Source: a virus | Lineage: Duplodnaviria; Caudoviricetes | IMG/VR virus record: IMGVR_UViG_3300033153_010015 | Span: 1-61,577 of that record | Length of the DNA: 61,577 bases | Direction: 5' to 3' (one strand) | Shown here: positions 1 to 61,577 of the stretch, piece after piece | How the letters are laid out: each line of letters opens with the position of its first letter | Position numbering within the stretch: the first letter of the stretch is position 1 | Notes under the pieces: generated by a model | The model's input: the letters and a program-made list of their open reading frames with translations, nothing else | Databases searched by the model: none | What the model was told of the DNA's origin: nothing | Made by a program: the position numbers and the translations under genes

Positions 1-114
1 TCGGCCTGCTTGGGCATGAGCCGGAACCCTTCAGCATACGCCTCTGCCAGTATATTCATCTGGCTGTATGCCTCGACCTCCTCCGGGGCGAGGGGGAGGC
101 AGATAGGCAGCTCC
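1..114. repeat. Terminal direct repeat, left copy (circular assembly overlap)
   Basis: 1-114 is identical to 61464-61577, and the helicase ORF reads through the join. Confidence 0.95.
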
Positions 115-227
115 AACACCCTCTTCACTTCGTCCGACTGCATCGATCCTTGCTGGATGGCGAAGGCGGGCTGCTGCGGGGGTGGAGGGGCTATTGCTAT
201 TCTTGGTACGGCGTCGAACAGGCTCAC
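1..227 (-). CDS. 5' part of the SF2 helicase (continues across the join into 61463..59588)
   Basis: The frame of MNILAE (ATG at 59 = 61522) stays open up to GTG at 227, giving MSLFDAVPRIAIAPPPPQQ...; GTGA overlaps the stop of the upstream gene. Confidence 0.8.
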   Translation of the reverse strand, partial: MSLFDAVPRIAIAPPPPQQPAFAIQQGSMQSDEVKRVLELPICLPLAPEEVEAYSQMNILAEAYAEGFRLMPKQA

Positions 228-382
228 TGGGCAAGTACCAGGTAGTGGCGGACAGCCCAGCATATTGCTCCAACGGCAATCGTGGTGACTACAGCACCTG
301 CAGCTATTACGATATAGATGCAGCCTACGCATCCATTGGCGCAGCCGTTCACTAATTTATCCTCTGCCTCGTTGCTGATCAT
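224..382 (-). CDS. Small membrane protein
   Basis: MISNEAEDK... with one hydrophobic helix; ATGA overlap with the upstream gene. Confidence 0.6.
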   Translation of the reverse strand: MISNEAEDKLVNGCANGCVGCIYIVIAAGAVVTTIAVGAICWAVRHYLVLAQ

Positions 383-717
383 TGGCTTTTCCCCTGAATA
401 ATGCCTTCGAGTTCTACGTTGGCCTTCTCGATAGCTGCGGCCGATCGGAGGCACAGATCCTTGAAGCTGCCCTTCTCGTGCTTGTTCTGATGTTTCCAGT
501 TGGCCTTGACGACCCGGGAGGCAGCCTGGAACGTCTTCTTGGTCATCTGATCCATGTAGAGGCTGTTCTCGAATCGTGGGCGGGCTGTTACGTCGCCTCC
601 CTCGTGATCCTTCGCGAGGGCCAGGAGGACTTGCCGGCGGGCTGACGCCTTGGCCAGGCGGGTGAAGAGTCTTTTGTCTGCTTTTTTCATGCTACCTCTG
701 GAAGTGTTTTCGGCCAA
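379..717 (-). CDS. Hypothetical protein (start may be MKKADK at ~690)
   Basis: ORF tiles tightly with its neighbours on the coding strand. Confidence 0.65.
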   Translation of the reverse strand: MAENTSRGSMKKADKRLFTRLAKASARRQVLLALAKDHEGGDVTARPRFENSLYMDQMTKKTFQAASRVVKANWKHQNKHEKGSFKDLCLRSAAAIEKANVELEGIIQGKSQ

Positions 718-1228
718 CGCCGCCGAAGGTTCGACTGTGGTGGCCCTTGGAGGGATGCTTCGGGACGGGGTGGTCGTGCGGGTCGCAGTAAGGCTCCCTG
801 TACTCGAGCGTCAAGCTCTTAAATGCGTCTGTGGAGATGGGTGCAGCCTCGTCTCGGATCATCTTCAAGACCTCCAGTCCTTGTTCCTCAGTGGTGCTTT
901 CAGGAAGCGTGTCGACAACCGCCACATCAATGCCTTTCAAAGATGCTTCGAGGTAGAGTCGATGGAAGGCTGAGCCCGACAGGTGAGGGTTTCCGCAGAT
1001 TAGAACTTTGATTCTCCCTGGGGGACGAACGGGCATTCCGATGCCTTTAACACCTTTAAGTCGCGACACGGCCTCTGTCGTGGCCTTTGCGGACGCCTCT
1101 ACACGACTCTTGGCCAATCGGCATTGGATTGCGTAGATATTCTTACCTGCACCTGCCTGTAGAAGCGCCTTCTGGCTGACTGTCAGCTCTAGGCCCATAT
1201 GTTTTTCTGCGAATTCTTCAGCGTCCAT
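692..1228 (-). CDS. Hypothetical protein
   Basis: 178-aa ORF with GGAGGGAG RBS upstream. Confidence 0.7.
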   Translation of the reverse strand: MDAEEFAEKHMGLELTVSQKALLQAGAGKNIYAIQCRLAKSRVEASAKATTEAVSRLKGVKGIGMPVRPPGRIKVLICGNPHLSGSAFHRLYLEASLKGIDVAVVDTLPESTTEEQGLEVLKMIRDEAAPISTDAFKSLTLEYREPYCDPHDHPVPKHPSKGHHSRTFGGVGRKHFQR

Positions 1229-1244
1229 AACTCCCTCCAGAGTT

Positions 1245-1403
1245 AAAAAGATTGGCGAGGATCGGTGCCTTCAGGATGGCGAATCACAAGGAGAGAAGGC
1301 ATTGAATGTTAAACTCTCATGACCATCTTGGTTGTGATAAGGAAGTCCTTTACCTATTGAGGCTGCTGCTCCTGCAGCTACGACTTCCTGTGATCCTCGC
1401 CAA
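1245..1403 (-). ncRNA. Candidate structured ncRNA with two potential pseudoknots
   Basis: 12-bp closing stem (1252-1263/1392-1403), internal 8-, 7- and 5-bp stems, two crossing pairings and a downstream U-tract; fills the whole intergenic space. Confidence 0.7.
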
Positions 1404-1408
1404 AGTGT

Positions 1409-3586
1409 TTACTTGGTGCCGACGACGACCAGATCGGCGTGGGGCATCAGCGACTCGATGAACGTGTTGTAGTCCGTCGCGCCTGTGCCGACCTGGATCG
1501 CTACGACCGCACCGCCGAGGATCTGCTCCACGACTGCCGGGGCGTAGGATACGATAGCATCCCGACGCTTGAACGGATCGAGGTGCATGAAGTGCTCAGC
1601 GCCGTAGTGTGCAGCGATTGCTGCCTTGGTGTTCTCGAACAGCACGAACGCGTCCTGAGGAGCCTTCTTGCCGGACCCTGCCATACCTTTATGGGGCATG
1701 CAGTTGATGAACAGGGTGATCCGATCCTTGGCCTTCTTATCGCCAACGCCGGTAGGCAGGGCCTCAGTGGCGGCTTGAGGTTCGACCGGAGCAGCTGCGA
1801 CCGGAGTAGTGGGAGCAGCAGGCTCGACAGGAGCGACGGGCTCGGCGGCGGCAGGGGCTACCGGCTCGGGGGTAACAACCGGAGTCTCGGTGTCCTCGAG
1901 GGATCCTTCGCAGATGCCTGCAGCTACAGCTTCGGGGCTGGTGGCACGAGCACTGGTCGGAGTCCAGACGATGCGGTTGCCCTCGACCTTGATCTCGTAG
2001 TCCTTGGACTCGATGTCCTGGGACTTCCGCTGACGCATGTCGCAGATGTGGCAAGGGCCGCCATTACTGTTAAAGCCCCGGATCTTGTTGGTTGTACATG
2101 CGGTACAGCCCTCGTTTGCCCAGGGAGCAGCACCGATCTGGACGATGGGTGCCGAAGGCGGTGCCGGGGCGGGTTCGGGAGTTGGTGCTGCGGCGGGTGC
2201 TGCGGCTACCGGCGATGCTGGAGAGGCGACTTCACCTCCTGCGAAAATGCCTGTAGTTGCGGGAGCTGCCGGCGCTTGAGCTACCGGAGACGCGGGAGCT
2301 GCGTTGCCCGTCTGCTCGCCCTTTGCTTTGTCGAAAATGCCCATACTGGTTCCTTGTTTTTCGTTGTGTTGTCCAATTTGCGGTATATTTAACTTATCCC
2401 TTTTACAGGATACTTCAAATCGCTTCTCAAAACTTTCCTCGTTGATTTTTCCGTCGCAGATATCCTGAAACTCACAACCCCGGTACTCATCGCATACCGT
2501 CTGGTTGCTGGGCTCCGGGATGTCGAAGGCCGACCGGGCGTTCTCCCGTATCCTGGCCATCTCAGCAATGGCCGGCATGATGCGGGTTACCCAAAAGTGG
2601 GCTACCTTGACGGCCGGTACCGATGCGGTTGCTTCGGTGACGCTGGGCTTTCCTTTGAGGTTGTTGTCACGGTCCCGGGGGATGATGAACTGGTTGTGAC
2701 GCAGCTCGATACTGTCTGGCCACTCGCTCTCCTCCTGCCCGAACAGCTTGACCATAAATGCGTACATGAGCATGGGGACGTCTTCGGCGAGGTCCTTGGA
2801 CTTCTTGAGCCACTTCTTGTCCTTGGTCGTCTTATGGTCTTCGATTCCGTGAGGAGAGGAATAGTCGACGTCGCCCCAGAAGTTGACGTTGATGTTCTTG
2901 GCGCCCGTGCCTTTACATGCAGCACATGGCCCTGCCGTGGGGATGGGGTGGTCTCCCGCGGAGTAGGTCTCGCCCTTGCCGGCGCATTCGCGGCACTTGA
3001 CCGATACTGTGGTGATCTGGCCGCGAAGCTCTACCTCTGCAACTCCACCGTGCTGCCGGCGGATGATGCCCTCGTCGACTGCTGCCTGGAAGACTGCGCG
3101 CAGGACCAACTGCTCCCCGGGGGAGAGGGGATCGGCTCCCTCGCTGCCGAACTTCTCTTCAGGCTGCTCCCAACCGTCGGGGAAGCAGTCGACCGGGAGG
3201 TTGGTCTTGACGTCCCGGCCGAGGCCGTCGGCGCTCAGGTGTCGTTCTGCTACGGAATGCAGGCAGGTGCCGAAGGCTTGAGACTTGTTCTGCTTGCCCC
3301 GGAGGCCTCGCACCTTACTGAGCCACCACCATCGGTGGCAGGACTTATTCTTGCCTGATCCGATGAATCTGCTCATTGCCGACGGGGAGACGGTGAAGGC
3401 GGTGCCGTCGAGGACTTTAAGGAGCCATTCGCGGCGGGGGAATAAGTCCTCCTCGGAATCGTTCTCGTTGTTGATCGTCGCGTAAGCGTGCTTGGTGCAA
3501 CACCAGATCAGATCGGGTGCCCCTTCGATGTAGGCTCCGCATCCTGCAGGAGCCGGTTTGCCGCAGTGGTAGCAGGTTCTACTCAT
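1409..3586 (-). CDS. PD-(D/E)XK (RecB/Cas4-like) exonuclease with a Zn-finger insert and a long Pro/Ala-rich C-terminal extension
   Basis: SPSAMSRF..CHRWWW, AFGTCLHSVAE, GDVD..IEDHKT and C..Y.GC.FQDIC motifs; CRECAGKG/CAACKGTG insert. Confidence 0.8.
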   Translation of the reverse strand: MSRTCYHCGKPAPAGCGAYIEGAPDLIWCCTKHAYATINNENDSEEDLFPRREWLLKVLDGTAFTVSPSAMSRFIGSGKNKSCHRWWWLSKVRGLRGKQNKSQAFGTCLHSVAERHLSADGLGRDVKTNLPVDCFPDGWEQPEEKFGSEGADPLSPGEQLVLRAVFQAAVDEGIIRRQHGGVAEVELRGQITTVSVKCRECAGKGETYSAGDHPIPTAGPCAACKGTGAKNINVNFWGDVDYSSPHGIEDHKTTKDKKWLKKSKDLAEDVPMLMYAFMVKLFGQEESEWPDSIELRHNQFIIPRDRDNNLKGKPSVTEATASVPAVKVAHFWVTRIMPAIAEMARIRENARSAFDIPEPSNQTVCDEYRGCEFQDICDGKINEESFEKRFEVSCKRDKLNIPQIGQHNEKQGTSMGIFDKAKGEQTGNAAPASPVAQAPAAPATTGIFAGGEVASPASPVAAAPAAAPTPEPAPAPPSAPIVQIGAAPWANEGCTACTTNKIRGFNSNGGPCHICDMRQRKSQDIESKDYEIKVEGNRIVWTPTSARATSPEAVAAGICEGSLEDTETPVVTPEPVAPAAAEPVAPVEPAAPTTPVAAAPVEPQAATEALPTGVGDKKAKDRITLFINCMPHKGMAGSGKKAPQDAFVLFENTKAAIAAHYGAEHFMHLDPFKRRDAIVSYAPAVVEQILGGAVVAIQVGTGATDYNTFIESLMPHADLVVVGTK
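2391..2418 (-). promoter_or_regulatory. Putative internal promoter within the exonuclease gene
   Basis: TTGAAG-N16-TAAGTT in an AT-rich patch, followed by AAGGA and an in-frame ATG at 2344. Confidence 0.5.
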
Positions 3587-3720
3587 CGATCTTCCTCCAG
3601 CCTCTTTAAGCGCCTTTCAAGGCCTGCGACTCGGAGTTTAGCGGCCCCGATGTCTGCATCCAGCATCAGGCCTATACCCAAAGGGATCACGAGTGACATC
3701 AATATAAATAGCCAGATCAT
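3583..3720 (-). CDS. Small membrane protein, 45 aa (not in the ORF track)
   Basis: MIWLFILMSLVIPLGIGLMLDADIGAAKLRVAGLERRLKRLEEDR; ATGA overlap with the exonuclease start. Confidence 0.6.
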   Translation of the reverse strand: MIWLFILMSLVIPLGIGLMLDADIGAAKLRVAGLERRLKRLEEDR

Positions 3721-3944
3721 TTACGGTCTTCCTCGCTTGATGTTTCCAGCTGCGCTGGCTTACGAATACCCGCCAGCATTTGAATGTACTGTTCCTGCTC
3801 TTCCTGCTTATCTTCCAGCTTCTTAACCTTGTCAGCAAGCTCCTGGTTGTTGCTGTTAAGGACCTTCTGGGCCTTCTTGATCAGGTGCTGCCCCGCGATG
3901 CTGATGAGCATGTACAGGAAGAATATGAGTTCAATGGGTGTCAT
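3717..3944 (-). CDS. Small membrane-anchored coiled-coil protein
   Basis: N-terminal hydrophobic segment followed by a heptad pattern. Confidence 0.6.
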   Translation of the reverse strand: MTPIELIFFLYMLISIAGQHLIKKAQKVLNSNNQELADKVKKLEDKQEEQEQYIQMLAGIRKPAQLETSSEEDRK

Positions 3945-4299
3945 TCCTGGCCTCCTGGTAATCTTCTGGACGGCAGTACGGGCAGGGGCACTGGTACCAC
4001 ACCACCCCTATCTTTTCCGTCCGAGGGTTGGTCTTTCCGTGTCCTGTGCCCCTACAGTACGGGCAATAGTGGTCCTCAGGTAGGACGTCCTGGACCTTGT
4101 GGACGATCTCGATGTTGCTCTGCTGGAGAGTTCTTGTAATCTCAGGATTGACTCCAAACCCGAGCTGCAGCACCTTGACGTTGTGTAGCCCGTGACAGTA
4201 TTCCGGACGGCTAAGGTATTTCCACCTGCCTCCAGACACGTCTTTAGATTGCATCACTCGGTGGGCGTGTTTATACGATTGCGCAATTACGAGGATCAT
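3931..4299 (-). CDS. Hypothetical protein with a C-terminal Zn finger
   Basis: GGAGGAG RBS and ATG at 4299; CPYCRGTG...CPCPYC. Confidence 0.65.
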   Translation of the reverse strand: MILVIAQSYKHAHRVMQSKDVSGGRWKYLSRPEYCHGLHNVKVLQLGFGVNPEITRTLQQSNIEIVHKVQDVLPEDHYCPYCRGTGHGKTNPRTEKIGVVWYQCPCPYCRPEDYQEARNDTH

Positions 4300-4472
4300 T
4301 TCTCCTCCTCCGGTATCCAGCACCTGAAGCAGCAGCCGCCGTTCTTGTGGCTGCCGTGGTACATGTTCCCGCACTTGGGGCACCGATGGCAGTACTCCTG
4401 AAGCTTCGGGCTTACTGGCCAATCGTGCTCGGTCCTGCGTTTACTGGTTCTCGCTACTTTCTGCATGCCCAT
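4296..4472 (-). CDS. Small Zn-finger protein, 58 aa (not in the ORF track)
   Basis: MGMQKVAR...CHRCPKCG...CCFRC; fills the gap after the primase gene. Confidence 0.55.
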   Translation of the reverse strand: MGMQKVARTSKRRTEHDWPVSPKLQEYCHRCPKCGNMYHGSHKNGGCCFRCWIPEEEK

Positions 4473-4474
4473 GT

Positions 4475-7081
4475 TTATTTTCCGTAGTTTTGGTGTTGCT
4501 CAATAAGCTTGCGAAGCTTCTTGCACTGATGCCCGTACCGCTCTGCTTCCTTCAGCAAGAGGTGCAGGTCGATCTGGTGCCAGAGGTGCTTGCCTTCATC
4601 TTCGTGCCCCGGCATGATCATAGGTACCGTCTTGCATGTGACCAGGTTGCAGAGGACTTTATCGATCGTCTTGATATTGAGTTTGAAGTTGGTCTTGTCG
4701 GCGAACCTGCAGTGGTACAGATTGTCGATGGCCGTGGTCAGTACCCATACGCCATTGCTGCCAATGAACACGCCGCGGTCGACGTTGCTGGGATTCTCGA
4801 TCATGGCGATCAGGCACTCGACTACCGGGGTGGTGTGCCCTGAGGTGAGCATTCGGTGCATGAGGTCGGTGTGCCCTGCCACGTTGCCCTGCATGACGAA
4901 GCGGTTGTCCTTCTGGTATCGATGGCGATTGTGGTACAGGTACATGAAGTGCTGGGCCACGATATAGTCGCTCACGCCCGTTCCGTCGCCGCGTACCCAC
5001 CTGTTGCCTTTCTTGGCGGTGTATTCCCGCCCTCCGAGGCTCTGGAGGTAGTCGCCAGCCTCGTTGGTGTTCTCAAAGTGGTACAATCTATCGGCGATTG
5101 CCCGCCGGTCTTCAGGAGAGAGATCCTTATTGCCCGCCAGCTCCTGGACCATCTCATCGTTGTTGGCGGTGAGGAGGATCCTGACAGGATTATTTATTTG
5201 CATGAGAGGCTTATGCTTCTCGTCGACCGTAATGGTATCCCCTCCTGTGAGCTCCCGGAAGACTCCGCTGATCTCTCTGTCCTTCTTGGCAGGCCAGCTT
5301 TCGTTGACCAGCAGGAAGGGGCTCTTCAGCAGGCCTGACTGGTACTGCCCTACGATGTCCCGGGCCGACGCAAGGAACGGCTCCTGAAGGCATTCAACGA
5401 GCCCCTCAACGAGCATCTTCTTGCCTACCCCTGGAGGTCCGACGATAGACATGGCGCACATTGGCCCGTCTTCGAAGCTGAGGGAGTAGGAGATCCACTT
5501 GCACAGAGCCGAGTAGTGCTCCCCTCCGAGCAGCTGGAGCCAGGTGTCGACCTCCTGGTTGAATACCGGCTGGACGTTCTCGCTTCTGCGGTACGCTGGC
5601 AGGACCAGGACGGCGTGGTCGGTGTTGGCGTCCTTGATGTACCCTCCCCGGATCTGGGGGACTCTGCGGATCTCTCCTACCAAAGTGGCGTGGTCGTTGA
5701 TGATCTGGGTGGGGCTCTTCTGCCGGCGGTCCCCGTCTTTGGTATAGATGTAAGGGTCAATGACGTCGGCCATGCCGGATGTGAGGATTCGGGGAATGAG
5801 GCTGTTGGCCTGCAGGAACATCTTCTCGTAGGTACCCTCGCCGGTCATCAGGCAGTAATAGGATCCGAAGCAGGCGATAGCGTGGCGCTTGATGAGGTCG
5901 TCCCTCTGTCCTTCAGGGTAGGCGGACAGATCAACCCCGGTCCACTCCTTCATGCCACTGGCCATGGCTGCCAACTTGTCGCCTGCCTCCAGCTGAGTCT
6001 CTTCGGTCTTCACGGCCTGGAGCTCCACCTTCTGGGACTCGACCTCCCACATGCGGGTGATCATGCTCCAGAGGATCTCCATCCAATCCTGATCGGGATC
6101 CAGCTCGGCTGCAGCGTCCTGGAAGATGGCGAAGATGTGCTCTGGAGTGGTATCCTGGTGGCCGTAGAGCATGCTTACCGCCTCTCCCACGTACTGCAGC
6201 ATGGTCGTATCGCGGTCGCCCGGTAGGGCCATGATGGTGTGGTTGAAGATGATGTCGAAGCATGTCCGGCCGCGGAGCCTTTTCTTGGCCCACTTATACC
6301 ACTCGGTCTGGACGGTGCGATTGTTGGAGAAGCATTCGATGAGGCACTTAGCCGTATGGTAGTCGGGGGAGTTGCCTGCGTAGGTCTTGGGAGCCGTGGC
6401 CACGTTGCCAGCCTTGATGGCTGCAGCCTCCAGCGAGTTCTCGGATACCGGCGAAAGCTGAGACAGGCTGAGGACCTCCTCCTGCCATTCAATCATAAAC
6501 CAGGGATCGTCTGACGATGCGGCTCCGTCGCGGACTACTCGAGGTGCCCGGAACAGTCTGTTCCACTCGGACGCCTTAGTATCCGGGTCGAGGCCTTGGC
6601 GTTGGAGCTCCATGTGCAGGCCCCTGATGTAGTCCTCAGTCTGCAAGGCCCTCGTCGGCTGGTCAAACATGTAGACGAGCCTGGCGCCGTGCTTGGTGGT
6701 GTAGTGGCAGGACCACTGGGCGGCTGCTCCCTGGAGGTTGGCCACCTGCTCCATCCAAGCGTAGAACAGCTCTTCGGTCATCGGTGCGTGGCCGGCGTTG
6801 TCGAAGTCGACGGCGAAGAAGTGGCAAAGGGGCGGGTGCCCTGCGGCCTCCAAAGGAAGGAGCGCCGACTTATTGATCCGAGGCCAGGAAGCTTCCCCGG
6901 CCACGTGATAGCAGCAGAAGTGGGCGTCCTGCGGGTAGTCGCTCTCAAGCACCTCCCTCAAAGTGCCGGTTATCATCGTTTTGACTTGGTTGACGTCTTC
7001 TATCCGGGAGATCCCCGGAATTGCCTTGTGAGGCAATACCCCTACCAGGAAGCTATTCATGATCCTATCCGCCTGCTGCAC
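4475..7081 (-). CDS. Primase-helicase (AEP-type primase plus P-loop NTPase of D5/DUF5906 type)
   Basis: FFAVDFD, YTTKHGARL and RLFRAP primase-like motifs; Walker A GPPGVGK, LLVNES, ILLTAN; AGGAGG RBS before GTG at 7081. Confidence 0.8.
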   Translation of the reverse strand: MQQADRIMNSFLVGVLPHKAIPGISRIEDVNQVKTMITGTLREVLESDYPQDAHFCCYHVAGEASWPRINKSALLPLEAAGHPPLCHFFAVDFDNAGHAPMTEELFYAWMEQVANLQGAAAQWSCHYTTKHGARLVYMFDQPTRALQTEDYIRGLHMELQRQGLDPDTKASEWNRLFRAPRVVRDGAASSDDPWFMIEWQEEVLSLSQLSPVSENSLEAAAIKAGNVATAPKTYAGNSPDYHTAKCLIECFSNNRTVQTEWYKWAKKRLRGRTCFDIIFNHTIMALPGDRDTTMLQYVGEAVSMLYGHQDTTPEHIFAIFQDAAAELDPDQDWMEILWSMITRMWEVESQKVELQAVKTEETQLEAGDKLAAMASGMKEWTGVDLSAYPEGQRDDLIKRHAIACFGSYYCLMTGEGTYEKMFLQANSLIPRILTSGMADVIDPYIYTKDGDRRQKSPTQIINDHATLVGEIRRVPQIRGGYIKDANTDHAVLVLPAYRRSENVQPVFNQEVDTWLQLLGGEHYSALCKWISYSLSFEDGPMCAMSIVGPPGVGKKMLVEGLVECLQEPFLASARDIVGQYQSGLLKSPFLLVNESWPAKKDREISGVFRELTGGDTITVDEKHKPLMQINNPVRILLTANNDEMVQELAGNKDLSPEDRRAIADRLYHFENTNEAGDYLQSLGGREYTAKKGNRWVRGDGTGVSDYIVAQHFMYLYHNRHRYQKDNRFVMQGNVAGHTDLMHRMLTSGHTTPVVECLIAMIENPSNVDRGVFIGSNGVWVLTTAIDNLYHCRFADKTNFKLNIKTIDKVLCNLVTCKTVPMIMPGHEDEGKHLWHQIDLHLLLKEAERYGHQCKKLRKLIEQHQNYGK

Positions 7082-7092
7082 TGCCGCTCCTC

Positions 7093-7329
7093 CTAATTCA
7101 TCACTGCCTCGTACGGAGTCAAGATGCTTTGTAATTGATTTTTGTAGTTGCGCCACGCTCCCAGCACCCTCTCGGCCTGGATATCGTCGTCCAACTTGAG
7201 CATGAGCCCTCGGCAGTGGACCACGTAATCGTCCTGAGGTTTCATGTAGAACACGCGCACCACGTTGGCAAGGTCGATGTACTGCCAAGAGCCGTCCTTG
7301 TATTCAACCCTGAACAGAGGCTCTTGCAT
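7093..7329 (-). CDS. Hypothetical protein
   Basis: Tiled ORF with TAATG coupling. Confidence 0.6.
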   Translation of the reverse strand: MQEPLFRVEYKDGSWQYIDLANVVRVFYMKPQDDYVVHCRGLMLKLDDDIQAERVLGAWRNYKNQLQSILTPYEAVMN

Positions 7330-7544
7330 TACTCTGCCTCAACCTCAAGAACCCTCAGTAGGGTGCGACTCAACGCCATAGTCAGGCAGAGTGCGGTCAG
7401 ATCATCGTCGGCGAGGATAGACATCACCACCCCCTCCGATGCGTAGGCTGCCCGCCTCAACTGCTTCTGGACGTCCGAGGGGAGGAGGCTCAGTGCGGTC
7501 TCCTGGTCGGCTATTTGGGCCTTGACGTCTTCGAGTTCGGTCAT
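7329..7544 (-). CDS. Hypothetical protein
   Basis: GGAGG RBS; tiled ORF. Confidence 0.65.
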   Translation of the reverse strand: MTELEDVKAQIADQETALSLLPSDVQKQLRRAAYASEGVVMSILADDDLTALCLTMALSRTLLRVLEVEAE

Positions 7545-7912
7545 ACCTCCTCCGTCGGCAGGTACTGGTCCAAGTGCGAGGCTGCAGCTTCCAGCTCTTC
7601 GAGGACTTCCTCAGGCAGGTTAACGGACTGCAAGCGGGTGAGTCGGCCTTTTAGCGCCGAGATGGCGCACGTTCGCCGAATGAACAGCTGTTGCTCCTCG
7701 ATCGCCATATCCCCCGGGACTCGCAGGAGGGTGAACCCGTAGGCTTTATTGCCCTCCCTGGTGGCCTTGGTGATGTAGCTGAGGATCGACCGCTCTTCGG
7801 CGGGTGCGACGTCGTTGTTGTACATTTCCCGAGCCACGAGGCTGAGTGATGGGTAGAGTTCCGCACCGCCCGAGGTCGGGTCAACGACAATAATCTGGGT
7901 ACTTCTTTTCAT
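7541..7912 (-). CDS. Putative DNA-binding protein (NUMOD1-like HTH)
   Basis: LYPSLSLVAREM...ITKATREGNKAYGFTL resembles NUMOD1. Confidence 0.45.
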   Translation of the reverse strand: MKRSTQIIVVDPTSGGAELYPSLSLVAREMYNNDVAPAEERSILSYITKATREGNKAYGFTLLRVPGDMAIEEQQLFIRRTCAISALKGRLTRLQSVNLPEEVLEELEAAASHLDQYLPTEEV

Positions 7913-7949
7913 GGGTGTATGCTCCGTATCGTATCGTATCGAGGAAGTC

Positions 7950-7977
7950 ACTGTAACTTGGATAATTGATTTTTCAA
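7950..7977 (-). promoter_or_regulatory. Putative sigma70-type promoter for the primase operon
   Basis: TTGAAA-N16-TACAGT in an intergenic AT-rich gap. Confidence 0.55.
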
Positions 7978-7991
7978 GACTATCAGCGTTT

Positions 7992-8225
7992 TTAAGGCAC
8001 CATCAAGGCGATAGGCCAGAGGAGGAAGGAGCCCCACCGAAGCTTGGCAGCAGTCCGAAAGACCCCGTCGATCTGATCCTGCGTGGCGTCCTTCGGCAGC
8101 TCCTTGATCTTCTCCTTGAGCCAATACTGGATCTTGTGGTCGGTCTTGGACCAGACCCAGGCCCCCACCATCACCCAGGGGATGATGAAGTTGATGACTC
8201 CTGTATCGGCGATGAACTTAATCAT
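7992..8225 (-). CDS. Small membrane protein
   Basis: Two hydrophobic segments. Confidence 0.6.
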   Translation of the reverse strand: MIKFIADTGVINFIIPWVMVGAWVWSKTDHKIQYWLKEKIKELPKDATQDQIDGVFRTAAKLRWGSFLLWPIALMVP

Positions 8226-9075
8226 CGGCCTGTTCCTTACCCTTCAGCAGTTCCTCGTACCCCTCGACCAGGCGGATGGATTCCTCGGTGCGCTTGGCCG
8301 CCCCCATCGTTCCGTTCCGGGTCTGGTGGCCCAGGTCGCGCCTCAGGTTCTCCAGGTGATCGCCGACTTCCTTGCGTCGTTCTTGGAGGGCTTGGGCTGG
8401 AGTCTTCTTGGGGGTGAGGGTGATGTATCCGATGAAGGAGCAGGTCCCGTCTTTGCAAGACTGCGTCAAGGCGCTCTTGTCGATGGTCGGAACAAGCTCC
8501 TTATCTTTCAAGTATTCAGGAGTGGGCAGCGCCGGCAGGAGCTGCTCCAGGACGTCGATCGGGTAGCCGAAGACTTCCAAGATCGAGAAGGTGCCGTCTC
8601 CGTGGTCCCGGTACCGAACGGCAACGTTGTTGAGCTCGGTAAGTTGGTTGTGGTTGACCGGCGTCTGGGGTACTCCCGCATCCTTCTGGACGTACTCCTG
8701 CCCCATGGAACTGCACACCATCCCCCGGAATTCGGTATTAGTCAGCCTCTCGTTGACGGCGTTGACCTTGATAAATTCGTTGATCGATTTCGACTCAGCA
8801 ACATCTGCCCTCATCGTCTGAATGACCTCGTAGGCGGTCGGCCCGTCGTCGTTGCGCCCCTCGTTGACGCCGAGGGTGGCGCACACCTGTTTGTGTTGGC
8901 CGATGGCGTACTTGTCTTGGTTCTCTTTTTCGAACTTGTTCATGTCGTCTCCTTGGTCGGTCGCGTTTAATTTGGCTAATCGTGCCGCTGCTTTCTTGAG
9001 TGCTGCAGGGCCTAGCGTCATGGGGTAGTACATCGGCGGGATGTCCAGCCGGGGCTCTACGAGGCCCCCGCTCAC
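8218..9075 (-). CDS. Hypothetical protein (start may be ATG at 8943)
   Basis: Long ORF on the coding strand. Confidence 0.6.
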   Translation of the reverse strand: MSGGLVEPRLDIPPMYYPMTLGPAALKKAAARLAKLNATDQGDDMNKFEKENQDKYAIGQHKQVCATLGVNEGRNDDGPTAYEVIQTMRADVAESKSINEFIKVNAVNERLTNTEFRGMVCSSMGQEYVQKDAGVPQTPVNHNQLTELNNVAVRYRDHGDGTFSILEVFGYPIDVLEQLLPALPTPEYLKDKELVPTIDKSALTQSCKDGTCSFIGYITLTPKKTPAQALQERRKEVGDHLENLRRDLGHQTRNGTMGAAKRTEESIRLVEGYEELLKGKEQADD

Positions 9076-9602
9076 TTGCCCTCCTCCCAGTAATGAACCG
9101 GCAGCAGGTCGGCGGACCCCGGGACGATCAAGGCGTACTTCCGGCCGTCAATGGGAACGATGAAAGCAACCTCCCCCTCCTTGCCCGTGTCGGGGTTGAT
9201 CTGCTCCAGGATGCGGAGCTCCTGCCTTGAGTGGTAGGAGGTATCCCGGCCGTGGGTATTGCCCCGGTCGTCGGCGAGTCGGAAGCGTGGCAGTAGGTGT
9301 GATCGGCTGTCGGTATTGGTGACGGCCACAGTCAGGACCAGCCTATGACCTTCCACCCCAGATCTTTCGAGGCGTACGTGCATACCCCTGTCGGCCCTAG
9401 CGGACCACCTTGTAGCCTTCCGCACCCTTGCTGCCAGTAGTTGGCGGGGTGTTGGCTTGAGGGCCTGCTTGGCCGGTTTACGTGGTGGACCTGCTGGTGG
9501 GAGGATCTTGTAGAAGGCTACCACCAGTAGGCAGATGATCATTGTCGCCATCAGTGCGGCCAACAGGTCGCCGAGGGTGTGCTTTTCTTTGTAGTCGTTC
9601 AC
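9072..9602 (-). CDS. Membrane-anchored DUF4352-like (Ig-like) protein
   Basis: TM helix followed by LTVAVTNTD...FRLADDRGNT...INPDTGKEGEVAFIVP. Confidence 0.6.
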   Translation of the reverse strand: MNDYKEKHTLGDLLAALMATMIICLLVVAFYKILPPAGPPRKPAKQALKPTPRQLLAARVRKATRWSARADRGMHVRLERSGVEGHRLVLTVAVTNTDSRSHLLPRFRLADDRGNTHGRDTSYHSRQELRILEQINPDTGKEGEVAFIVPIDGRKYALIVPGSADLLPVHYWEEGK

Positions 9603-9835
9603 TTGCTGCGCTCCTTGAGTGATTGGTGTGCCTTGGTGATAAATGCTCCAACGGGGTCGGGTCGCATGGTGCGGCCTAACTCCGACAGGCTCCACGACCT
9701 GCTCAGGTTGTAGTGGTTGAACGTGACGGTGGCTTGGACATGGTCGCAAGCCTTGTTGACGATAATTACCTCGGTGGCCTTGTCAATGAGTCCAAGGCTG
9801 TTGGCTGTTTCCAGTACGGTTTTCGTTCGGTTCAT
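9599..9835 (-). CDS. Hypothetical protein
   Basis: ATGA coupling with the upstream gene. Confidence 0.6.
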   Translation of the reverse strand: MNRTKTVLETANSLGLIDKATEVIIVNKACDHVQATVTFNHYNLSRSWSLSELGRTMRPDPVGAFITKAHQSLKERSK

Positions 9836-10197
9836 GTGGCGATCCACATGAAGTTGGTAGGCTGGTAAAAATCGTAACTGTAAAGGCCGTATGTTCTCAC
9901 CTCCACAGGCTCGTAAGGCTGATGCTTGACGACTGCCAACCGGCGGAGGGCCTTCTTGCGTGAGTAGTACACTTCGTGATCGTTCCACCGCTTCTGCCCG
10001 GGTACGATGTTGCAGTCACCCAAGCAGCAGGACCCTGCCCCGCCGGCACTCTCCACGTACCGGATGTTTGCTGGACTTATCTTGACTTGGGAGAGGACTC
10101 TTATTGTGGCGATGTGGGACCGCTCCCCGAGGGCGTATACCTTGTAGATTGTCTGCCCCTGCCTGAGGCTTCGTAGTGTTGGTTTCTTCTTGGCCAT
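9832..10197 (-). CDS. Hypothetical protein
   Basis: GGAGC RBS; tiled ORF. Confidence 0.65.
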   Translation of the reverse strand: MAKKKPTLRSLRQGQTIYKVYALGERSHIATIRVLSQVKISPANIRYVESAGGAGSCCLGDCNIVPGQKRWNDHEVYYSRKKALRRLAVVKHQPYEPVEVRTYGLYSYDFYQPTNFMWIAT

Positions 10198-10208
10198 TGC
10201 TCCAGCTC

Positions 10209-10454
10209 CTATACTGCGACTAAGTCGCAGAGTTTATCAGTTCGGCAGATTTTCCCGCCGGTAAGGTTCAGGTCTCGGGATACGTCGGCGAACACCTCCC
10301 CCCGTACCGTACGGAAAGCCTTGATGTCGTAGAGGAATACGGCGCCCGAAGGGGCCGCAGCGGTGACCAAGTCGCCTACGTTCCAGACCTTGCCCGTATC
10401 GGGACAGGTGGTGGCCTGTTCGGTTAATTGCGTATCGTGGTAGTTGCTGATCAT
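10209..10454 (-). CDS. Hypothetical protein
   Basis: Tiled ORF. Confidence 0.6.
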   Translation of the reverse strand: MISNYHDTQLTEQATTCPDTGKVWNVGDLVTAAAPSGAVFLYDIKAFRTVRGEVFADVSRDLNLTGGKICRTDKLCDLVAV

Positions 10455-10675
10455 GATCTGTTGACCTCGGTGCCGTCGTCGTTGTACAGTTCGACGGATA
10501 CAAAGTTGAGGCTTGTGCCTACAGCCCGGGTTATGCTTTCAACGTCGGATTGTTCCAGCTTGGTTGCATCGTTGAAGGTGTTGTTGTAGATACTGCATGC
10601 GGCTAGTTGCCCATTGTCGTCCTTCTTGATCCACCTGTTCATGGTGTCCGAGTCGCCTATAATGCAAGCTTTCAT
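10451..10675 (-). CDS. Hypothetical protein
   Basis: Tiled ORF. Confidence 0.6.
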   Translation of the reverse strand: MKACIIGDSDTMNRWIKKDDNGQLAACSIYNNTFNDATKLEQSDVESITRAVGTSLNFVSVELYNDDGTEVNRS

Positions 10676-10676
10676 G

Positions 10677-10856
10677 CTACCAAGCCCCCAGCTGTTTATG
10701 GTTAATGGCCTTAGTCCCGGTCAAGGCCCTCTTAAAGGCCTCCCACGCGTCCGCTACCTGTTCTTTGGTCTTGTCGCCCGTGTAGCCGTGTACGGCTCGG
10801 AATTGTCGGGTTGCCTGTCGGCGTGTGAGTCGGTGGGTGTGTTTACTGTTGCGCAT
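10677..10856 (-). CDS. Small basic protein (not in the ORF track)
   Basis: MRNSKHTHRLTRRQATRQFRAVHG...; GGAGC RBS; fills the gap. Confidence 0.5.
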   Translation of the reverse strand: MRNSKHTHRLTRRQATRQFRAVHGYTGDKTKEQVADAWEAFKRALTGTKAINHKQLGAW

Positions 10857-11052
10857 GCTCCAGCTCCTCGATTACGGTGTATCCGGTTAGGGTGTAGGTG
10901 TCGGCCCATGAGCCCTGGCAGTCAAGGCAAAACGTCTCTTGACTGGCCCCGCCGCAGGACATTACGACCTCCAGCCCCTCGATCTGTTCACTGCCGCAGA
11001 AGGGGCAACAGGTGCCTCCTTGCTCGGCGTGCTGTTCGGGTGTATTAGGCAT
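10843..11052 (-). CDS. Zn-ribbon protein
   Basis: CCPFCGS...CLDCQGSW. Confidence 0.65.
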   Translation of the reverse strand: MPNTPEQHAEQGGTCCPFCGSEQIEGLEVVMSCGGASQETFCLDCQGSWADTYTLTGYTVIEELEHAQQ

Positions 11053-12042
11053 GTTCCGGACCCTCGATCTGTTCATCGGTCAGGGCTTCGTATCGTTCAA
11101 AGAGGGATGCGGGGAGAGTATCCGAACGATGGCTATCCTCGTCGTACAAGCTTTTAAGGACAAATGCAACGTAATCCTTCTTTGCCATGTACTGGTTCTT
11201 CTGCCGACTCAGCTCAAAGCCGTATGACCCCTCGTGAACCAGGCTAAAGATGAATTCAAAGAATGACCCGTATCCGCAATGTTCCTGCATCTTGTGAGAC
11301 TCTTTACTCAGGTTGATGCAGTAGGTACCGATCATGGTCCCCGAGGCCTTGAACGCCCCGCGGTCGATACGGAAGACGTCTTGGGCGTGCATGGCCACGA
11401 ATTCGCGGAACTCCTCGAACCGCTTCCCCTCCTTTGACTCCCAGCCTTCGGGGATAATGGCGACCAGTTCGCCCCCCCCGGCTTGAGGAACTTAAACGCG
11501 TGGTAGATGTGCGTCATGTACGCTTGAGGGTCCCCGGCCACACTAAAGGGGGGATTCATGGCGGCGAGGTCGTAACGAGGCCACGGCTTGACGTCAAGAA
11601 AGTCCATATCCCAGACATTGTACTTTTTCCGCTTGAGTATTGCGGAATTGATATCAAGACACCCCACGCAACAGACCTGCACATCTTCCCACTTATCGGT
11701 GCAGGCATCGGCAATAGCCCCTTGACCCGCACTAGGCTCCAACACGTGCTGAGGGCATCCCCTTACCGTACAGAGCATGTCCTCGATCACCTCTGAAGGC
11801 GTGGGGAAATAGGCGGTTGCGTTCTTCGGTGGGAGCGCTCCGCTTGCGACGTATTCGGCGATGGCGTCGGTAGGGTCGTAGGTGAACTCGTGAACCCGTT
11901 GGCGACCCTTCCACTTGCCCCAAAGGCGTTTCAACACTTCATCAACCTTCTGGTAGGTGTCCCGGTCAAGGTCCCCACAATTCAACTTGAGAGTGTGGCC
12001 CTTGATCTCGGCACCTTTCAAAATGTTCTGTACTGTATCCAT
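11045..12042 (-). pseudogene. DNA N6-adenine methyltransferase interrupted by a frameshift in a G8 tract (phase-variable, recoded or broken)
   Basis: YFPTP, VLEPSAGQG (SAM binding) and MNPPF (catalytic) motifs; after LKPGG the MTase-like continuation ELVAIIPEGW...GAFKASGT lies in the -1 frame; G8 at 11472-11479. Confidence 0.85.
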
Positions 12043-12045
12043 GGT

Positions 12046-12285
12046 CTATTGCTCTTTGCTTGGTTGCTTGTTGATCCACTCCCCGAGGTTTTCCCCGGTG
12101 CCGTATCGGTTATCGAAGAGGAACAAGGCATCTACGACTTTTACCACAAGTCCACGGTCAGCGGCCATATCAAAATCGAGTTTCCAAGACTGGTGAGGGT
12201 GCCGGACCGCAACGCAATAGTTTTGTGGCATCTGGCGGACCGTATTGGACCCTTTGCAGTAAACTAGGTGGTTAGGCTTGGCCAT
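12046..12285 (-). CDS. Hypothetical early protein
   Basis: AAGGAGCAA leader. Confidence 0.65.
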   Translation of the reverse strand: MAKPNHLVYCKGSNTVRQMPQNYCVAVRHPHQSWKLDFDMAADRGLVVKVVDALFLFDNRYGTGENLGEWINKQPSKEQ

Positions 12286-12288
12286 GTT

Positions 12289-12582
12289 CTATTGCTCCTT
12301 TACTGGCGGCAACAGTACCGCCTTGCCCGTTTCAGTTAATCCGTGAATCGCCAGCCACTCAAGGCGAGGCGTACCGTCGAAGGTGTAGGTAGGGTCCGTT
12401 TGTGCTTTGATGATGTTTCCGAAGAATAGCCCTATTAGGATCTCAGAGAAGGAATGTAGAACGACCCTAGAGCCGACCATAACCCGCCAGTGATTAGGGT
12501 AGCCTCCGCGACGGTTGGCGTCCCGGTTGGACTTGCGCCGCCTTCTGACTTCCCTCCTATGCCAGTCGATTACCATAACCAT
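12289..12582 (-). CDS. Hypothetical early protein
   Basis: Tiled ORF. Confidence 0.55.
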   Translation of the reverse strand: MVMVIDWHRREVRRRRKSNRDANRRGGYPNHWRVMVGSRVVLHSFSEILIGLFFGNIIKAQTDPTYTFDGTPRLEWLAIHGLTETGKAVLLPPVKEQ

Positions 12583-13031
12583 ACATACTCCTCAGGGTCG
12601 GCGGTCTGAGGTTCACCGTTGCCACATTGCCGAATGGTGCCGTCCTTCTCAACGTGCCAGCGTTCACAGATATCAGGCCTCATTGTATCCTGCCGATAAA
12701 AACAAGCCACCGTGCGCCCCTTCAAGGCTTCGTCCATGAGGTACTGAAGCTTGATAGTGGTACGAAACCTGCGCTTTTCGATAAGGCTAAAAGTGCCGTG
12801 CCGTTGAGTGAGTCGGAAGCGTGCCAGTAAGTCCTCGCCCTTGGCCTCCTTACGGTCGGCAATGGCCTGCAGTGCGTCTCCCTTCGTGACTTGCTCCCCG
12901 GAGGCCTCCCAATGCTTGTATCCATCTTCCATAATCTCCGCCTCTTTACAGAACGAGAGGACGAAGGGGGCGCCGCTTGCATAGATGGAGATGCGCCGGC
13001 CTGTAGTGGTTCTGCGTACCTTGCGTGCCAT
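12570..13031 (-). CDS. Hypothetical early protein
   Basis: Tiled ORF. Confidence 0.6.
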   Translation of the reverse strand: MARKVRRTTTGRRISIYASGAPFVLSFCKEAEIMEDGYKHWEASGEQVTKGDALQAIADRKEAKGEDLLARFRLTQRHGTFSLIEKRRFRTTIKLQYLMDEALKGRTVACFYRQDTMRPDICERWHVEKDGTIRQCGNGEPQTADPEEYVWLW

Positions 13032-13034
13032 AGT

Positions 13035-13355
13035 CTAGCCCTCGACCGTTACGGGGTGATTCTTGAGCATTGCGCGGTATTCCGCTGTAGTCGTTTTGAT
13101 CGTGCCAAGTTCGACCGATGGAAAGACGATCGATTTCCGGTACTTATCGGGGATGCAACTGCGGCCCTCGTATCCTTCATCATATACGCCGACGATAGTG
13201 CCGTCCTCGTGCATGTCGTAAACCACGTAGCATCGCTTGGGATTACCGTTAGGGGTGTGGCCTGCGTTGAGGTGCACGATTGCGTATCGTGTGCGTTTCT
13301 TGCGCTTCTGCTCTGCAACCTCGGGATGCTCTTTAGTTCCGAATTTATAAGCCAT
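13035..13355 (-). CDS. Hypothetical early protein
   Basis: AAGGAGCAAG leader. Confidence 0.7.
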   Translation of the reverse strand: MAYKFGTKEHPEVAEQKRKKRTRYAIVHLNAGHTPNGNPKRCYVVYDMHEDGTIVGVYDEGYEGRSCIPDKYRKSIVFPSVELGTIKTTTAEYRAMLKNHPVTVEG

Positions 13356-13380
13356 AATACTTGCTCCTTAGTTGAGCGGG

Positions 13381-13455
13381 TTAGATTGACGTCGCGATAA
13401 TGATGATTAATCCAATGCCCGCCATTACAGCGGGAATGATGTTGTGAATGTTCAT
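13381..13455 (-). CDS. 24-aa hydrophobic micro-protein
   Basis: MNIHNIIPAVMAGIGLIIIIATSI; ATGA-coupled to the upstream gene. Confidence 0.4.
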   Translation of the reverse strand: MNIHNIIPAVMAGIGLIIIIATSI

Positions 13456-14081
13456 CGTTGGAAAGCCGGATAATCCTTTTCGAGGGAGTGATCGCCAAAC
13501 TCACAGTAGGGTACCACGATGCTCTCGGCAGTCTCATAGTCGGTGACCGAATCGAGTCCTACTCCCGTCCCCATTGCCTGCATGGCAAGGTAATGGCCAA
13601 AGTGTTCTTCATCGGCAGGACAGTCTCCCCCTTCGTTCTGTTGGCACTTCAGGAGCAATTGAGCGACGCTAGTCCTATTAGCCCTCTCAACGTCAATAAT
13701 GCAAGTGCGGGCTGCATGGTACGCCGCAGGGTCGATCTCTTCCGGCATATGGTCCATAATCTCCAGACCACCAAATGAATCGGCGTCCTCGTTTTCCTCC
13801 TGCATACAGGCCCATGCTGAAGCAAAGAAAGCCTTTGCTACGTTCTCTCGGATTTCGTCGGCGTCGATATCCTCAACGGTGGGGACTTCTGCCAAAAAGA
13901 ATTCGCTTTCTTCACCGTTCAAGGTTACGCCGTCTGTCCACGTGAGGCCGATAGAATGAGCGTTAGAGCTACAGCGGATGAAGTAGCCGCCTTTCTTGCC
14001 CTTCATTACGTCGTAACCCTCGTGCGTCCAGTGTACCGACTTGCCCGCGTCTACTGCGGTTTTGATTTCCTGTAAGTTCAT
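13452..14081 (-). CDS. Hypothetical early protein (acidic, two-domain)
   Basis: Repeated leader before ATG at 14081. Confidence 0.7.
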   Translation of the reverse strand: MNLQEIKTAVDAGKSVHWTHEGYDVMKGKKGGYFIRCSSNAHSIGLTWTDGVTLNGEESEFFLAEVPTVEDIDADEIRENVAKAFFASAWACMQEENEDADSFGGLEIMDHMPEEIDPAAYHAARTCIIDVERANRTSVAQLLLKCQQNEGGDCPADEEHFGHYLAMQAMGTGVGLDSVTDYETAESIVVPYCEFGDHSLEKDYPAFQR

Positions 14082-14120
14082 GGTGCCTTGCTCCTTATTC
14101 GTGTTATCGTTGGTTAATCG
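14079..14120 (-). repeat. Early-gene leader repeat (GATTAACC..CGA.AACACGAATAAGGAGCAAG..ACCATG)
   Basis: Near-identical to 14602-14642. Confidence 0.85.
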
Positions 14121-14166
14121 TGCGACCATTAGCCCCTACGGTTGCAAGGGCTAGGGGGTCGATCGA

Positions 14167-14604
14167 CTAGCGGCAGTCTTTACAGGTGCAAGGATCACCA
14201 CAAACCAAAGTGTCCCATAGTTCCGCGTACGCCCATTGCCGAAGCTTGCCAACGGTGGGGCCTAGGCGCCGATTGCTTACCTCCCGCATGAGTGTCTGCT
14301 TATCCTGCCGAAAGTCAACGATTTCGTCAAGCCTCATGGCCTGAATACGTGCCTCATGCTGGATAGGGGCATGGGCGACCGCAAAACCACTGGCAGTGTG
14401 CGTAACCGTATAGTTGCCGTCTTGGTTAACCGACTTATGAACCGCCAGGCCGTTGAAAGTCAAGGCATCGACCGTCCGCACCTTCCCCCCTTTCGGTCCC
14501 GCAAGGTCGACCGATCCTTTCTTGAATCGAATATTGCGGACCTTGCTCTTGAGGTGATTCTCGTGAGCGTCCCGCTCGATTAGTTCGCGTGTCTTGGTTT
14601 CCAT
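14167..14604 (-). CDS. Hypothetical early protein
   Basis: Repeated leader. Confidence 0.7.
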   Translation of the reverse strand: METKTRELIERDAHENHLKSKVRNIRFKKGSVDLAGPKGGKVRTVDALTFNGLAVHKSVNQDGNYTVTHTASGFAVAHAPIQHEARIQAMRLDEIVDFRQDKQTLMREVSNRRLGPTVGKLRQWAYAELWDTLVCGDPCTCKDCR

Positions 14605-14642
14605 GGTACTTGCTCCTTATTCGTGTTGTCGTCGGTTAATCG
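14602..14642 (-). repeat. Early-gene leader repeat
   Basis: Near-identical to 14079-14120; 24 bp identical to 15078-15101. Confidence 0.85.
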
Positions 14643-14645
14643 GTA

Positions 14646-15080
14646 CTAGCTCAAAATCCAAGTATACGCAGTCTCCCCACAATCCGACAACTTGACCGCC
14701 ATGGAGCTGTTATTCGAAATGCCAATGACACCATCCATCTCCCCAGATGCAACCCGCATGCATTCGGACATGTCCCAAAGGATATGCTTTTCGGGGTCGT
14801 CGGTTTCTTCGGGTTCAAGGTAGAGCGTCTCCTCTGCCAAGTCGTCGAGGTTGCTATCGGCTACTGCCTGCCATGCTTCGGAAAGATCGCAGTAGTGTAC
14901 CACGGGGCGTGCCTTGAAGGTCGGCAGGTTGATGATTGCCAAAGCGTCTACAATGTCGCTTTCGGTAGTGAGGCATGTAAAGTCCTGAATGTATTCGGTC
15001 AATTCCTGCAGGTTGCTGGCGTCGCGCCCTTCATCCTTGAAGCTTTCGAGTAGTCCGCTGATTTCTTCTAGTCGTGCCAT
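14646..15080 (-). CDS. Hypothetical acidic early protein
   Basis: Repeated leader; very Asp/Glu-rich. Confidence 0.7.
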   Translation of the reverse strand: MARLEEISGLLESFKDEGRDASNLQELTEYIQDFTCLTTESDIVDALAIINLPTFKARPVVHYCDLSEAWQAVADSNLDDLAEETLYLEPEETDDPEKHILWDMSECMRVASGEMDGVIGISNNSSMAVKLSDCGETAYTWILS

Positions 15081-15101
15081 GGTACTTGCTCCTTATTCGT
15101 G
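15078..15101 (-). repeat. Early-gene leader repeat
   Basis: CACGAATAAGGAGCAAGTACCATG, identical to 14602-14625. Confidence 0.85.
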
Positions 15102-15108
15102 GTTTCGG

Positions 15109-15294
15109 TTATTTGTTCAGATCGTTAACGAGTGCGAATTCATCGAAGCTTACGGTCCACTCATTACCCCGAATACGTGAGTAGAGGCGGATTTGTTGCC
15201 TCTGCGTATCAATCCAGACCACCCCTTTAGCAGAGTTCCGAACCCTACGCATTACGGTCTTGATTTTCTTGGCGGTAAGTATCTCGTTTTCCAT
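15109..15294 (-). CDS. Hypothetical early protein
   Basis: AGGAGCAAG leader. Confidence 0.7.
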   Translation of the reverse strand: MENEILTAKKIKTVMRRVRNSAKGVVWIDTQRQQIRLYSRIRGNEWTVSFDEFALVNDLNK

Positions 15295-15327
15295 AATACT
15301 TGCTCCTGTCTTGTGGTTTCGTTTCGA

Positions 15328-15483
15328 TTACTTGATCGTATGCAGTGCAGCGTCGAAGATGATTCTACTACCCTGATAGATGCGCGCTACGGGTTGGGCC
15401 ACCTTGATACCCTTGCGAGCCATTACGGCTTGGAGGTAGCTGGTATGCTTCGAAGTGGTGGTAGTGTGGTAGGTGGTGGCCAT
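15328..15483 (-). CDS. Small early protein, 51 aa (not in the ORF track)
   Basis: AAGGAGCAAG leader; MATTYHTTTTSKHTSYLQAVMARKG... Confidence 0.6.
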   Translation of the reverse strand: MATTYHTTTTSKHTSYLQAVMARKGIKVAQPVARIYQGSRIIFDAALHTIK

Positions 15484-15495
15484 GGTGCTTGCTCC

Positions 15496-16287
15496 TTACA
15501 TTTTCCAGTCGTTTACAGTTACAGTCACTCTCCCCAGGCTGCGGACTTCGTCCCGCACTTCGGCCATGGATAGATCTGCTTTGAACGTGTGTCCCATCCT
15601 AGCCTCTGCTTCGACGTACTGGTCGAGCAGCTTCGGGTTGTGCTGTCCTGCCAGGACCAGGGCGCTTTTGGGTGCGTAGATGCAGAAGCAACAAGAAAGC
15701 CGAGGCATCCCCAGGTCGTAGGCGAAGTGGTGCGGAACGCCAGAGGCTTTGATATTTGCCCACACGTCGCCGACGGGCCAGGCTTGAATGGCCAGCCAGT
15801 CGTCTACCTTACGTTTACTGGTCTTCGTGCTGGCCCTGGTGTTACGCTTGAAAGGTTCAAGCTTTGCCCTGGCTGGTGATTCTTCGGCACGCATACCCAT
15901 ACAGTTCAAGATTCGAATATCAGACGCCAGGGTGCGGGAAAGTTCAGTAAAGAGCTTGTTGATCTGGTCCCGCTTCAAGTCGCTGGTGCACCATCTGTTT
16001 GTCGGGGAGGGCCACTTGCCTCTGGCCTCGGCGTATTCGAGTAAATCACCCTTAGGCCTGGCCATGTGCCAGAAGGGGACGTCGTAGAGCTTTGCCTGGT
16101 CTTCTGCCAGGTCTTTGCACCCTTCCCACTCAATGCGCCCCAGGTCGGCGTGTGCGGCGACGATTTGGCCCTTGAAGCGTTGAGACTCTGCCAGGGTGGC
16201 CACGTAGTCCAGTAACGTCTGAGAGTCCTTGCCTGAGCTGGTATTGATCACCAGGACGTCGTAGTCGTTGAGGTCTGGTACCAACAT
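15496..16287 (-). CDS. Phosphoadenosine phosphosulfate (PAPS) reductase family protein
   Basis: PP-loop SSGKDS, RWCTSDLK, GMRAEES.AR and RLSCCFC. Confidence 0.85.
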   Translation of the reverse strand: MLVPDLNDYDVLVINTSSGKDSQTLLDYVATLAESQRFKGQIVAAHADLGRIEWEGCKDLAEDQAKLYDVPFWHMARPKGDLLEYAEARGKWPSPTNRWCTSDLKRDQINKLFTELSRTLASDIRILNCMGMRAEESPARAKLEPFKRNTRASTKTSKRKVDDWLAIQAWPVGDVWANIKASGVPHHFAYDLGMPRLSCCFCIYAPKSALVLAGQHNPKLLDQYVEAEARMGHTFKADLSMAEVRDEVRSLGRVTVTVNDWKM

Positions 16288-16568
16288 TATCGAACCCTCA
16301 CGGCCAGGACGTATTCGCGGATATCCTCTACACGCTCGACATTGATGCCTGTATCCTTCGGCAGGTTGAAGTAGACCGGGTTAGAGGAGAGGCTCTTGTG
16401 TCGATACATACGCAGCAACTTGTCGCCGTCCCGTACCTGGGACAATACGCATTGGGTGTCCAGCCCGTCGAGGACGTTCAACACGGCGCGCTTGTCGGCG
16501 TTAGTGTTAATGTGTAGGGGGCTGCCTGTCAGCATTGCGGCTACTGTTGCTGTTTCTCTCTGATTCAT
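16287..16568 (-). CDS. Hypothetical protein, first gene of the early operon
   Basis: AGGAGCAAG leader downstream of the consensus promoter. Confidence 0.7.
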   Translation of the reverse strand: MNQRETATVAAMLTGSPLHINTNADKRAVLNVLDGLDTQCVLSQVRDGDKLLRMYRHKSLSSNPVYFNLPKDTGINVERVEDIREYVLAVRVR

Positions 16569-16623
16569 TCTGCTTGCTCCTGATTCGAGTTGCGGTTAAG
16601 CCAGTGTGGCCTGTTCATACCCC

Positions 16624-16652
16624 ACTATACAGGCACCTTTTGTATCTGTCAA
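16624..16652 (-). promoter_or_regulatory. Strong sigma70 early promoter
   Basis: TTGACA-N17-TATAGT with an AT-rich upstream region. Confidence 0.85.
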
Positions 16653-16802
16653 CGTGTTTAGTGTAATTAATTGTATCTCTTATCAAAAGCACCCTGAAAG
16701 CGCTCTCGCCGAATAGTCTCCCCCTATATAGACTATAGAGGATATGTATCTATTGCTCTGGGATACCTAATCCGTATGGTGAGACTGAAAGGTAGATTTC
16801 TG

Positions 16803-16848
16803 TATTTTTTATACATTTAATCGGATAATACTATATGTATAAAAAATA
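16803..16848. repeat. Perfect 14-bp inverted repeat
   Basis: TATTTTTTATACAT (16803-16816) / ATGTATAAAAAATA (16835-16848). Confidence 0.85.
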
Positions 16849-16858
16849 TTTGTTATAT

Positions 16859-17060
16859 TGCTCTCAGGTAGTGAATTTGTATGCTGAGACTGCTCTCAGT
16901 GGAAAAATGGGAATCGCTCCAAAAGAGTTTGGCCGAGAAACACGAAAGTTTATCGGACCCTGTGGAAGAATACATATTTTAATAATTTATATAGAGTCTC
17001 TCTTATATAATCTAATCTAACATGGTTTTAACAAAAGTGGAAATTCACTACCTGAGAGCA
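16859..17060. repeat. Perfect 20-bp inverted repeat with a 162-bp spacer
   Basis: TGCTCTCAGGTAGTGAATTT (16859-16878) / AAATTCACTACCTGAGAGCA (17041-17060). Confidence 0.9.
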
Positions 17061-17550
17061 CTTGCCCTCCGACGGCATATCTCCGCCGTATGGCCACCAT
17101 CCTGAAGTGCGCGGGATACGCCGACTCAAATAGCTAAGTGCCTGGTAATGAACCACTTAGAGTTATACATATCATATATTATGCGACGTTAGGGAATCCG
17201 TAGGCAATAGACTTGATCAAGACCTAGGTGTGGGATCACTCATAGTAGCACGATGCGTGCCAGGAGGGAGGCATAGCATGAACCGTGCCAGAGAAACCGC
17301 TACGTGGAGCAAAGGAGTCAAGAGGGGTGGGAGCCTCCACAGAATATACCCAACTTTCCACAACAATACTTTTTATATTATCAAGATTCAGCACAATACT
17401 ATTTGTTCCCCGATCCCGCCGTACAGGCAATTACGGTATTCGAAATACTTATCATACTTATAGTACCTCTACCAATAATACCAGATCCCCAAATACCTTT
17501 CATACTTTTAGTTACTTTAAAGAAATACCATAAACTTATACAGAGCACCC

Positions 17551-17578
17551 TTGCACTTATCCCTTTTACGGTTACCTT
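17551..17578 (+). promoter_or_regulatory. Putative rightward promoter
   Basis: TTGCAC-N16-TACCTT upstream of GGAGG and ATG at 17620. Confidence 0.45.
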
Positions 17579-17619
17579 AGCCACTCACCTACAACGATAC
17601 TTCGATACGGAGGAACACG

Positions 17620-17829
17620 ATGACAAAACCCAACCCCAGACGATACTTCGGCAAAAGACGGCAGGCAACCTACGCCTGGACTGCAACGTGTGCTGGAGAC
17701 ACCCTCAGCGGCATAGGCAGGACACGCCTCCGAGGGGAAGGCGCCTTCGACGACCTCCTCAGCAGGCTCGAGCAATCCAATGGCGTCTACAGCGTAATCA
17801 TCACTTCATTAACCAGGATAAGGGGATAG
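17620..17829 (+). CDS. Hypothetical protein
   Basis: GGAGG RBS. Confidence 0.65.
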   Translation: MTKPNPRRYFGKRRQATYAWTATCAGDTLSGIGRTRLRGEGAFDDLLSRLEQSNGVYSVIITSLTRIRG

Positions 17830-17832
17830 CAC

Positions 17833-18039
17833 ATGACCTATTTCTTTTCGGCAATCATCTCCCCGAAGAACAAACCTGAAGCGGTCTGTGCGAGGGTAGA
17901 CGGCACCCTCAGGATGCACTGCAGCAGCAACCCCTACACTGAATGCAAGGCTGAGATCCGGAGGCTCATCGCAGAGGACGACCCTTCCTTGGATGCCGAA
18001 GAGTCGGTTATTCAGCTCGTGGCACTTAACAGAATCTAA
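17833..18039 (+). CDS. Hypothetical protein
   Basis: Tiled ORF. Confidence 0.6.
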   Translation: MTYFFSAIISPKNKPEAVCARVDGTLRMHCSSNPYTECKAEIRRLIAEDDPSLDAEESVIQLVALNRI

Positions 18040-18058
18040 ACGATACGGAGAAAACACG

Positions 18059-19267
18059 ATGGCTTACCCCACCAACCCGATCCCAGTACAGCCGGAAGGA
18101 TTCATACTCGTAGGACCTTTCGGTGCGGACCAGGCAGCAGAAGCAATCGTCCCTGAGGGCTCGAAGTTCCTCCTCCAGAATGGAAGCTGGTGGCCCTCCG
18201 ACAGCGTCGGCAGGAGGCCTGCGGCCAAAACACGCTACGCCGTACCAGTCGGAACGGGCATGTTCGCCGACGATCGGCTCAAAGAGCCCGCCGAGGAGCC
18301 CGCCAAGGAAACCCTGACCTTCGCCCAACTCAACCCTGATCTGCTGGAGGTACAGCACAACGGCAGGTTCCTCACCAGGCTGATCAGTGGACAGGTTCCC
18401 TACTCTTGGAAAGACGGCAGCACGGCAGCTCTTCGGAACCTTTGGCCTGATTGGTACCAGGAAGGGATCGATAATAAACTCGACGAGTTGAATAAGGTTC
18501 CGGAGCCCACGAAGCAGGAGGAACGCCTCAAGGAGGCTTTGAATGGGGCTACGCCCGAGGTGACCGAGAAGGGTTCGACCCTGCAGCCTGGGGGCTTTAG
18601 CGACCACTTCGACGCAGACTGCAGCGGAGACTTCGAAGCTCGTTGGTCCTCAACCGACCTCGACGGCCCGAAGCTGGTCAACTACGAGGATGCCTACTAC
18701 AAAGCAGCCGACCGGGTAATGGAGCAGGCTCGGAAGATCGAGCAGTTGAAGCTGACACCCAAGGTCGTTCCCTGCAAAGGCTGCGGGTGCGAACTCCTGA
18801 CCGAGAAGGACGAGCGGATCAAGGAGCTGGAAGAAACGGCCGAGCTCCTTAAAGCGGCCCTGGAGACGTCGAAAGAATCCTACCTCTCCATCCTGAAGGA
18901 TCAGAAGAAGTTCCTCGACCTCTTTGGCGAGTACAAGATGGAGCACCTTGAGACGATCATGGCCGCCATGCCAAGTCCGGAAGACTACGACCGAGCATCG
19001 ATAACCATGTACTACACCCTGGCCGAGGAGTACCTCTCTCCCGAGGAGATCACAGACGAGCTGGTAGCAAAGCACGGCCGGATCCCTGTAACGAGTTACG
19101 TGTACGGAGGCAAAGACCGCGAGGGCGGATTGCTCGTTGGTGCCTATAAAGACACGACCGACGTAATGGTGGCGGTAGTCCTGTCGCCGGATCTCGGTAG
19201 AACCGAACACGTATATGCTGGCACCATCAAGATTAAGAAATCCGACTTGCCGGGAGAGCCCTCATGA
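18059..19267 (+). CDS. Hypothetical multi-domain protein with a coiled coil
   Basis: GGAG RBS before ATG at 18059. Confidence 0.7.
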   Translation: MAYPTNPIPVQPEGFILVGPFGADQAAEAIVPEGSKFLLQNGSWWPSDSVGRRPAAKTRYAVPVGTGMFADDRLKEPAEEPAKETLTFAQLNPDLLEVQHNGRFLTRLISGQVPYSWKDGSTAALRNLWPDWYQEGIDNKLDELNKVPEPTKQEERLKEALNGATPEVTEKGSTLQPGGFSDHFDADCSGDFEARWSSTDLDGPKLVNYEDAYYKAADRVMEQARKIEQLKLTPKVVPCKGCGCELLTEKDERIKELEETAELLKAALETSKESYLSILKDQKKFLDLFGEYKMEHLETIMAAMPSPEDYDRASITMYYTLAEEYLSPEEITDELVAKHGRIPVTSYVYGGKDREGGLLVGAYKDTTDVMVAVVLSPDLGRTEHVYAGTIKIKKSDLPGEPS

Positions 19268-19458
19268 GTAAAGACCTCCCGTTGGAGGTAGGATCTCCAG
19301 AGTCATTCGGGTGGTTGACGACGGACTACAAGCAGGTGACTCCGGAGATCTTCTCGATAAAGTGCCCGGAATGTGCCGGCACGGGAGTGTTCCTACTTCC
19401 TGACGACGAGGGCGTTCCCTGTAATTATTGTAAGACGAAAGGAGAGGTCTTTGTATGA
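19264..19458 (+). CDS. Small Zn-finger protein
   Basis: CPECAGTG...CNYCKTKG. Confidence 0.65.
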   Translation: MSKDLPLEVGSPESFGWLTTDYKQVTPEIFSIKCPECAGTGVFLLPDDEGVPCNYCKTKGEVFV

Positions 19459-19715
19459 GTAAAGAGCAAATAACCTGCGGCGACTGCGGCTACGTCTACC
19501 ACGGCTGCACGGCCGTGGATCACTGCCCCAAGTGCGAGGAAGACGTTGCTCTCGAACAGCAGGTCAAGGTCCTCAAGGGGCAGAAAGCGAAGCTTGTAGA
19601 GGCGTTGGAAGAGATCGCAAGCACGAAGACGTTAGACGAGAACGACTACCACTACTGTGGAACTTGCGTGGACCTGGTGGCTACTGCATCAAGAACGCTC
19701 AAGGAGGTCGGGTAA
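19455..19715 (+). CDS. Small Zn-finger protein
   Basis: CGDCG..CPKC; ATGA coupling. Confidence 0.65.
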   Translation: MSKEQITCGDCGYVYHGCTAVDHCPKCEEDVALEQQVKVLKGQKAKLVEALEEIASTKTLDENDYHYCGTCVDLVATASRTLKEVG

Positions 19716-19972
19716 TGGACAAATACTTCGAGCTGATGGAGAAGATACGGGCCGGAGGTCAGGAGTTTATGAGGAAGTACGGGAGCGAGCCCAACGTCGT
19801 CGTGATCTACCCAAAGACCCTGTACGAGGCATGCGACTGCGCTCAAGCAGCAAACCTCTTCCGGAGCCAGGAGAGGGTAGTGAAAGGGCCTGTGATCCAA
19901 GGCCTCCGGGTCATTGAGTGCCCGCACCAGGAAGAAGGCACTGTGAGTGTGGGGGTGCTGCAGTGCCCGTAA
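19715..19972 (+). CDS. Hypothetical protein
   Basis: TAATG coupling; GGAGG RBS. Confidence 0.6.
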   Translation: MDKYFELMEKIRAGGQEFMRKYGSEPNVVVIYPKTLYEACDCAQAANLFRSQERVVKGPVIQGLRVIECPHQEEGTVSVGVLQCP

Positions 19973-20352
19973 ACCTCTCCGTACTCCTCGCAGCAATCGC
20001 CATGGTCGAGTCGGGCAACGACCCGAACGCCGTCGGCGACAAGCACCTCAAGAACCAAGCCTACGGCCGGTACCAGATACGCAAGCCGTACCTCGACGAC
20101 GTAAACCGCGTCCTGCACTCGGACTTCACGATGGACGACGTTCGCAAGCACGACGTAATCGGCAAGTGCGCCGTCCTGAACTACCTCCACTGGTGGGGGC
20201 AGAAATACACGAACAGGACGGGCCTGAAGCCGAGCTACGAAGTACTGGCCAGGATCCACAACGGAGGCCCCAGAGGCTACCAGAAGCAGAGCACCGTGGC
20301 CTACTGGTTCAAGGTGCGGAAACACCTAATTAAGGCGGGAGCGATCCAGTGA
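19963..20352 (+). CDS. Lysozyme / endolysin of i-type (destabilase-like) fold
   Basis: IAMVESG (catalytic Glu), GRYQI..PY..D and ARIHNGGPRG..YW. Confidence 0.8.
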   Translation: MPVNLSVLLAAIAMVESGNDPNAVGDKHLKNQAYGRYQIRKPYLDDVNRVLHSDFTMDDVRKHDVIGKCAVLNYLHWWGQKYTNRTGLKPSYEVLARIHNGGPRGYQKQSTVAYWFKVRKHLIKAGAIQ

Positions 20353-21131
20353 GCACCAAAGAAACAGCATACACCCTCGAAGCCCGGCAGCTGCACCGCC
20401 TACCCAACAAAGACTCGTATTCAAACGACGAGATGTTGGAGATAGCCACCTACTTCGCGGCCTACAGCCCCCGGCACATCAGCCTCGACGCCAAGAGCCG
20501 CACGGTGACGGTGACCGACCACAAGACTCGTTGCCGGCTGTCGGTCAGTCGCTGGCTGCATATGACGGTCAGGCACCAGCGCAAGACGTCCGGCAAGTTG
20601 ACGTTCGAGAACGGCACCCTCTCCCCTCTTGGGGAGTACCAGTACTTGGCCATCGTCAGACTCGGGGGCGGCAGAGGCCAGCCAAAGTACCGGCAGCCGA
20701 TCCACAAGTGGGTTCTGAAGGATCTGTACCCGAAGTCCCGCCGGCAGGTGGTATTCGTCGACGGAGATCACCACAACCTGGTCGAAGCGAACATCGTACC
20801 TCGGCCATATAGCAGCTTCTTCCCCGGACTGCGGATGCACGCCACCGTGTTCCCTGTGCGAAAGTTCTGGGACTGCGCTGACTATGTAACAGGTCAGGCC
20901 ATTCAGGGCGAGAACGAGAGAGGTTTATATCAAGCCCTCGCCAACGAGAAAGTAACACTCAGGCCTACCAAGAAGGTAACAGGAGAGGCGCTAATCGACG
21001 TAGAGCTGGAGTGGTGGAGGCTCGGCGAACGAGCCAAGGTACTCGACGCCATCCACGACACCGATCGAGGCGTCGACGGATGGTTCACAGACAACGGACG
21101 GCAGGCACACGGCCTGGCGCCGATTAACTAA
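20349..21131 (+). CDS. HNH-like protein (degenerate)
   Basis: IHKWVL...VVFVDGDHHNL..AN resembles HNH_3 with the first His missing. Confidence 0.5.
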   Translation: MSTKETAYTLEARQLHRLPNKDSYSNDEMLEIATYFAAYSPRHISLDAKSRTVTVTDHKTRCRLSVSRWLHMTVRHQRKTSGKLTFENGTLSPLGEYQYLAIVRLGGGRGQPKYRQPIHKWVLKDLYPKSRRQVVFVDGDHHNLVEANIVPRPYSSFFPGLRMHATVFPVRKFWDCADYVTGQAIQGENERGLYQALANEKVTLRPTKKVTGEALIDVELEWWRLGERAKVLDAIHDTDRGVDGWFTDNGRQAHGLAPIN

Positions 21132-21149
21132 CAACGAGAAGGAAGACCA

Positions 21150-21743
21150 ATGGCACAGATGAGAATCAACAACGCAATGCGCGAACGGGCGGCATTTGCC
21201 GTAGTAGTCGAGAAATTCGAACAGAAGCACAAAGCGGCCTTGGAGGGGATCCGAAAGGAGGCGCGTGACCGACACGAAAGACTCCTGGGAAACTGGACAA
21301 ACATCATCGAGAAAAACGAGGCGCAGAGGTTCGTCTCGCACACCAGCACTACACACGTGGAGTTGCCAATCAATTACACGTACAAAGGCCTCACGGGCAT
21401 ACGTGCCAAGAAACTTCCCGGATATTATATCCATCTCCAGGTAGAGCTGGATCGACCTCTTGCAACTGCAACCAACATGCGGGAGCTGTCCAAAGACCTT
21501 CGGCGTATAAACCTGGATGCCCGCATCGCTGAATTCATCAGCCTGGACAAGCAGGCCCGCGAGTGCTACACCAACGTCCTCAGCTTCCTCAAGCAGTTCC
21601 GGACCTACGAACGGGCGCAGGAAGAGTGGCAGGACCTCGGACGCTACCTGCCGCGCACGGAGCCGGAAGCCAAGGGCAAGAAGACTGAGACCGCTCTGAT
21701 CCTTTCCGGGCAGTCCCTGAACAAGTACCTCAAGAACGTTTAA
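21150..21743 (+). CDS. Nmad5-like (nucleotide modification associated domain 5) protein
   Basis: ~200 aa; C-terminal LKQFRTYERAQEEWQDLGRYLP resembles the Nmad5 T.k.l.e.WPe..lP pattern. Confidence 0.55.
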   Translation: MAQMRINNAMRERAAFAVVVEKFEQKHKAALEGIRKEARDRHERLLGNWTNIIEKNEAQRFVSHTSTTHVELPINYTYKGLTGIRAKKLPGYYIHLQVELDRPLATATNMRELSKDLRRINLDARIAEFISLDKQARECYTNVLSFLKQFRTYERAQEEWQDLGRYLPRTEPEAKGKKTETALILSGQSLNKYLKNV

Positions 21744-21761
21744 CTGAGAAGGGCAGCAAAC

Positions 21762-22481
21762 ATGATCCACGCAAGACAAGATTACAACGAACGAGTTCAA
21801 GACAGCGCTAACCTGATCCCAGACGATGAGCCTGTAGTGCTCCTCCGAGGGCAAGACGCCTTGGCGATCGAGGCAATTCGGGTCTACGCAAACCTCTGCC
21901 GAATGAACCAAGCCCCTGATGTTGCAGCAAAGATGGAAGCCCATCTGAAGCTCATGGAAGAGTGGCCGAAGAAGAAGATACCGGACCTGCCGGCAAGTGA
22001 GTCCGAGGAAGACTGCCCCAGCAAGTGCGCCAACTGCGAGGACGTGCTCAGAGAGTGCTGTAATTGCGGCTACCGATGGTGCTTTAATGAGGGGTGTTCC
22101 CAATACGACGGAGACGAGTGGTGCGATCAGTGCAGCTCCCTGGCCACTGACCAGATCAAGGATCTGGAGGAGGACATGAAGAAAACAGACGAGCGTGCGA
22201 CGACACAAGGCAAACAGGTCGACCTCCCCGTGGCCCTGCAACTGTTGAGCACCTCGTTCCACAACATCCGTGAGAACCGCCTCCGCCAGAAGCAGGCTGC
22301 AGGCTACAGGGGCTGGGACGACCCACACATGATCCCCAAGCTGGAGAGTGCACTGATAGATGGCGTGCAATGCCTGTGCGATCACGACGACCACGTGCAG
22401 GACATCGACATCGCCAACCTGGCCATGATGATTGGGGCCATGAAGCGTGTGGAGGATCCTGAATATGGAAATAAAGAGTAA
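21762..22481 (+). CDS. Composite protein with a C-terminal MazG-like / all-alpha NTP pyrophosphatase-like domain
   Basis: PDDEPVVLLRGQD N-terminal domain, Cys-rich middle, GYRGW...DIANLAMM C-terminal domain. Confidence 0.5.
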   Translation: MIHARQDYNERVQDSANLIPDDEPVVLLRGQDALAIEAIRVYANLCRMNQAPDVAAKMEAHLKLMEEWPKKKIPDLPASESEEDCPSKCANCEDVLRECCNCGYRWCFNEGCSQYDGDEWCDQCSSLATDQIKDLEEDMKKTDERATTQGKQVDLPVALQLLSTSFHNIRENRLRQKQAAGYRGWDDPHMIPKLESALIDGVQCLCDHDDHVQDIDIANLAMMIGAMKRVEDPEYGNKE

Positions 22482-23025
22482 GCAGCTCGGCAAAGAGCTC
22501 TACTCCTCCGGGTTCTTCGGAAATACCCTGCGCAACTGGGCGTCTCCGGAGGACCTGAACAAGGAGTTGCAGGAAGGCAAGAACCCTCCTGTGAAGCTGG
22601 TCCTGAGGCAGGCAATGGTCCAAGGCGGAGGCATCTGCGTCTACGACCTTGAGCCTAACGAGGCCATCAACCAATACGTCTGCCTCCAGGAGCATGGACA
22701 GCAGCATCTGTACCTGTCCGAGCAGTTGCCGGGGCAGCCGGGTAACATCGTGTTTCAGGGAGAGTATTGCTTGGGGTCTGACGGGGAGTTCCTTCGGGCA
22801 TCGACCGTCAAGGACTTCCACAGACCGGCCATGGTCATGGCCGAGGAGTTCAAGTACGCGGCATGCCGGCCGGTTCTGAACCACTACTTGGACTCAGGGT
22901 CGTATCAGCGTCTGATGGACCTCGCAGAGGCCTTCCCGGACCACGTAATCGAGTTCACGCTCTGCAACGAGAGTGTGGGCAGTGAAAGCAAGCCCATGAT
23001 CGTATGGGAAGTAAGGAAATACTAG
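22465..23025 (+). CDS. Hypothetical protein
   Basis: Tiled ORF directly before thyA. Confidence 0.65.
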   Translation: MEIKSKQLGKELYSSGFFGNTLRNWASPEDLNKELQEGKNPPVKLVLRQAMVQGGGICVYDLEPNEAINQYVCLQEHGQQHLYLSEQLPGQPGNIVFQGEYCLGSDGEFLRASTVKDFHRPAMVMAEEFKYAACRPVLNHYLDSGSYQRLMDLAEAFPDHVIEFTLCNESVGSESKPMIVWEVRKY

Positions 23026-23026
23026 C

Positions 23027-23857
23027 ATGAAAGCATACCTCGACATTCTGAAACACGTACTCCAGAACGGAGAACGCAAAGAAAACCGGACGGGGATCGA
23101 TACCCTCGTCGTTCCGCCCCAGATGCTCACCTGCGACCTGCGCGACGGCTTCCCACTCCTGACAACAAAGAAGATGGCCAAGAAGTCCATGCTCGTGGAA
23201 CTGGAGGGCTTCATCGGCGGGATCACCGACAAGCGGTGGTACCAAGAGCGTGGCTGCAATATCTGGAATGAGTGGTCGAATCCGACCAACAACCTCGACA
23301 ACGACCTCGGCCCTATCTATGGGCACCAGTGGAGGAGGTTCGGACACACCCTACCTTCCATGTGCAAGCAGAATCCTCTGCTCCGACCGGAAGATCAGTT
23401 GGCAACAATCATAAACTCACTGAAGACTAATCCCAACGACCGGCGCATGGTCTGCATGGCTTGGAATCCTACGCAGAATGCTGAGATGGCCCTTCCCCCC
23501 TGCCACCTCGGCTTCGTCCTCCAGCATATCAACGGCGTCTTGCATCTGGCGCAGATCCAGCGCAGCTGCGATATGTTCCTCGGCGTCCCGTTCAACTTGG
23601 CCAGCTACGCCATGCTCCTGACCCTTCTGGCCAAAGAAGCAGGCATGGCAGCAGGCACGTTGAACATCCAACTGGTCGACTGCCACGTCTACGTCAACCA
23701 CTTGGATCAGTGCCACGAGCAGTTGAGTCGCACGGAGCGTCCACTCCCTGAAGCACTTATCGGCGACTGGTCAAGTATCTGGGATTGGACCCATAAAGAT
23801 GTGATCTTCTCAGGATACGACCCACATCCTCCGATCAAAGGAAAGGTGGCTGTTTAG
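23027..23857 (+). CDS. thyA: Thymidylate synthase
   Basis: RTGIDT, FPLLTTKK, LGPIYGHQWR, MALPPCH and QRSCDMFLGVPFN. Confidence 0.97.
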   Translation: MKAYLDILKHVLQNGERKENRTGIDTLVVPPQMLTCDLRDGFPLLTTKKMAKKSMLVELEGFIGGITDKRWYQERGCNIWNEWSNPTNNLDNDLGPIYGHQWRRFGHTLPSMCKQNPLLRPEDQLATIINSLKTNPNDRRMVCMAWNPTQNAEMALPPCHLGFVLQHINGVLHLAQIQRSCDMFLGVPFNLASYAMLLTLLAKEAGMAAGTLNIQLVDCHVYVNHLDQCHEQLSRTERPLPEALIGDWSSIWDWTHKDVIFSGYDPHPPIKGKVAV

Positions 23858-23864
23858 CTGCCTC

Positions 23865-23893
23865 TGGACTGATCGGGTATTAGCTGCTATATT
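23865..23893 (+). promoter_or_regulatory. Putative promoter (likely gives a leaderless mRNA)
   Basis: TGGACT-N17-TATATT; ATG starts 6 nt after the -10 box and there is no SD. Confidence 0.4.
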
Positions 23894-23898
23894 CTACA

Positions 23899-25074
23899 AT
23901 GAACGCAGCAGTGGCAAAAAGAGATCTATACCAGATTTTTAAGCGAGATCGCCGCCTCAGAAATGAGGCGGTTGATCCTGTTATGGACCTGCAGCTGCAT
24001 GAACTGGCAGACCCCGGCTCCGTTGTAAAGAAGATCAACGGGCACGCCCAAAATACGCCCACTCCAGAGTGCGTCCCGTCGAAAGAGCGCCACGAAGCGG
24101 TAGAGATGCTTACTGGATTTGGAGACTTCGACCCTTCCGTCGCCGTGACCGATCCTAGGGAGGCGGAGAATCAGCGCCGAAAGCTGCTGGAGCTCAAAGC
24201 AGCACGCATGCAGGCCCGGATGAACACTGAAATCACCGTCGGGCAGACTACCGCCTACAGAACCCTGTGCGTCTACCGCATAATCCGGGAGCTGGCACGC
24301 ATAAAATCGTGCATCAGCCCCGACGAGATCCTTGCAGACGTCGATTTTTGGAACGATCCACCCCCGATGCCGGTCACCGTGGCCCCCGAGCCCATGTACA
24401 AGGCACGGTACCAGGTCATCCAGCCCGTCCGGGCCATGATCCTGGAGTTTGAGCAGCACCTTGGCCGACCGATCCCCTTCGAGCCCCCTAAAGACGATGA
24501 GGAGGCCTGCAAGTACTTCTGCTACGTCATGGAGGAGGTATCCAACAGCCTGTACGTGGAGCGGGGCTCAACGATGATGCCCGATTACGGTATATTTGGC
24601 ACGAAAGGGCTCTTCGACCACCGCACAGCACATCTGGTGTGGCCCTCCCGGCACGAGTTGATCTCCACCGAAGAGCTCCTCATCGAGGAAGTGCTGAGGA
24701 AGTTCACACAAGACGGAGACAGGGCGTCCAAGGGCCGACTTATCAGCAAGTACGGCCTCCTGCGCCACGAAGCCATCGAAATACAGCATTTGACGTTCTC
24801 CTACAGTAAGAATATGATCAGTTCTGACCTCGAGCTGGTGCGTACCAAGGTCCTCATGGGCCTCCAGCACACGGTCGACGAGAGCCTGCTGGTAGGCGAC
24901 GTCAGGGCGCAGATCACGGCATTGACGCAGATAGCCAAGATCTCAGGCCTCTTGGAGGATCATGAAGACGACTTCAATGAGGAGATGAGCCGCACCCTCC
25001 GCGATATGCGTGGCAAAGTGTTCAAGAAGCCTCAGAAGCCGGAAATCCCAATCAGATCAGTAGAGGTAGAGTGA
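23899..25074 (+). CDS. Hypothetical protein, terminase small subunit candidate
   Basis: C-terminal GDVRAQITALTQIAKISGL resembles TerS oligomerisation helices. Confidence 0.4.
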   Translation: MNAAVAKRDLYQIFKRDRRLRNEAVDPVMDLQLHELADPGSVVKKINGHAQNTPTPECVPSKERHEAVEMLTGFGDFDPSVAVTDPREAENQRRKLLELKAARMQARMNTEITVGQTTAYRTLCVYRIIRELARIKSCISPDEILADVDFWNDPPPMPVTVAPEPMYKARYQVIQPVRAMILEFEQHLGRPIPFEPPKDDEEACKYFCYVMEEVSNSLYVERGSTMMPDYGIFGTKGLFDHRTAHLVWPSRHELISTEELLIEEVLRKFTQDGDRASKGRLISKYGLLRHEAIEIQHLTFSYSKNMISSDLELVRTKVLMGLQHTVDESLLVGDVRAQITALTQIAKISGLLEDHEDDFNEEMSRTLRDMRGKVFKKPQKPEIPIRSVEVE

Positions 25075-25682
25075 TGAAGTCGGTTGACATTCAGGCAAAT
25101 ACGTATAGAGTAGTGACCACACGTACCCGTATCGTAGCCGCCCTTTTAGGGGCGGCCTTTCTATTTGGGTGTAAAGAGGTCTCATTACCAGATATCTCCG
25201 GAGACAGCTTCAAGTTGCCTCCTAAGGTGCGCGCCTTTCCTGCACCGCCAGCAGAAGATCCGAAATACCCGAGGTACGACCCGTACCAGCCCCTGTACCA
25301 GGGAAACAGGTTCTGGAGGGACCGGAAGAGTGCCCCTCCGACAAAGAAAATCGACTGGAGGGAGCAGCACAAGATCGAGCTCAGCAACCTGGGGTTCGAT
25401 ATGCTCAAGTGGGGAGCCGTCGGGGCCGTCTTAGGCATAGCCTTCTGCCTTTCAGTTCAGAACGAATTAGCGGACGCTGCAGGGGCCTTCGTGGCCGCGG
25501 CAGGACTCATATCGATCGGCTTCGGTATGGGCTTCCTGTGGATCACGGAAATCTGGCAGTGGATGGTCTACGCGGCGACAGCAGGTGCAACCATCTGGCT
25601 GGTCATGAGATTCCGAGGCAGGGGACTGAAGTTTCGAAAGCCGAAACCTTCTTGCAAAATACCCCCTGAACCTGTAGAGTAA
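25071..25682 (+). CDS. Lipoprotein with C-terminal transmembrane helices (possible unimolecular spanin / lysis protein)
   Basis: Lipobox LFGC after a hydrophobic stretch; three C-terminal hydrophobic helices. Confidence 0.5.
   Translation: MMKSVDIQANTYRVVTTRTRIVAALLGAAFLFGCKEVSLPDISGDSFKLPPKVRAFPAPPAEDPKYPRYDPYQPLYQGNRFWRDRKSAPPTKKIDWREQHKIELSNLGFDMLKWGAVGAVLGIAFCLSVQNELADAAGAFVAAAGLISIGFGMGFLWITEIWQWMVYAATAGATIWLVMRFRGRGLKFRKPKPSCKIPPEPVE
25652..25680 (+). promoter_or_regulatory. Putative promoter for the tail-tip operon
   Basis: TTGCAA-N17-TAGAGT. Confidence 0.55.
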
Positions 25683-25707
25683 CGCAGGTAAAATCAAGGA
25701 GAAAACG

Positions 25708-26073
25708 ATGTCTAAAGATTTTGTTATCAGACCCCTTCCGCTCATTGAAGAAGATTTGGTCATTGCCCAGAGCGCGTCCGTCACCCTCGACCCCGTGAAG
25801 TTCACCACCAACGACAATGCCAAGGGCGTTCACGGATCGTTTGCTCTGCACATGAAGACCGTCGGGGCGGGCTCAGTAGACGTCACTATCGAGACGTCAG
25901 GCAACGGGGGCGAAAGCTTCGTGCCGCAGCCGACGAAAGTAGTCACGGCGCAGGCAGCCGGCGAGATCCACGTAGCGTTTACCACGCCCCTGAGCTCGGA
26001 TGTCCAACTCAAGATCACTGAGACTGGCGTCGGGGAAGCAACCGTTGAATCCATCTATTTCATCTTCCAATAA
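25708..26073 (+). CDS. Putative virion structural protein (beta-rich)
   Basis: AAGGAG RBS; heads the tail-tip operon. Confidence 0.6.
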   Translation: MSKDFVIRPLPLIEEDLVIAQSASVTLDPVKFTTNDNAKGVHGSFALHMKTVGAGSVDVTIETSGNGGESFVPQPTKVVTAQAAGEIHVAFTTPLSSDVQLKITETGVGEATVESIYFIFQ

Positions 26074-26922
26074 ATGACCGTAGCTGAAGGCAGAATCGTC
26101 CAGAACGCGGTACTCCTGTCGTTTGACGCAGGAGACTCCAATGCCGAGTTCGACGGGCCATTGCTTGTAACCAACCAGGCACACTCCATCGTCATCGACT
26201 CAGGTGTCGGTGCTGGTACGTATCTGCCGTTCCCTGAGCTGGAAGTGAAGCTGCCGGACAGATCTGGGGGCTTTGAAGAGAAGGAACTCCTCATAAACAT
26301 CGCGCTGGAGGGCGTCCCCCTTCTCGCGCGGATAGTCGACGGCTACCCGTTCGCCCCCGTCACTGTGAACGTCTACGAATACCTCTTCAACGACATCACG
26401 GGCGAGGTGCCGGAGATTCGGCACTTGTACAAGGGCAGGTTGTCGACAGCGACGAACAACTTCAACAAGATGAAGAACGTCATCCGGGTGTCCGTCAATA
26501 ACGACAAGGGAAAATTGAACTTCCCCCTCGGAGTCACCGCCAACGTTCAGTGCAGCTGGGTGTTTGCCGACACCACGTGCAAGGCCACCAAGATCCAGCT
26601 CGTCAGCACCGTCGACTTCATCAGCGGGACAGTCATCTCTCTGACAGAAGCCCCCAACCCGATCACCTACCCTTCAGGCCTGTTCAATAAGGGCTACGTC
26701 GAACGCAACGGCGTTCGCATCCTGATCAAGGACTGGATCTCTGGGGAGCTTGTCTACTGCGCGAAGCCGGTACCGCCCGAGTGGGCGGGGGAAGACATCA
26801 CCCTCAACAGCGGGTGTGACAGGTCGCTTGAGACATGCATCGGAATCTACGACAATCAGAACAACTTCGGCGGACTCGGGTACCTCATGAGCGCACACAA
26901 CCCGTTGTACGAGGAACCCTAA
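26074..26922 (+). CDS. Tail hub protein (DUF2163/BR0599, GTA-like)
   Basis: C.W.F.D..C and GCDRSLETC...NNFGG Fe-S motif. Confidence 0.85.
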   Translation: MTVAEGRIVQNAVLLSFDAGDSNAEFDGPLLVTNQAHSIVIDSGVGAGTYLPFPELEVKLPDRSGGFEEKELLINIALEGVPLLARIVDGYPFAPVTVNVYEYLFNDITGEVPEIRHLYKGRLSTATNNFNKMKNVIRVSVNNDKGKLNFPLGVTANVQCSWVFADTTCKATKIQLVSTVDFISGTVISLTEAPNPITYPSGLFNKGYVERNGVRILIKDWISGELVYCAKPVPPEWAGEDITLNSGCDRSLETCIGIYDNQNNFGGLGYLMSAHNPLYEEP

Positions 26923-27395
26923 TGCGCTGGCAGCACCTTGACCCTAAAATCGAGAGCCGCATCGCTGGTGCCATCCGCCCCTGGAGCGGCACCCCCTACA
27001 TGCCTGGGCAGCAGAAGAAGGGCATAGGCGTCGATTGCGTCAGGTTCGTCACCGGAGTCCTCGACGAGCTCTACGGCATCCATAGGGACTACAAGGCCCT
27101 CCCCCTTGACGTGTGCATGCACGACCCGAAGAAGGCAGTCAAGACCATGCTCACCATCCTTCACCTGTACCCGAACGAAGTGTTGGACGACCTGTCGGTC
27201 GTAGAGCCGGGAGATGTCCTCCTCACCGGAACATCCGAGGCACCGGGCCACGCCATGCTGGCGGGAGTGCTTGACAATCGCCTCTGGCACGCGGATGGTA
27301 AAAGAGTGGTTTCCACAGCACCGAGGTTCGGCAGAGGATCGCTGAGCCGGCTGTATAGGATAATTCGTCCGGACAACAAAGAGAGTTGGGTATAA
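26922..27395 (+). CDS. NlpC/P60 tail-associated peptidase
   Basis: WSGTPY, GVDCVRFV, PGDVL, GHAM, WHA. Confidence 0.9.
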   Translation: MRWQHLDPKIESRIAGAIRPWSGTPYMPGQQKKGIGVDCVRFVTGVLDELYGIHRDYKALPLDVCMHDPKKAVKTMLTILHLYPNEVLDDLSVVEPGDVLLTGTSEAPGHAMLAGVLDNRLWHADGKRVVSTAPRFGRGSLSRLYRIIRPDNKESWV

Positions 27396-30300
27396 TGGCA
27401 ATCTTCACGATCCCCAATCTAGTCAAACTGGCCATGGCCGTGGCGTCTTCAGCGTACTCCTACTACGCCAACAAGAAGATGATGGACGATAGGAAAAAGA
27501 AGCCTACTTCGGACGACCGGCCTACTACCACCACCACACGAGGGGCCTACCTGCCACTCTTGATAGGCCGCCGCAGGCTGGGACCAATCGTAGCGTGGGT
27601 GGTCGACCGGCAGACGGTGGGGGAGACGGTGACCGAGACCGCTGGACACCTACTCTGCGTAGGTCCTGCCAGCAGGATTTATCGGATTTTCGAGAACGGT
27701 AAGATCATCTTTTCGCAGCAGTTGGAGAGGTACTCGGGGACCTCAGGGACACTCTCCGGATCTACGTTCAACACATCAAACGGTAGAAGTTTCACAATCT
27801 ACTGGGGAGAGAACCTCCCTCCAGCTTCGGGAGCCCCTCCTGAATTGGGATCTGAGCTTCCTCGAGTCTGCTACATTGTGTGGACAGCCTTGGAGCTTGA
27901 AGGCAACCTGTGGCCTGAATTCACCTACGATATAGGAGTCGACCCCCTCCCGAACGGAGACGGTATAGGTACCTCAATCGTCGGCAGCCCACCCGAGGTA
28001 GGCGACTACGAGGATATTCAGGACACCCAGAACGGGTTCCCTGGGGCGAACTACGTGGAGATCCTCGGAGATCACTCAGCTGAATACACAGGCGCCAACG
28101 CACTCATCAGATTTGACCAGGTTCCGGAGGATCAGACTTCAGGCAGTTGGATAATCACGATTACAAACAACGGAACCCCTCCGCCAGTAATCACGAACGC
28201 CTCCACTTTGACTCGGCAAAGTACGACGTGGGACGGGGAAGTCCTGTCCTTCGACTTCAACAGGTGGTACGTCGTGGCGGCATACCAAGACCTTGGCCCA
28301 GGAGACCTCTACTTCACGACGACGATGCTTGCGGAATACACCCTTCAGAACCTGCCTGCAGAGGGCAAGACTATCCGGATCTCGGTAGATATCGCCACAG
28401 GAAGGGGCGACAGATTAGACAACTTCAACCAGATCTCCATCATCTCAAATGCCGTAGTCAAGGGCAGCATTAAACACCTCGGGTACCTCTACGACAATCC
28501 GGAAAGTGTTACAGGCGAAGTGATCACAGGTGACGTCAGATTCACCAAGTACAATGTCGAGATCGAGGGATCTGCGTGGGTACACTACGACATCGTATAC
28601 ACGATCCAAGACAATGATGACCTCGAAGAAGATTGGAAGTTCAGTTTCGAGGCTCAGGCAGACGAGGCGACGATACCTCCGCCTAGAGTGTTTGTTTGGG
28701 ACATCGCCAACCTTGAAGCGCAGGCAGGCACCGAATACGACATCCGCAGAGTCTCTCTCCTGAACAACTTGTCCCCGACAGGCCTCGGAGAGGATATGAC
28801 CCTCTGGGACACTGTCGACGACACCAATGGCACCATCGAGTTCATAGACAGTGGGCCGTCGTACAAGACGCCGCCGGCGGAAGCCTCCGGGACCTACCAG
28901 AACCGATTGGACGTTACAGGCACGCCTGCTCCTGCAGTCGCGGTACTGTCGAGGGATCTCAGGACAGTCTACCCGAACGAGGGCGACTTGATCCAGTACT
29001 CCTTCTTCATGGCCGTGGTGGAAGGCGTCCTGAAAGTCTCCGTCGACGGAGGTGCTGCAGACTACTGGAGCGCCACAATCACGGCCATAGGCGGAGGGAT
29101 ATCCTACGTCACATCCGACACCAATACGGTCCTTCTCATGGAAGCCACGTCAGACCCTGACTGGTTGAAAGTGACGGTGCAGCACGAAGTCCAGCCCGCG
29201 GAGTCCGGCTTCGTCGGACTGGACTACTACGTGCAGATAGCACTCACAAACACGTCCTCCCCCTCAGAAGTGTACATCCAAGATTTGGATTCTGGAGAAG
29301 GATCCGACAAGAAGACTCGCGTAGAGCTCAACGATGAGATCACGATCCTTACCGACTTCACAGGGGAGATGGCCCCGGTCATTCCTGAAGTGATTGGTGG
29401 GGCAAACGCCGCAGGCGTTATCCATCAACTACTCTTCGAGCCGTACCCATACGGAGCCAACCTGGACCCCGCGGATTACGACCTCGACACCCTCAGTGCC
29501 TTGAGTCAATTGATGGCCTCAGAAAACTTGCCGGCATCGGTCATAGCCGACGAGGGCAAGGACCTCGAGGCCGTCCTGGCAAACATCCTGCAAGACATTG
29601 GCGCCATGATGTACTGGGACTCCTCTGTAGGTCAGTACAGGTTCAAGGCCATCCGGGCCGACAGCCTCGAGGATGAGATCATAGACATTACCGCTCTGAC
29701 CCAGAATCCCCAGACTACGGTGGTCCACGACGAGACCTTGACCAATCAGCTCGTCTTCTCGTTCTCCGACATTGCGAGGAAGTACAAGGAGACCACACTT
29801 CTTTACGACAACGACGCGGTGGTAGAGGAGGGATACGGGCAGACAAAGAGATCGCGGCAGGTACGTATACCTACGGCCATCGACTTCGAAACTGCTAAGG
29901 TTATCGCAGAGAGACGCAGTCAAGAAGAGCTCGGCCGTCCAAGCTCTTTCAAGGTATACACCTCGAGAGGCGTCGTCAGAAACCCTGGAGATGCGATCCA
30001 GATCCCGGATAATAGTCTTGTTTTGAGAGTCCTGGGAGTGCTCGACAACACTGAGACGAATGAGGTAGTCCTTGAAGCTGTGACAGAGTTCTACGGCATC
30101 CCCACGTCGGTATCCAACGTCCCTCCAGGAGGAGGCACGGACACAGACGGACTGCTACCGGACAAAGACATCGCATTCAACATCATTGAGCTGCCGAGAA
30201 GACTATCCACGGAACTTAACCGGATATTCTCCCCACGCATCCGGGGAGCATTGGATACCGTGGCAGCACACCTCTGGTTTTCTACCGACGGATCCACCTA

Positions 30301-31126
30301 CTTCCAGGACAACGTGTCGTCTAGGGCCTTCGCAGGGGGCAACTTAAATCAGACCATGTCTGCGGAGGGGTACATCATCGAAGAAGGCCCTGTCATCAAT
30401 ATTGAAGGCCCTGACAGCATCGAAGTCCTCGACCTGACAGGAGCGGACAAAGATTGGCGCCGAGGCCGGCAGGTAGCCCTGATAGGTCATGAATGGTTTT
30501 TCGTCCAGAAGGTCACCGTACTCAACTCCCAGCAATTCAGACTCGACAATTTGATCCGGGCAAGGTACTCCTCTGAGGCTCAGTCGCACGCGGTAGGCAC
30601 TCAGGTCTATATCTTCGAGGACACCAAACTCACATGGGCAATCACCCAACCCGCCGCCGGCACATCCCTGTCGCTGAAGACGCAGCCGTTCAACGCCTTC
30701 GGGTCGCTTGACCTTGCCAACATCGTTCCCGATACCAAGATCGTCCTCGGAGACGGAACCCGCCCAGCCCCGCCGTACGGCATCAACACGCCCGAAGGGG
30801 CCTCTGCATGGCTTACAGGAGGTGATGCAGTCCTCTCGTGGCAATACCGCAACGGCATTGCTCCAGGAGCAGGAGAGACACCTGCAGGCGTTCCGGTAGG
30901 TACTGCAGCGCCCGAGGGGACCTTTACATTACAAGTTTGGGATGATACATTTACTACACTGAAGCGGACGGAGACCGGATTGCTGACCGCGGCGTATACG
31001 TACACCCAAGCGAACCTCGTGAGCGACTTCGCGGGAGAGCCCTCAGCATTCGGAGTCCGGGTGATAAACATCTCAAGCGCAGGACTCACTTCCGATCAGG
31101 CGCAGGCAGTAATCAATTTAGCGTGA
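27395..31126 (+). CDS. Central tail fibre / tail tip protein (Phage-tail_3, GTA megatron-like)
   Basis: Follows hub and NlpC; G.YLPLLIGR N-terminus; L.NLIRARY.S...H..G C-terminal motif. Confidence 0.8.
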   Translation: MAIFTIPNLVKLAMAVASSAYSYYANKKMMDDRKKKPTSDDRPTTTTTRGAYLPLLIGRRRLGPIVAWVVDRQTVGETVTETAGHLLCVGPASRIYRIFENGKIIFSQQLERYSGTSGTLSGSTFNTSNGRSFTIYWGENLPPASGAPPELGSELPRVCYIVWTALELEGNLWPEFTYDIGVDPLPNGDGIGTSIVGSPPEVGDYEDIQDTQNGFPGANYVEILGDHSAEYTGANALIRFDQVPEDQTSGSWIITITNNGTPPPVITNASTLTRQSTTWDGEVLSFDFNRWYVVAAYQDLGPGDLYFTTTMLAEYTLQNLPAEGKTIRISVDIATGRGDRLDNFNQISIISNAVVKGSIKHLGYLYDNPESVTGEVITGDVRFTKYNVEIEGSAWVHYDIVYTIQDNDDLEEDWKFSFEAQADEATIPPPRVFVWDIANLEAQAGTEYDIRRVSLLNNLSPTGLGEDMTLWDTVDDTNGTIEFIDSGPSYKTPPAEASGTYQNRLDVTGTPAPAVAVLSRDLRTVYPNEGDLIQYSFFMAVVEGVLKVSVDGGAADYWSATITAIGGGISYVTSDTNTVLLMEATSDPDWLKVTVQHEVQPAESGFVGLDYYVQIALTNTSSPSEVYIQDLDSGEGSDKKTRVELNDEITILTDFTGEMAPVIPEVIGGANAAGVIHQLLFEPYPYGANLDPADYDLDTLSALSQLMASENLPASVIADEGKDLEAVLANILQDIGAMMYWDSSVGQYRFKAIRADSLEDEIIDITALTQNPQTTVVHDETLTNQLVFSFSDIARKYKETTLLYDNDAVVEEGYGQTKRSRQVRIPTAIDFETAKVIAERRSQEELGRPSSFKVYTSRGVVRNPGDAIQIPDNSLVLRVLGVLDNTETNEVVLEAVTEFYGIPTSVSNVPPGGGTDTDGLLPDKDIAFNIIELPRRLSTELNRIFSPRIRGALDTVAAHLWFSTDGSTYFQDNVSSRAFAGGNLNQTMSAEGYIIEEGPVINIEGPDSIEVLDLTGADKDWRRGRQVALIGHEWFFVQKVTVLNSQQFRLDNLIRARYSSEAQSHAVGTQVYIFEDTKLTWAITQPAAGTSLSLKTQPFNAFGSLDLANIVPDTKIVLGDGTRPAPPYGINTPEGASAWLTGGDAVLSWQYRNGIAPGAGETPAGVPVGTAAPEGTFTLQVWDDTFTTLKRTETGLLTAAYTYTQANLVSDFAGEPSAFGVRVINISSAGLTSDQAQAVINLA

Positions 31127-31133
31127 GGATAAT

Positions 31134-31886
31134 ATGGCAATCAGACCAGTATTAGCGGATGTCCTGTCAGGGGCAGAGAGCTGGGACACGACGATCAATC
31201 AGAACAACGCCAAGATTGCCACGGCGCCGTTCCCCCTCCTGCTCGAGTCCAGCAAGACGAACCTCGACAACAACTGGGACCCGGCACTGTTCGATGCCTG
31301 CATCGCTGTCGTATGGGACGGAGTGGCTGGCAACCCGGTAACCATGTACGCCTCCCGCCACGACGCATGGGAGCCGGTCTCCACGTTGGCCAACACAGGC
31401 GTCCTCTCGACAGATAAGCTGCTTCACTTCTCGGACGCCCAAGGGGACAGTCTCGCCAACGGAGGCATCACCGCAGGCGTTTGGACTCCCAGACCGTTCA
31501 GAACAGCGCATGTGACCAACATTGCCGGCGCCGTACTGAACCTCAACCCCACAGACACTGTGGAGCTGCCTGAGGCAACCTTCTGGGTCGAGGCACTTTT
31601 CAACGGGTTCGAGATCGATGACACCGTCGGCAGGCTTCGGCAAATATCCGGCGTTGCGGCCGACATCCTCATGGGCCGCCGAATGTTCACATCCTCAGGG
31701 CATGTGACACCGACCACACAGACAGGCCTCTGCGGGCTCTTCACCAACGCCACGGGGTCTGCGCAGACATTCCAGATCCAGCAGATCTGCACGCTAACCA
31801 ACGCCGTCGACGGGTTCGGCCCTGCATCCACGCTGGGCGGAGCCAACACGACATACGCTGACTACAAAATCTGGCAGGTATCCTAA
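31134..31886 (+). CDS. Tail fibre / receptor-binding protein
   Basis: Position after the tail tip; beta-rich C-terminal domain. Confidence 0.6.
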   Translation: MAIRPVLADVLSGAESWDTTINQNNAKIATAPFPLLLESSKTNLDNNWDPALFDACIAVVWDGVAGNPVTMYASRHDAWEPVSTLANTGVLSTDKLLHFSDAQGDSLANGGITAGVWTPRPFRTAHVTNIAGAVLNLNPTDTVELPEATFWVEALFNGFEIDDTVGRLRQISGVAADILMGRRMFTSSGHVTPTTQTGLCGLFTNATGSAQTFQIQQICTLTNAVDGFGPASTLGGANTTYADYKIWQVS

Positions 31887-32188
31887 TGAAGAAATACTAC
31901 GAATGGGTCGGCGAAGACGTGCCTGTTGAGTTCTCCGGAACTGCAGAGGAGGTCGAAGCGTTCGAGGCTGAGAATGCTCAGCTGACGCGCGTACTTAAAG
32001 CGCGGCACGACGTGCTGGCAGCGAGGACGGAGGGTGCTCGTAAACGTCGGAAGCGCCTCAAGAGGTACTCCCTCGGCAAGCAGCTCAAAACGATCTGGAG
32101 CGCCTTGGAGTTCATGCGCGACACAGGCACTGAGTTCCCCTCGAACGTGGCCGAGATGATGGATAAACTGAACCAAGAGGAGTCATAA
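31886..32188 (+). CDS. Putative tail fibre assembly protein
   Basis: RR..Y.SLG.QL..IW pattern; coupled to the fibre gene. Confidence 0.5.
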   Translation: MKKYYEWVGEDVPVEFSGTAEEVEAFEAENAQLTRVLKARHDVLAARTEGARKRRKRLKRYSLGKQLKTIWSALEFMRDTGTEFPSNVAEMMDKLNQEES

Positions 32189-32190
32189 TC

Positions 32191-32436
32191 ATGGCCAAAA
32201 GCAAAGGCAAGAAAGTTACCATCAACCTGTTTCCGGAGGGTGAGCTTGAAATCACCACAGCAGACGCCGAAACGGTCACGCCCTTCTGCAACTACGCGCA
32301 CCCCGACACGCGCGCTTCGATCACACACAGCAAAGTCACTACCAAGGACGGGAAGGCATACAGAACGCTTCAATCCGTGGAAGATGTTAAGCTTCTGATC
32401 AAAGAAGCCGGCGGAAGACTTCGCGGCCGCAACTAG
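32191..32436 (+). CDS. Hypothetical protein
   Basis: Last gene of the plus-strand arm. Confidence 0.6.
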   Translation: MAKSKGKKVTINLFPEGELEITTADAETVTPFCNYAHPDTRASITHSKVTTKDGKAYRTLQSVEDVKLLIKEAGGRLRGRN

Positions 32437-32442
32437 CCGGTA

Positions 32443-33837
32443 TTAGCCGGAGAACTGCATTTCAAGCTCGGTGTTGTCGTAGTAGCACATCTGGAAGGCA
32501 TCCGAGCGGTCAGGGGAGTCAAAGCCCCTCTTCTTGTGCTCGTCCTTGGTCTCTAGGCAGATCTTGCCCTTCTTGGTCATGTTGTAGACCCTGGACGTCA
32601 GCTGGCTGATGAGGAGCGAATCATCCGGCATCCACAGAGTACCCGCCTTGGCCAGATCTTTGATCCTGAATGCCGCCTCGGTCGCCGCGTTGTCGTACGT
32701 CTTGTAGTCGAACGCGCGGTGCTGGGTATGAAACTCATGGATCTGCTTGCCGGCGTCTCCAAACATGTGCATGACGCCCTGACCGATGCCCCCAGCATCT
32801 CCGACGTACAGAGTATCCCTGTCGGTCCATCCAGCCTGCTTCTGAAGCTTGAAGCCGTGCCGCACGCAAGTGCTTGGATCTTCGTGTGCCCAGAACTTCC
32901 AGTCCTTCACCCCGAAGCCCTGACGCATGAACAGTACGTTCTCGTCTCCTCCGAACCTGGCAAAGTCGAGACCGAACTGCCTGTCGAGGATGCCCTTCGA
33001 GTTGACCGTGCCGAACATCTTGAGCTTCCGGGATACGTCGAAACAGTCCTGCAAGTCCTCGATCGAGAGTACGCAGTTCGGATCGCTGTGAGGGAATTCC
33101 CCGAGAACACGCACGCGGTAGACGTCGGAGTCCCTGCCGTACTTCTCTTCCAGCTCATGGTTGCGTCGGGTGGAGAACCACTTCGATTCCGGCGTCTCTT
33201 CAGCGTTCCAGGTAAAATGCGCCCATTTAGCCTTGTCCTTGTTGAAGCAGTCGAAGAACTTACAAGCCCGGGTGTTGGGATTGCCGATCTTGAAAAACAG
33301 GGCGTTCGGATTGGACATCGTACCTTCGTACTGCTCCTCGATATCGTGACCGATGCCGGAAGCCTCCTCGAAGAAGACATCCATGCTTTCAGCGTGCTGC
33401 CCCTGGACCTTCTCAGACGACGTTGACGCGGTGTACAGCATGGCGCCCCAGTTCTCTGCGCGATGCCCTAAGACGCCGATGTTGGTGGCTGAGAACTGGT
33501 AGATCTTCCTGAGTGCAGGGTGGGCATTTTGGCCGTATACCAGCTTGCGACATTGGGCCAGCCAGACGGTCTTGGCCTGGGCCATGGTGGGAGCTACGAG
33601 GAGGATCTTGTGTTCAGGGTTGAGTAGTCGCCATAATCCGATGACGGCGGACACAGCACTCTTCCCCGGCCCCTGACCTGACTTGATGGCGATCCGCTTC
33701 TCCCCACGTTGAACAGCATCCATGGCCTGCCACTGCTGCCACGTGGGTTCGAACCCGAGGAGGTGAGCGAAGATGAATATATCGCTTGCGATCATCCGGA
33801 TAAATTCGGATGAGATTTGTGAAGACCTGCTTGCCAT
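32443..33837 (-). CDS. terL: Terminase large subunit
   Basis: PTWQQ, Walker A SGQGPGKS, VAPT..QA, FFEEAS, IGNP, GLDFARFGGD and SPDRSDA. Confidence 0.93.
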   Translation of the reverse strand: MASRSSQISSEFIRMIASDIFIFAHLLGFEPTWQQWQAMDAVQRGEKRIAIKSGQGPGKSAVSAVIGLWRLLNPEHKILLVAPTMAQAKTVWLAQCRKLVYGQNAHPALRKIYQFSATNIGVLGHRAENWGAMLYTASTSSEKVQGQHAESMDVFFEEASGIGHDIEEQYEGTMSNPNALFFKIGNPNTRACKFFDCFNKDKAKWAHFTWNAEETPESKWFSTRRNHELEEKYGRDSDVYRVRVLGEFPHSDPNCVLSIEDLQDCFDVSRKLKMFGTVNSKGILDRQFGLDFARFGGDENVLFMRQGFGVKDWKFWAHEDPSTCVRHGFKLQKQAGWTDRDTLYVGDAGGIGQGVMHMFGDAGKQIHEFHTQHRAFDYKTYDNAATEAAFRIKDLAKAGTLWMPDDSLLISQLTSRVYNMTKKGKICLETKDEHKKRGFDSPDRSDAFQMCYYDNTELEMQFSG

Positions 33838-33855
33838 ACTGCCTAGGGAAGAAGA

Positions 33856-34209
33856 TTATTTCTTTGGGACTTTGTCGTACACCTGTACAAAATACAGGAC
33901 CCAGCCTCCGATGCTGGCGAGGGTTGCCCCTGCAACGAGGGTGAGGATGCCGGCCACAACCCTTATCTGGGTGGCGAGGGTGTTGTGCTTCATTTTGATG
34001 CCAGGGTCGTTGCCGTCGCCCCACATATCCTTAGCGAGGGCGGCTTGAGTCTCTTTGGCGTTAGCGCAACGCTCTTTCTGAACCCTTGTGTGGGTCTCGA
34101 GACTGCCCTTGACTGCGGAGATCTCGAGGGTCTGGGCTTCCATCTTGCTCAGTAGGCGGACCTCCATCGCGCTTACTGCTTCCAGGACGTCTTTGTTTGG
34201 GACACTCAC
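33856..34209 (-). CDS. Holin-like membrane protein (coiled coil plus C-terminal TM)
   Basis: Single C-terminal TM helix; late-operon position. Confidence 0.45.
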   Translation of the reverse strand: MSVPNKDVLEAVSAMEVRLLSKMEAQTLEISAVKGSLETHTRVQKERCANAKETQAALAKDMWGDGNDPGIKMKHNTLATQIRVVAGILTLVAGATLASIGGWVLYFVQVYDKVPKK

Positions 34210-34224
34210 TGCTGATACTCCTCG

Positions 34225-35535
34225 TTATTGGTAGATACTCAGTTCTGCTGCGTCTTGAGAGAGCTCTTCGGAATCTCGCACATACCCATGTATTCGGGCT
34301 TCTGTAACGTCGGCACCCAAACCGGCCTCGATCAAGTCAATGCTAGGGAGGGTACCGCTGCCGATAGATCCGGAGGCTTTTTGCACATCGTCAATATACA
34401 AAGAGGTGGCTCCTGACTCCGCAGTAGCTTGGACGACTAAGAAGTTACTCACACCCGTAGGCACCTTCAAAGGCTGCCCTACATCATTCAGGGCATAGAA
34501 GTCTTTTGCAGTGCAATACCACTTAGTCCCAGAGGGGAGCACAAAACCGGGCGAATTGTTGATATTTATCAGGATTCGTGATATCGTCGCGCTTGGAGTT
34601 ATAGCGTAAGTGCCTTCAAGCACTCCGTTATAGTACGCTTTTAGATTATTCCCTTCGCGTGTGATCTTATATTTAGCGTCCGTTTCATCAAGAGATCCCG
34701 TCGCAATTACACCTATCTGCCCCGAATCAGTACCTACCTTGATACCCTTCTTGGGAGCAGGCTCATTTGCCGCGCCGCGTTGTCTATGTAGAATTCGAAT
34801 GTATTTCCCGTCTGACATCTTTACATAAAAATAATAGTCTACCCCACCCTCAGTTGATATCGCCGCGACGTCTTCGGAACTAAACGTTATTCCTACTTCG
34901 AAATCCCTGGTTCCGTATGAGGCCAGAGAATCGTTCGCCCCATTAAATTGGTACGCTACTGACAAGTGACCGTCGGCCGCAGATTCCATCGTGTATTTTG
35001 TGCCACCCGCCCCGCCAGCAACAAGAGCCTCAACAGGCTTGGTAGTGCTAGTGTCTAAGATAGTATCTGGAAGCGTAAGCGTACTGAAGTCGAAATCAAT
35101 AGGTTCGTGACCTGTAGTCACGTCTGTAGTCCCCTCAACGCCTACACCTCCGAGGTCGTTTCCGATGAACCCGGAAGACGTTATGTAGATGCCTCCGGTT
35201 CCAGCCTTTCCTAGAATGTAGCTCTTAGATCCAGGCTTAGAGGGGACCTTTACAGCAATGGCCATCGTCCACGGAAGAGGGAGAACCAGTAAGGCGTTGA
35301 GTACGTCAGTAGCGTCGAATCGCGCACCTGCGTGGCCGTTGCCATCGATGTCGGCTATGAGTGCCGGTCGGTTAGCTACGACAGCTTGCGTAGGGTCGTA
35401 TTGGGGGGTGGTTTTGTCAATCCAAGTCTGGATCGGATTGGTAATGCCAATACTGTCAGGGGCGACCCAAAGCAGTGCCTGTATGACAGCCTTCCCTTGT
35501 GCGGCGATGGCACCTAAAAGGCCACTGAAAAACAT
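34225..35535 (-). CDS. Fibre / receptor-binding protein with a LamG/ConA-like fold and an AT-rich inserted domain
   Basis: W.D...Q...ANRP...NG...RFD N-terminal motif; SLYIDD. Confidence 0.6.
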   Translation of the reverse strand: MFFSGLLGAIAAQGKAVIQALLWVAPDSIGITNPIQTWIDKTTPQYDPTQAVVANRPALIADIDGNGHAGARFDATDVLNALLVLPLPWTMAIAVKVPSKPGSKSYILGKAGTGGIYITSSGFIGNDLGGVGVEGTTDVTTGHEPIDFDFSTLTLPDTILDTSTTKPVEALVAGGAGGTKYTMESAADGHLSVAYQFNGANDSLASYGTRDFEVGITFSSEDVAAISTEGGVDYYFYVKMSDGKYIRILHRQRGAANEPAPKKGIKVGTDSGQIGVIATGSLDETDAKYKITREGNNLKAYYNGVLEGTYAITPSATISRILININNSPGFVLPSGTKWYCTAKDFYALNDVGQPLKVPTGVSNFLVVQATAESGATSLYIDDVQKASGSIGSGTLPSIDLIEAGLGADVTEARIHGYVRDSEELSQDAAELSIYQ

Positions 35536-36029
35536 TAGATGTCTCCGAATGCGAGCCAGGAGTTGGTGGCGATTTTACGCAAGGCCACGACGCCGTACTG
35601 GTGGGCGATCGGGAGCGATGCTCCGTCGACGCCGTTGAGCAGGACGCCGGCAACCGCGGTGATCGTAGTAACGCCGGCACCGAGTTGGGTGATCAGAGGA
35701 ACTGAGGCGGTCGGGAAAGGCACAGTAGCGTGTAAGGGGATGGTCAGTACGTTGGCTGCTGCGTTGGTCATGTCCACCGAGGCAGTCTGATCGATCCTTA
35801 CAAGCTCGTAAGCAGTGCCGGTCTGAGTGTTGACGTAGGCAATATCACCAAGACCCTGCTGGTAGGGAACGTCGGCCCATTCGTCGACGCCGTTGCCGAT
35901 CTTACCTAGCCATGCGTCTCCGACCTGCTCCATGCCGATCTCAAACAACGCCAAAGTGGGATTGGTCGTATTCCATGCAGCGGTAGTCCCGCCCTTCTGT
36001 CGCATGCGCCTGATTTCTTCTGATGCCAT
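35535..36029 (-). CDS. Fibre adaptor (Mtd_N / hyaluronidase N-terminal-like)
   Basis: TAAWNTTNPTLA..EIGME..KIGNGV..W..PY. Confidence 0.7.
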   Translation of the reverse strand: MASEEIRRMRQKGGTTAAWNTTNPTLALFEIGMEQVGDAWLGKIGNGVDEWADVPYQQGLGDIAYVNTQTGTAYELVRIDQTASVDMTNAAANVLTIPLHATVPFPTASVPLITQLGAGVTTITAVAGVLLNGVDGASLPIAHQYGVVALRKIATNSWLAFGDI

Positions 36030-36038
36030 GTGTAGCTC

Positions 36039-37889
36039 CTACGGCGTGCCGCCGAAATATCCATTCAGTGTGTATACAGTATCGGGGAAACCGCCAAAAA
36101 CAAAGTCAGACATCTCGAACGACGGAGGTCCGCCCCAGATGGAGTCGAATCCGGTACTCAAGAGTTCGATCAGGGTGTATGAGACTTCGCACACCTCCCG
36201 GTTGGTCCAAACCTCTCTGATAGCGTCAGCTGCGAACCGTACGAGGTGCGCGGAGGTTAAACCCTCGAAGGCCGAGGACTCGTCGAATGCGGCCCCCGTG
36301 AGGATCACGAAATTATCGCCCTCTGCCGTCACTTGGGCAACCGTCGTGATGATCGGATCCTCGTTCGGCACCTTGATGGCCACGTGCTCGAAGAAGTCCA
36401 TGATGTCGTCAACCGACTCGGTCGACCCTTTGATGACGATCTCGTTGGGTCGCAGCTCGACGATCTCCCAGAGAGTCTGGGGGTTGACGAAGAAGAACGG
36501 AGCCAGCCTGCCTCGAGCCCAGTCGAAGAACCTCAGGAAGTAGAAAGCCTCCGCCCTGCTCATGGAAGACTTCAAGCCCCACTTCATCTGAGGGCGGTCG
36601 GAGTCGACCTCTACGAGGCGCCCTCTGCCGAATTCAACCTTGGTTCCATATCGGAACACGCTATTGGTCGGGTCGGTGCTCCAGTTGTGCGGAATGTCGA
36701 AGATAGGGTACCCTTCGAAGGTGTCCGGGTTGAACTCGAAAAGCCTCATGGCCAGATCGTAAATCTCGACCTCGTTAACGAGGATGTCGACGTCTGCGCC
36801 GGCACCTGCAGTCAGGGAGGTTCCGTCGAACTCTCCAGCAATGTCCGAGGTAAGGTAAGCAATAATACCAGAGGTGCCGAGGATCATGAGCGCTGATGAA
36901 TCCTGCCTGCGGACGAATTGCAGGCTGTCCGTATTGCCGCTAAAGGAAGCAGTCGCTACGGTCGATGCGTTGACTTTTACGTCATATCGCTCGGCACCTC
37001 CGGAAACTCGTTCGAGAACCACTTGGTTCGCGTTGAAATCCAGAGTGATGGAGTAGGCAACTTTCTCGCCTACGACAGGGGTGTTGATCGTGTAATCGGT
37101 CACCAGGTACAGGCTGCCGGCGCGGTCCAGCTCTTCACTGGTCACGGAGTCGCCGTTCTGCAGATTCAGGTGCTGGGACACGATCGAGGGCGATCCAACC
37201 TGCACAGGCCACTTGACGGGGTCCACAGCAAGGTCGTTGAAATCGTCTTCAAAGAGCGTCGTACGTCGGTCGGAAGTGAGGGGCACCAGGGCCGACTCGT
37301 CGATGTTCTCGTTGACGTTGATGTCAACCTGGAACTTGTCGTCGGTGAATAAGGTCTCCTGCAGGCTGGCGAGCTCGATGTCGACGTCGAGGGTGGGGAT
37401 TATCGAGTTGACGCTGCCACCAAGATCGACGATAGCTTCGGTGACCATCACGAAATCGTCAGCGACAGCCTCTATGGTGTAGTATCCGACGTCTTCCACC
37501 CCGCAGTACCCCTGAGCCACGAGAAGCAGCCGTGCGCCCACGAAGAACCTTGTGTTGGAGAAATCCCCGAGGAAGACGTTGTCTTGGAAGGAATCCACGT
37601 TGGTGACGTCGGAATAGAGGGGGATCGGCACAGGCTCATTGGCCATGCGCTGGATGAACGTCGTCAGCTGGCTGCAGTCCCGTTGATCCATGGCGGTGAG
37701 CCGGGAGAAGAGGAACCTGCGGGGCCGGACCTGCAGACCCTTCCTGTATTCGGTGCCGTCGGTCAGCGCCTTAACGCTGGTCCTGTAGGCAGTCTCTACG
37801 TCAACCTTGCGGGACCAATTGTTGACGAGCTGCTTGGGGTAGTGCGTCAGAGGCGCCGGGACGATCTGGAGTGAATCTACCTGACTCAT
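36039..37889 (-). CDS. Distal tail protein-like virion protein
   Basis: Directly after the tape measure gene; GTEYR, PHNWS and FF..ARGR..PF motifs. Confidence 0.65.
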   Translation of the reverse strand: MSQVDSLQIVPAPLTHYPKQLVNNWSRKVDVETAYRTSVKALTDGTEYRKGLQVRPRRFLFSRLTAMDQRDCSQLTTFIQRMANEPVPIPLYSDVTNVDSFQDNVFLGDFSNTRFFVGARLLLVAQGYCGVEDVGYYTIEAVADDFVMVTEAIVDLGGSVNSIIPTLDVDIELASLQETLFTDDKFQVDINVNENIDESALVPLTSDRRTTLFEDDFNDLAVDPVKWPVQVGSPSIVSQHLNLQNGDSVTSEELDRAGSLYLVTDYTINTPVVGEKVAYSITLDFNANQVVLERVSGGAERYDVKVNASTVATASFSGNTDSLQFVRRQDSSALMILGTSGIIAYLTSDIAGEFDGTSLTAGAGADVDILVNEVEIYDLAMRLFEFNPDTFEGYPIFDIPHNWSTDPTNSVFRYGTKVEFGRGRLVEVDSDRPQMKWGLKSSMSRAEAFYFLRFFDWARGRLAPFFFVNPQTLWEIVELRPNEIVIKGSTESVDDIMDFFEHVAIKVPNEDPIITTVAQVTAEGDNFVILTGAAFDESSAFEGLTSAHLVRFAADAIREVWTNREVCEVSYTLIELLSTGFDSIWGGPPSFEMSDFVFGGFPDTVYTLNGYFGGTP

Positions 37890-40800
37890 TAGAATCGACC
37901 TCCGCGATCCGCTCGAGGACCTGAGATGGCGATGGCATCTTGGTTGTCTTGGATGCCCTTGCGGAAAGCACTCTGACCATTGTTGATGAGCTGTTCCATA
38001 GTGTTCTCGTCGGCTATCATCACAGGAAGGATGGTGGGCTCCGCAGGAGCGAATCCGCCGGCCGGCACTGCGCCGCCAGTGGCGAAGCTCATCGTCTTGG
38101 CTCTGCGGGCCGAAGACTTGCGGAGGCCGGACAGTCCGTCGAGGCCGAGGAGGGGGTTGACGATACCGCTGTTGATGCCCTCGAAGAACCCTACGCCGAG
38201 CTTGCGGACGATCTCAGGGCGGACGACGTACTCGCCAGGGCGGAGCCATGCCGGTACCGTGTCGCGAGGATCCTTGTTGGCCAGAGGGGGGTGACTGTTG
38301 ACGGTACCACCTTCGGCAAAGCCTTGGACGTACCCTCCCTTAGCGAAGCCCAACACCGACTTGATGAAGCTGCCTGCAGCCTTTCCGGCCGAAGCCTTGG
38401 CCTCTGCTGCGAAGATCTCTTTCAGGAAGTCGTTGATGAAGCTCTTCAAGATGGTGTTCAGGACAGTGTTCGACAGGTCGAGGAAGAACTTCTTCCATCG
38501 GTCCTTGATGCTGCCCTGGGACGGATCGAGCGCCCTTGTGAGGGTATCGGAGATGGCAGAAGCAACCTGGTTGAGCACCGTCTGGATGCCGGTAAGTGCG
38601 ACCTCGAAGCCGTTGGGTAGGTCGTTGATGAACTGATTCCAGCCCTCTGAGAGTCCCATGATGACTGCTTCGGCCCCGCCCTCGGCGATAACCTTGGCCT
38701 TCTCCAGCTGGACGTTGATGGCTTCTAGTTTGGCCAGTTCGGCGTCGAGTTCGGCGTTGTACTTCTGCTGCTCCAGGGACTTGTCCTCAGATGCTGCAGC
38801 CAGACGCTCCAGTTCGGCGATGCGGATTTCGGAGGATTCCTTTTCAAGTCCGACTGCTTTGACGTCGAAGTCCTCACGGGAGATCCCGCCGGCAGCCCGC
38901 TGAGTCTCCAGTCTCGTCTTCGATGCGGCGATCTCGGCATCCTTCTTGGCGATCTCAGACTTAATCCTGAACTCTTCGCCCAGCTTGAGGAGCCGGAGGT
39001 TGGTCAGGTTGTTGGAGTCGCGCTCCAGATCGGTACCGGCCTCGAGCAGTGCGTTCTTGCGCAGCTGCCCGGCAATCTCCTGGTTTCCAGCCTGGACGAT
39101 CTCTCCAGCCAGCTTGGCAGCCTCCTGCTTGGCAGCGTTGCTGAGTTGAGTGTCTGCCAGGACTCTCTCCGCAGCCTTGGAGTCAGGACCCACCTCAACG
39201 AGGTCGTCGACCAACTCTTTTGTGGACTTGTTCAGCTTCTCGCGTTCGATGGCAATACGCTTCTGGCGTTCGAGGCTCGCGCTCTCCAGGGACAGGATTT
39301 CCTGCTGCACCTTCTTCTGCGCGTCGAGGAGCTTGAGGCTCTCCTGGAGTTGGACCTTCCGCACCTGCAGGGTCTGGGGAGGGAGATTCAGCTTGGCCAG
39401 ATCCAGCTCTTTCGACGCCTTATCCAGCGACTTGGTAAAGCCCTTGGCAAGTGCGTCGAAGTCGAGGTTCGGCTTGCCGACCACAGCACCTGTGGCACTT
39501 TCGAGGAAGGTCTTCAAGGCTGCAGCGCTGCCGGCCTTAGTGCCTGCACCCTGCTTACCGGCATTCCTGCCACCCGCAGTCTGCAGGGCAAGAATCCGGG
39601 CACTCGCACTGGTGTCTACAGCGTCGAGGTTCTTCTTCAAGTTCTTCTGCACCCTGAGCAGTGCTTTGTCGACGCGGGCGAGTCCCTTTACGGCGGTGTC
39701 TGCGGCGTCCCGTAGGCCGTCGGTCAGTACCTTCAGGGTGTCTTTTACGTCGCCTTCTTTGATGCCGAGAATGGTCCCCAGCGCGGGAAACTTTTTAAGG
39801 AGGCTGTCGATTATGTCGGTGATAGCGTCTGAAATGATATTGACGATGGCCAGAACCGTCTCTGTGGCGAGGGACTGGATGGCAATGAATGCCTGCTCGA
39901 ATCTCAATTTCACGGTTCCGGCAAAGCTGCTTATCCTGATCAGCAGTTTGTCGAGGACTGCACCCATCGTGATAGCCACAACTTGGATGGTTTCAAGGAA
40001 CGAGGCATCTCCGCCGATCTCTTTCTCAATGTCGCTGAAGCTGTCCTTGACCTTGCCCAGAGTAATCAGCATGACAGCAAGGGCGGCGACCACCGCGGCG
40101 ATAGGTATGGCCATGCCGGCAAGGGAGCCGACAAGGATCTTGAAGCCTACAGCCGCACTCGCAGCTTTACCGCTGAGTGCTGTCAGGCCTGCGATCACGA
40201 GGCCCCACGGTACGAGCTTCAAAGCGACGGCAGCGCCTATAAGTAGTCCCAGGACCCTGCCAAGCGCTTTAGAGTTCGCCCCAAACAGCCTCAGCAGTTC
40301 CGTGATCGGCCTTATAGCTATTCCGATTATTTTCACGGTGTCCAGGATGCCGATCAGTATCCCCGAGATGACTTCCAGGGTGGAGGATGCGAGGTCCAAA
40401 GCCCCTGTTATAATCCCAAGGTTGTCGCCCAGGAAGGCGTTCCGGAAGTCGGCCACAATGCCTGTCAGGGTGTCGCCAAGGTTCCTGAACGCGGCCAGGG
40501 ACTCCGGGGTGGGAGATATGGCGCCGGTCAGCTTGTCGATCACCACGAGCTCGTCACGCAAGTCTCGGAGGACGTCCTTGATGCTCTCGAAGAATCCCAG
40601 GCCCGCTTCGCCGGCAACCAGGAGCAGCGCGTCTTTCAAGTTGGTGAACAGTGCGCCGAAGGTGTTGAGGGCTTCTTCTCCAGCAACTTTGAAAGCTCCG
40701 AACTGCTCCTGAAGGAAATCGAACAGCCTGCCAGCTTCTTTCGCGTTGGCGATATCCTCGTTGGTGATGCCGAGGGATGTGGCAATTCTGGTTGTGCGGG

Positions 40801-41956
40801 ACTGGATAGTACCCTGCAGGATGGACCGGATTTCTTCCGCCAGCTGATTCTGGGGCAAGCCGATAGCTGTGGCTGCCTGACTGATGCGGACTGTGAACTC
40901 TCTGACCTGGTCGGCCGACAGTCCGGCGCCGAGGCCCGGAGCAATGGCGGTCTGGTAAGCCTGGACCAAATCGTCGAAGGTGGCAGCCGTCTTGAGGGCC
41001 TCCCGTCGGAGCTGGACGGTCTGGGCAACTGCGATCTTCTGGGCAGCGGCAAGGGCTTCAGCACCCTGCACCATCTCACCTTGGGCGTTGACGACGAAGC
41101 CTGCAGCAAGGAATAGGCTGGCGATACCCAACTTGGCTTGCTCCAGTTGGGCATTGAATGTCACCATACTCGTGACGAGGTTCTTGAACAGTTCGAGGAT
41201 CTTGCGACTGACCGCAAAGAACGCCAGAGCGGTGAAGAGTCGGAGGAAAGAGCTTTGAACTCGGTTGACCATACTGTTGAGGCCTTTCATGGTCCGAGTC
41301 AGGGCTGAGGCCCTCTTGCTGGTGTTGTCGATCTTCTTTGGGGCATCCTGCTCGAGCAATCCAAGACCCTGCGCCCGAGACCGGGAGATGCCGAGGTCGC
41401 TCAAGGCCTGCGCGTTGCCGGCAAGGCCCTTCTCCCTGGCAAAGGCAGCCAATGCCGCAAACTTCGCCTGCTTCTCCTGGAAGGATGCAATCTGCTTGTC
41501 GATGGTGAGCTGACGGGTGGCCGTGCGGAGGGAGCTGTTCTCCAGCTTGGCCCGTTGGACCTTGACTGCCTGGATGCTGCGTTCAACGGCCAGCTCGCGT
41601 TTGAGCTTGTTGAGAGACGGGTTCTTGAGGAGGGCCAACTGCCGTTCGGAGTTGACGAGCTGCTGCTGCCTGGCGAGCCGGGTCTTCTGCGTCTGGAGCG
41701 TCTTGCTGTTGAGCAAGGCCTGCTGCTTCTGGATCTGCAGTCGGGCCTTCTGCAAGTCGGTCAACTTCTTAGCGTTGGTCTGCGCCTTTTTGGAGGCAGT
41801 CCCAGAGGCGGCACGTCCACCGCCGGCCTGCAGCTTTTGAACTTCCTTCATCTCTTTCTTTATGTCATCTAGTGACTTCTTGAAGATGGTGAGGTTGTCA
41901 AAGCCTTTAGCCTTTACGGTGATCGGATAATCTATGCCGCCTCTGTCGACTGTCAT
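37889..41956 (-). CDS. Tail tape measure protein
   Basis: 1355 aa, helical and Ala/Leu-rich; C-terminal GFAKGG..DTVPAWLRPGEYVV. Confidence 0.92.
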   Translation of the reverse strand: MTVDRGGIDYPITVKAKGFDNLTIFKKSLDDIKKEMKEVQKLQAGGGRAASGTASKKAQTNAKKLTDLQKARLQIQKQQALLNSKTLQTQKTRLARQQQLVNSERQLALLKNPSLNKLKRELAVERSIQAVKVQRAKLENSSLRTATRQLTIDKQIASFQEKQAKFAALAAFAREKGLAGNAQALSDLGISRSRAQGLGLLEQDAPKKIDNTSKRASALTRTMKGLNSMVNRVQSSFLRLFTALAFFAVSRKILELFKNLVTSMVTFNAQLEQAKLGIASLFLAAGFVVNAQGEMVQGAEALAAAQKIAVAQTVQLRREALKTAATFDDLVQAYQTAIAPGLGAGLSADQVREFTVRISQAATAIGLPQNQLAEEIRSILQGTIQSRTTRIATSLGITNEDIANAKEAGRLFDFLQEQFGAFKVAGEEALNTFGALFTNLKDALLLVAGEAGLGFFESIKDVLRDLRDELVVIDKLTGAISPTPESLAAFRNLGDTLTGIVADFRNAFLGDNLGIITGALDLASSTLEVISGILIGILDTVKIIGIAIRPITELLRLFGANSKALGRVLGLLIGAAVALKLVPWGLVIAGLTALSGKAASAAVGFKILVGSLAGMAIPIAAVVAALAVMLITLGKVKDSFSDIEKEIGGDASFLETIQVVAITMGAVLDKLLIRISSFAGTVKLRFEQAFIAIQSLATETVLAIVNIISDAITDIIDSLLKKFPALGTILGIKEGDVKDTLKVLTDGLRDAADTAVKGLARVDKALLRVQKNLKKNLDAVDTSASARILALQTAGGRNAGKQGAGTKAGSAAALKTFLESATGAVVGKPNLDFDALAKGFTKSLDKASKELDLAKLNLPPQTLQVRKVQLQESLKLLDAQKKVQQEILSLESASLERQKRIAIEREKLNKSTKELVDDLVEVGPDSKAAERVLADTQLSNAAKQEAAKLAGEIVQAGNQEIAGQLRKNALLEAGTDLERDSNNLTNLRLLKLGEEFRIKSEIAKKDAEIAASKTRLETQRAAGGISREDFDVKAVGLEKESSEIRIAELERLAAASEDKSLEQQKYNAELDAELAKLEAINVQLEKAKVIAEGGAEAVIMGLSEGWNQFINDLPNGFEVALTGIQTVLNQVASAISDTLTRALDPSQGSIKDRWKKFFLDLSNTVLNTILKSFINDFLKEIFAAEAKASAGKAAGSFIKSVLGFAKGGYVQGFAEGGTVNSHPPLANKDPRDTVPAWLRPGEYVVRPEIVRKLGVGFFEGINSGIVNPLLGLDGLSGLRKSSARRAKTMSFATGGAVPAGGFAPAEPTILPVMIADENTMEQLINNGQSAFRKGIQDNQDAIAISGPRADRGGRF

Positions 41957-41968
41957 CGTGATTGCTCC

Positions 41969-42181
41969 TTAGCAGTTGCCAACGTCCCGCATGAAGTCCT
42001 GAATGCCTTTACGTCCGTCTGACGCAGGGCTCTTCTTGCTGGGTTTAGGTAGGATGTCCTTGAGTTTTTCGGGAGCATGCGCGGCGACTGCCGTAAGGTG
42101 CGCTTGCTGTGCGACTTCTTCAATGTATACATCAGTTACCTCTACGCAGATTGCCTGGAACTTCACCAGGTCCAGGCCCAT
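41969..42181 (-). CDS. Tail assembly chaperone, C-terminal (T) part, probably expressed by -1 frameshift
   Basis: Lies between the chaperone and TMP; the -1 frame is open well upstream of its ATG. Confidence 0.65.
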   Translation of the reverse strand: MGLDLVKFQAICVEVTDVYIEEVAQQAHLTAVAAHAPEKLKDILPKPSKKSPASDGRKGIQDFMRDVGNC

Positions 42182-42849
42182 TAAGTATCCGAGACTTCCG
42201 TACTGTCCTCGGTTTGCGACCCAGACGTAGGCTCTTTCGAGTTCTCCGATGGGGTCGGAAGGTCCATGACTTCGTTGAGCTTTTCTTTTGCCACCTGGAT
42301 CAACGTGTCCAGGTGCTCCTCGAAAGGGCCGAGTACGCCTTTGTTCGCCTTCAGAACCCCCATGGCGCCTTGAATCAAGGTAGGGATGTCCATCTTCGGG
42401 TGGTCGAGGAAGTCGGCCTCAGAGGGCCAGTCAATGGGCTGCCCCTGCTGGTCGCGGGGGAATGCTTCCTTTAGGCTGTCCATGATGAGGAAGGCCAGCG
42501 CTTCGTGGTTGTCTTCGGAGAGGGCCATGTCCATCAAGGAGCTGAGGGCTTCCTTGCGCATAGCGTGGCGGGTGCGTGCCATGTCGGGAGTAGCAGGACT
42601 CGTAGAGGTCTCTTCGAAGAAGTTACCGTCTTTCTGTTCTTGCCGGCGGACGATGCCTTGATCGTTGCCGTCAGATCCTGCACTGATAACTCCGACGATT
42701 GCTTCGCCGGCACTCTTGGCCAAGCCGAACACTCTGGCCAGGCCGGACCCGCTGATGGGGTAGAATTTGTGCTTCTTGCCTCCGAACTTGTGCGTAACAC
42801 AAGAAGGTGCGAGGAGACCGAGTCGTTGCTGCCACTCTTTCATGATCAC
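42181..42849 (-). CDS. Tail assembly chaperone (G)
   Basis: Position between the major tail protein and TMP. Confidence 0.7.
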   Translation of the reverse strand: MIMKEWQQRLGLLAPSCVTHKFGGKKHKFYPISGSGLARVFGLAKSAGEAIVGVISAGSDGNDQGIVRRQEQKDGNFFEETSTSPATPDMARTRHAMRKEALSSLMDMALSEDNHEALAFLIMDSLKEAFPRDQQGQPIDWPSEADFLDHPKMDIPTLIQGAMGVLKANKGVLGPFEEHLDTLIQVAKEKLNEVMDLPTPSENSKEPTSGSQTEDSTEVSDT

Positions 42850-42912
42850 TCCTACGTTTTTGTTATGGGTGAAACTGCTCTAATATACTTCGGAAGCCTG
42901 AAAATGAAAATG

Positions 42913-42939
42913 AAAAAGCCCCTCTCCGAAGAGAAGGGC
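42913..42939 (-). terminator. Rho-independent terminator after the major tail gene
   Basis: GCCCTTCTC-TTCG-GAGAGGGGC followed by TTTTT. Confidence 0.85.
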
Positions 42940-42957
42940 TCCTTTGGCAGCAGGATA

Positions 42958-43821
42958 TTATGCAGCCTTCTGCGTGCGGATCGTAACGTGAGGAGAGTCG
43001 GGACTCGCCTTCGTATTGGATTCCACAGTGCCACCAAACGGCATCTGGGTCCAATCGTCACCGATCATATTCATGTCGCCATCGGCACGCAACTTGACCT
43101 GGTGGAAAATGAATTCCGTAGGTTCGTCTGCGTTGGCCGGGTTGACGGCCTGGAACATCATCGCAACCTGAACAGCCGAGGTGGTCAAACCGCGGACTTC
43201 GTCCATGTCGACTGCGCCGGCATTGGCTACCAGTACGGCAGTAATACCTTCGACGTTCGTGATCGCCGTCTGGACAGCAGCACTGTCGAGCAGGCGGAAC
43301 ATGCCGCTGGTGGTGAGGACCTCGTAGTCCGTACCTTCAACGAGGGTGACCGGGGCCACGTTGGTGGTGGCCAACGTGAGGTCTGCCAACTCGATGCCGT
43401 AGGCACGCACAGCAGTCGAGGACTCAAGCTGGTACCAGACGAGTTGGGGGTCTGCATCGATTTCGCCATCGGCGATGATCGACCATTCAGCGAACCCTGC
43501 AACAGCGGCATTCGTGTAGTCGGCGGTCTCTCCCGAGAGAAAAAGCGCCAGGTTCTTGTCGTTGATCGTGTCGAACGCGAAGGACATCTGGAGGTCCTTG
43601 CTGAGCGTCACGGTCTTATCCCGGGTCTTCAGTCCTGTGCGGGACGTGAAATGCTCCAGCTCTTCCTCGGCCACATTGACCGTGAAATCGGGGACGTTTC
43701 CAACATCACGCCACTTTTTGGGAAGACCTGTGGTGGAGTCAATCTCCGATAGGTACATGACGCCGCGACCAAGGGTATAGTCGTTAGTGTCATAAGTACC
43801 TGTGGTGTCTTTTCCGGCCAT
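42958..43821 (-). CDS. Major tail (tube) protein
   Basis: YTLGRG.MY...WRDVGNVPDF..H..SR.G...D motif; position. Confidence 0.8.
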   Translation of the reverse strand: MAGKDTTGTYDTNDYTLGRGVMYLSEIDSTTGLPKKWRDVGNVPDFTVNVAEEELEHFTSRTGLKTRDKTVTLSKDLQMSFAFDTINDKNLALFLSGETADYTNAAVAGFAEWSIIADGEIDADPQLVWYQLESSTAVRAYGIELADLTLATTNVAPVTLVEGTDYEVLTTSGMFRLLDSAAVQTAITNVEGITAVLVANAGAVDMDEVRGLTTSAVQVAMMFQAVNPANADEPTEFIFHQVKLRADGDMNMIGDDWTQMPFGGTVESNTKASPDSPHVTIRTQKAA

Positions 43822-43869
43822 GGTGGCTCTCCGTGTTTTTGCGTTCTGTATTCTCTTTGCGTGAGAAAA

Positions 43870-44313
43870 TTATACAGGCCTTATGCTGGCCTTGATCGTG
43901 AACCGTGCTTCGCTGCCGGCATTGGAGCCTTGAACCTCTACAGGGTGGGATGCAACGAAGTCGGTAAATGTAAGGAATATAGTCGGGTTTCCCTGACTTT
44001 GAAAATCGACTGGCACTTGAAAGTTAGAACTTAGTCTGGCCTTGAGGTACTCGAAGGTCACCATGCGTCCAAATTTGAGGACCAGATGCCACACCCATTC
44101 GCCTGGCTGACGCTGCATTCCCGAGCGTCTGGTGGGAGATTCCTCGAAAGATCCGGACACCTCCATGGTCCTCAGGTAGTCGGGCTGGATAGGATCGCCC
44201 TCGGAAAGGATCTGATTATCGTCGTACACCAACTCGGGGAATGCGCCGTCAAGCGCAAAGGACCTGATGTCGGCAATGATGTAGTTGTGCGTTATGAGGA
44301 GGTTGTTGCTCAT
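43870..44313 (-). CDS. Putative tail terminator
   Basis: Size and position upstream of the tube gene. Confidence 0.5.
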   Translation of the reverse strand: MSNNLLITHNYIIADIRSFALDGAFPELVYDDNQILSEGDPIQPDYLRTMEVSGSFEESPTRRSGMQRQPGEWVWHLVLKFGRMVTFEYLKARLSSNFQVPVDFQSQGNPTIFLTFTDFVASHPVEVQGSNAGSEARFTIKASIRPV

Positions 44314-44927
44314 GGTAGGATGATCAGCCCCTCGGGAAGGTCGTCAGAGTCGTACCCTTCGTAGTTCAGGTACTGCCCCCATCGGACGATGCTGGAACCA
44401 GGGGCGTGAGGTACGTAGGTATCGGACGGGCCGATGTCGCCCACCTTGACGGAGTTGTCGCCGATGGCGCCGGTAAGATCGCCGATGATGTCTTGGATCT
44501 CTTCCCACAACGCATCACGTCGAAGCTCGAGGGTGTCCGGGTCGATGTCGCGGGTGAGGGGCTCTTTGTCCCAGATCTGCTCTGGAGGCTCGGCAGCTAC
44601 GGAGTCGTAGAGACACACGGGCAACTCGATCAGCAGGAGGTAGAGCACCCAGTTGGCTTCGAGGATAGTCGCCTGCAACCTGCTGAGGCCATCGGTTGTG
44701 GTGGGGTTCTCTTCGGGCACGATGGCCAGCAGGGTATCTACCAGGTCTTCCCCCAATGCGCCGTAGATCTTCACCCGAACATTCTGGGTGACTTTGTCGA
44801 CTACACCGTTGGTGGTGTCGGTCGTCTTCGAAGATACCAGCCTGATCATCTTCTGCAGCTCGGCCATAGAAGGAGTGATCGTTGGCAGGTCTTCGTAGTC
44901 TACGACGAATAGGGGTTCGACCGGCAT
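44310..44927 (-). CDS. Putative head-tail adaptor
   Basis: Position; helical. Confidence 0.5.
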   Translation of the reverse strand: MPVEPLFVVDYEDLPTITPSMAELQKMIRLVSSKTTDTTNGVVDKVTQNVRVKIYGALGEDLVDTLLAIVPEENPTTTDGLSRLQATILEANWVLYLLLIELPVCLYDSVAAEPPEQIWDKEPLTRDIDPDTLELRRDALWEEIQDIIGDLTGAIGDNSVKVGDIGPSDTYVPHAPGSSIVRWGQYLNYEGYDSDDLPEGLIILP

Positions 44928-44930
44928 GAA

Positions 44931-45386
44931 TTAGGCGTCCTGGGTGAGGAACTTGATGGCCTCGACAGCGTCTTCGAACGCGGCAGGCTGGTCGAGCTTG
45001 TTGACGGCTGCGATCTCTGCGACCTTGGCGTTGAGGTCTTCGAGGGACATCTCAGCGATATCTTCGGGCTTGAGGTTCCAGACCTTCGTCAGCTTGGCTC
45101 CGGCTTTTACCTTGGCCTTCTCTTTAGCCTTGGCAGTTGCCCGAGTCTTCGGAGAGTTCATCAGCTCGGGGACGCCGTCGTCTTCGAGGTCTTCTTCGAA
45201 ACCGATAGCCACTTCCCGAATCTGACCGCCGTCGAGCCAACGCTTCTTGGCCCTCTTACCGTCGGCAGTCTTGAAGTAGGCTTCAAGCTCTTTCTGAGTG
45301 GTTTCGGGGGTGACGGTCGGACCGCTGCCTACAGTGAGGAGGGTTCCGCCGACTTCAAACTTCGTGGTTGCTACTCTTTTACCCAT
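44931..45386 (-). CDS. Hypothetical head-associated protein
   Basis: AAGGA RBS before ATG at 45386; follows the capsid gene. Confidence 0.6.
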   Translation of the reverse strand: MGKRVATTKFEVGGTLLTVGSGPTVTPETTQKELEAYFKTADGKRAKKRWLDGGQIREVAIGFEEDLEDDGVPELMNSPKTRATAKAKEKAKVKAGAKLTKVWNLKPEDIAEMSLEDLNAKVAEIAAVNKLDQPAAFEDAVEAIKFLTQDA

Positions 45387-45421
45387 GGTGTGCTTTTCCT
45401 TGCTACCAAGTGAAAGTGATA

Positions 45422-45441
45422 GGGAGGCCCGAAGGCCTCCC
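45422..45441 (-). terminator. Stable hairpin after the capsid gene (attenuator or mRNA stabiliser)
   Basis: GGGAGGCC-TTCG-GGCCTCCC with a weak U-tract. Confidence 0.6.
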
Positions 45442-45450
45442 AGAGGGGAC

Positions 45451-46539
45451 CTATGCAGCGACTGCACGGAACGAGATGTTCCAGTCAGGACGCTTGGGCA
45501 AAGGCAGGGGACTCGACTTCAGGTACTGCATGTACACCGAAGGATCGTCCTTGATCTTGCTCCAGGCATACCGGCGCGTGATGTGCTTGCGGGCACGGAT
45601 GGCGCGGATGTCCAGGATGGGACCGTAGTTCAGGGTACGCATCTTGCGTGCCTTGGACGTGCGGGAAACGAACTCGATGTAACCCGAACGAATCAGTTTG
45701 GTCTTGGTACCGTCTTCTTCGGTGACGCTCTGTGCGTATTCCCAGAAGTCGATACTGTTGATCCGACCGATGTAGATAACACCTTCATCGGAGAACTGAT
45801 TTGCGAACGCACTGATGCGGCCGCCGTAGTCAACGTCACGCGTCTTGTCGAGCTTGAGGAGGTTGTCCTCAACCATGGCGTAGATGGCGTGCGCAGCAGT
45901 ACGGCTGCAGATACCGTCAGTGATCAGAGGCCCGTCGTTGTCGGACTGGACTTCTTTGACCGTCTGAAGGTCCTGGTGCGGCTTCGGAGCAGACTGGTCC
46001 CAATAGACCGCAGGCGTGATCGTGTTACCGACAGGCTTGGCGAGCGTCAGGCTGAACGCTGCACGGTTGGACACCGCGTAGGTCATCGTGCCGATGAGGC
46101 CCTGAGCTACCATCCACTCTTCACGTTCTTCGATGGAGTCGGCCAATGTCCGAGTATCGTCGAGGATCGCTTGATTGAGGTTGGTAGTGATGACGTCAAC
46201 GTCCTCACCCTCGTTGATGAGGATGGTCGACTGACCTGCACGACGCGTCAAGAGCTCTTCAGTTGCCGACAAGGGCATCTTCAAGCTAATATACGGCATC
46301 GTGACAGCATACGAGCTGCCGTCCGGGCGGGGGAGCATGACGCCCTCTTCATGGGCCTTAACGAACGGGGCCATGATAGGGTTGTAGGTCATCTCATCAA
46401 CCTGGATGGTACGGGTGGTCTGCGTCCGCCAGGTGGAGCGGGGGTACAGGAGCGCAGTGAGGAAGCGGTGATTCTTGCCATCGCGATTGACAGCAGTGGT
46501 AAGAGTCGCCGCATCAAGGGTACCGATTACTTGAGGCAT
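45451..46539 (-). CDS. Major capsid protein (Phage_cap_E-like)
   Basis: 362 aa; MAPFV, REEWMVAQ.L and S.PLP.P C-terminus; follows the decoration gene. Confidence 0.85.
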   Translation of the reverse strand: MPQVIGTLDAATLTTAVNRDGKNHRFLTALLYPRSTWRTQTTRTIQVDEMTYNPIMAPFVKAHEEGVMLPRPDGSSYAVTMPYISLKMPLSATEELLTRRAGQSTILINEGEDVDVITTNLNQAILDDTRTLADSIEEREEWMVAQGLIGTMTYAVSNRAAFSLTLAKPVGNTITPAVYWDQSAPKPHQDLQTVKEVQSDNDGPLITDGICSRTAAHAIYAMVEDNLLKLDKTRDVDYGGRISAFANQFSDEGVIYIGRINSIDFWEYAQSVTEEDGTKTKLIRSGYIEFVSRTSKARKMRTLNYGPILDIRAIRARKHITRRYAWSKIKDDPSVYMQYLKSSPLPLPKRPDWNISFRAVAA

Positions 46540-46549
46540 GGTTCCCTCC

Positions 46550-46966
46550 TTACGGGTTGGTGGACAGGCCGCCAGTTACAATGAGGTTGCGCTTACGCAG
46601 GGTAGGCGCGGCGAGAGCGGCTTCCATCTGGGGCTGGGTAGCGCCGGATGCGGGAAGCTGCACGTCTTTGTAGTCGACTTCGCCGGACATCATGACACCA
46701 GCGACGACTTCGCCTCCGGCTGCCAGGACGATAGGCTCGGGCCATGCAAAACCGACGATAACCTCTGCGGTATCTTCGGTCTGGGCGCCGTCGACGTAGG
46801 CGAACGGGGTGAAGTTCGTGCCGTCGAAGGCAACAGGCTCACCACGCTCGATCGTGCCGGAACCGGCAGCAAAGTCCCGGTTCAGGACGGAGCGAGGATC
46901 GAAGCGGAGCTGACCAACAAAGGTGTCGCTCCCATCAGTCAGCAAGTCTTCAGGTACGAGAGCCAT
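46550..46966 (-). CDS. Head decoration protein
   Basis: Lies between the protease and MCP; lambda-D-like size and motifs. Confidence 0.7.
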   Translation of the reverse strand: MALVPEDLLTDGSDTFVGQLRFDPRSVLNRDFAAGSGTIERGEPVAFDGTNFTPFAYVDGAQTEDTAEVIVGFAWPEPIVLAAGGEVVAGVMMSGEVDYKDVQLPASGATQPQMEAALAAPTLRKRNLIVTGGLSTNP

Positions 46967-48228
46967 TACTTGGCCTCCTCATCTTCGTCCGCATACAGCT
47001 TGCCGAGCGCTTCGTCCATTTCGGACTGCTCAGAGGCTTCGCTCTTGGAGAGCGTGCGAGTACGTTGCGGTTTTTCCTCGTCAAGCTTCTTCTCGAGCTT
47101 GTCGTCGGCATCGGCTTCGGGAGCCTCACTGCCTTCGATCTTCTCGAGATACTTCTTGAGGGACTCAGGATCAGTAACGTCCACTTCAGCCTGCAGCTTT
47201 TTGAGCTCCAGTGCCTTCAGGTGGGCCTTAATGTCCTCGACCTTGGTGAGGTCCAGCGTGGGGGCTTCGGGAGCCTCCGGAGCAGGAACATCCTTGGTCT
47301 CGGGCTTCTCCACCTTTTCGAGCGTATCGAGGCGGGAGGTGATGCCCTCAAAGACGGACTTGGTGCCGTCCTGGATAGCTTTGGCCAACTCTTCAGCGGT
47401 CATGTCTATCTCCAGTTCTGGTTCGTTGTTTTGGGGCACCCTCCCGGTGAAGCTTTTGAGTAGGGCACCAAGCTGTTTGATCAGCCCAACGCTCTCCTCT
47501 TCAACCTCTTCGGTCTGGTACACACCGCCCATGGAAAGTCCTTGGAACTCTCCGCTTCTGTACTTCTCACGCAAATCTTCGTCGTCGATCTTAATGCAGA
47601 CGCCCCACCCTCCGGTCACATCGACGGAGTTGCCGGCGTAATCTTTCGAGTCGGTAAATCTCGGATCGCCAGGCTGGATGATGAAGGACTCTGCCACGAA
47701 GGCAGACCCTTTCTCCAGAGTCTTAAAGTCGTGTTTGATGTCGACGCCGTCGCCGGACTTCATGAAGCCGTGCATGATTTCCTTGATGGTATCGGCGTCG
47801 GCGAAGTCATTCTGGGAGTCGACCATGTCGGGGGCGTACATGACGCCGTAGACGAGGCCCTCCTCGGAAATATCCTGGCCTTCTTTGGTGAGGGCCGTGA
47901 CTTCAAAGTAGGTGCTGCGCTCTGCCACTTCGATCGGCTCGCCAACGAGCTCGCCCTTATCCAGGTCGTAGCCCTGCCGGTAGTTCTTGCTGTCGGCAGT
48001 GTAGACGACAGTCTTGGAGGCGGGGAAGACGTCACGCACCCAGACGTAGTCTTCGTCGGGAAACTCCTCAGATACGAGACCTTCAAGTTGGCCTCGGATG
48101 TCGTTGAACGAGGGATCGTCTTTGCCTCCATCTGCCTTGAACAAGGTCTGCAGCTTATTGGCACCCTTCGGGCAGAGGCTGATATGACTTACAGCGGCTT
48201 TTAGGATCTTGCGTTTCTTCTTGGCCAT
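46966..48228 (-). CDS. XkdF-like prohead serine protease / scaffold
   Basis: ISLC.KGAN, LVYGVMYAPD..DSQ.D, H, AESFI, W and GLSMGG; acidic coiled-coil tail. Confidence 0.85.
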   Translation of the reverse strand: MAKKKRKILKAAVSHISLCPKGANKLQTLFKADGGKDDPSFNDIRGQLEGLVSEEFPDEDYVWVRDVFPASKTVVYTADSKNYRQGYDLDKGELVGEPIEVAERSTYFEVTALTKEGQDISEEGLVYGVMYAPDMVDSQNDFADADTIKEIMHGFMKSGDGVDIKHDFKTLEKGSAFVAESFIIQPGDPRFTDSKDYAGNSVDVTGGWGVCIKIDDEDLREKYRSGEFQGLSMGGVYQTEEVEEESVGLIKQLGALLKSFTGRVPQNNEPELEIDMTAEELAKAIQDGTKSVFEGITSRLDTLEKVEKPETKDVPAPEAPEAPTLDLTKVEDIKAHLKALELKKLQAEVDVTDPESLKKYLEKIEGSEAPEADADDKLEKKLDEEKPQRTRTLSKSEASEQSEMDEALGKLYADEDEEAK

Positions 48229-48289
48229 TATGCTCTCTGATTATTGGTTATGGTCATACTATACCTAGAGTGCCGAGAATTACCACCCT

Positions 48290-48523
48290 CTAAGGATTTG
48301 AGGTGGGAATACCTGTCGAGAGGCCAGGAGGCAGTGCGAAGTACTCAGCAGTGACCTCGGGGTGGCCAAGGGCGACGAGAGCCCCATTGAGCTCTTCGAG
48401 GGTGTCGTGAGTTTGGCAACACACATCCTCGGCGCAGCACTCGACTGCACCCTTCGAGATGGTGATGATCGTACCTTTGGAGGGGCAGCCGATGATCATG
48501 TAGTTATGGACGGTTTGATCCAT
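48290..48523 (-). CDS. Hypothetical protein
   Basis: TAATG coupling. Confidence 0.55.
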   Translation of the reverse strand: MDQTVHNYMIIGCPSKGTIITISKGAVECCAEDVCCQTHDTLEELNGALVALGHPEVTAEYFALPPGLSTGIPTSNP

Positions 48524-49755
48524 TAGGTCAACGCCTCCGATACGGCAAACACGTTCAGGTCGAGGGTCTGGAACGTGTTGTTCGACGCGGGGGATACTTG
48601 GATGATCAGGCCCTCACTGTCTCCGCCTTGGATGAAGTGATTCAGCCCACTACGCTTCCATGCGCCAGACTCGCCGCTCACGAGATCTGGGGCTTCAGCC
48701 TGGTCGACCAGACGTTCGGCGATTGTACCGTCTCCGGGAGTGAACCCCGTTGCCGCATAAGTCCAGCCTTCTTTCTTGTGGTGGTACAGTTTGATATCAG
48801 AAGTACTATCGGTGAAGGCGGCCAACCATCCGAAGTCAAACCCTGTGATGGTAAAGTCCTGGTTCTGGGCGTCGAGGTACTTGCTCGTGCCGTAGTTGCA
48901 CGTAAGTGCGTAAGTGGTCGCATCATCCGGTACCAGAGCGAACGTGACGTCACCGGAGTACTTGCCGATGGCTTCAGCCAACTCGTCTGCTGTGAGGTTT
49001 CGAATATCGTCGATGATAATATCGGTCTGGCCTGTTACCTGAGGGACTGTCTCACTATCCTTGATCCCTGTAACAGTCAAGGCACACACGCCGTTTGCGG
49101 TGCCTGCGGCCTGAGGCACGACGCCGGGATGTGCTGCGTAGGTCCTGCCGGAATCACCAAACACGACAGACGGAGACCCTTGGTTCAGGGCGACAGAGGC
49201 TGACACCCAGTCGTAGAATCCGGATTTATCGTAGTTGCCTGCGCCGATGCCTTGACTTGAGAAGTGATAACTAGCACTGGCATTCCGTCGGACGTTGCGC
49301 ATAATGTCGGTCTCGAGGATTCCACTAGCCCCCACCACTACAGGGCTGCCGATGATGATTCTGGCATCAGGCTCGAGAGGCTTGGTTGCCGTGACCCCGC
49401 CCTTGTTGCCGGGATCTGGATCGGCGTATACGATACCGCCCGCGTCGAAGCCTGTGAGGTCTTGAGGGATCTGCCCCCTCTTGTACGCCTGGCCGCTGGA
49501 CTCATACGGGACGGCTTCGAGGGTGAACCCGATAGGTGCCGAGGAGAACTGAGGGCTGGAGGCGTCCAGTAGGATGGCCTTAACCTCGCCTGTGGCAGCA
49601 TTGTTGCCGAACGCGTTCAGGTTAGCGCCTGCAGGGAGCTCGACGCCGGTATCGTTGTAGAACGGTGTAGGCGGAGACGGTACGGCCTTGAGAGGTTGGC
49701 GTCCGGATGCTGCGGGGCCTGCGCTGATAAGTACTGAATTAGGGTCGAGTGCCAT
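48523..49755 (-). CDS. Putative virion (head fibre) protein
   Basis: Gly/Ala/Thr-rich beta protein; YNDTG.ELPAG motif. Confidence 0.55.
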   Translation of the reverse strand: MALDPNSVLISAGPAASGRQPLKAVPSPPTPFYNDTGVELPAGANLNAFGNNAATGEVKAILLDASSPQFSSAPIGFTLEAVPYESSGQAYKRGQIPQDLTGFDAGGIVYADPDPGNKGGVTATKPLEPDARIIIGSPVVVGASGILETDIMRNVRRNASASYHFSSQGIGAGNYDKSGFYDWVSASVALNQGSPSVVFGDSGRTYAAHPGVVPQAAGTANGVCALTVTGIKDSETVPQVTGQTDIIIDDIRNLTADELAEAIGKYSGDVTFALVPDDATTYALTCNYGTSKYLDAQNQDFTITGFDFGWLAAFTDSTSDIKLYHHKKEGWTYAATGFTPGDGTIAERLVDQAEAPDLVSGESGAWKRSGLNHFIQGGDSEGLIIQVSPASNNTFQTLDLNVFAVSEALT

Positions 49756-51059
49756 TAGATGACCTCCTCATAAATTGCTGTATTTCCTTCATGTTCAAGA
49801 TCGTTTCCGTCAAGCGTCAAAATGCAGCGACGGTCGCCCACTTCAATAACCCACAGACGCGGCGCCGCAATGAGCGTATCGTAGGCTGTACCGCATATGT
49901 ACTGAAAGGCTCCAAGCCAGAAAGTAACGCCATTGTTCGGGTTGAAATCGCGAATCGTTTCGAGCGTTATGTCGGAATAGATAGCATCGTCGCCAAACGG
50001 CCTTGCGACGTCCTCGAAGAATTTCGTCCCGATCGTCATTGCTCGCAGGTTCAAGTCGTGGCGTACCTTGATATTAGCGCAACGGCTGGCGGTTTCCAGG
50101 CAGTTCGTAGCTGCTGGTAACGTAAAGCCAGGATCAAGAATGCTGCCATCGAAGTTGAGAAGTCCCATACCGAAGATCATACCTTCCGCGTCTACCGCCG
50201 AGACCCAACTGAATCCTGGGCCGAAGTTTCTGAATCTACATTCGACCGCAAGACCTGCAACGTCAGTAACATTGGAGGTGTTCCATGCTACGAGAACATC
50301 GCCCGGCATGCCTCCAAGGTCGCACTTGAAGAACATCTCACGCATGGACTCGAGGTTGCCGCTGTTGTGGACCAGCCGGAAGTCTGCAGGCCCCTGTCCG
50401 GAAGCGACCTGGAAGAACATCTGATCGGCGATCCGCAGGCTCTCCATGGTACCGTTGGTGTGCTTCCAGGTCTTCATATTGGGAGTGCCGGCGAACATCC
50501 ACGTGGCGACCTCCAGGAGCGGGTAATTGTACGCGCCCATGTCCTTGGAGAGGGCAAAGTTGTTGGTGAACCCGAATTCGCCGTCAACGACTCTGGAGAA
50601 GTCGGGGCTGTCGATGGCGTCAACATCCATGAATGTGCAGCCGAAGAAAGCGCCGTTGAGGCTGTTCCACTTGATGGCGCCCCACTGATGTATCTTGGAC
50701 AGCTTCTCTCTGGTGCCGAGATTGTCGAACTTAAAAGGCTGGAAAACGGCAGTGCTTGAGATGCGGACATCGTAGACGTCCTCGGAGGCGTAGGTGTGCG
50801 AAATAGGCCCACTCACGCCGAGGTCAGAGTCCCCATCGCCCCAGTAGACGTCGTAAGGGCCTCCTACTGCCGGGATGGTGAACCCATTGAAATCGGCAAG
50901 GCTGAGGTCGACCTCGAAGATCATATCGTCAGCTGTAGCGCCAGGTGTAGAGGTATTGACCCCCGGATCCCAAACACCCCAGCCGGGCAGGACTCCAGCG
51001 CCTTCAGTGTCTGTACCGCTTTCCCAGCTCCTTCTATTGGTGTTGCCACTCCAAGGCAT
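49755..51059 (-). CDS. BspA/DUF285-like repeat surface protein with a PKD-like WGDG domain
   Basis: VYWGDG..SHTYA, IHQWG..KW.SL..AF.GC, MF repeats and WNTSNVTD. Confidence 0.75.
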   Translation of the reverse strand: MPWSGNTNRRSWESGTDTEGAGVLPGWGVWDPGVNTSTPGATADDMIFEVDLSLADFNGFTIPAVGGPYDVYWGDGDSDLGVSGPISHTYASEDVYDVRISSTAVFQPFKFDNLGTREKLSKIHQWGAIKWNSLNGAFFGCTFMDVDAIDSPDFSRVVDGEFGFTNNFALSKDMGAYNYPLLEVATWMFAGTPNMKTWKHTNGTMESLRIADQMFFQVASGQGPADFRLVHNSGNLESMREMFFKCDLGGMPGDVLVAWNTSNVTDVAGLAVECRFRNFGPGFSWVSAVDAEGMIFGMGLLNFDGSILDPGFTLPAATNCLETASRCANIKVRHDLNLRAMTIGTKFFEDVARPFGDDAIYSDITLETIRDFNPNNGVTFWLGAFQYICGTAYDTLIAAPRLWVIEVGDRRCILTLDGNDLEHEGNTAIYEEVI

Positions 51060-51099
51060 AGACCGACTCTCCAGACTTGTTTTTAGATCGTCCTACAGT

Positions 51100-51128
51100 A
51101 CGTTAACGATACATATATCGATTTTCAA
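51100..51128 (-). promoter_or_regulatory. Putative leftward late promoter in the divergent gap
   Basis: TTGAAA-N17-TAACGT. Confidence 0.5.
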
Positions 51129-51148
51129 GGCAGAACACGGAGAGAACT

Positions 51149-52585
51149 ATGTCCACACCAGAGACCGCACCCGAGCTGATGCAGGAAGTTGCCTTCATCG
51201 GATCCATAAACGGCAGAGGCCCTCAGCTCGAGCTACTCGGCCTCATAGACCTGGAGAAGTCGGTAGCCACAGAGGGCGGGGAGGAGGTCACTTCAGTCAG
51301 AGGACTGCGGGAGGGGCTGAACGAGTACCCCTTCAAGGCGTCGGGCATCAACAAGGCTACTTTCTCCAACCCCCACCACTCGAGCTGCCTGAGCGCCAAG
51401 GTCAACGCTACTGTAGGGCTGGGCTTCCTGTCCGACGAGGAGCGCAAGAACGGCCCTCAGGCCCTCAATAGCTCGGCTGTCAGTGGAGAGCAGGACCCCA
51501 AGAAGTCTGCAGCTACTTCCCTCCTGAACCCTTTCTACTTGCCGTCGAAGGTCGACGAAGTCCTCGACCCTGTTTGTGAGGTCTCCTGGAACAACACCCT
51601 CATGAGCGTCGGGCACGACTTCGTCCGGTCAGGCAATGGGTATTTCGAGGTGGCCAGAGAGAAGAGTAATCCGATCGACGGCAAGATCGTGGCTATTTGG
51701 TGGATCCCCTGGTCGAGCACTCGGCCGTACGTGGAAGACGATACCGGCAGGCATTGGCACTGGACCCTCCGCGACCTGAACTCAGGCTACATAGCCTTGG
51801 CGCAGTTCGGCAAGAAGAAAGAGATGATCGAACGCATCGAGAATAATACGTTCTCCGACGCAGGGGCCACCAACATCGGCGAGAAGGTTGATCCGTACGA
51901 CATCCATGAAGTCATCCACGTCCCCAACCCTATGGGACTGCACGAGATCTTCGGCTATCCTGAATGGTTGGCAGCATCTGCACCGATGGAACTCATCGGC
52001 GCCATGATGAAATACAAGTTTGACTTCTTCACCAACCGAGGTGTTCCGGAGTACGCACTGATCGTCACAGGCGGCAAGGTCAAGAAGGAAAACTGGGACA
52101 AGATCGTCAAGAGCCTGAATCGTCACGTAGGCGCCGGCAACAGTCATAAGAGCTGGGCACTGAACCTCGAGGACCCTGACGTTGTGGTAAAGATAGAGAA
52201 GCTGGCCATGGAGTCCACGGCCGACACAGGCATTTTCAAGGACAAGGAGAGCCTGCAGGCCGACGTCGTCACTGCCCACCGTATGCCGCCACTTTTGGGC
52301 AACATCCTCATCCCCGGCAAGCTCGGAGCATCCAACGAGTTCATCAACTCCCTGCTGTCCTTCCAACTGCTGACTATCAACTCCCTGCAGCGCATCTTCC
52401 AGCAGATCCTCTCGGCCACCCTCGGTGCCGGCGGAGGGCTCGGACTGGAGCGCAACGACTTCATCCTCCGCAAGATCACCGACCTCATCGACGTCGGCAA
52501 GGCTGAGACCATCAGCCGGATGCGTCAGGAGCTGCCTCAAGCCAAGGCCGAAGGCCGGGACGTCGACGAAGGACTTAAAGACTAA
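51149..52585 (+). CDS. Portal protein (PBSX-like)
   Basis: H.SCL.AK..GLG, GNGYFEV.R, G.PEWLAA, FFTN.GVP and AHRMPP.L. Confidence 0.9.
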   Translation: MSTPETAPELMQEVAFIGSINGRGPQLELLGLIDLEKSVATEGGEEVTSVRGLREGLNEYPFKASGINKATFSNPHHSSCLSAKVNATVGLGFLSDEERKNGPQALNSSAVSGEQDPKKSAATSLLNPFYLPSKVDEVLDPVCEVSWNNTLMSVGHDFVRSGNGYFEVAREKSNPIDGKIVAIWWIPWSSTRPYVEDDTGRHWHWTLRDLNSGYIALAQFGKKKEMIERIENNTFSDAGATNIGEKVDPYDIHEVIHVPNPMGLHEIFGYPEWLAASAPMELIGAMMKYKFDFFTNRGVPEYALIVTGGKVKKENWDKIVKSLNRHVGAGNSHKSWALNLEDPDVVVKIEKLAMESTADTGIFKDKESLQADVVTAHRMPPLLGNILIPGKLGASNEFINSLLSFQLLTINSLQRIFQQILSATLGAGGGLGLERNDFILRKITDLIDVGKAETISRMRQELPQAKAEGRDVDEGLKD

Positions 52586-53145
52586 TGGCCATCAAGAAGT
52601 TCCCAACACGGAGGGTCGTTCAAGGGCTTGCCAAGTTGGGAGCTCTTGAGGCGAAGAAGTATTCCGTCCCGAGGATCGAATCAACAACCCTCGCAGACAA
52701 CGTCAAGGTGGAGCATCGCCGCACAGGGCCTACCAAGTCGACGTACGCGGCCCACATCCCCCACTACTGGGCCGTATTCCGCAACGATGGAACCAAGGCC
52801 AAGAAGCTGCCGAAAGGGAAGTGGTTCGCGATCTTCCCCAACCCTCTGGACGATCCTCGGCACAGAGGCCGGTACCCGAAGCGCCTGGCCAACCGGAGGA
52901 AACTGACTCTGACGCGGAAGCGCATCAAGAGGCTGAAGAAGCAGGGGAAGATGTACTTCACGAATCGGATAAGCGCGGCAGAGGGTGATCACTTCTTCGA
53001 CAACGGCCCGGGGGGCAAGATGGCCCTCTTCGCTCCTGTAGGGGCTGCGGCCATCCTGAAGCAGTTCCGGGGCGACGTACTCGAATTCCTCGGGGACGAC
53101 TTCAAGATCGATGAGTATGGGATTACCCTGAACCTCGGTCTGTAG
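52585..53145 (+). CDS. Putative neck / tail completion protein (HK97 gp10-like)
   Basis: Basic; AKKY.VP..L..N, HYWAVF.NDGT. Confidence 0.5.
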   Translation: MAIKKFPTRRVVQGLAKLGALEAKKYSVPRIESTTLADNVKVEHRRTGPTKSTYAAHIPHYWAVFRNDGTKAKKLPKGKWFAIFPNPLDDPRHRGRYPKRLANRRKLTLTRKRIKRLKKQGKMYFTNRISAAEGDHFFDNGPGGKMALFAPVGAAAILKQFRGDVLEFLGDDFKIDEYGITLNLGL

Positions 53146-53150
53146 GCACG

Positions 53151-53182
53151 AAAAAACCCTCGGGAGGTATTAAACCCGAGGG
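53151..53182 (-). terminator. Rho-independent terminator at the convergence point
   Basis: CCCTCGGG...CCCGAGGG followed by TTTTTT on the minus strand. Confidence 0.8.
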
Positions 53183-53208
53183 CGAAGGGATTTTGAACGG
53201 GAGCTACG

Positions 53209-53568
53209 TCAGCATCGCGGGGGCCTGAACTGACTCGCAAAGGTTACAGGCAGAGCATTCGTAGTGCTGATGGTGAAGTTGTCTTTCCCGTGAAACCTGT
53301 AAGCTATAGATCGTTCGGGTTCGAAGCGGATGGTGGTGAGGTTTTTATTATAGACCACATCCGACTGGAGGGACGACTCTGCCGGTGGCGAGACGAGAAC
53401 AGCGACCTCGAAGGCGACTGCGTAATCTGCGACCATTACCGGGCAGGTAGAGGGCATAGCTGCGATTGCACACGCTTTGCTGTCCGGAGATGCGGCGTAC
53501 ATGGTTGGAGCCATGCAGACAGCACTGAGGAGCAACAGAGCGAGTAGTGGGCGGAATCCTTTGATCAT
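53209..53568 (-). CDS. Hypothetical exported protein
   Basis: Signal-peptide-like N-terminus; own promoter and terminator. Confidence 0.55.
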   Translation of the reverse strand: MIKGFRPLLALLLLSAVCMAPTMYAASPDSKACAIAAMPSTCPVMVADYAVAFEVAVLVSPPAESSLQSDVVYNKNLTTIRFEPERSIAYRFHGKDNFTISTTNALPVTFASQFRPPRC

Positions 53569-53618
53569 AAGGTATCCTTGTTTGGGTTCTTCTTCTTGGC
53601 GACGTGCCTGAAAGCTAT

Positions 53619-53647
53619 ACTTTAGCCTTTGGCGGGTGAGTTTTCAA
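53619..53647 (-). promoter_or_regulatory. Putative promoter
   Basis: TTGAAA-N17-TAAAGT. Confidence 0.55.
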
Positions 53648-54005
53648 GTTGTGTATCGAGCTTACGGTGGTGAAACGCTCGAAGATTACAGGCCACCGCC
53701 GTCTTGACTTCCTCCGAGACTTCAGGGAACCAGACGAGGCCTTTGATGTAGTTCTCGACGACATCCGACTTGGCGATTTCTTTCTCGGTCTCCAATTCGG
53801 GAAACTCGTAGGCGTTGGAGCCTACCTCCTTAACGATTACCTCGAACTTGTCGCCATCTAACTCTACAGGAAGGAGGCACTGAGATGCACTCATCTCGAG
53901 CATGTGCTCCACCATCTTGATGGCGGCTGCACTGCCTGCTGCTTGTACTTCTTCCAACTCTTCACATATACTACTTCTCCTCTCGTTTATATCGTTTAGC
54001 TGCAA
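53622..54005 (-). CDS. Hypothetical protein (start uncertain)
   Basis: ORF on the coding strand. Confidence 0.5.
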   Translation of the reverse strand: MQLNDINERRSSICEELEEVQAAGSAAAIKMVEHMLEMSASQCLLPVELDGDKFEVIVKEVGSNAYEFPELETEKEIAKSDVVENYIKGLVWFPEVSEEVKTAVACNLRAFHHRKLDTQLENSPAKG

Positions 54006-54597
54006 ACAGCGCCAACCCTACGCTGTCCAAAACGTGTTTCCATTCGCCTTTACCTAAGACGTGCGGAGTCTTCATGCCCTTGGCCGACACTTTAGTGCAG
54101 GTGTACTCGGCATCGATCGGCCATACGGAGGTGCCCGACTTCTCGAACTTCCACCCCATGGCCGCACAGATTCGGGCTTGGTGGATGTCCTTCGGCACTT
54201 GACCCTTCCACGCACCCGGCAGTACTAGGACGGTGTTCAGGTTGCAGAGGGCCTCAGTGATGACGGCCAGTGCCCCTGACATGGGAGCCAGGTCGACGAC
54301 GTTCTGCTTCCTGGCCTGGTTGGTCTTGCCCGTGTATGAGATGTCCATTGCTTCTACGGCTGCCAGCCCACTCAGCTTGGGGCCAGGAGCTATCATATCG
54401 TTGGCGAGCAAGACCCTGGCCAACTCCGGTACGCACTGCAGCGCACGTATCTTGCCAGGCACTTTGAACAGCACTATCTGAGGCGTATCGAACCTCCGGA
54501 GTCTCACGACGGAGATATTATGGGAGTCAGGATCGGCCCCCATAAACGTCGGACCCGGAGGAAGGTCTTCGAACTGAAAGACCTGTTTAGAAGCCAC
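53971..54597 (-). CDS. RuvC-like Holliday junction resolvase
   Basis: MGADPD, AAVE, P..WKG..PK and HVLDSVGLALFA. Confidence 0.75.
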   Translation of the reverse strand: MASKQVFQFEDLPPGPTFMGADPDSHNISVVRLRRFDTPQIVLFKVPGKIRALQCVPELARVLLANDMIAPGPKLSGLAAVEAMDISYTGKTNQARKQNVVDLAPMSGALAVITEALCNLNTVLVLPGAWKGQVPKDIHQARICAAMGWKFEKSGTSVWPIDAEYTCTKVSAKGMKTPHVLGKGEWKHVLDSVGLALFAAKRYKREEK

Positions 54598-55123
54598 AGC
54601 GCATTCTCTGAATCATGTTCGATACGTACTGAGCCTGGTGGATGGCGTCGTTCAGGGCGTTGTGGGCGTCTCCCTCGGGCATCTTGGGGCGGCGCATGAC
54701 GTCGCTGGCCAGATCGACTACGGTGCGGACGTCCCGAATGTTACGGAACTTCCAGGGGGTCTTCTTGCAGAACCCGTTGCGTTCGTACGCGTCGGTCAGG
54801 ATGCCGATGTCGAAGTTTGCGCCGTTGCCCCACACACAGGCACACGGATCGATGAAGGACCGCAGGCCGTCGAGGGCGTGCATCAGCTCTACACCGTCAT
54901 CTTTCACCATCTCTGCCCGGGCGTCGTCGGACTGCTTGAGCCACCACTTGACCGTGCTGGGGTCGAGGATTCTGCCCTCTTGGGGCTGCTCCCAGTCGAC
55001 GATGGCGTAGTACTTCTCTCCGATGTCGCTGGTGGTGCGGTCGAAGTATGCTGCGCCGATTGAGGTGATCACGGCCTTATGTCCGGTTCCCATAGTCTCG
55101 ATGTCGATCATTACGTCGTTCAT
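54587..55123 (-). CDS. 3'-5' exonuclease (DEDDh, DUF5051-like)
   Basis: VMIDIETMG, VWGNGANFD, RDVRT and HNALNDA. Confidence 0.9.
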   Translation of the reverse strand: MNDVMIDIETMGTGHKAVITSIGAAYFDRTTSDIGEKYYAIVDWEQPQEGRILDPSTVKWWLKQSDDARAEMVKDDGVELMHALDGLRSFIDPCACVWGNGANFDIGILTDAYERNGFCKKTPWKFRNIRDVRTVVDLASDVMRRPKMPEGDAHNALNDAIHQAQYVSNMIQRMRCGF

Positions 55124-55407
55124 GCGTACTCCTGCTCGGTTAGGGTGATCCAGATGGAGTCACCGTCGATGGTGGTTGTGAGTTTGAAGCCTGCCGGCGC
55201 GGTGTAGTGGTCGGTCAGGTACGCACGGACGGCACGACGCACGTTGGACACGTCCTCGTCGTCTTCGACGTCAACGATAACGCTGCCGTCTTTCATCATT
55301 GAAGCCTCCTTCTTGTTGACGAGGTCCAGCACGTACTGGTACTTGCCTGCCGGTCGGTTGGGTCGTTTCTGCTCTCGCTTCTCGGAGATGTATCGGGGGG
55401 ACTTCAT
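55120..55407 (-). CDS. Hypothetical protein
   Basis: ATGA coupling to the polymerase stop. Confidence 0.65.
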   Translation of the reverse strand: MKSPRYISEKREQKRPNRPAGKYQYVLDLVNKKEASMMKDGSVIVDVEDDEDVSNVRRAVRAYLTDHYTAPAGFKLTTTIDGDSIWITLTEQEYA

Positions 55408-57737
55408 GATGCTTCCTTTTCTGTCCAGGGTATTAAGTTGCCGGCGGCGTCGAATACAGGGTCGGCGTATTTGTCCCAAACGTGCATGAGTACGACTTCC
55501 GCCGATGCTCTGACGTCCGGGGTGACGGTCTGCATATTGTCGACCATGATTCTAGTGATCTCCTTGACGCAGTCCTGGAGCTTCTCGTCGTTGAGGATGT
55601 CGCCGAGGAATTCGTCATGGATAAAGATGTGGGGAATGAACCGACCGAGGAGGACGTTCCCTCTGGTCTCGTCGTAGCAGGCTCTGACCAGCTCGAAGGC
55701 TCCGAGTAGGGCTCCCTCGGCCGAAGGGCTCTGGAGGGCCATACCGTTGGCGCATGCGGTATACGTGCATCCGGATCGGACGAGGCCAAGGGGCGTGACG
55801 TACTTGTAGCAGTCAGATTCGCTGTAGCTGCCGTCGGCGTTCTTGAAGCGCTTGGGACTGTTACGGTAATCGACTTGGTCGCTGATGCCCTTGAGGTGCA
55901 ACTTCATCTCGGGAAGGGTCTTCTTCCAGAACTCTCTGAGCTTCTTGGAGGTCTCAAGGTCGAGGTCCTTGACGCCGAACGTGCCTTTGGCGTAGGTCAT
56001 GAATGTTTTGGGTCCGAGGCCTCCTGGATATCCGAGGCCCGTAGGCTTGGCCATCTTGCGCCAGTACTTGAAGAACTTCAGCTGGTCGGCGTCTCCTGCC
56101 TTCGTTATCAGGAATAGGTCGTAGAGGTCGTCGGCAGACGTCCTGCCTTGACTGTCGGCCCATGCTTTGAACTCGGGGAACATCTCGTAAGCCAGTGTGG
56201 CAGCCAGGAAGGCGTGAGGATCCCAGCCTTTGTTGATAATCTCAGCCAGCTTGCTGAAGCCGAACCGATCGATGCAGTTCTGGGCAGCTGTGCCAAGCTC
56301 CATGGATCCGTAGTCGGCTGAGAGGAGTAGGTGGCCTTCCCGAGGCACGACGGCCTTACGGACGCGGGGATCAACCTGCTGACCGTTCCAGCTGGGGTAA
56401 TGGTCGCACTTGGAGCTCGACGTGCGGCCGGTCTCTTTGATGGTGTTGAAAGGGGAGTGGATGCAGCCGACAGGGTTGCCGTCTTTGCCCTCGAGTCGGA
56501 CGAGGTAGTCTGTGACGATCTTCTGCCACTTCTGACGGTACTGGTACTCGGCCAAGACGGAGGTGTAGACGGCCTTGCCGTCATCGTCGACCGTGTCGGT
56601 GCTGATCTGGTCATCGAGGTGAGTGAACTCCTCGAGCCAATCTTTATCGGTCTTGATGTTGCCTTCTGGGTTCTTCTCGGTGGCAGGGTTGCGCCAGATC
56701 TTGACGTCTTCCTTGGCTGCGGCAAGGTCTTCGACGTACTTGATGAGGGTGGTCTTGGAGATCTTCTCCTTGACGCCCTTCTTCATCTTGACGGGGCAGT
56801 CGCAGTCTTTGACGGCCTTGTTCTTGTACTCTGGATGCTCCTTATGGCCGTGGCAGGATGGTTGGTGGTCCTTGGTGCCTGTCTTGAAGGGCTGGGGAGG
56901 GACGGCCGGGATGAGGATGCCTGCCTTGATCAGGTTGGGCATGTGCTTGTGGTCGAGGAGTTCGTCCATATCCTTACGAACTGCACGGACGGCGTCCTTG
57001 TCGACCATCGAGCCGGCCATGGTCATTAGGCTGAGGGCGAAGGCTGTCCGGACTCGGAAGTCTTCGGTGACGAACGGATCGACGCCTTCATTCTTGAGGC
57101 GGGCTGCTTTCTTCTCCTGCTCCAGGTAGATGGGAAGGACGTAGACCGAGTCGTAGACGGCGTACTCTGAAGCTTCTGGGGGATACTCGGCGGCGGGCAT
57201 GCCGGAGAGGAGGTGATAGTTCATCCGCCAAGCGTCTTCGCCGTGCTTGTTGGCCGATATGTCGATGCCGAGGTATTCCTCCACCAGGAAGTCGAGGGCG
57301 TACCGAATGCGCCGCACGCGGCCACCACGCAGGGTCTGCATCTCAAGGCTGCCGTGGTCGGTCAGGTTGAGGAGCATCTCACGGAGCATGGTGTCCTTGA
57401 CGAGGCCTTTCTCCAGGCAATCGAAGATAGCCGGCACGAGGTCCGGGAAGGTCGTAGCGATGGCGCGAAGGTCGAACCCTCCGCCGTTGTGCATGACGAC
57501 CAGGTACTTGCCGGAGAGCAGCTCCTTGCACGTCTCATAGAGCTTGTTCTCGGCATCCCCGTCAGAGATGAGGTCAGTGTCGAACGCGTCGTCCTCGGAC
57601 CAGTTCTCATGGTTCAACGTGGCCATGGAAAGGCAGATGACGTCAGGGCTGACCTGATTCTCGGCCATGAGGAAGGTTTCGACGTCGGCCCCTACGAGGG
57701 GGAGCATTTGGCCGGTTATCGTGGGCTTTTGGATCAT
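55404..57737 (-). CDS. polA: Family A DNA polymerase with a 3'-5' exonuclease domain
   Basis: ADVET, HN..FD, YA.YD; TGRTSS, motif A SADYGSMEL, motif B RKMAKPTGLGYPGG, motif C IHDE. Confidence 0.93.
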   Translation of the reverse strand: MIQKPTITGQMLPLVGADVETFLMAENQVSPDVICLSMATLNHENWSEDDAFDTDLISDGDAENKLYETCKELLSGKYLVVMHNGGGFDLRAIATTFPDLVPAIFDCLEKGLVKDTMLREMLLNLTDHGSLEMQTLRGGRVRRIRYALDFLVEEYLGIDISANKHGEDAWRMNYHLLSGMPAAEYPPEASEYAVYDSVYVLPIYLEQEKKAARLKNEGVDPFVTEDFRVRTAFALSLMTMAGSMVDKDAVRAVRKDMDELLDHKHMPNLIKAGILIPAVPPQPFKTGTKDHQPSCHGHKEHPEYKNKAVKDCDCPVKMKKGVKEKISKTTLIKYVEDLAAAKEDVKIWRNPATEKNPEGNIKTDKDWLEEFTHLDDQISTDTVDDDGKAVYTSVLAEYQYRQKWQKIVTDYLVRLEGKDGNPVGCIHSPFNTIKETGRTSSSKCDHYPSWNGQQVDPRVRKAVVPREGHLLLSADYGSMELGTAAQNCIDRFGFSKLAEIINKGWDPHAFLAATLAYEMFPEFKAWADSQGRTSADDLYDLFLITKAGDADQLKFFKYWRKMAKPTGLGYPGGLGPKTFMTYAKGTFGVKDLDLETSKKLREFWKKTLPEMKLHLKGISDQVDYRNSPKRFKNADGSYSESDCYKYVTPLGLVRSGCTYTACANGMALQSPSAEGALLGAFELVRACYDETRGNVLLGRFIPHIFIHDEFLGDILNDEKLQDCVKEITRIMVDNMQTVTPDVRASAEVVLMHVWDKYADPVFDAAGNLIPWTEKEAS

Positions 57738-58048
57738 GTTAGGGGACTCCATTCCAGTTGGGCACGCTTTTCATCGGAAGTCATTGTGGGAAGGAACCCT
57801 GTAAGGCATTTCAGGCACTTCAACATTCCAAGACGCTCCTCAACCAATTGAAGCCCACACTCGGGGCAGTGGTAGGGGTGGACCATCACTCCTCGCTCTT
57901 TTAGTGTATTCTCTATTGACCGGATCTGCTCTTTGGAGTAGTCGACATCTCCGACCAACTGGAGTGTTATATTCCGCTCCTGCAGCATCATGAGCAGCTG
58001 GGCATCCGATGCCTTACTGTATGTGTGCTTGTAGTGGTCTATTTGCAT
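57734..58048 (-). CDS. Zn-ribbon protein
   Basis: CPECG...CLKC. Confidence 0.65.
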   Translation of the reverse strand: MQIDHYKHTYSKASDAQLLMMLQERNITLQLVGDVDYSKEQIRSIENTLKERGVMVHPYHCPECGLQLVEERLGMLKCLKCLTGFLPTMTSDEKRAQLEWSPLT

Positions 58049-58076
58049 GCTGCTGCCTTATAGGTTGAAATTAAAG

Positions 58077-58177
58077 CCGGTCGACAGGGTTCTTCACCTG
58101 CGTTGGCCTGTCGTGGTATCCCATTCGATATACGCCACCGACTGAATCCTCCCGGCCAAGGAGGGTATCACGACCGG
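58077..58177 (-). ncRNA. tRNA-like pseudoknotted RNA (no encoded CCA)
   Basis: 7-bp CCGGTCG/CGACCGG stem abutting a GCAGG/CCTGT T-like arm; two internal hairpins; TTGGCC/GGCCAA pseudoknot. Confidence 0.65.
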
Positions 58178-58220
58178 ACTGCCTCGGCCGGCGGTACGTA
58201 ACCGCCTGCGTTCGGACTTC

Positions 58221-58383
58221 TGGTCACCCGAGCAGGTCTCGAACCTGCAAAACCCTTCAGCACCCTTTTAGCAAACCTGATCAGTCATTTCAACGAGTCC
58301 TGTATAGCGCGCCACGCGCAGACTCTTCCTTTCACAGGCGGTCACGAGAATTCGGCTTTATCCGTATGTTAAGCTATCGGGCG
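58221..58383 (-). ncRNA. tRNA-mimic RNA (163 nt) with acceptor, D and T arms and CCA, and a ~105-nt domain replacing the anticodon/variable arm
   Basis: CGCCCGA/TCGGGTG-A-CCA; TA; GCTT-AACATACGGATA-AAGC; GCAGG-TTCGAGA-CCTGC. Confidence 0.8.
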
Positions 58384-58385
58384 GG

Positions 58386-58422
58386 AAAAGCGGAGGCGCC
58401 CCGATTGGGAAGGACGCCTCCG
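58386..58422 (-). terminator. GC hairpin with a short U-tract directly upstream of the tRNA mimic (attenuator or processing site)
   Basis: CGGAGGCGTCC/GGGCGCCTCCG followed by CTTTT. Confidence 0.55.
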
Positions 58423-58474
58423 GGTCTGCTGCCTATCGGAACCGCTCTGGAGGGAGGAGCGGAGGAGGCACCGA

Positions 58475-59197
58475 TTAGGCCTGCGGAGTAAGGACGCAAG
58501 TCCCGTCGTGTTGGGTGTAGAACTGGCTGATTGCTTCAGGGGTGAGGGTTCGAAGCAGCTCGTCGCCCGTCTTGGCACCGTGATAGTTGGTGATCACGTA
58601 CGTCTTGGACGGATCGTTCCTGTTCTGGCGGCTGACGTTGTTCACCTCGATGGTGATGTACTGGCCGTCCATCGGCTTGATGCCGTTGTACGTGCCGTTG
58701 GGATTGTACCCGCACGCTGCAAAGCCGTCGGCTTCACCAACCTCCTCGTCGGAGACGTTGTACGCAGTCGTCAGGATCTTCTTGATGTCGCGCTTGAAGT
58801 AGTCGGAGTTCTGCTTGGAAACAGAGCTGACCAATTCGCCAAGCTTATGGCTCGGCTCGCTGCCTTCGACAGAGAAGATATGAACGACGGTGAACTGCGG
58901 AATGAAACAGGTGACGCCGCCGCGGTCGGGCTTCATCTCCACCGTGTCCAGACGATACAGGTAACGCCCTGCTTTGGCGTACTCCGTACTGTGCCCGGAA
59001 CTGGTGCTGCCGAGACCTGACAACAGGTTGGGGTTGAGGTTCATCCCTCCGGCCGCAGGCATTGGCGGCATGGTTTGCTGTTGAGGCGTGGGTGCCGGGG
59101 CTGCTGCCTGGACCGGGGGTTGAACCGCTGGCGCGGGGGCTGCTGCTGCTGCTGCTGCTGGGGCGGGTGCTGGGGTGTCGTTTCCGAAAAGTCCCAT
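58475..59197 (-). CDS. Putative single-stranded DNA-binding protein with a Pro/Ala-rich N-terminus
   Basis: Replication-module position, own promoter, OB-like beta-rich core. Confidence 0.55.
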   Translation of the reverse strand: MGLFGNDTPAPAPAAAAAAAPAPAVQPPVQAAAPAPTPQQQTMPPMPAAGGMNLNPNLLSGLGSTSSGHSTEYAKAGRYLYRLDTVEMKPDRGGVTCFIPQFTVVHIFSVEGSEPSHKLGELVSSVSKQNSDYFKRDIKKILTTAYNVSDEEVGEADGFAACGYNPNGTYNGIKPMDGQYITIEVNNVSRQNRNDPSKTYVITNYHGAKTGDELLRTLTPEAISQFYTQHDGTCVLTPQA

Positions 59198-59267
59198 GAC
59201 TTTCTCCTTGGATTACTCGTTCTCGTTTTGTACTTACTCACTCACGCTTTCGTGAACTTTAGAATAT

Positions 59268-59295
59268 AAGTTACAGTATATTTTAGACTATTCAA
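59268..59295 (-). promoter_or_regulatory. Putative promoter for the SSB/ncRNA/polymerase operon
   Basis: TTGAAT-N16-TAACTT in an AT-rich gap. Confidence 0.5.
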
Positions 59296-59581
59296 GCCCC
59301 TGTTCCGAACTTTTCTCGGAATCCTGCAGAGGCAACTCCAACTGCGTCATCCTGTCCTCAGGATCTAAGATCAAGAAGTCTTTTCTCTCGCAACCAAAAG
59401 AGGCACGAGACCAACGCTCCCAGAAGACCCAGAAGCCTTCGCGGCATCCGCCTACACGATCTATGTGTCCTAAATCCCCCTTACGGGCGAAGGTGCAGCC
59501 TGGGGATTCTTCGTCTGCGTCGCAGTCCAACGTGTGAAGGAACTGTATGACGTCGCCTGGTTGTGGATCAAATTTACTCAT
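59288..59581 (-). CDS. Hypothetical protein with a C-terminal clamp-binding-like motif
   Basis: SH3-like core followed by QLELPL. Confidence 0.6.
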   Translation of the reverse strand: MSKFDPQPGDVIQFLHTLDCDADEESPGCTFARKGDLGHIDRVGGCREGFWVFWERWSRASFGCERKDFLILDPEDRMTQLELPLQDSEKSSEQGLE

Positions 59582-59587
59582 AGCTGG

Positions 59588-61577
59588 TTATCCTATTCCG
59601 AACTTTTCTCGGAAAAGCTTACGCATCGTAGGATCGAGCGTTTCTACGTTCTCAATCTTCTCTCTGAGAACTTCCGACGGGAAGATCTTAGGGATAGGAT
59701 CGTAGTTGCCGATGATGAGCCGGTTGGGGGCCGTGGTGGTCTGGTGAATGTATAGGGCATCATTCAGGGTGGATGCAAAGATCATGTCGTCCCACGGGGA
59801 GCTGTTGGCGGTATTGGCGATGACGACGTCAGCTTTTTGACCTTTACGGTGCAGACGACCCAATACTTGCTCGGCCATGTTGGCAGATCTGGGCCACTGG
59901 AGGAACCACTGATGCTGGAAGTGTTGCAGGTTCTTTCCTTGGCCGTGCGCACGCATGCTGGCCACGATGATCCGCTTCTTATTGGCATGGTCGATTATCC
60001 TCGAGTTGTGGACTCCGCCGGCAGGGCAGTACATAACAGGCAGCCCTGCCTTCTTCAGGACCTCGTTCATCCACAGGCCCATTTCGATATGAAAGACCCA
60101 GATGATTCCGCCCTCGCCTTTGGCAGCAATCGTCTTGGCCCACTTCAGAGCCTGGTCGACCTTGAACGAGCACAACCTTACCGCGCGCTTGTGACGTCCA
60201 AACATGTCGGTCTTCGGCGGGTTGACCATCAGCATCAGCTCGGGGAAGACGGAGTCGTTCTTGGCGGCCCACTTCTCGTAAAGGTGGTAGCCGACGTCCC
60301 GGTCTCCGTGGTGATACATATTGCCTCCAACCAGTGCTGGAGTGTCGAGACCTGGCTGGTGCTTGTCGGCGAACCATCCACGCAGAGTCCTGTGGTACTC
60401 CTGCGTCTTATCGAGGTGGTTCATGGCCTGCTGGAGGTAGGACTCCGCGGCCGACTCCGGGCACTGTAAGTCCTTGGCTACGGTCTCGACGGGGGGCCAG
60501 ACTACTTCGGTGTAGAATCCGGCGCCGTAGATCTGGTACTGCCACTTCCATTTCATCATCGGATGCTCGAGCTCGTCACCGTTGGGTGTGACCATCATGT
60601 CTTCCACCTGGCTGCCCAGCTCCTGCACCCGGTCGTAGCCTGCATAGGCGGCCATCTCTCCAGCGCTCATACGATTGTTCTTTAAGAGCAGGCTCGAGTC
60701 GACGTTGAGCTGGCCGTCGGAGCATACGACTCCGGGGGTAGTGGAGAGCCGGTAGGCAAACGCTCGGCGGAAGCCCGCCACTCCAGGCGGCATTCGTTCG
60801 CGGAGGTTCTTCTGAGCCCAGCTGATCAGCGGAGTAAGTGCGCCGGGGTTCCACTGGGAGGTATCGACGTCGTCCTTGGTAACGTCGGCATCGAGGAGGG
60901 CCGACCACTCTTGAACCATGGATAGTGGGCGGGGAAGGAAAGAGTCTTTCTTGAGAGAGTGCTTCACCAGGAAGAAATAGTCCAGGATGCTCTTGCGAGT
61001 CATCGTACCGCTCATGGGTACGAACTCCGGCTGGTACTCCTCGATGTATCCCTGCAGGCGTTTGGCACGGGCAGAATCCCGGCCGGAAATGGCGTGGGCC
61101 TCGTCGAAGACGATGATCTCAGGCTTGATCAGGTTGAGGAGCTCGACGGCATCCTTGGTGCTGAGGTAGGAATCAGATAGGATGTAGAGCCCGGGGCGAC
61201 CGCGCTTGGCCACTGCCATACGCTCTTTCTTGGGTCTGCCGGCGAGCAGGTGCATCGGGTAGGATATGGGGACGCGCTTGCGCCAGTAAGGCACGTCGTT
61301 CTGCCAGAGCTGGGCGATCATGGAAGAGGGGACAATGAGCATCATCTTCCGGAGGCCCTTGCGGTAGGCCTTCTCCGGGATCATGAGGCTGATGCCTGTC
61401 TTGCCTCCGCCGACGCCAATCGGGAGGAACGGCCCGGAGAACATCTCGTAGGCCATCACGGCCTCGGCCTGCTTGGGCATGAGCCGGAACCCTTCAGCAT
61501 ACGCCTCTGCCAGTATATTCATCTGGCTGTATGCCTCGACCTCCTCCGGGGCGAGGGGGAGGCAGATAGGCAGCTCC
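59588..61577 (-). CDS. SF2 (SNF2/DEAH-like) helicase; true start at 227 across the join (~700 aa)
   Basis: GVGGGKT, IVPSS, FDEAH, MSGT, G.G.NLQ and EQVLGRLHRKGQ. Confidence 0.92.
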   Translation of the reverse strand, partial: ELPICLPLAPEEVEAYSQMNILAEAYAEGFRLMPKQAEAVMAYEMFSGPFLPIGVGGGKTGISLMIPEKAYRKGLRKMMLIVPSSMIAQLWQNDVPYWRKRVPISYPMHLLAGRPKKERMAVAKRGRPGLYILSDSYLSTKDAVELLNLIKPEIIVFDEAHAISGRDSARAKRLQGYIEEYQPEFVPMSGTMTRKSILDYFFLVKHSLKKDSFLPRPLSMVQEWSALLDADVTKDDVDTSQWNPGALTPLISWAQKNLRERMPPGVAGFRRAFAYRLSTTPGVVCSDGQLNVDSSLLLKNNRMSAGEMAAYAGYDRVQELGSQVEDMMVTPNGDELEHPMMKWKWQYQIYGAGFYTEVVWPPVETVAKDLQCPESAAESYLQQAMNHLDKTQEYHRTLRGWFADKHQPGLDTPALVGGNMYHHGDRDVGYHLYEKWAAKNDSVFPELMLMVNPPKTDMFGRHKRAVRLCSFKVDQALKWAKTIAAKGEGGIIWVFHIEMGLWMNEVLKKAGLPVMYCPAGGVHNSRIIDHANKKRIIVASMRAHGQGKNLQHFQHQWFLQWPRSANMAEQVLGRLHRKGQKADVVIANTANSSPWDDMIFASTLNDALYIHQTTTAPNRLIIGNYDPIPKIFPSEVLREKIENVETLDPTMRKLFREKFGIG
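61464..61577. repeat. Terminal direct repeat, right copy
   Basis: Identical to 1-114. Confidence 0.95.

Follow-up and report, generated by a model that had tools for sequence, protein, structure and literature searches.

A strongly folded RNA three-way junction, possibly a branched intrinsic terminator, downstream of an exonuclease-like gene in an uncultured phage

In the genome of an uncultured phage, the 180-nt gap (1229-1408, minus strand) between the stop codon of an exonuclease-like gene and the ATG of the next gene, ORF178, holds a structured element (1245-1403) that we model as a three-way junction with two arms, P2 and P3, and a closing helix, P1. The element fills the gap from the stop codon (1411-1409) to the ribosome-binding site of ORF178 (1238-1231). 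We take its structure as real, and it is an orphan, that is, a well-supported structure for which no recurrence was found in the loci searched. As to its function, we tentatively read it as a branched intrinsic terminator, attenuator, or 3′-end structure. We favor this reading because P1 runs into a UCUUUUU tract, is preceded by an A-rich stretch (UAAACAC), and begins 6 nt past the stop codon.

The window, by which we mean the whole stretch of DNA analyzed here, corresponds to one complete virus record of IMG/VR, 61,577 bp long. It is recognizable as a tailed phage from PHROG matches to primase, DNA polymerase, helicase, large terminase, and tail proteins. A blastn search of positions 1-6000 against the GenBank phages gave no match, and tblastn with the helicase found one record only among these phages, at 25% identity. 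An exact 114-bp repeat is present at both ends of the record (1-114 and 61464-61577), and the helicase start codon (61522) lies within it, at the equivalent of position 59 of the left copy (CAT on the plus strand). The record may be a circularly closed assembly whose ends need not be physical termini; its ends cut the helicase gene and may be assembly breakpoints rather than true termini. The closeness of the element to the genome end is therefore not evidence. All the genes neighboring the element are on the minus strand, in a long co-directional block. The features discussed below are the following.

1409..3586, minus strand: upstream gene, coding for a 725-aa RecB-family (PD-(D/E)XK) exonuclease-like protein (ORF, PHROG, PF12705 homologs)
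1403-1392, minus strand: P1 5′ strand, UUGGCGAGGAUC, 6 nt past the stop codon (inverted repeat, MFE)
1389-1382 / 1347-1340, minus strand: arm 1, P2, AGGAAGUC/GACUUCCU, 8 bp (MFE)
1338-1332 / 1289-1283, minus strand: arm 2, P3, AUCACAA/UUGUGAU, 7 bp (MFE)
1264..1282, minus strand: J3/1 linker, UCGCCAUCCUGAAGGCACC, 19 nt, complementary to GAUGG and UGCCUUC of the P3 interior
1263-1252, minus strand: P1 3′ strand, GAUCCUCGCCAA, forming 12 Watson-Crick pairs with the P1 5′ strand
1245..1251, minus strand: U-rich tract UCUUUUU, directly after P1 (sequence)
1231..1238, minus strand: ribosome-binding site GGAGGGAG of ORF178 (sequence), unpaired in the MFE fold
692..1228, minus strand: downstream gene ORF178, a 178-aa ORF of unknown function with coding-like codon statistics

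The exonuclease-like gene ends with TAA at 1411-1409. Its PHROG exonuclease matches are weak, and PF12705 (RecB-family exonuclease) is found in nine of ten homologs of the 725-aa protein. The protein is 72% identical to P0002, with the C-terminus aligned through to the end, and 52% identical to P0003, which is truncated; its other homologs share at most 32% identity. A Cys-rich stretch at the N-terminus, internal CxxC pairs, and long Ala/Pro-rich linkers are seen in it, together with a C-terminal domain of ~120 aa that is conserved but has no family assignment, and this layout is common to P0002 and P0004. On the other side of the element, ORF178 starts with an ATG at 1228 and has one distant homolog among 1.84 billion representatives, P0013 (131 aa, E 5e-12), with which it shares a C-terminal block that is conserved. 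ORF178 matched no family of Pfam, PHROG, or PADLOC, its ESM Atlas leads (terminase-N or P-loop-like) scored at most 0.90, under the bar of the tool, and a scan with the ORF178-P0013 alignment found no relative. Neither ORF178 nor its neighbor ORF112 had a tblastn match in any of the 54 related loci described below.

The core of the element is simple. P1 has a duplex energy of -21.3 kcal/mol and eight G-C pairs among its twelve, and the inverted repeat behind it extends to 20-nt arms that are 85% complementary, with 128 nt between the P1 arms. P1 and P2 are only 2 nt apart and stackable into ~20 bp. P2 closes two small hairpins, GCUGC-AGGA-GCAGC and GCCU-CAAU-AGGU, the MFE fold taking the other register of the GCAGCAGC run at the first of them. 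The interior of P3 (42 nt) pairs ambiguously, either as GAGAG/CUCUC or as the helices of the MFE fold. There are no G-U pairs in the core helices, which are all Watson-Crick. The sequence-only reading from which this work started had listed P1, P2 with its hairpin, P3, GAGAG/CUCUC, two crossing pairings, and the UCUUUUU tract, and all of them are present on the minus strand where it had placed them. Its 12-bp closing stem is found as 12 Watson-Crick pairs (1403-1392 / 1263-1252), and its impression that most of the gap is paired agrees with the MFE fold, in which pairing covers 68% of the 152 nt spanned by P1.

Separately, we observed that the 8-mer GATCCTCG, a sequence with a GATC site that makes up the inner end of each P1 arm, occurs 13 times on both strands of the genome against 3.6 expected, and none of 100 shuffles reached 13. 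A second inverted repeat with a CGAGGATC core (52663-52866) proved not to be structured (z -0.64). A 19-codon upstream ORF inside the element and a 51-aa ORF on the plus strand were set aside, as they show no coding signal.

The folding energy of the element is far from that of random sequence. The RNA MFE of 1240-1408 (minus strand) is -62.3 kcal/mol, in a fold that contains P1, P2, and P3, as compared with -38.5 ± 3.6 kcal/mol for 200 dinucleotide shuffles (z -6.63, none of the 200 as good); the sequence-only reading had named this comparison as one that could undo it. The helices listed in that reading, taken alone, give -45.6 kcal/mol. Pair probabilities stay between 0.93 and 0.98 with 0 to 150 nt of flank added on each side (P1 0.94-0.96, P2 0.98, P3 0.93). 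Among the 23 intergenic gaps of the genome, no other is strongly structured (z -5.8 here, on the minus strand; next best -2.7). Over 130 evenly spaced 170-nt windows, z has a mean of -0.39 and a standard deviation of 1.25, and the minimum of -5.94 is at 1240-1409 (minus strand), followed by -3.48. A weaker control, in which the MFE of ~2050 sliding 170-nt windows per strand was regressed on GC, placed 1231-1400 (minus strand) 2.56 sd under the line and 14th on its strand, in a frame from which part of P1 was missing. By our estimate, a genome of this size should have about one perfect 12-bp inverted repeat within 250 nt (61577 x 250 x 4^-12 = 0.9), and the weight of the evidence therefore lies on three perfect nested helices that fit the gap exactly.

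One coding window found among those best by GC residual, 41791-41960, has a similar z (-5.7 on the plus strand, -5.3 on the minus strand). It is rod-like, with an 11-bp perfect closing stem (41803-41813 / 41935-41945), and makes up the first ~165 nt, from the ATG (41956), of a 1355-aa gene on the minus strand. This structure may mask the start region or serve as a processing site.

The fold by itself does not say in which molecule it acts. The plus strand folds about equally well (-63.5 kcal/mol, z -4.55), and the minus strand folded as DNA has a z of -6.29. As the core helices are all Watson-Crick, the folding energy decides neither the strand nor between RNA and DNA, and we prefer the minus strand solely because the neighboring genes are on it and because the U-run is 3′ of P1 there.

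The proposal of two pseudoknots fared less well than that of the helices. The complementarities are there (GAUGG/CCAUC and UGCCUUC/GAAGGCA), and when only J3/1 and the P3 interior are considered, 6 of 5000 shuffles reach the same 7+5 bp. When any of three region pairs is allowed, 107 of 3000 shuffles do so, and the support above chance becomes marginal. Forcing the 7-bp J3/1 helix gives a nested fold that replaces P3, at -59.5 kcal/mol, 2.8 above the MFE. The J3/1 pairings are thus possible and weakly supported, and they may be alternatives to P3 instead of pseudoknots.

No known RNA family accounts for the element. The 4227 models of Rfam 15 gave no match at gathering score over the whole window and, with permissive filters, none at E<=10 over 1100-1560. 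The latter search had no match at E<=10 to hammerhead, twister, twister-sister, pistol, hatchet, or HDV-like ribozymes, models of which are part of Rfam. ARAGORN found no tRNA or tmRNA gene in the window, and no Rfam tRNA model matched there. The type III toxin-antitoxin RNA array is defined by tandem antitoxin repeats upstream of the toxin gene; no tandem repeat is found in 1229-1408, so the gap does not qualify as such an array. The sequence-only reading, which had suggested a novel ribozyme, riboswitch, or noncoding RNA motif, was right that no known family matches and that the fold is strong, but we found nothing specific for a ribozyme or a riboswitch. Nor can the element be called a motif yet, because no recurrence was found.

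The search for recurrence was centered on the exonuclease gene, whose relatives led us to 54 related loci (20 viral and 34 metagenomic, some duplicated between collections), none of them above 39% identity; the P0002 and P0003 contigs are not included. Viral contigs scanned with one protein at a time (ORF178, the exonuclease, or the DNA polymerase) gave no relatives. R1, a covariance model built from the single sequence of the element, recovered only the window itself from 52 sources (478 kb), the other two matches listed being at chance level (E=1 and E=9.7), and had no match in 20 related viral records searched whole. When the filters were removed for the nine closest loci, the three R1 matches displayed as alignments were plain hairpins that fit P1 and the tail only. 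Searches of 1200-1440 by blastn and six-frame tblastn against the fetched related loci returned nothing significant, and no further copy of the element is found in its own genome. Stretches with a pattern of the two P1 arms (10+10 nt) come from many phyla and number 15 in viruses and at least 120 in genomes. Of these, 95 loci were fetched (15 viral, 80 genome); R1 matched none of them at E<=1, and we therefore regard these stretches as chance inverted repeats. Two pattern scans of viral contigs with the interior of the element gave no matches. A miniature inverted-repeat mobile element was considered and rejected, the element being single copy and the 95 loci with the same arms having no match to the interior.

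In 41 of the 54 related loci, the exonuclease gene is followed by the helicase gene, and most of the loci have primase matches ahead of the exonuclease gene. Between the exonuclease stop and the helicase start there are -175 to 2034 nt in the relatives, a spread that marks this slot as insertion-prone. In our phage, the slot is ~1.35 kb long and contains the element, ORF178, ORF112, and the end repeat of the record, so that a lineage-specific cassette, bordered upstream by the element, lies within a conserved replication module. We folded the first 180 nt or less past the exonuclease stop in the 28 relatives with a gap of at least 73 nt, and six are strongly structured there (z <= -3.2; L002, L007, L019, L020, L024, L043). 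Four of these have simple strong hairpins, L002 with a U-run as well as L007, L020, and L043, and most of the hairpins that follow the exonuclease gene in relatives have no U-tract. The structured stretch of L019 may be coding. In L024, the closest accessible relative (exonuclease 34% and helicase 45% identical), an 8-bp closing stem around two arms directly follows the exonuclease gene (6972-7100, z -4.2 to -5.7).

No homology between the L024 structure and our element was detected in either direction: R1, even with filters off, had no match inside it, and R2, the model built from the L024 structure, did not match the element or any other fetched locus. The Rfam models found only two tRNA-Arg genes in 13 related loci. 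These tRNA-Arg(tct) genes are near the helicase gene in L007 (8797-8873) and L004 (10354-10427), and the one in L007 is within the exonuclease-helicase slot, just before the helicase start.

If the element is a terminator, it would be transcribed and act in cis, as an RNA structure in the 3′ untranslated spacer that follows the exonuclease gene. P2 and P3 would fold during transcription and bring the two P1 strands together. As the 3′ strand of P1 emerged, P1 would form against the U-tract, and the long leftward transcript of the replication genes would be stopped or attenuated, with the compact structure remaining as a nuclease-resistant 3′ end. The conserved primase and exonuclease genes would thereby be insulated from the lineage-specific ORF178/ORF112 cassette in the variable slot ahead of the helicase gene. 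In this account the structure, its statistical strength, its position, the U-tract, and the variable slot are observed, and the transcription of the element, termination by P1, and any stabilizing effect are inferred. The U-run had been an afterthought in the sequence-only reading, whereas the GC-rich stem with UCUUUUU, directly after a stop codon, is the only feature with a ready mechanistic reading.

Several observations bear on this terminator reading. P1 is a GC-rich stem, and its U-rich tract (UCUUUUU) comes within the 0-2 nt expected of intrinsic terminators, but 128 nt separate the arms where our terminator scan allows loops of 3-8 nt, and the scan does not list the element. Canonical terminators of hairpin and U-tract are found elsewhere in the genome (42944-42913, minus strand; 25137-25156, plus strand). 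The leftward gene block is headed by a sigma-70-like promoter with 11 of 12 consensus positions (16652-16624, minus strand), and only one weak minus-strand terminator-like site (15714-15700) is listed in the ~16.5 kb from this promoter to the element. Strong structures are found at the same place in 6 of 28 relatives, the element is a clear outlier in its own genome, and the best filters-off matches of R1 in relatives are plain hairpins fitting only P1 and the tail. On the other hand, the extra helices and the J3/1 complementarity are needless for termination; most hairpins of the relatives and the L024 structure, which is not detectably homologous, lack a U-tract; and the plus strand and the DNA fold equally well. 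In addition, terminator-like sites are not above shuffles in this genome (6 vs 7.0, 18 vs 17.1, 18 vs 15.0, and 7 vs 10.5). No promoter was found near the element within 1-8000, and a full stop would consequently leave ORF178, ORF112, and the helicase gene without a recognized promoter.

The promoter at 16652-16624 is part of an AT-rich divergent control region (16569-17303, GC 0.31-0.49), which is probably an operator or early-promoter region. It also contains a 20-bp perfect inverted repeat (16859-16878 / 17041-17060), the arms of which are 162 nt apart, and a pair of 17-nt near-palindromes at 16803-16848.

Other roles for a transcribed structure seem less probable to us. It is rather improbable that the element is a sensor RNA, riboswitch-like or protein-binding, in which the junction and J3/1 would form a pocket and binding would stabilize the terminator stem P1 and stop read-through into ORF178. 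In favor of a sensor are the architecture, in which P1 closes a junction of several helices and the 19-nt joining strand could pair with two stretches of the P3 interior (6/5000 shuffles), a nearly isoenergetic fold that replaces P3 (-59.5 vs -62.3 kcal/mol), no matching Rfam family, and a gene with a free ribosome-binding site immediately downstream. Yet P1 is stable without any ligand (-21 kcal/mol, pair probability 0.94-0.96), which leaves little room for switching, ORF178 has no metabolic or transport annotation that would point to a ligand, and the J3/1 complementarity is marginal after correction for the choice of regions (107/3000 shuffles). No homologs were found in the searched loci, hence no conserved pocket or covariation. 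We also rate as quite unlikely a processing or stabilizing site for RNase III or RNase E, at which cleavage would separate the exonuclease and ORF178 mRNAs and leave protective hairpins. The intergenic position in a long co-directional gene block would suit such a site, as would the 2-nt spacing of P1 (12 bp) and P2 (8 bp) and the presence of a second long-stem structure, with its 11-bp closing helix, at the 5′ end of the 1355-aa gene; the analogous L024 structure, having no U-tract, fits processing better than termination. It would leave the U-tract of our element unexplained, however, and the branched shape is unlike that of the irregular single hairpins of phage T7. A free-standing small RNA of ~150-160 nt, released from the 3′ UTR or made from its own promoter, or a self-cleaving ribozyme of a new class, is most improbable. 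The fold is compact, with paired ends and a terminator-like 3′ end, and no known family matches, but no promoter-like site is listed upstream on the minus strand, no ribozyme model matches at E<=10, and neither a homolog in anything searched nor a second copy in the genome was found.

The element could also act as DNA or have no role. A DNA-level element, with the nested inverted repeats acting in double- or single-stranded DNA as, for example, a protein-binding site, a site at which the phage primase starts or primes on single strands, or a recombination or insertion scar at the border of the variable slot, is in our view very unlikely. It would agree with core helices that are purely Watson-Crick and fold equally on both strands, with the z of -6.29 under DNA parameters, and with a location that borders an insertion-prone slot of the replication module. 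Nevertheless, the U-tract and the way in which the element exactly fills the intergenic gap point to RNA, no target-site duplication is evident, the element has a single copy in the genome, and the 95 loci sharing its arms have no match to its interior at E<=1; the record ends being perhaps assembly breakpoints, the closeness to the genome end adds nothing here. That the structure has no selected function and is a by-product, accidental or relic, of recombination in a variable region appears unlikely. It is a singleton without a homolog, a perfect 12-bp inverted repeat within 250 nt should occur about once in a genome of this size, the 8-mer GATCCTCG that is part of P1 is over-represented genome-wide (13 vs 3.6 expected), and the GC-regression control is unimpressive. 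Against this, three independent perfect helices (12, 8, and 7 bp) are nested exactly within the gap, none of the other 22 of 23 gaps is structured, z is -5.9 to -6.6 with none of 200 shuffles as good, and the element lies far below the next of 130 genome windows.

What the element would teach depends on which reading holds. If P1 terminates transcription, it would document an intrinsic terminator built on a large pre-folded junction, a form that standard finders miss by design, and would indicate how accessory genes that have entered the replication module of a phage are kept insulated. Should the interior be a sensor or a catalyst, the element would represent a new RNA class. We consider it rather doubtful that it is the first member of a new class of phage regulatory RNA, a junction sensor with P1 as its terminator stem, or a small ribozyme of a new class. 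In such a sensor, a ligand or a phage protein would fix the junction through contacts between J3/1 and P3 and so decide read-through into the accessory cassette. At present, the value of this single sequence from an uncultured phage is that of a lead for experiment, not a result.

The element can be compared with several known systems and with its nearest counterpart. The L024 structure has the same position after a homologous exonuclease gene and a closing stem with two arms, but it has no U-tract, a J3/1 of only 1 nt, and arms of other sizes. One class of riboswitch aptamers is built on a three-way junction closed by P1. The element is similar to these in that its P1 closes a two-arm junction, its joining strand has potential tertiary or alternative pairing, and it is upstream of a gene. 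It differs in having no match to an Rfam riboswitch at E<=10 and in that its P1 would itself be the terminator stem, with no separate expression platform to compete with. Phage T7 early mRNA has intergenic RNase III sites that are irregular single hairpins. These share with the element a stable intergenic structure between co-directional phage genes, here with ~20 bp of stackable P1 and P2, whereas the element is branched. Finally, the element resembles intrinsic (Rho-independent) terminators and attenuators in its GC-rich stem, U-rich tract, upstream A-rich stretch, and position just past a stop codon. In contrast to these, its stem closes a two-arm junction of 128 nt in place of a loop of 3-8 nt, which is why a consensus scan misses it.
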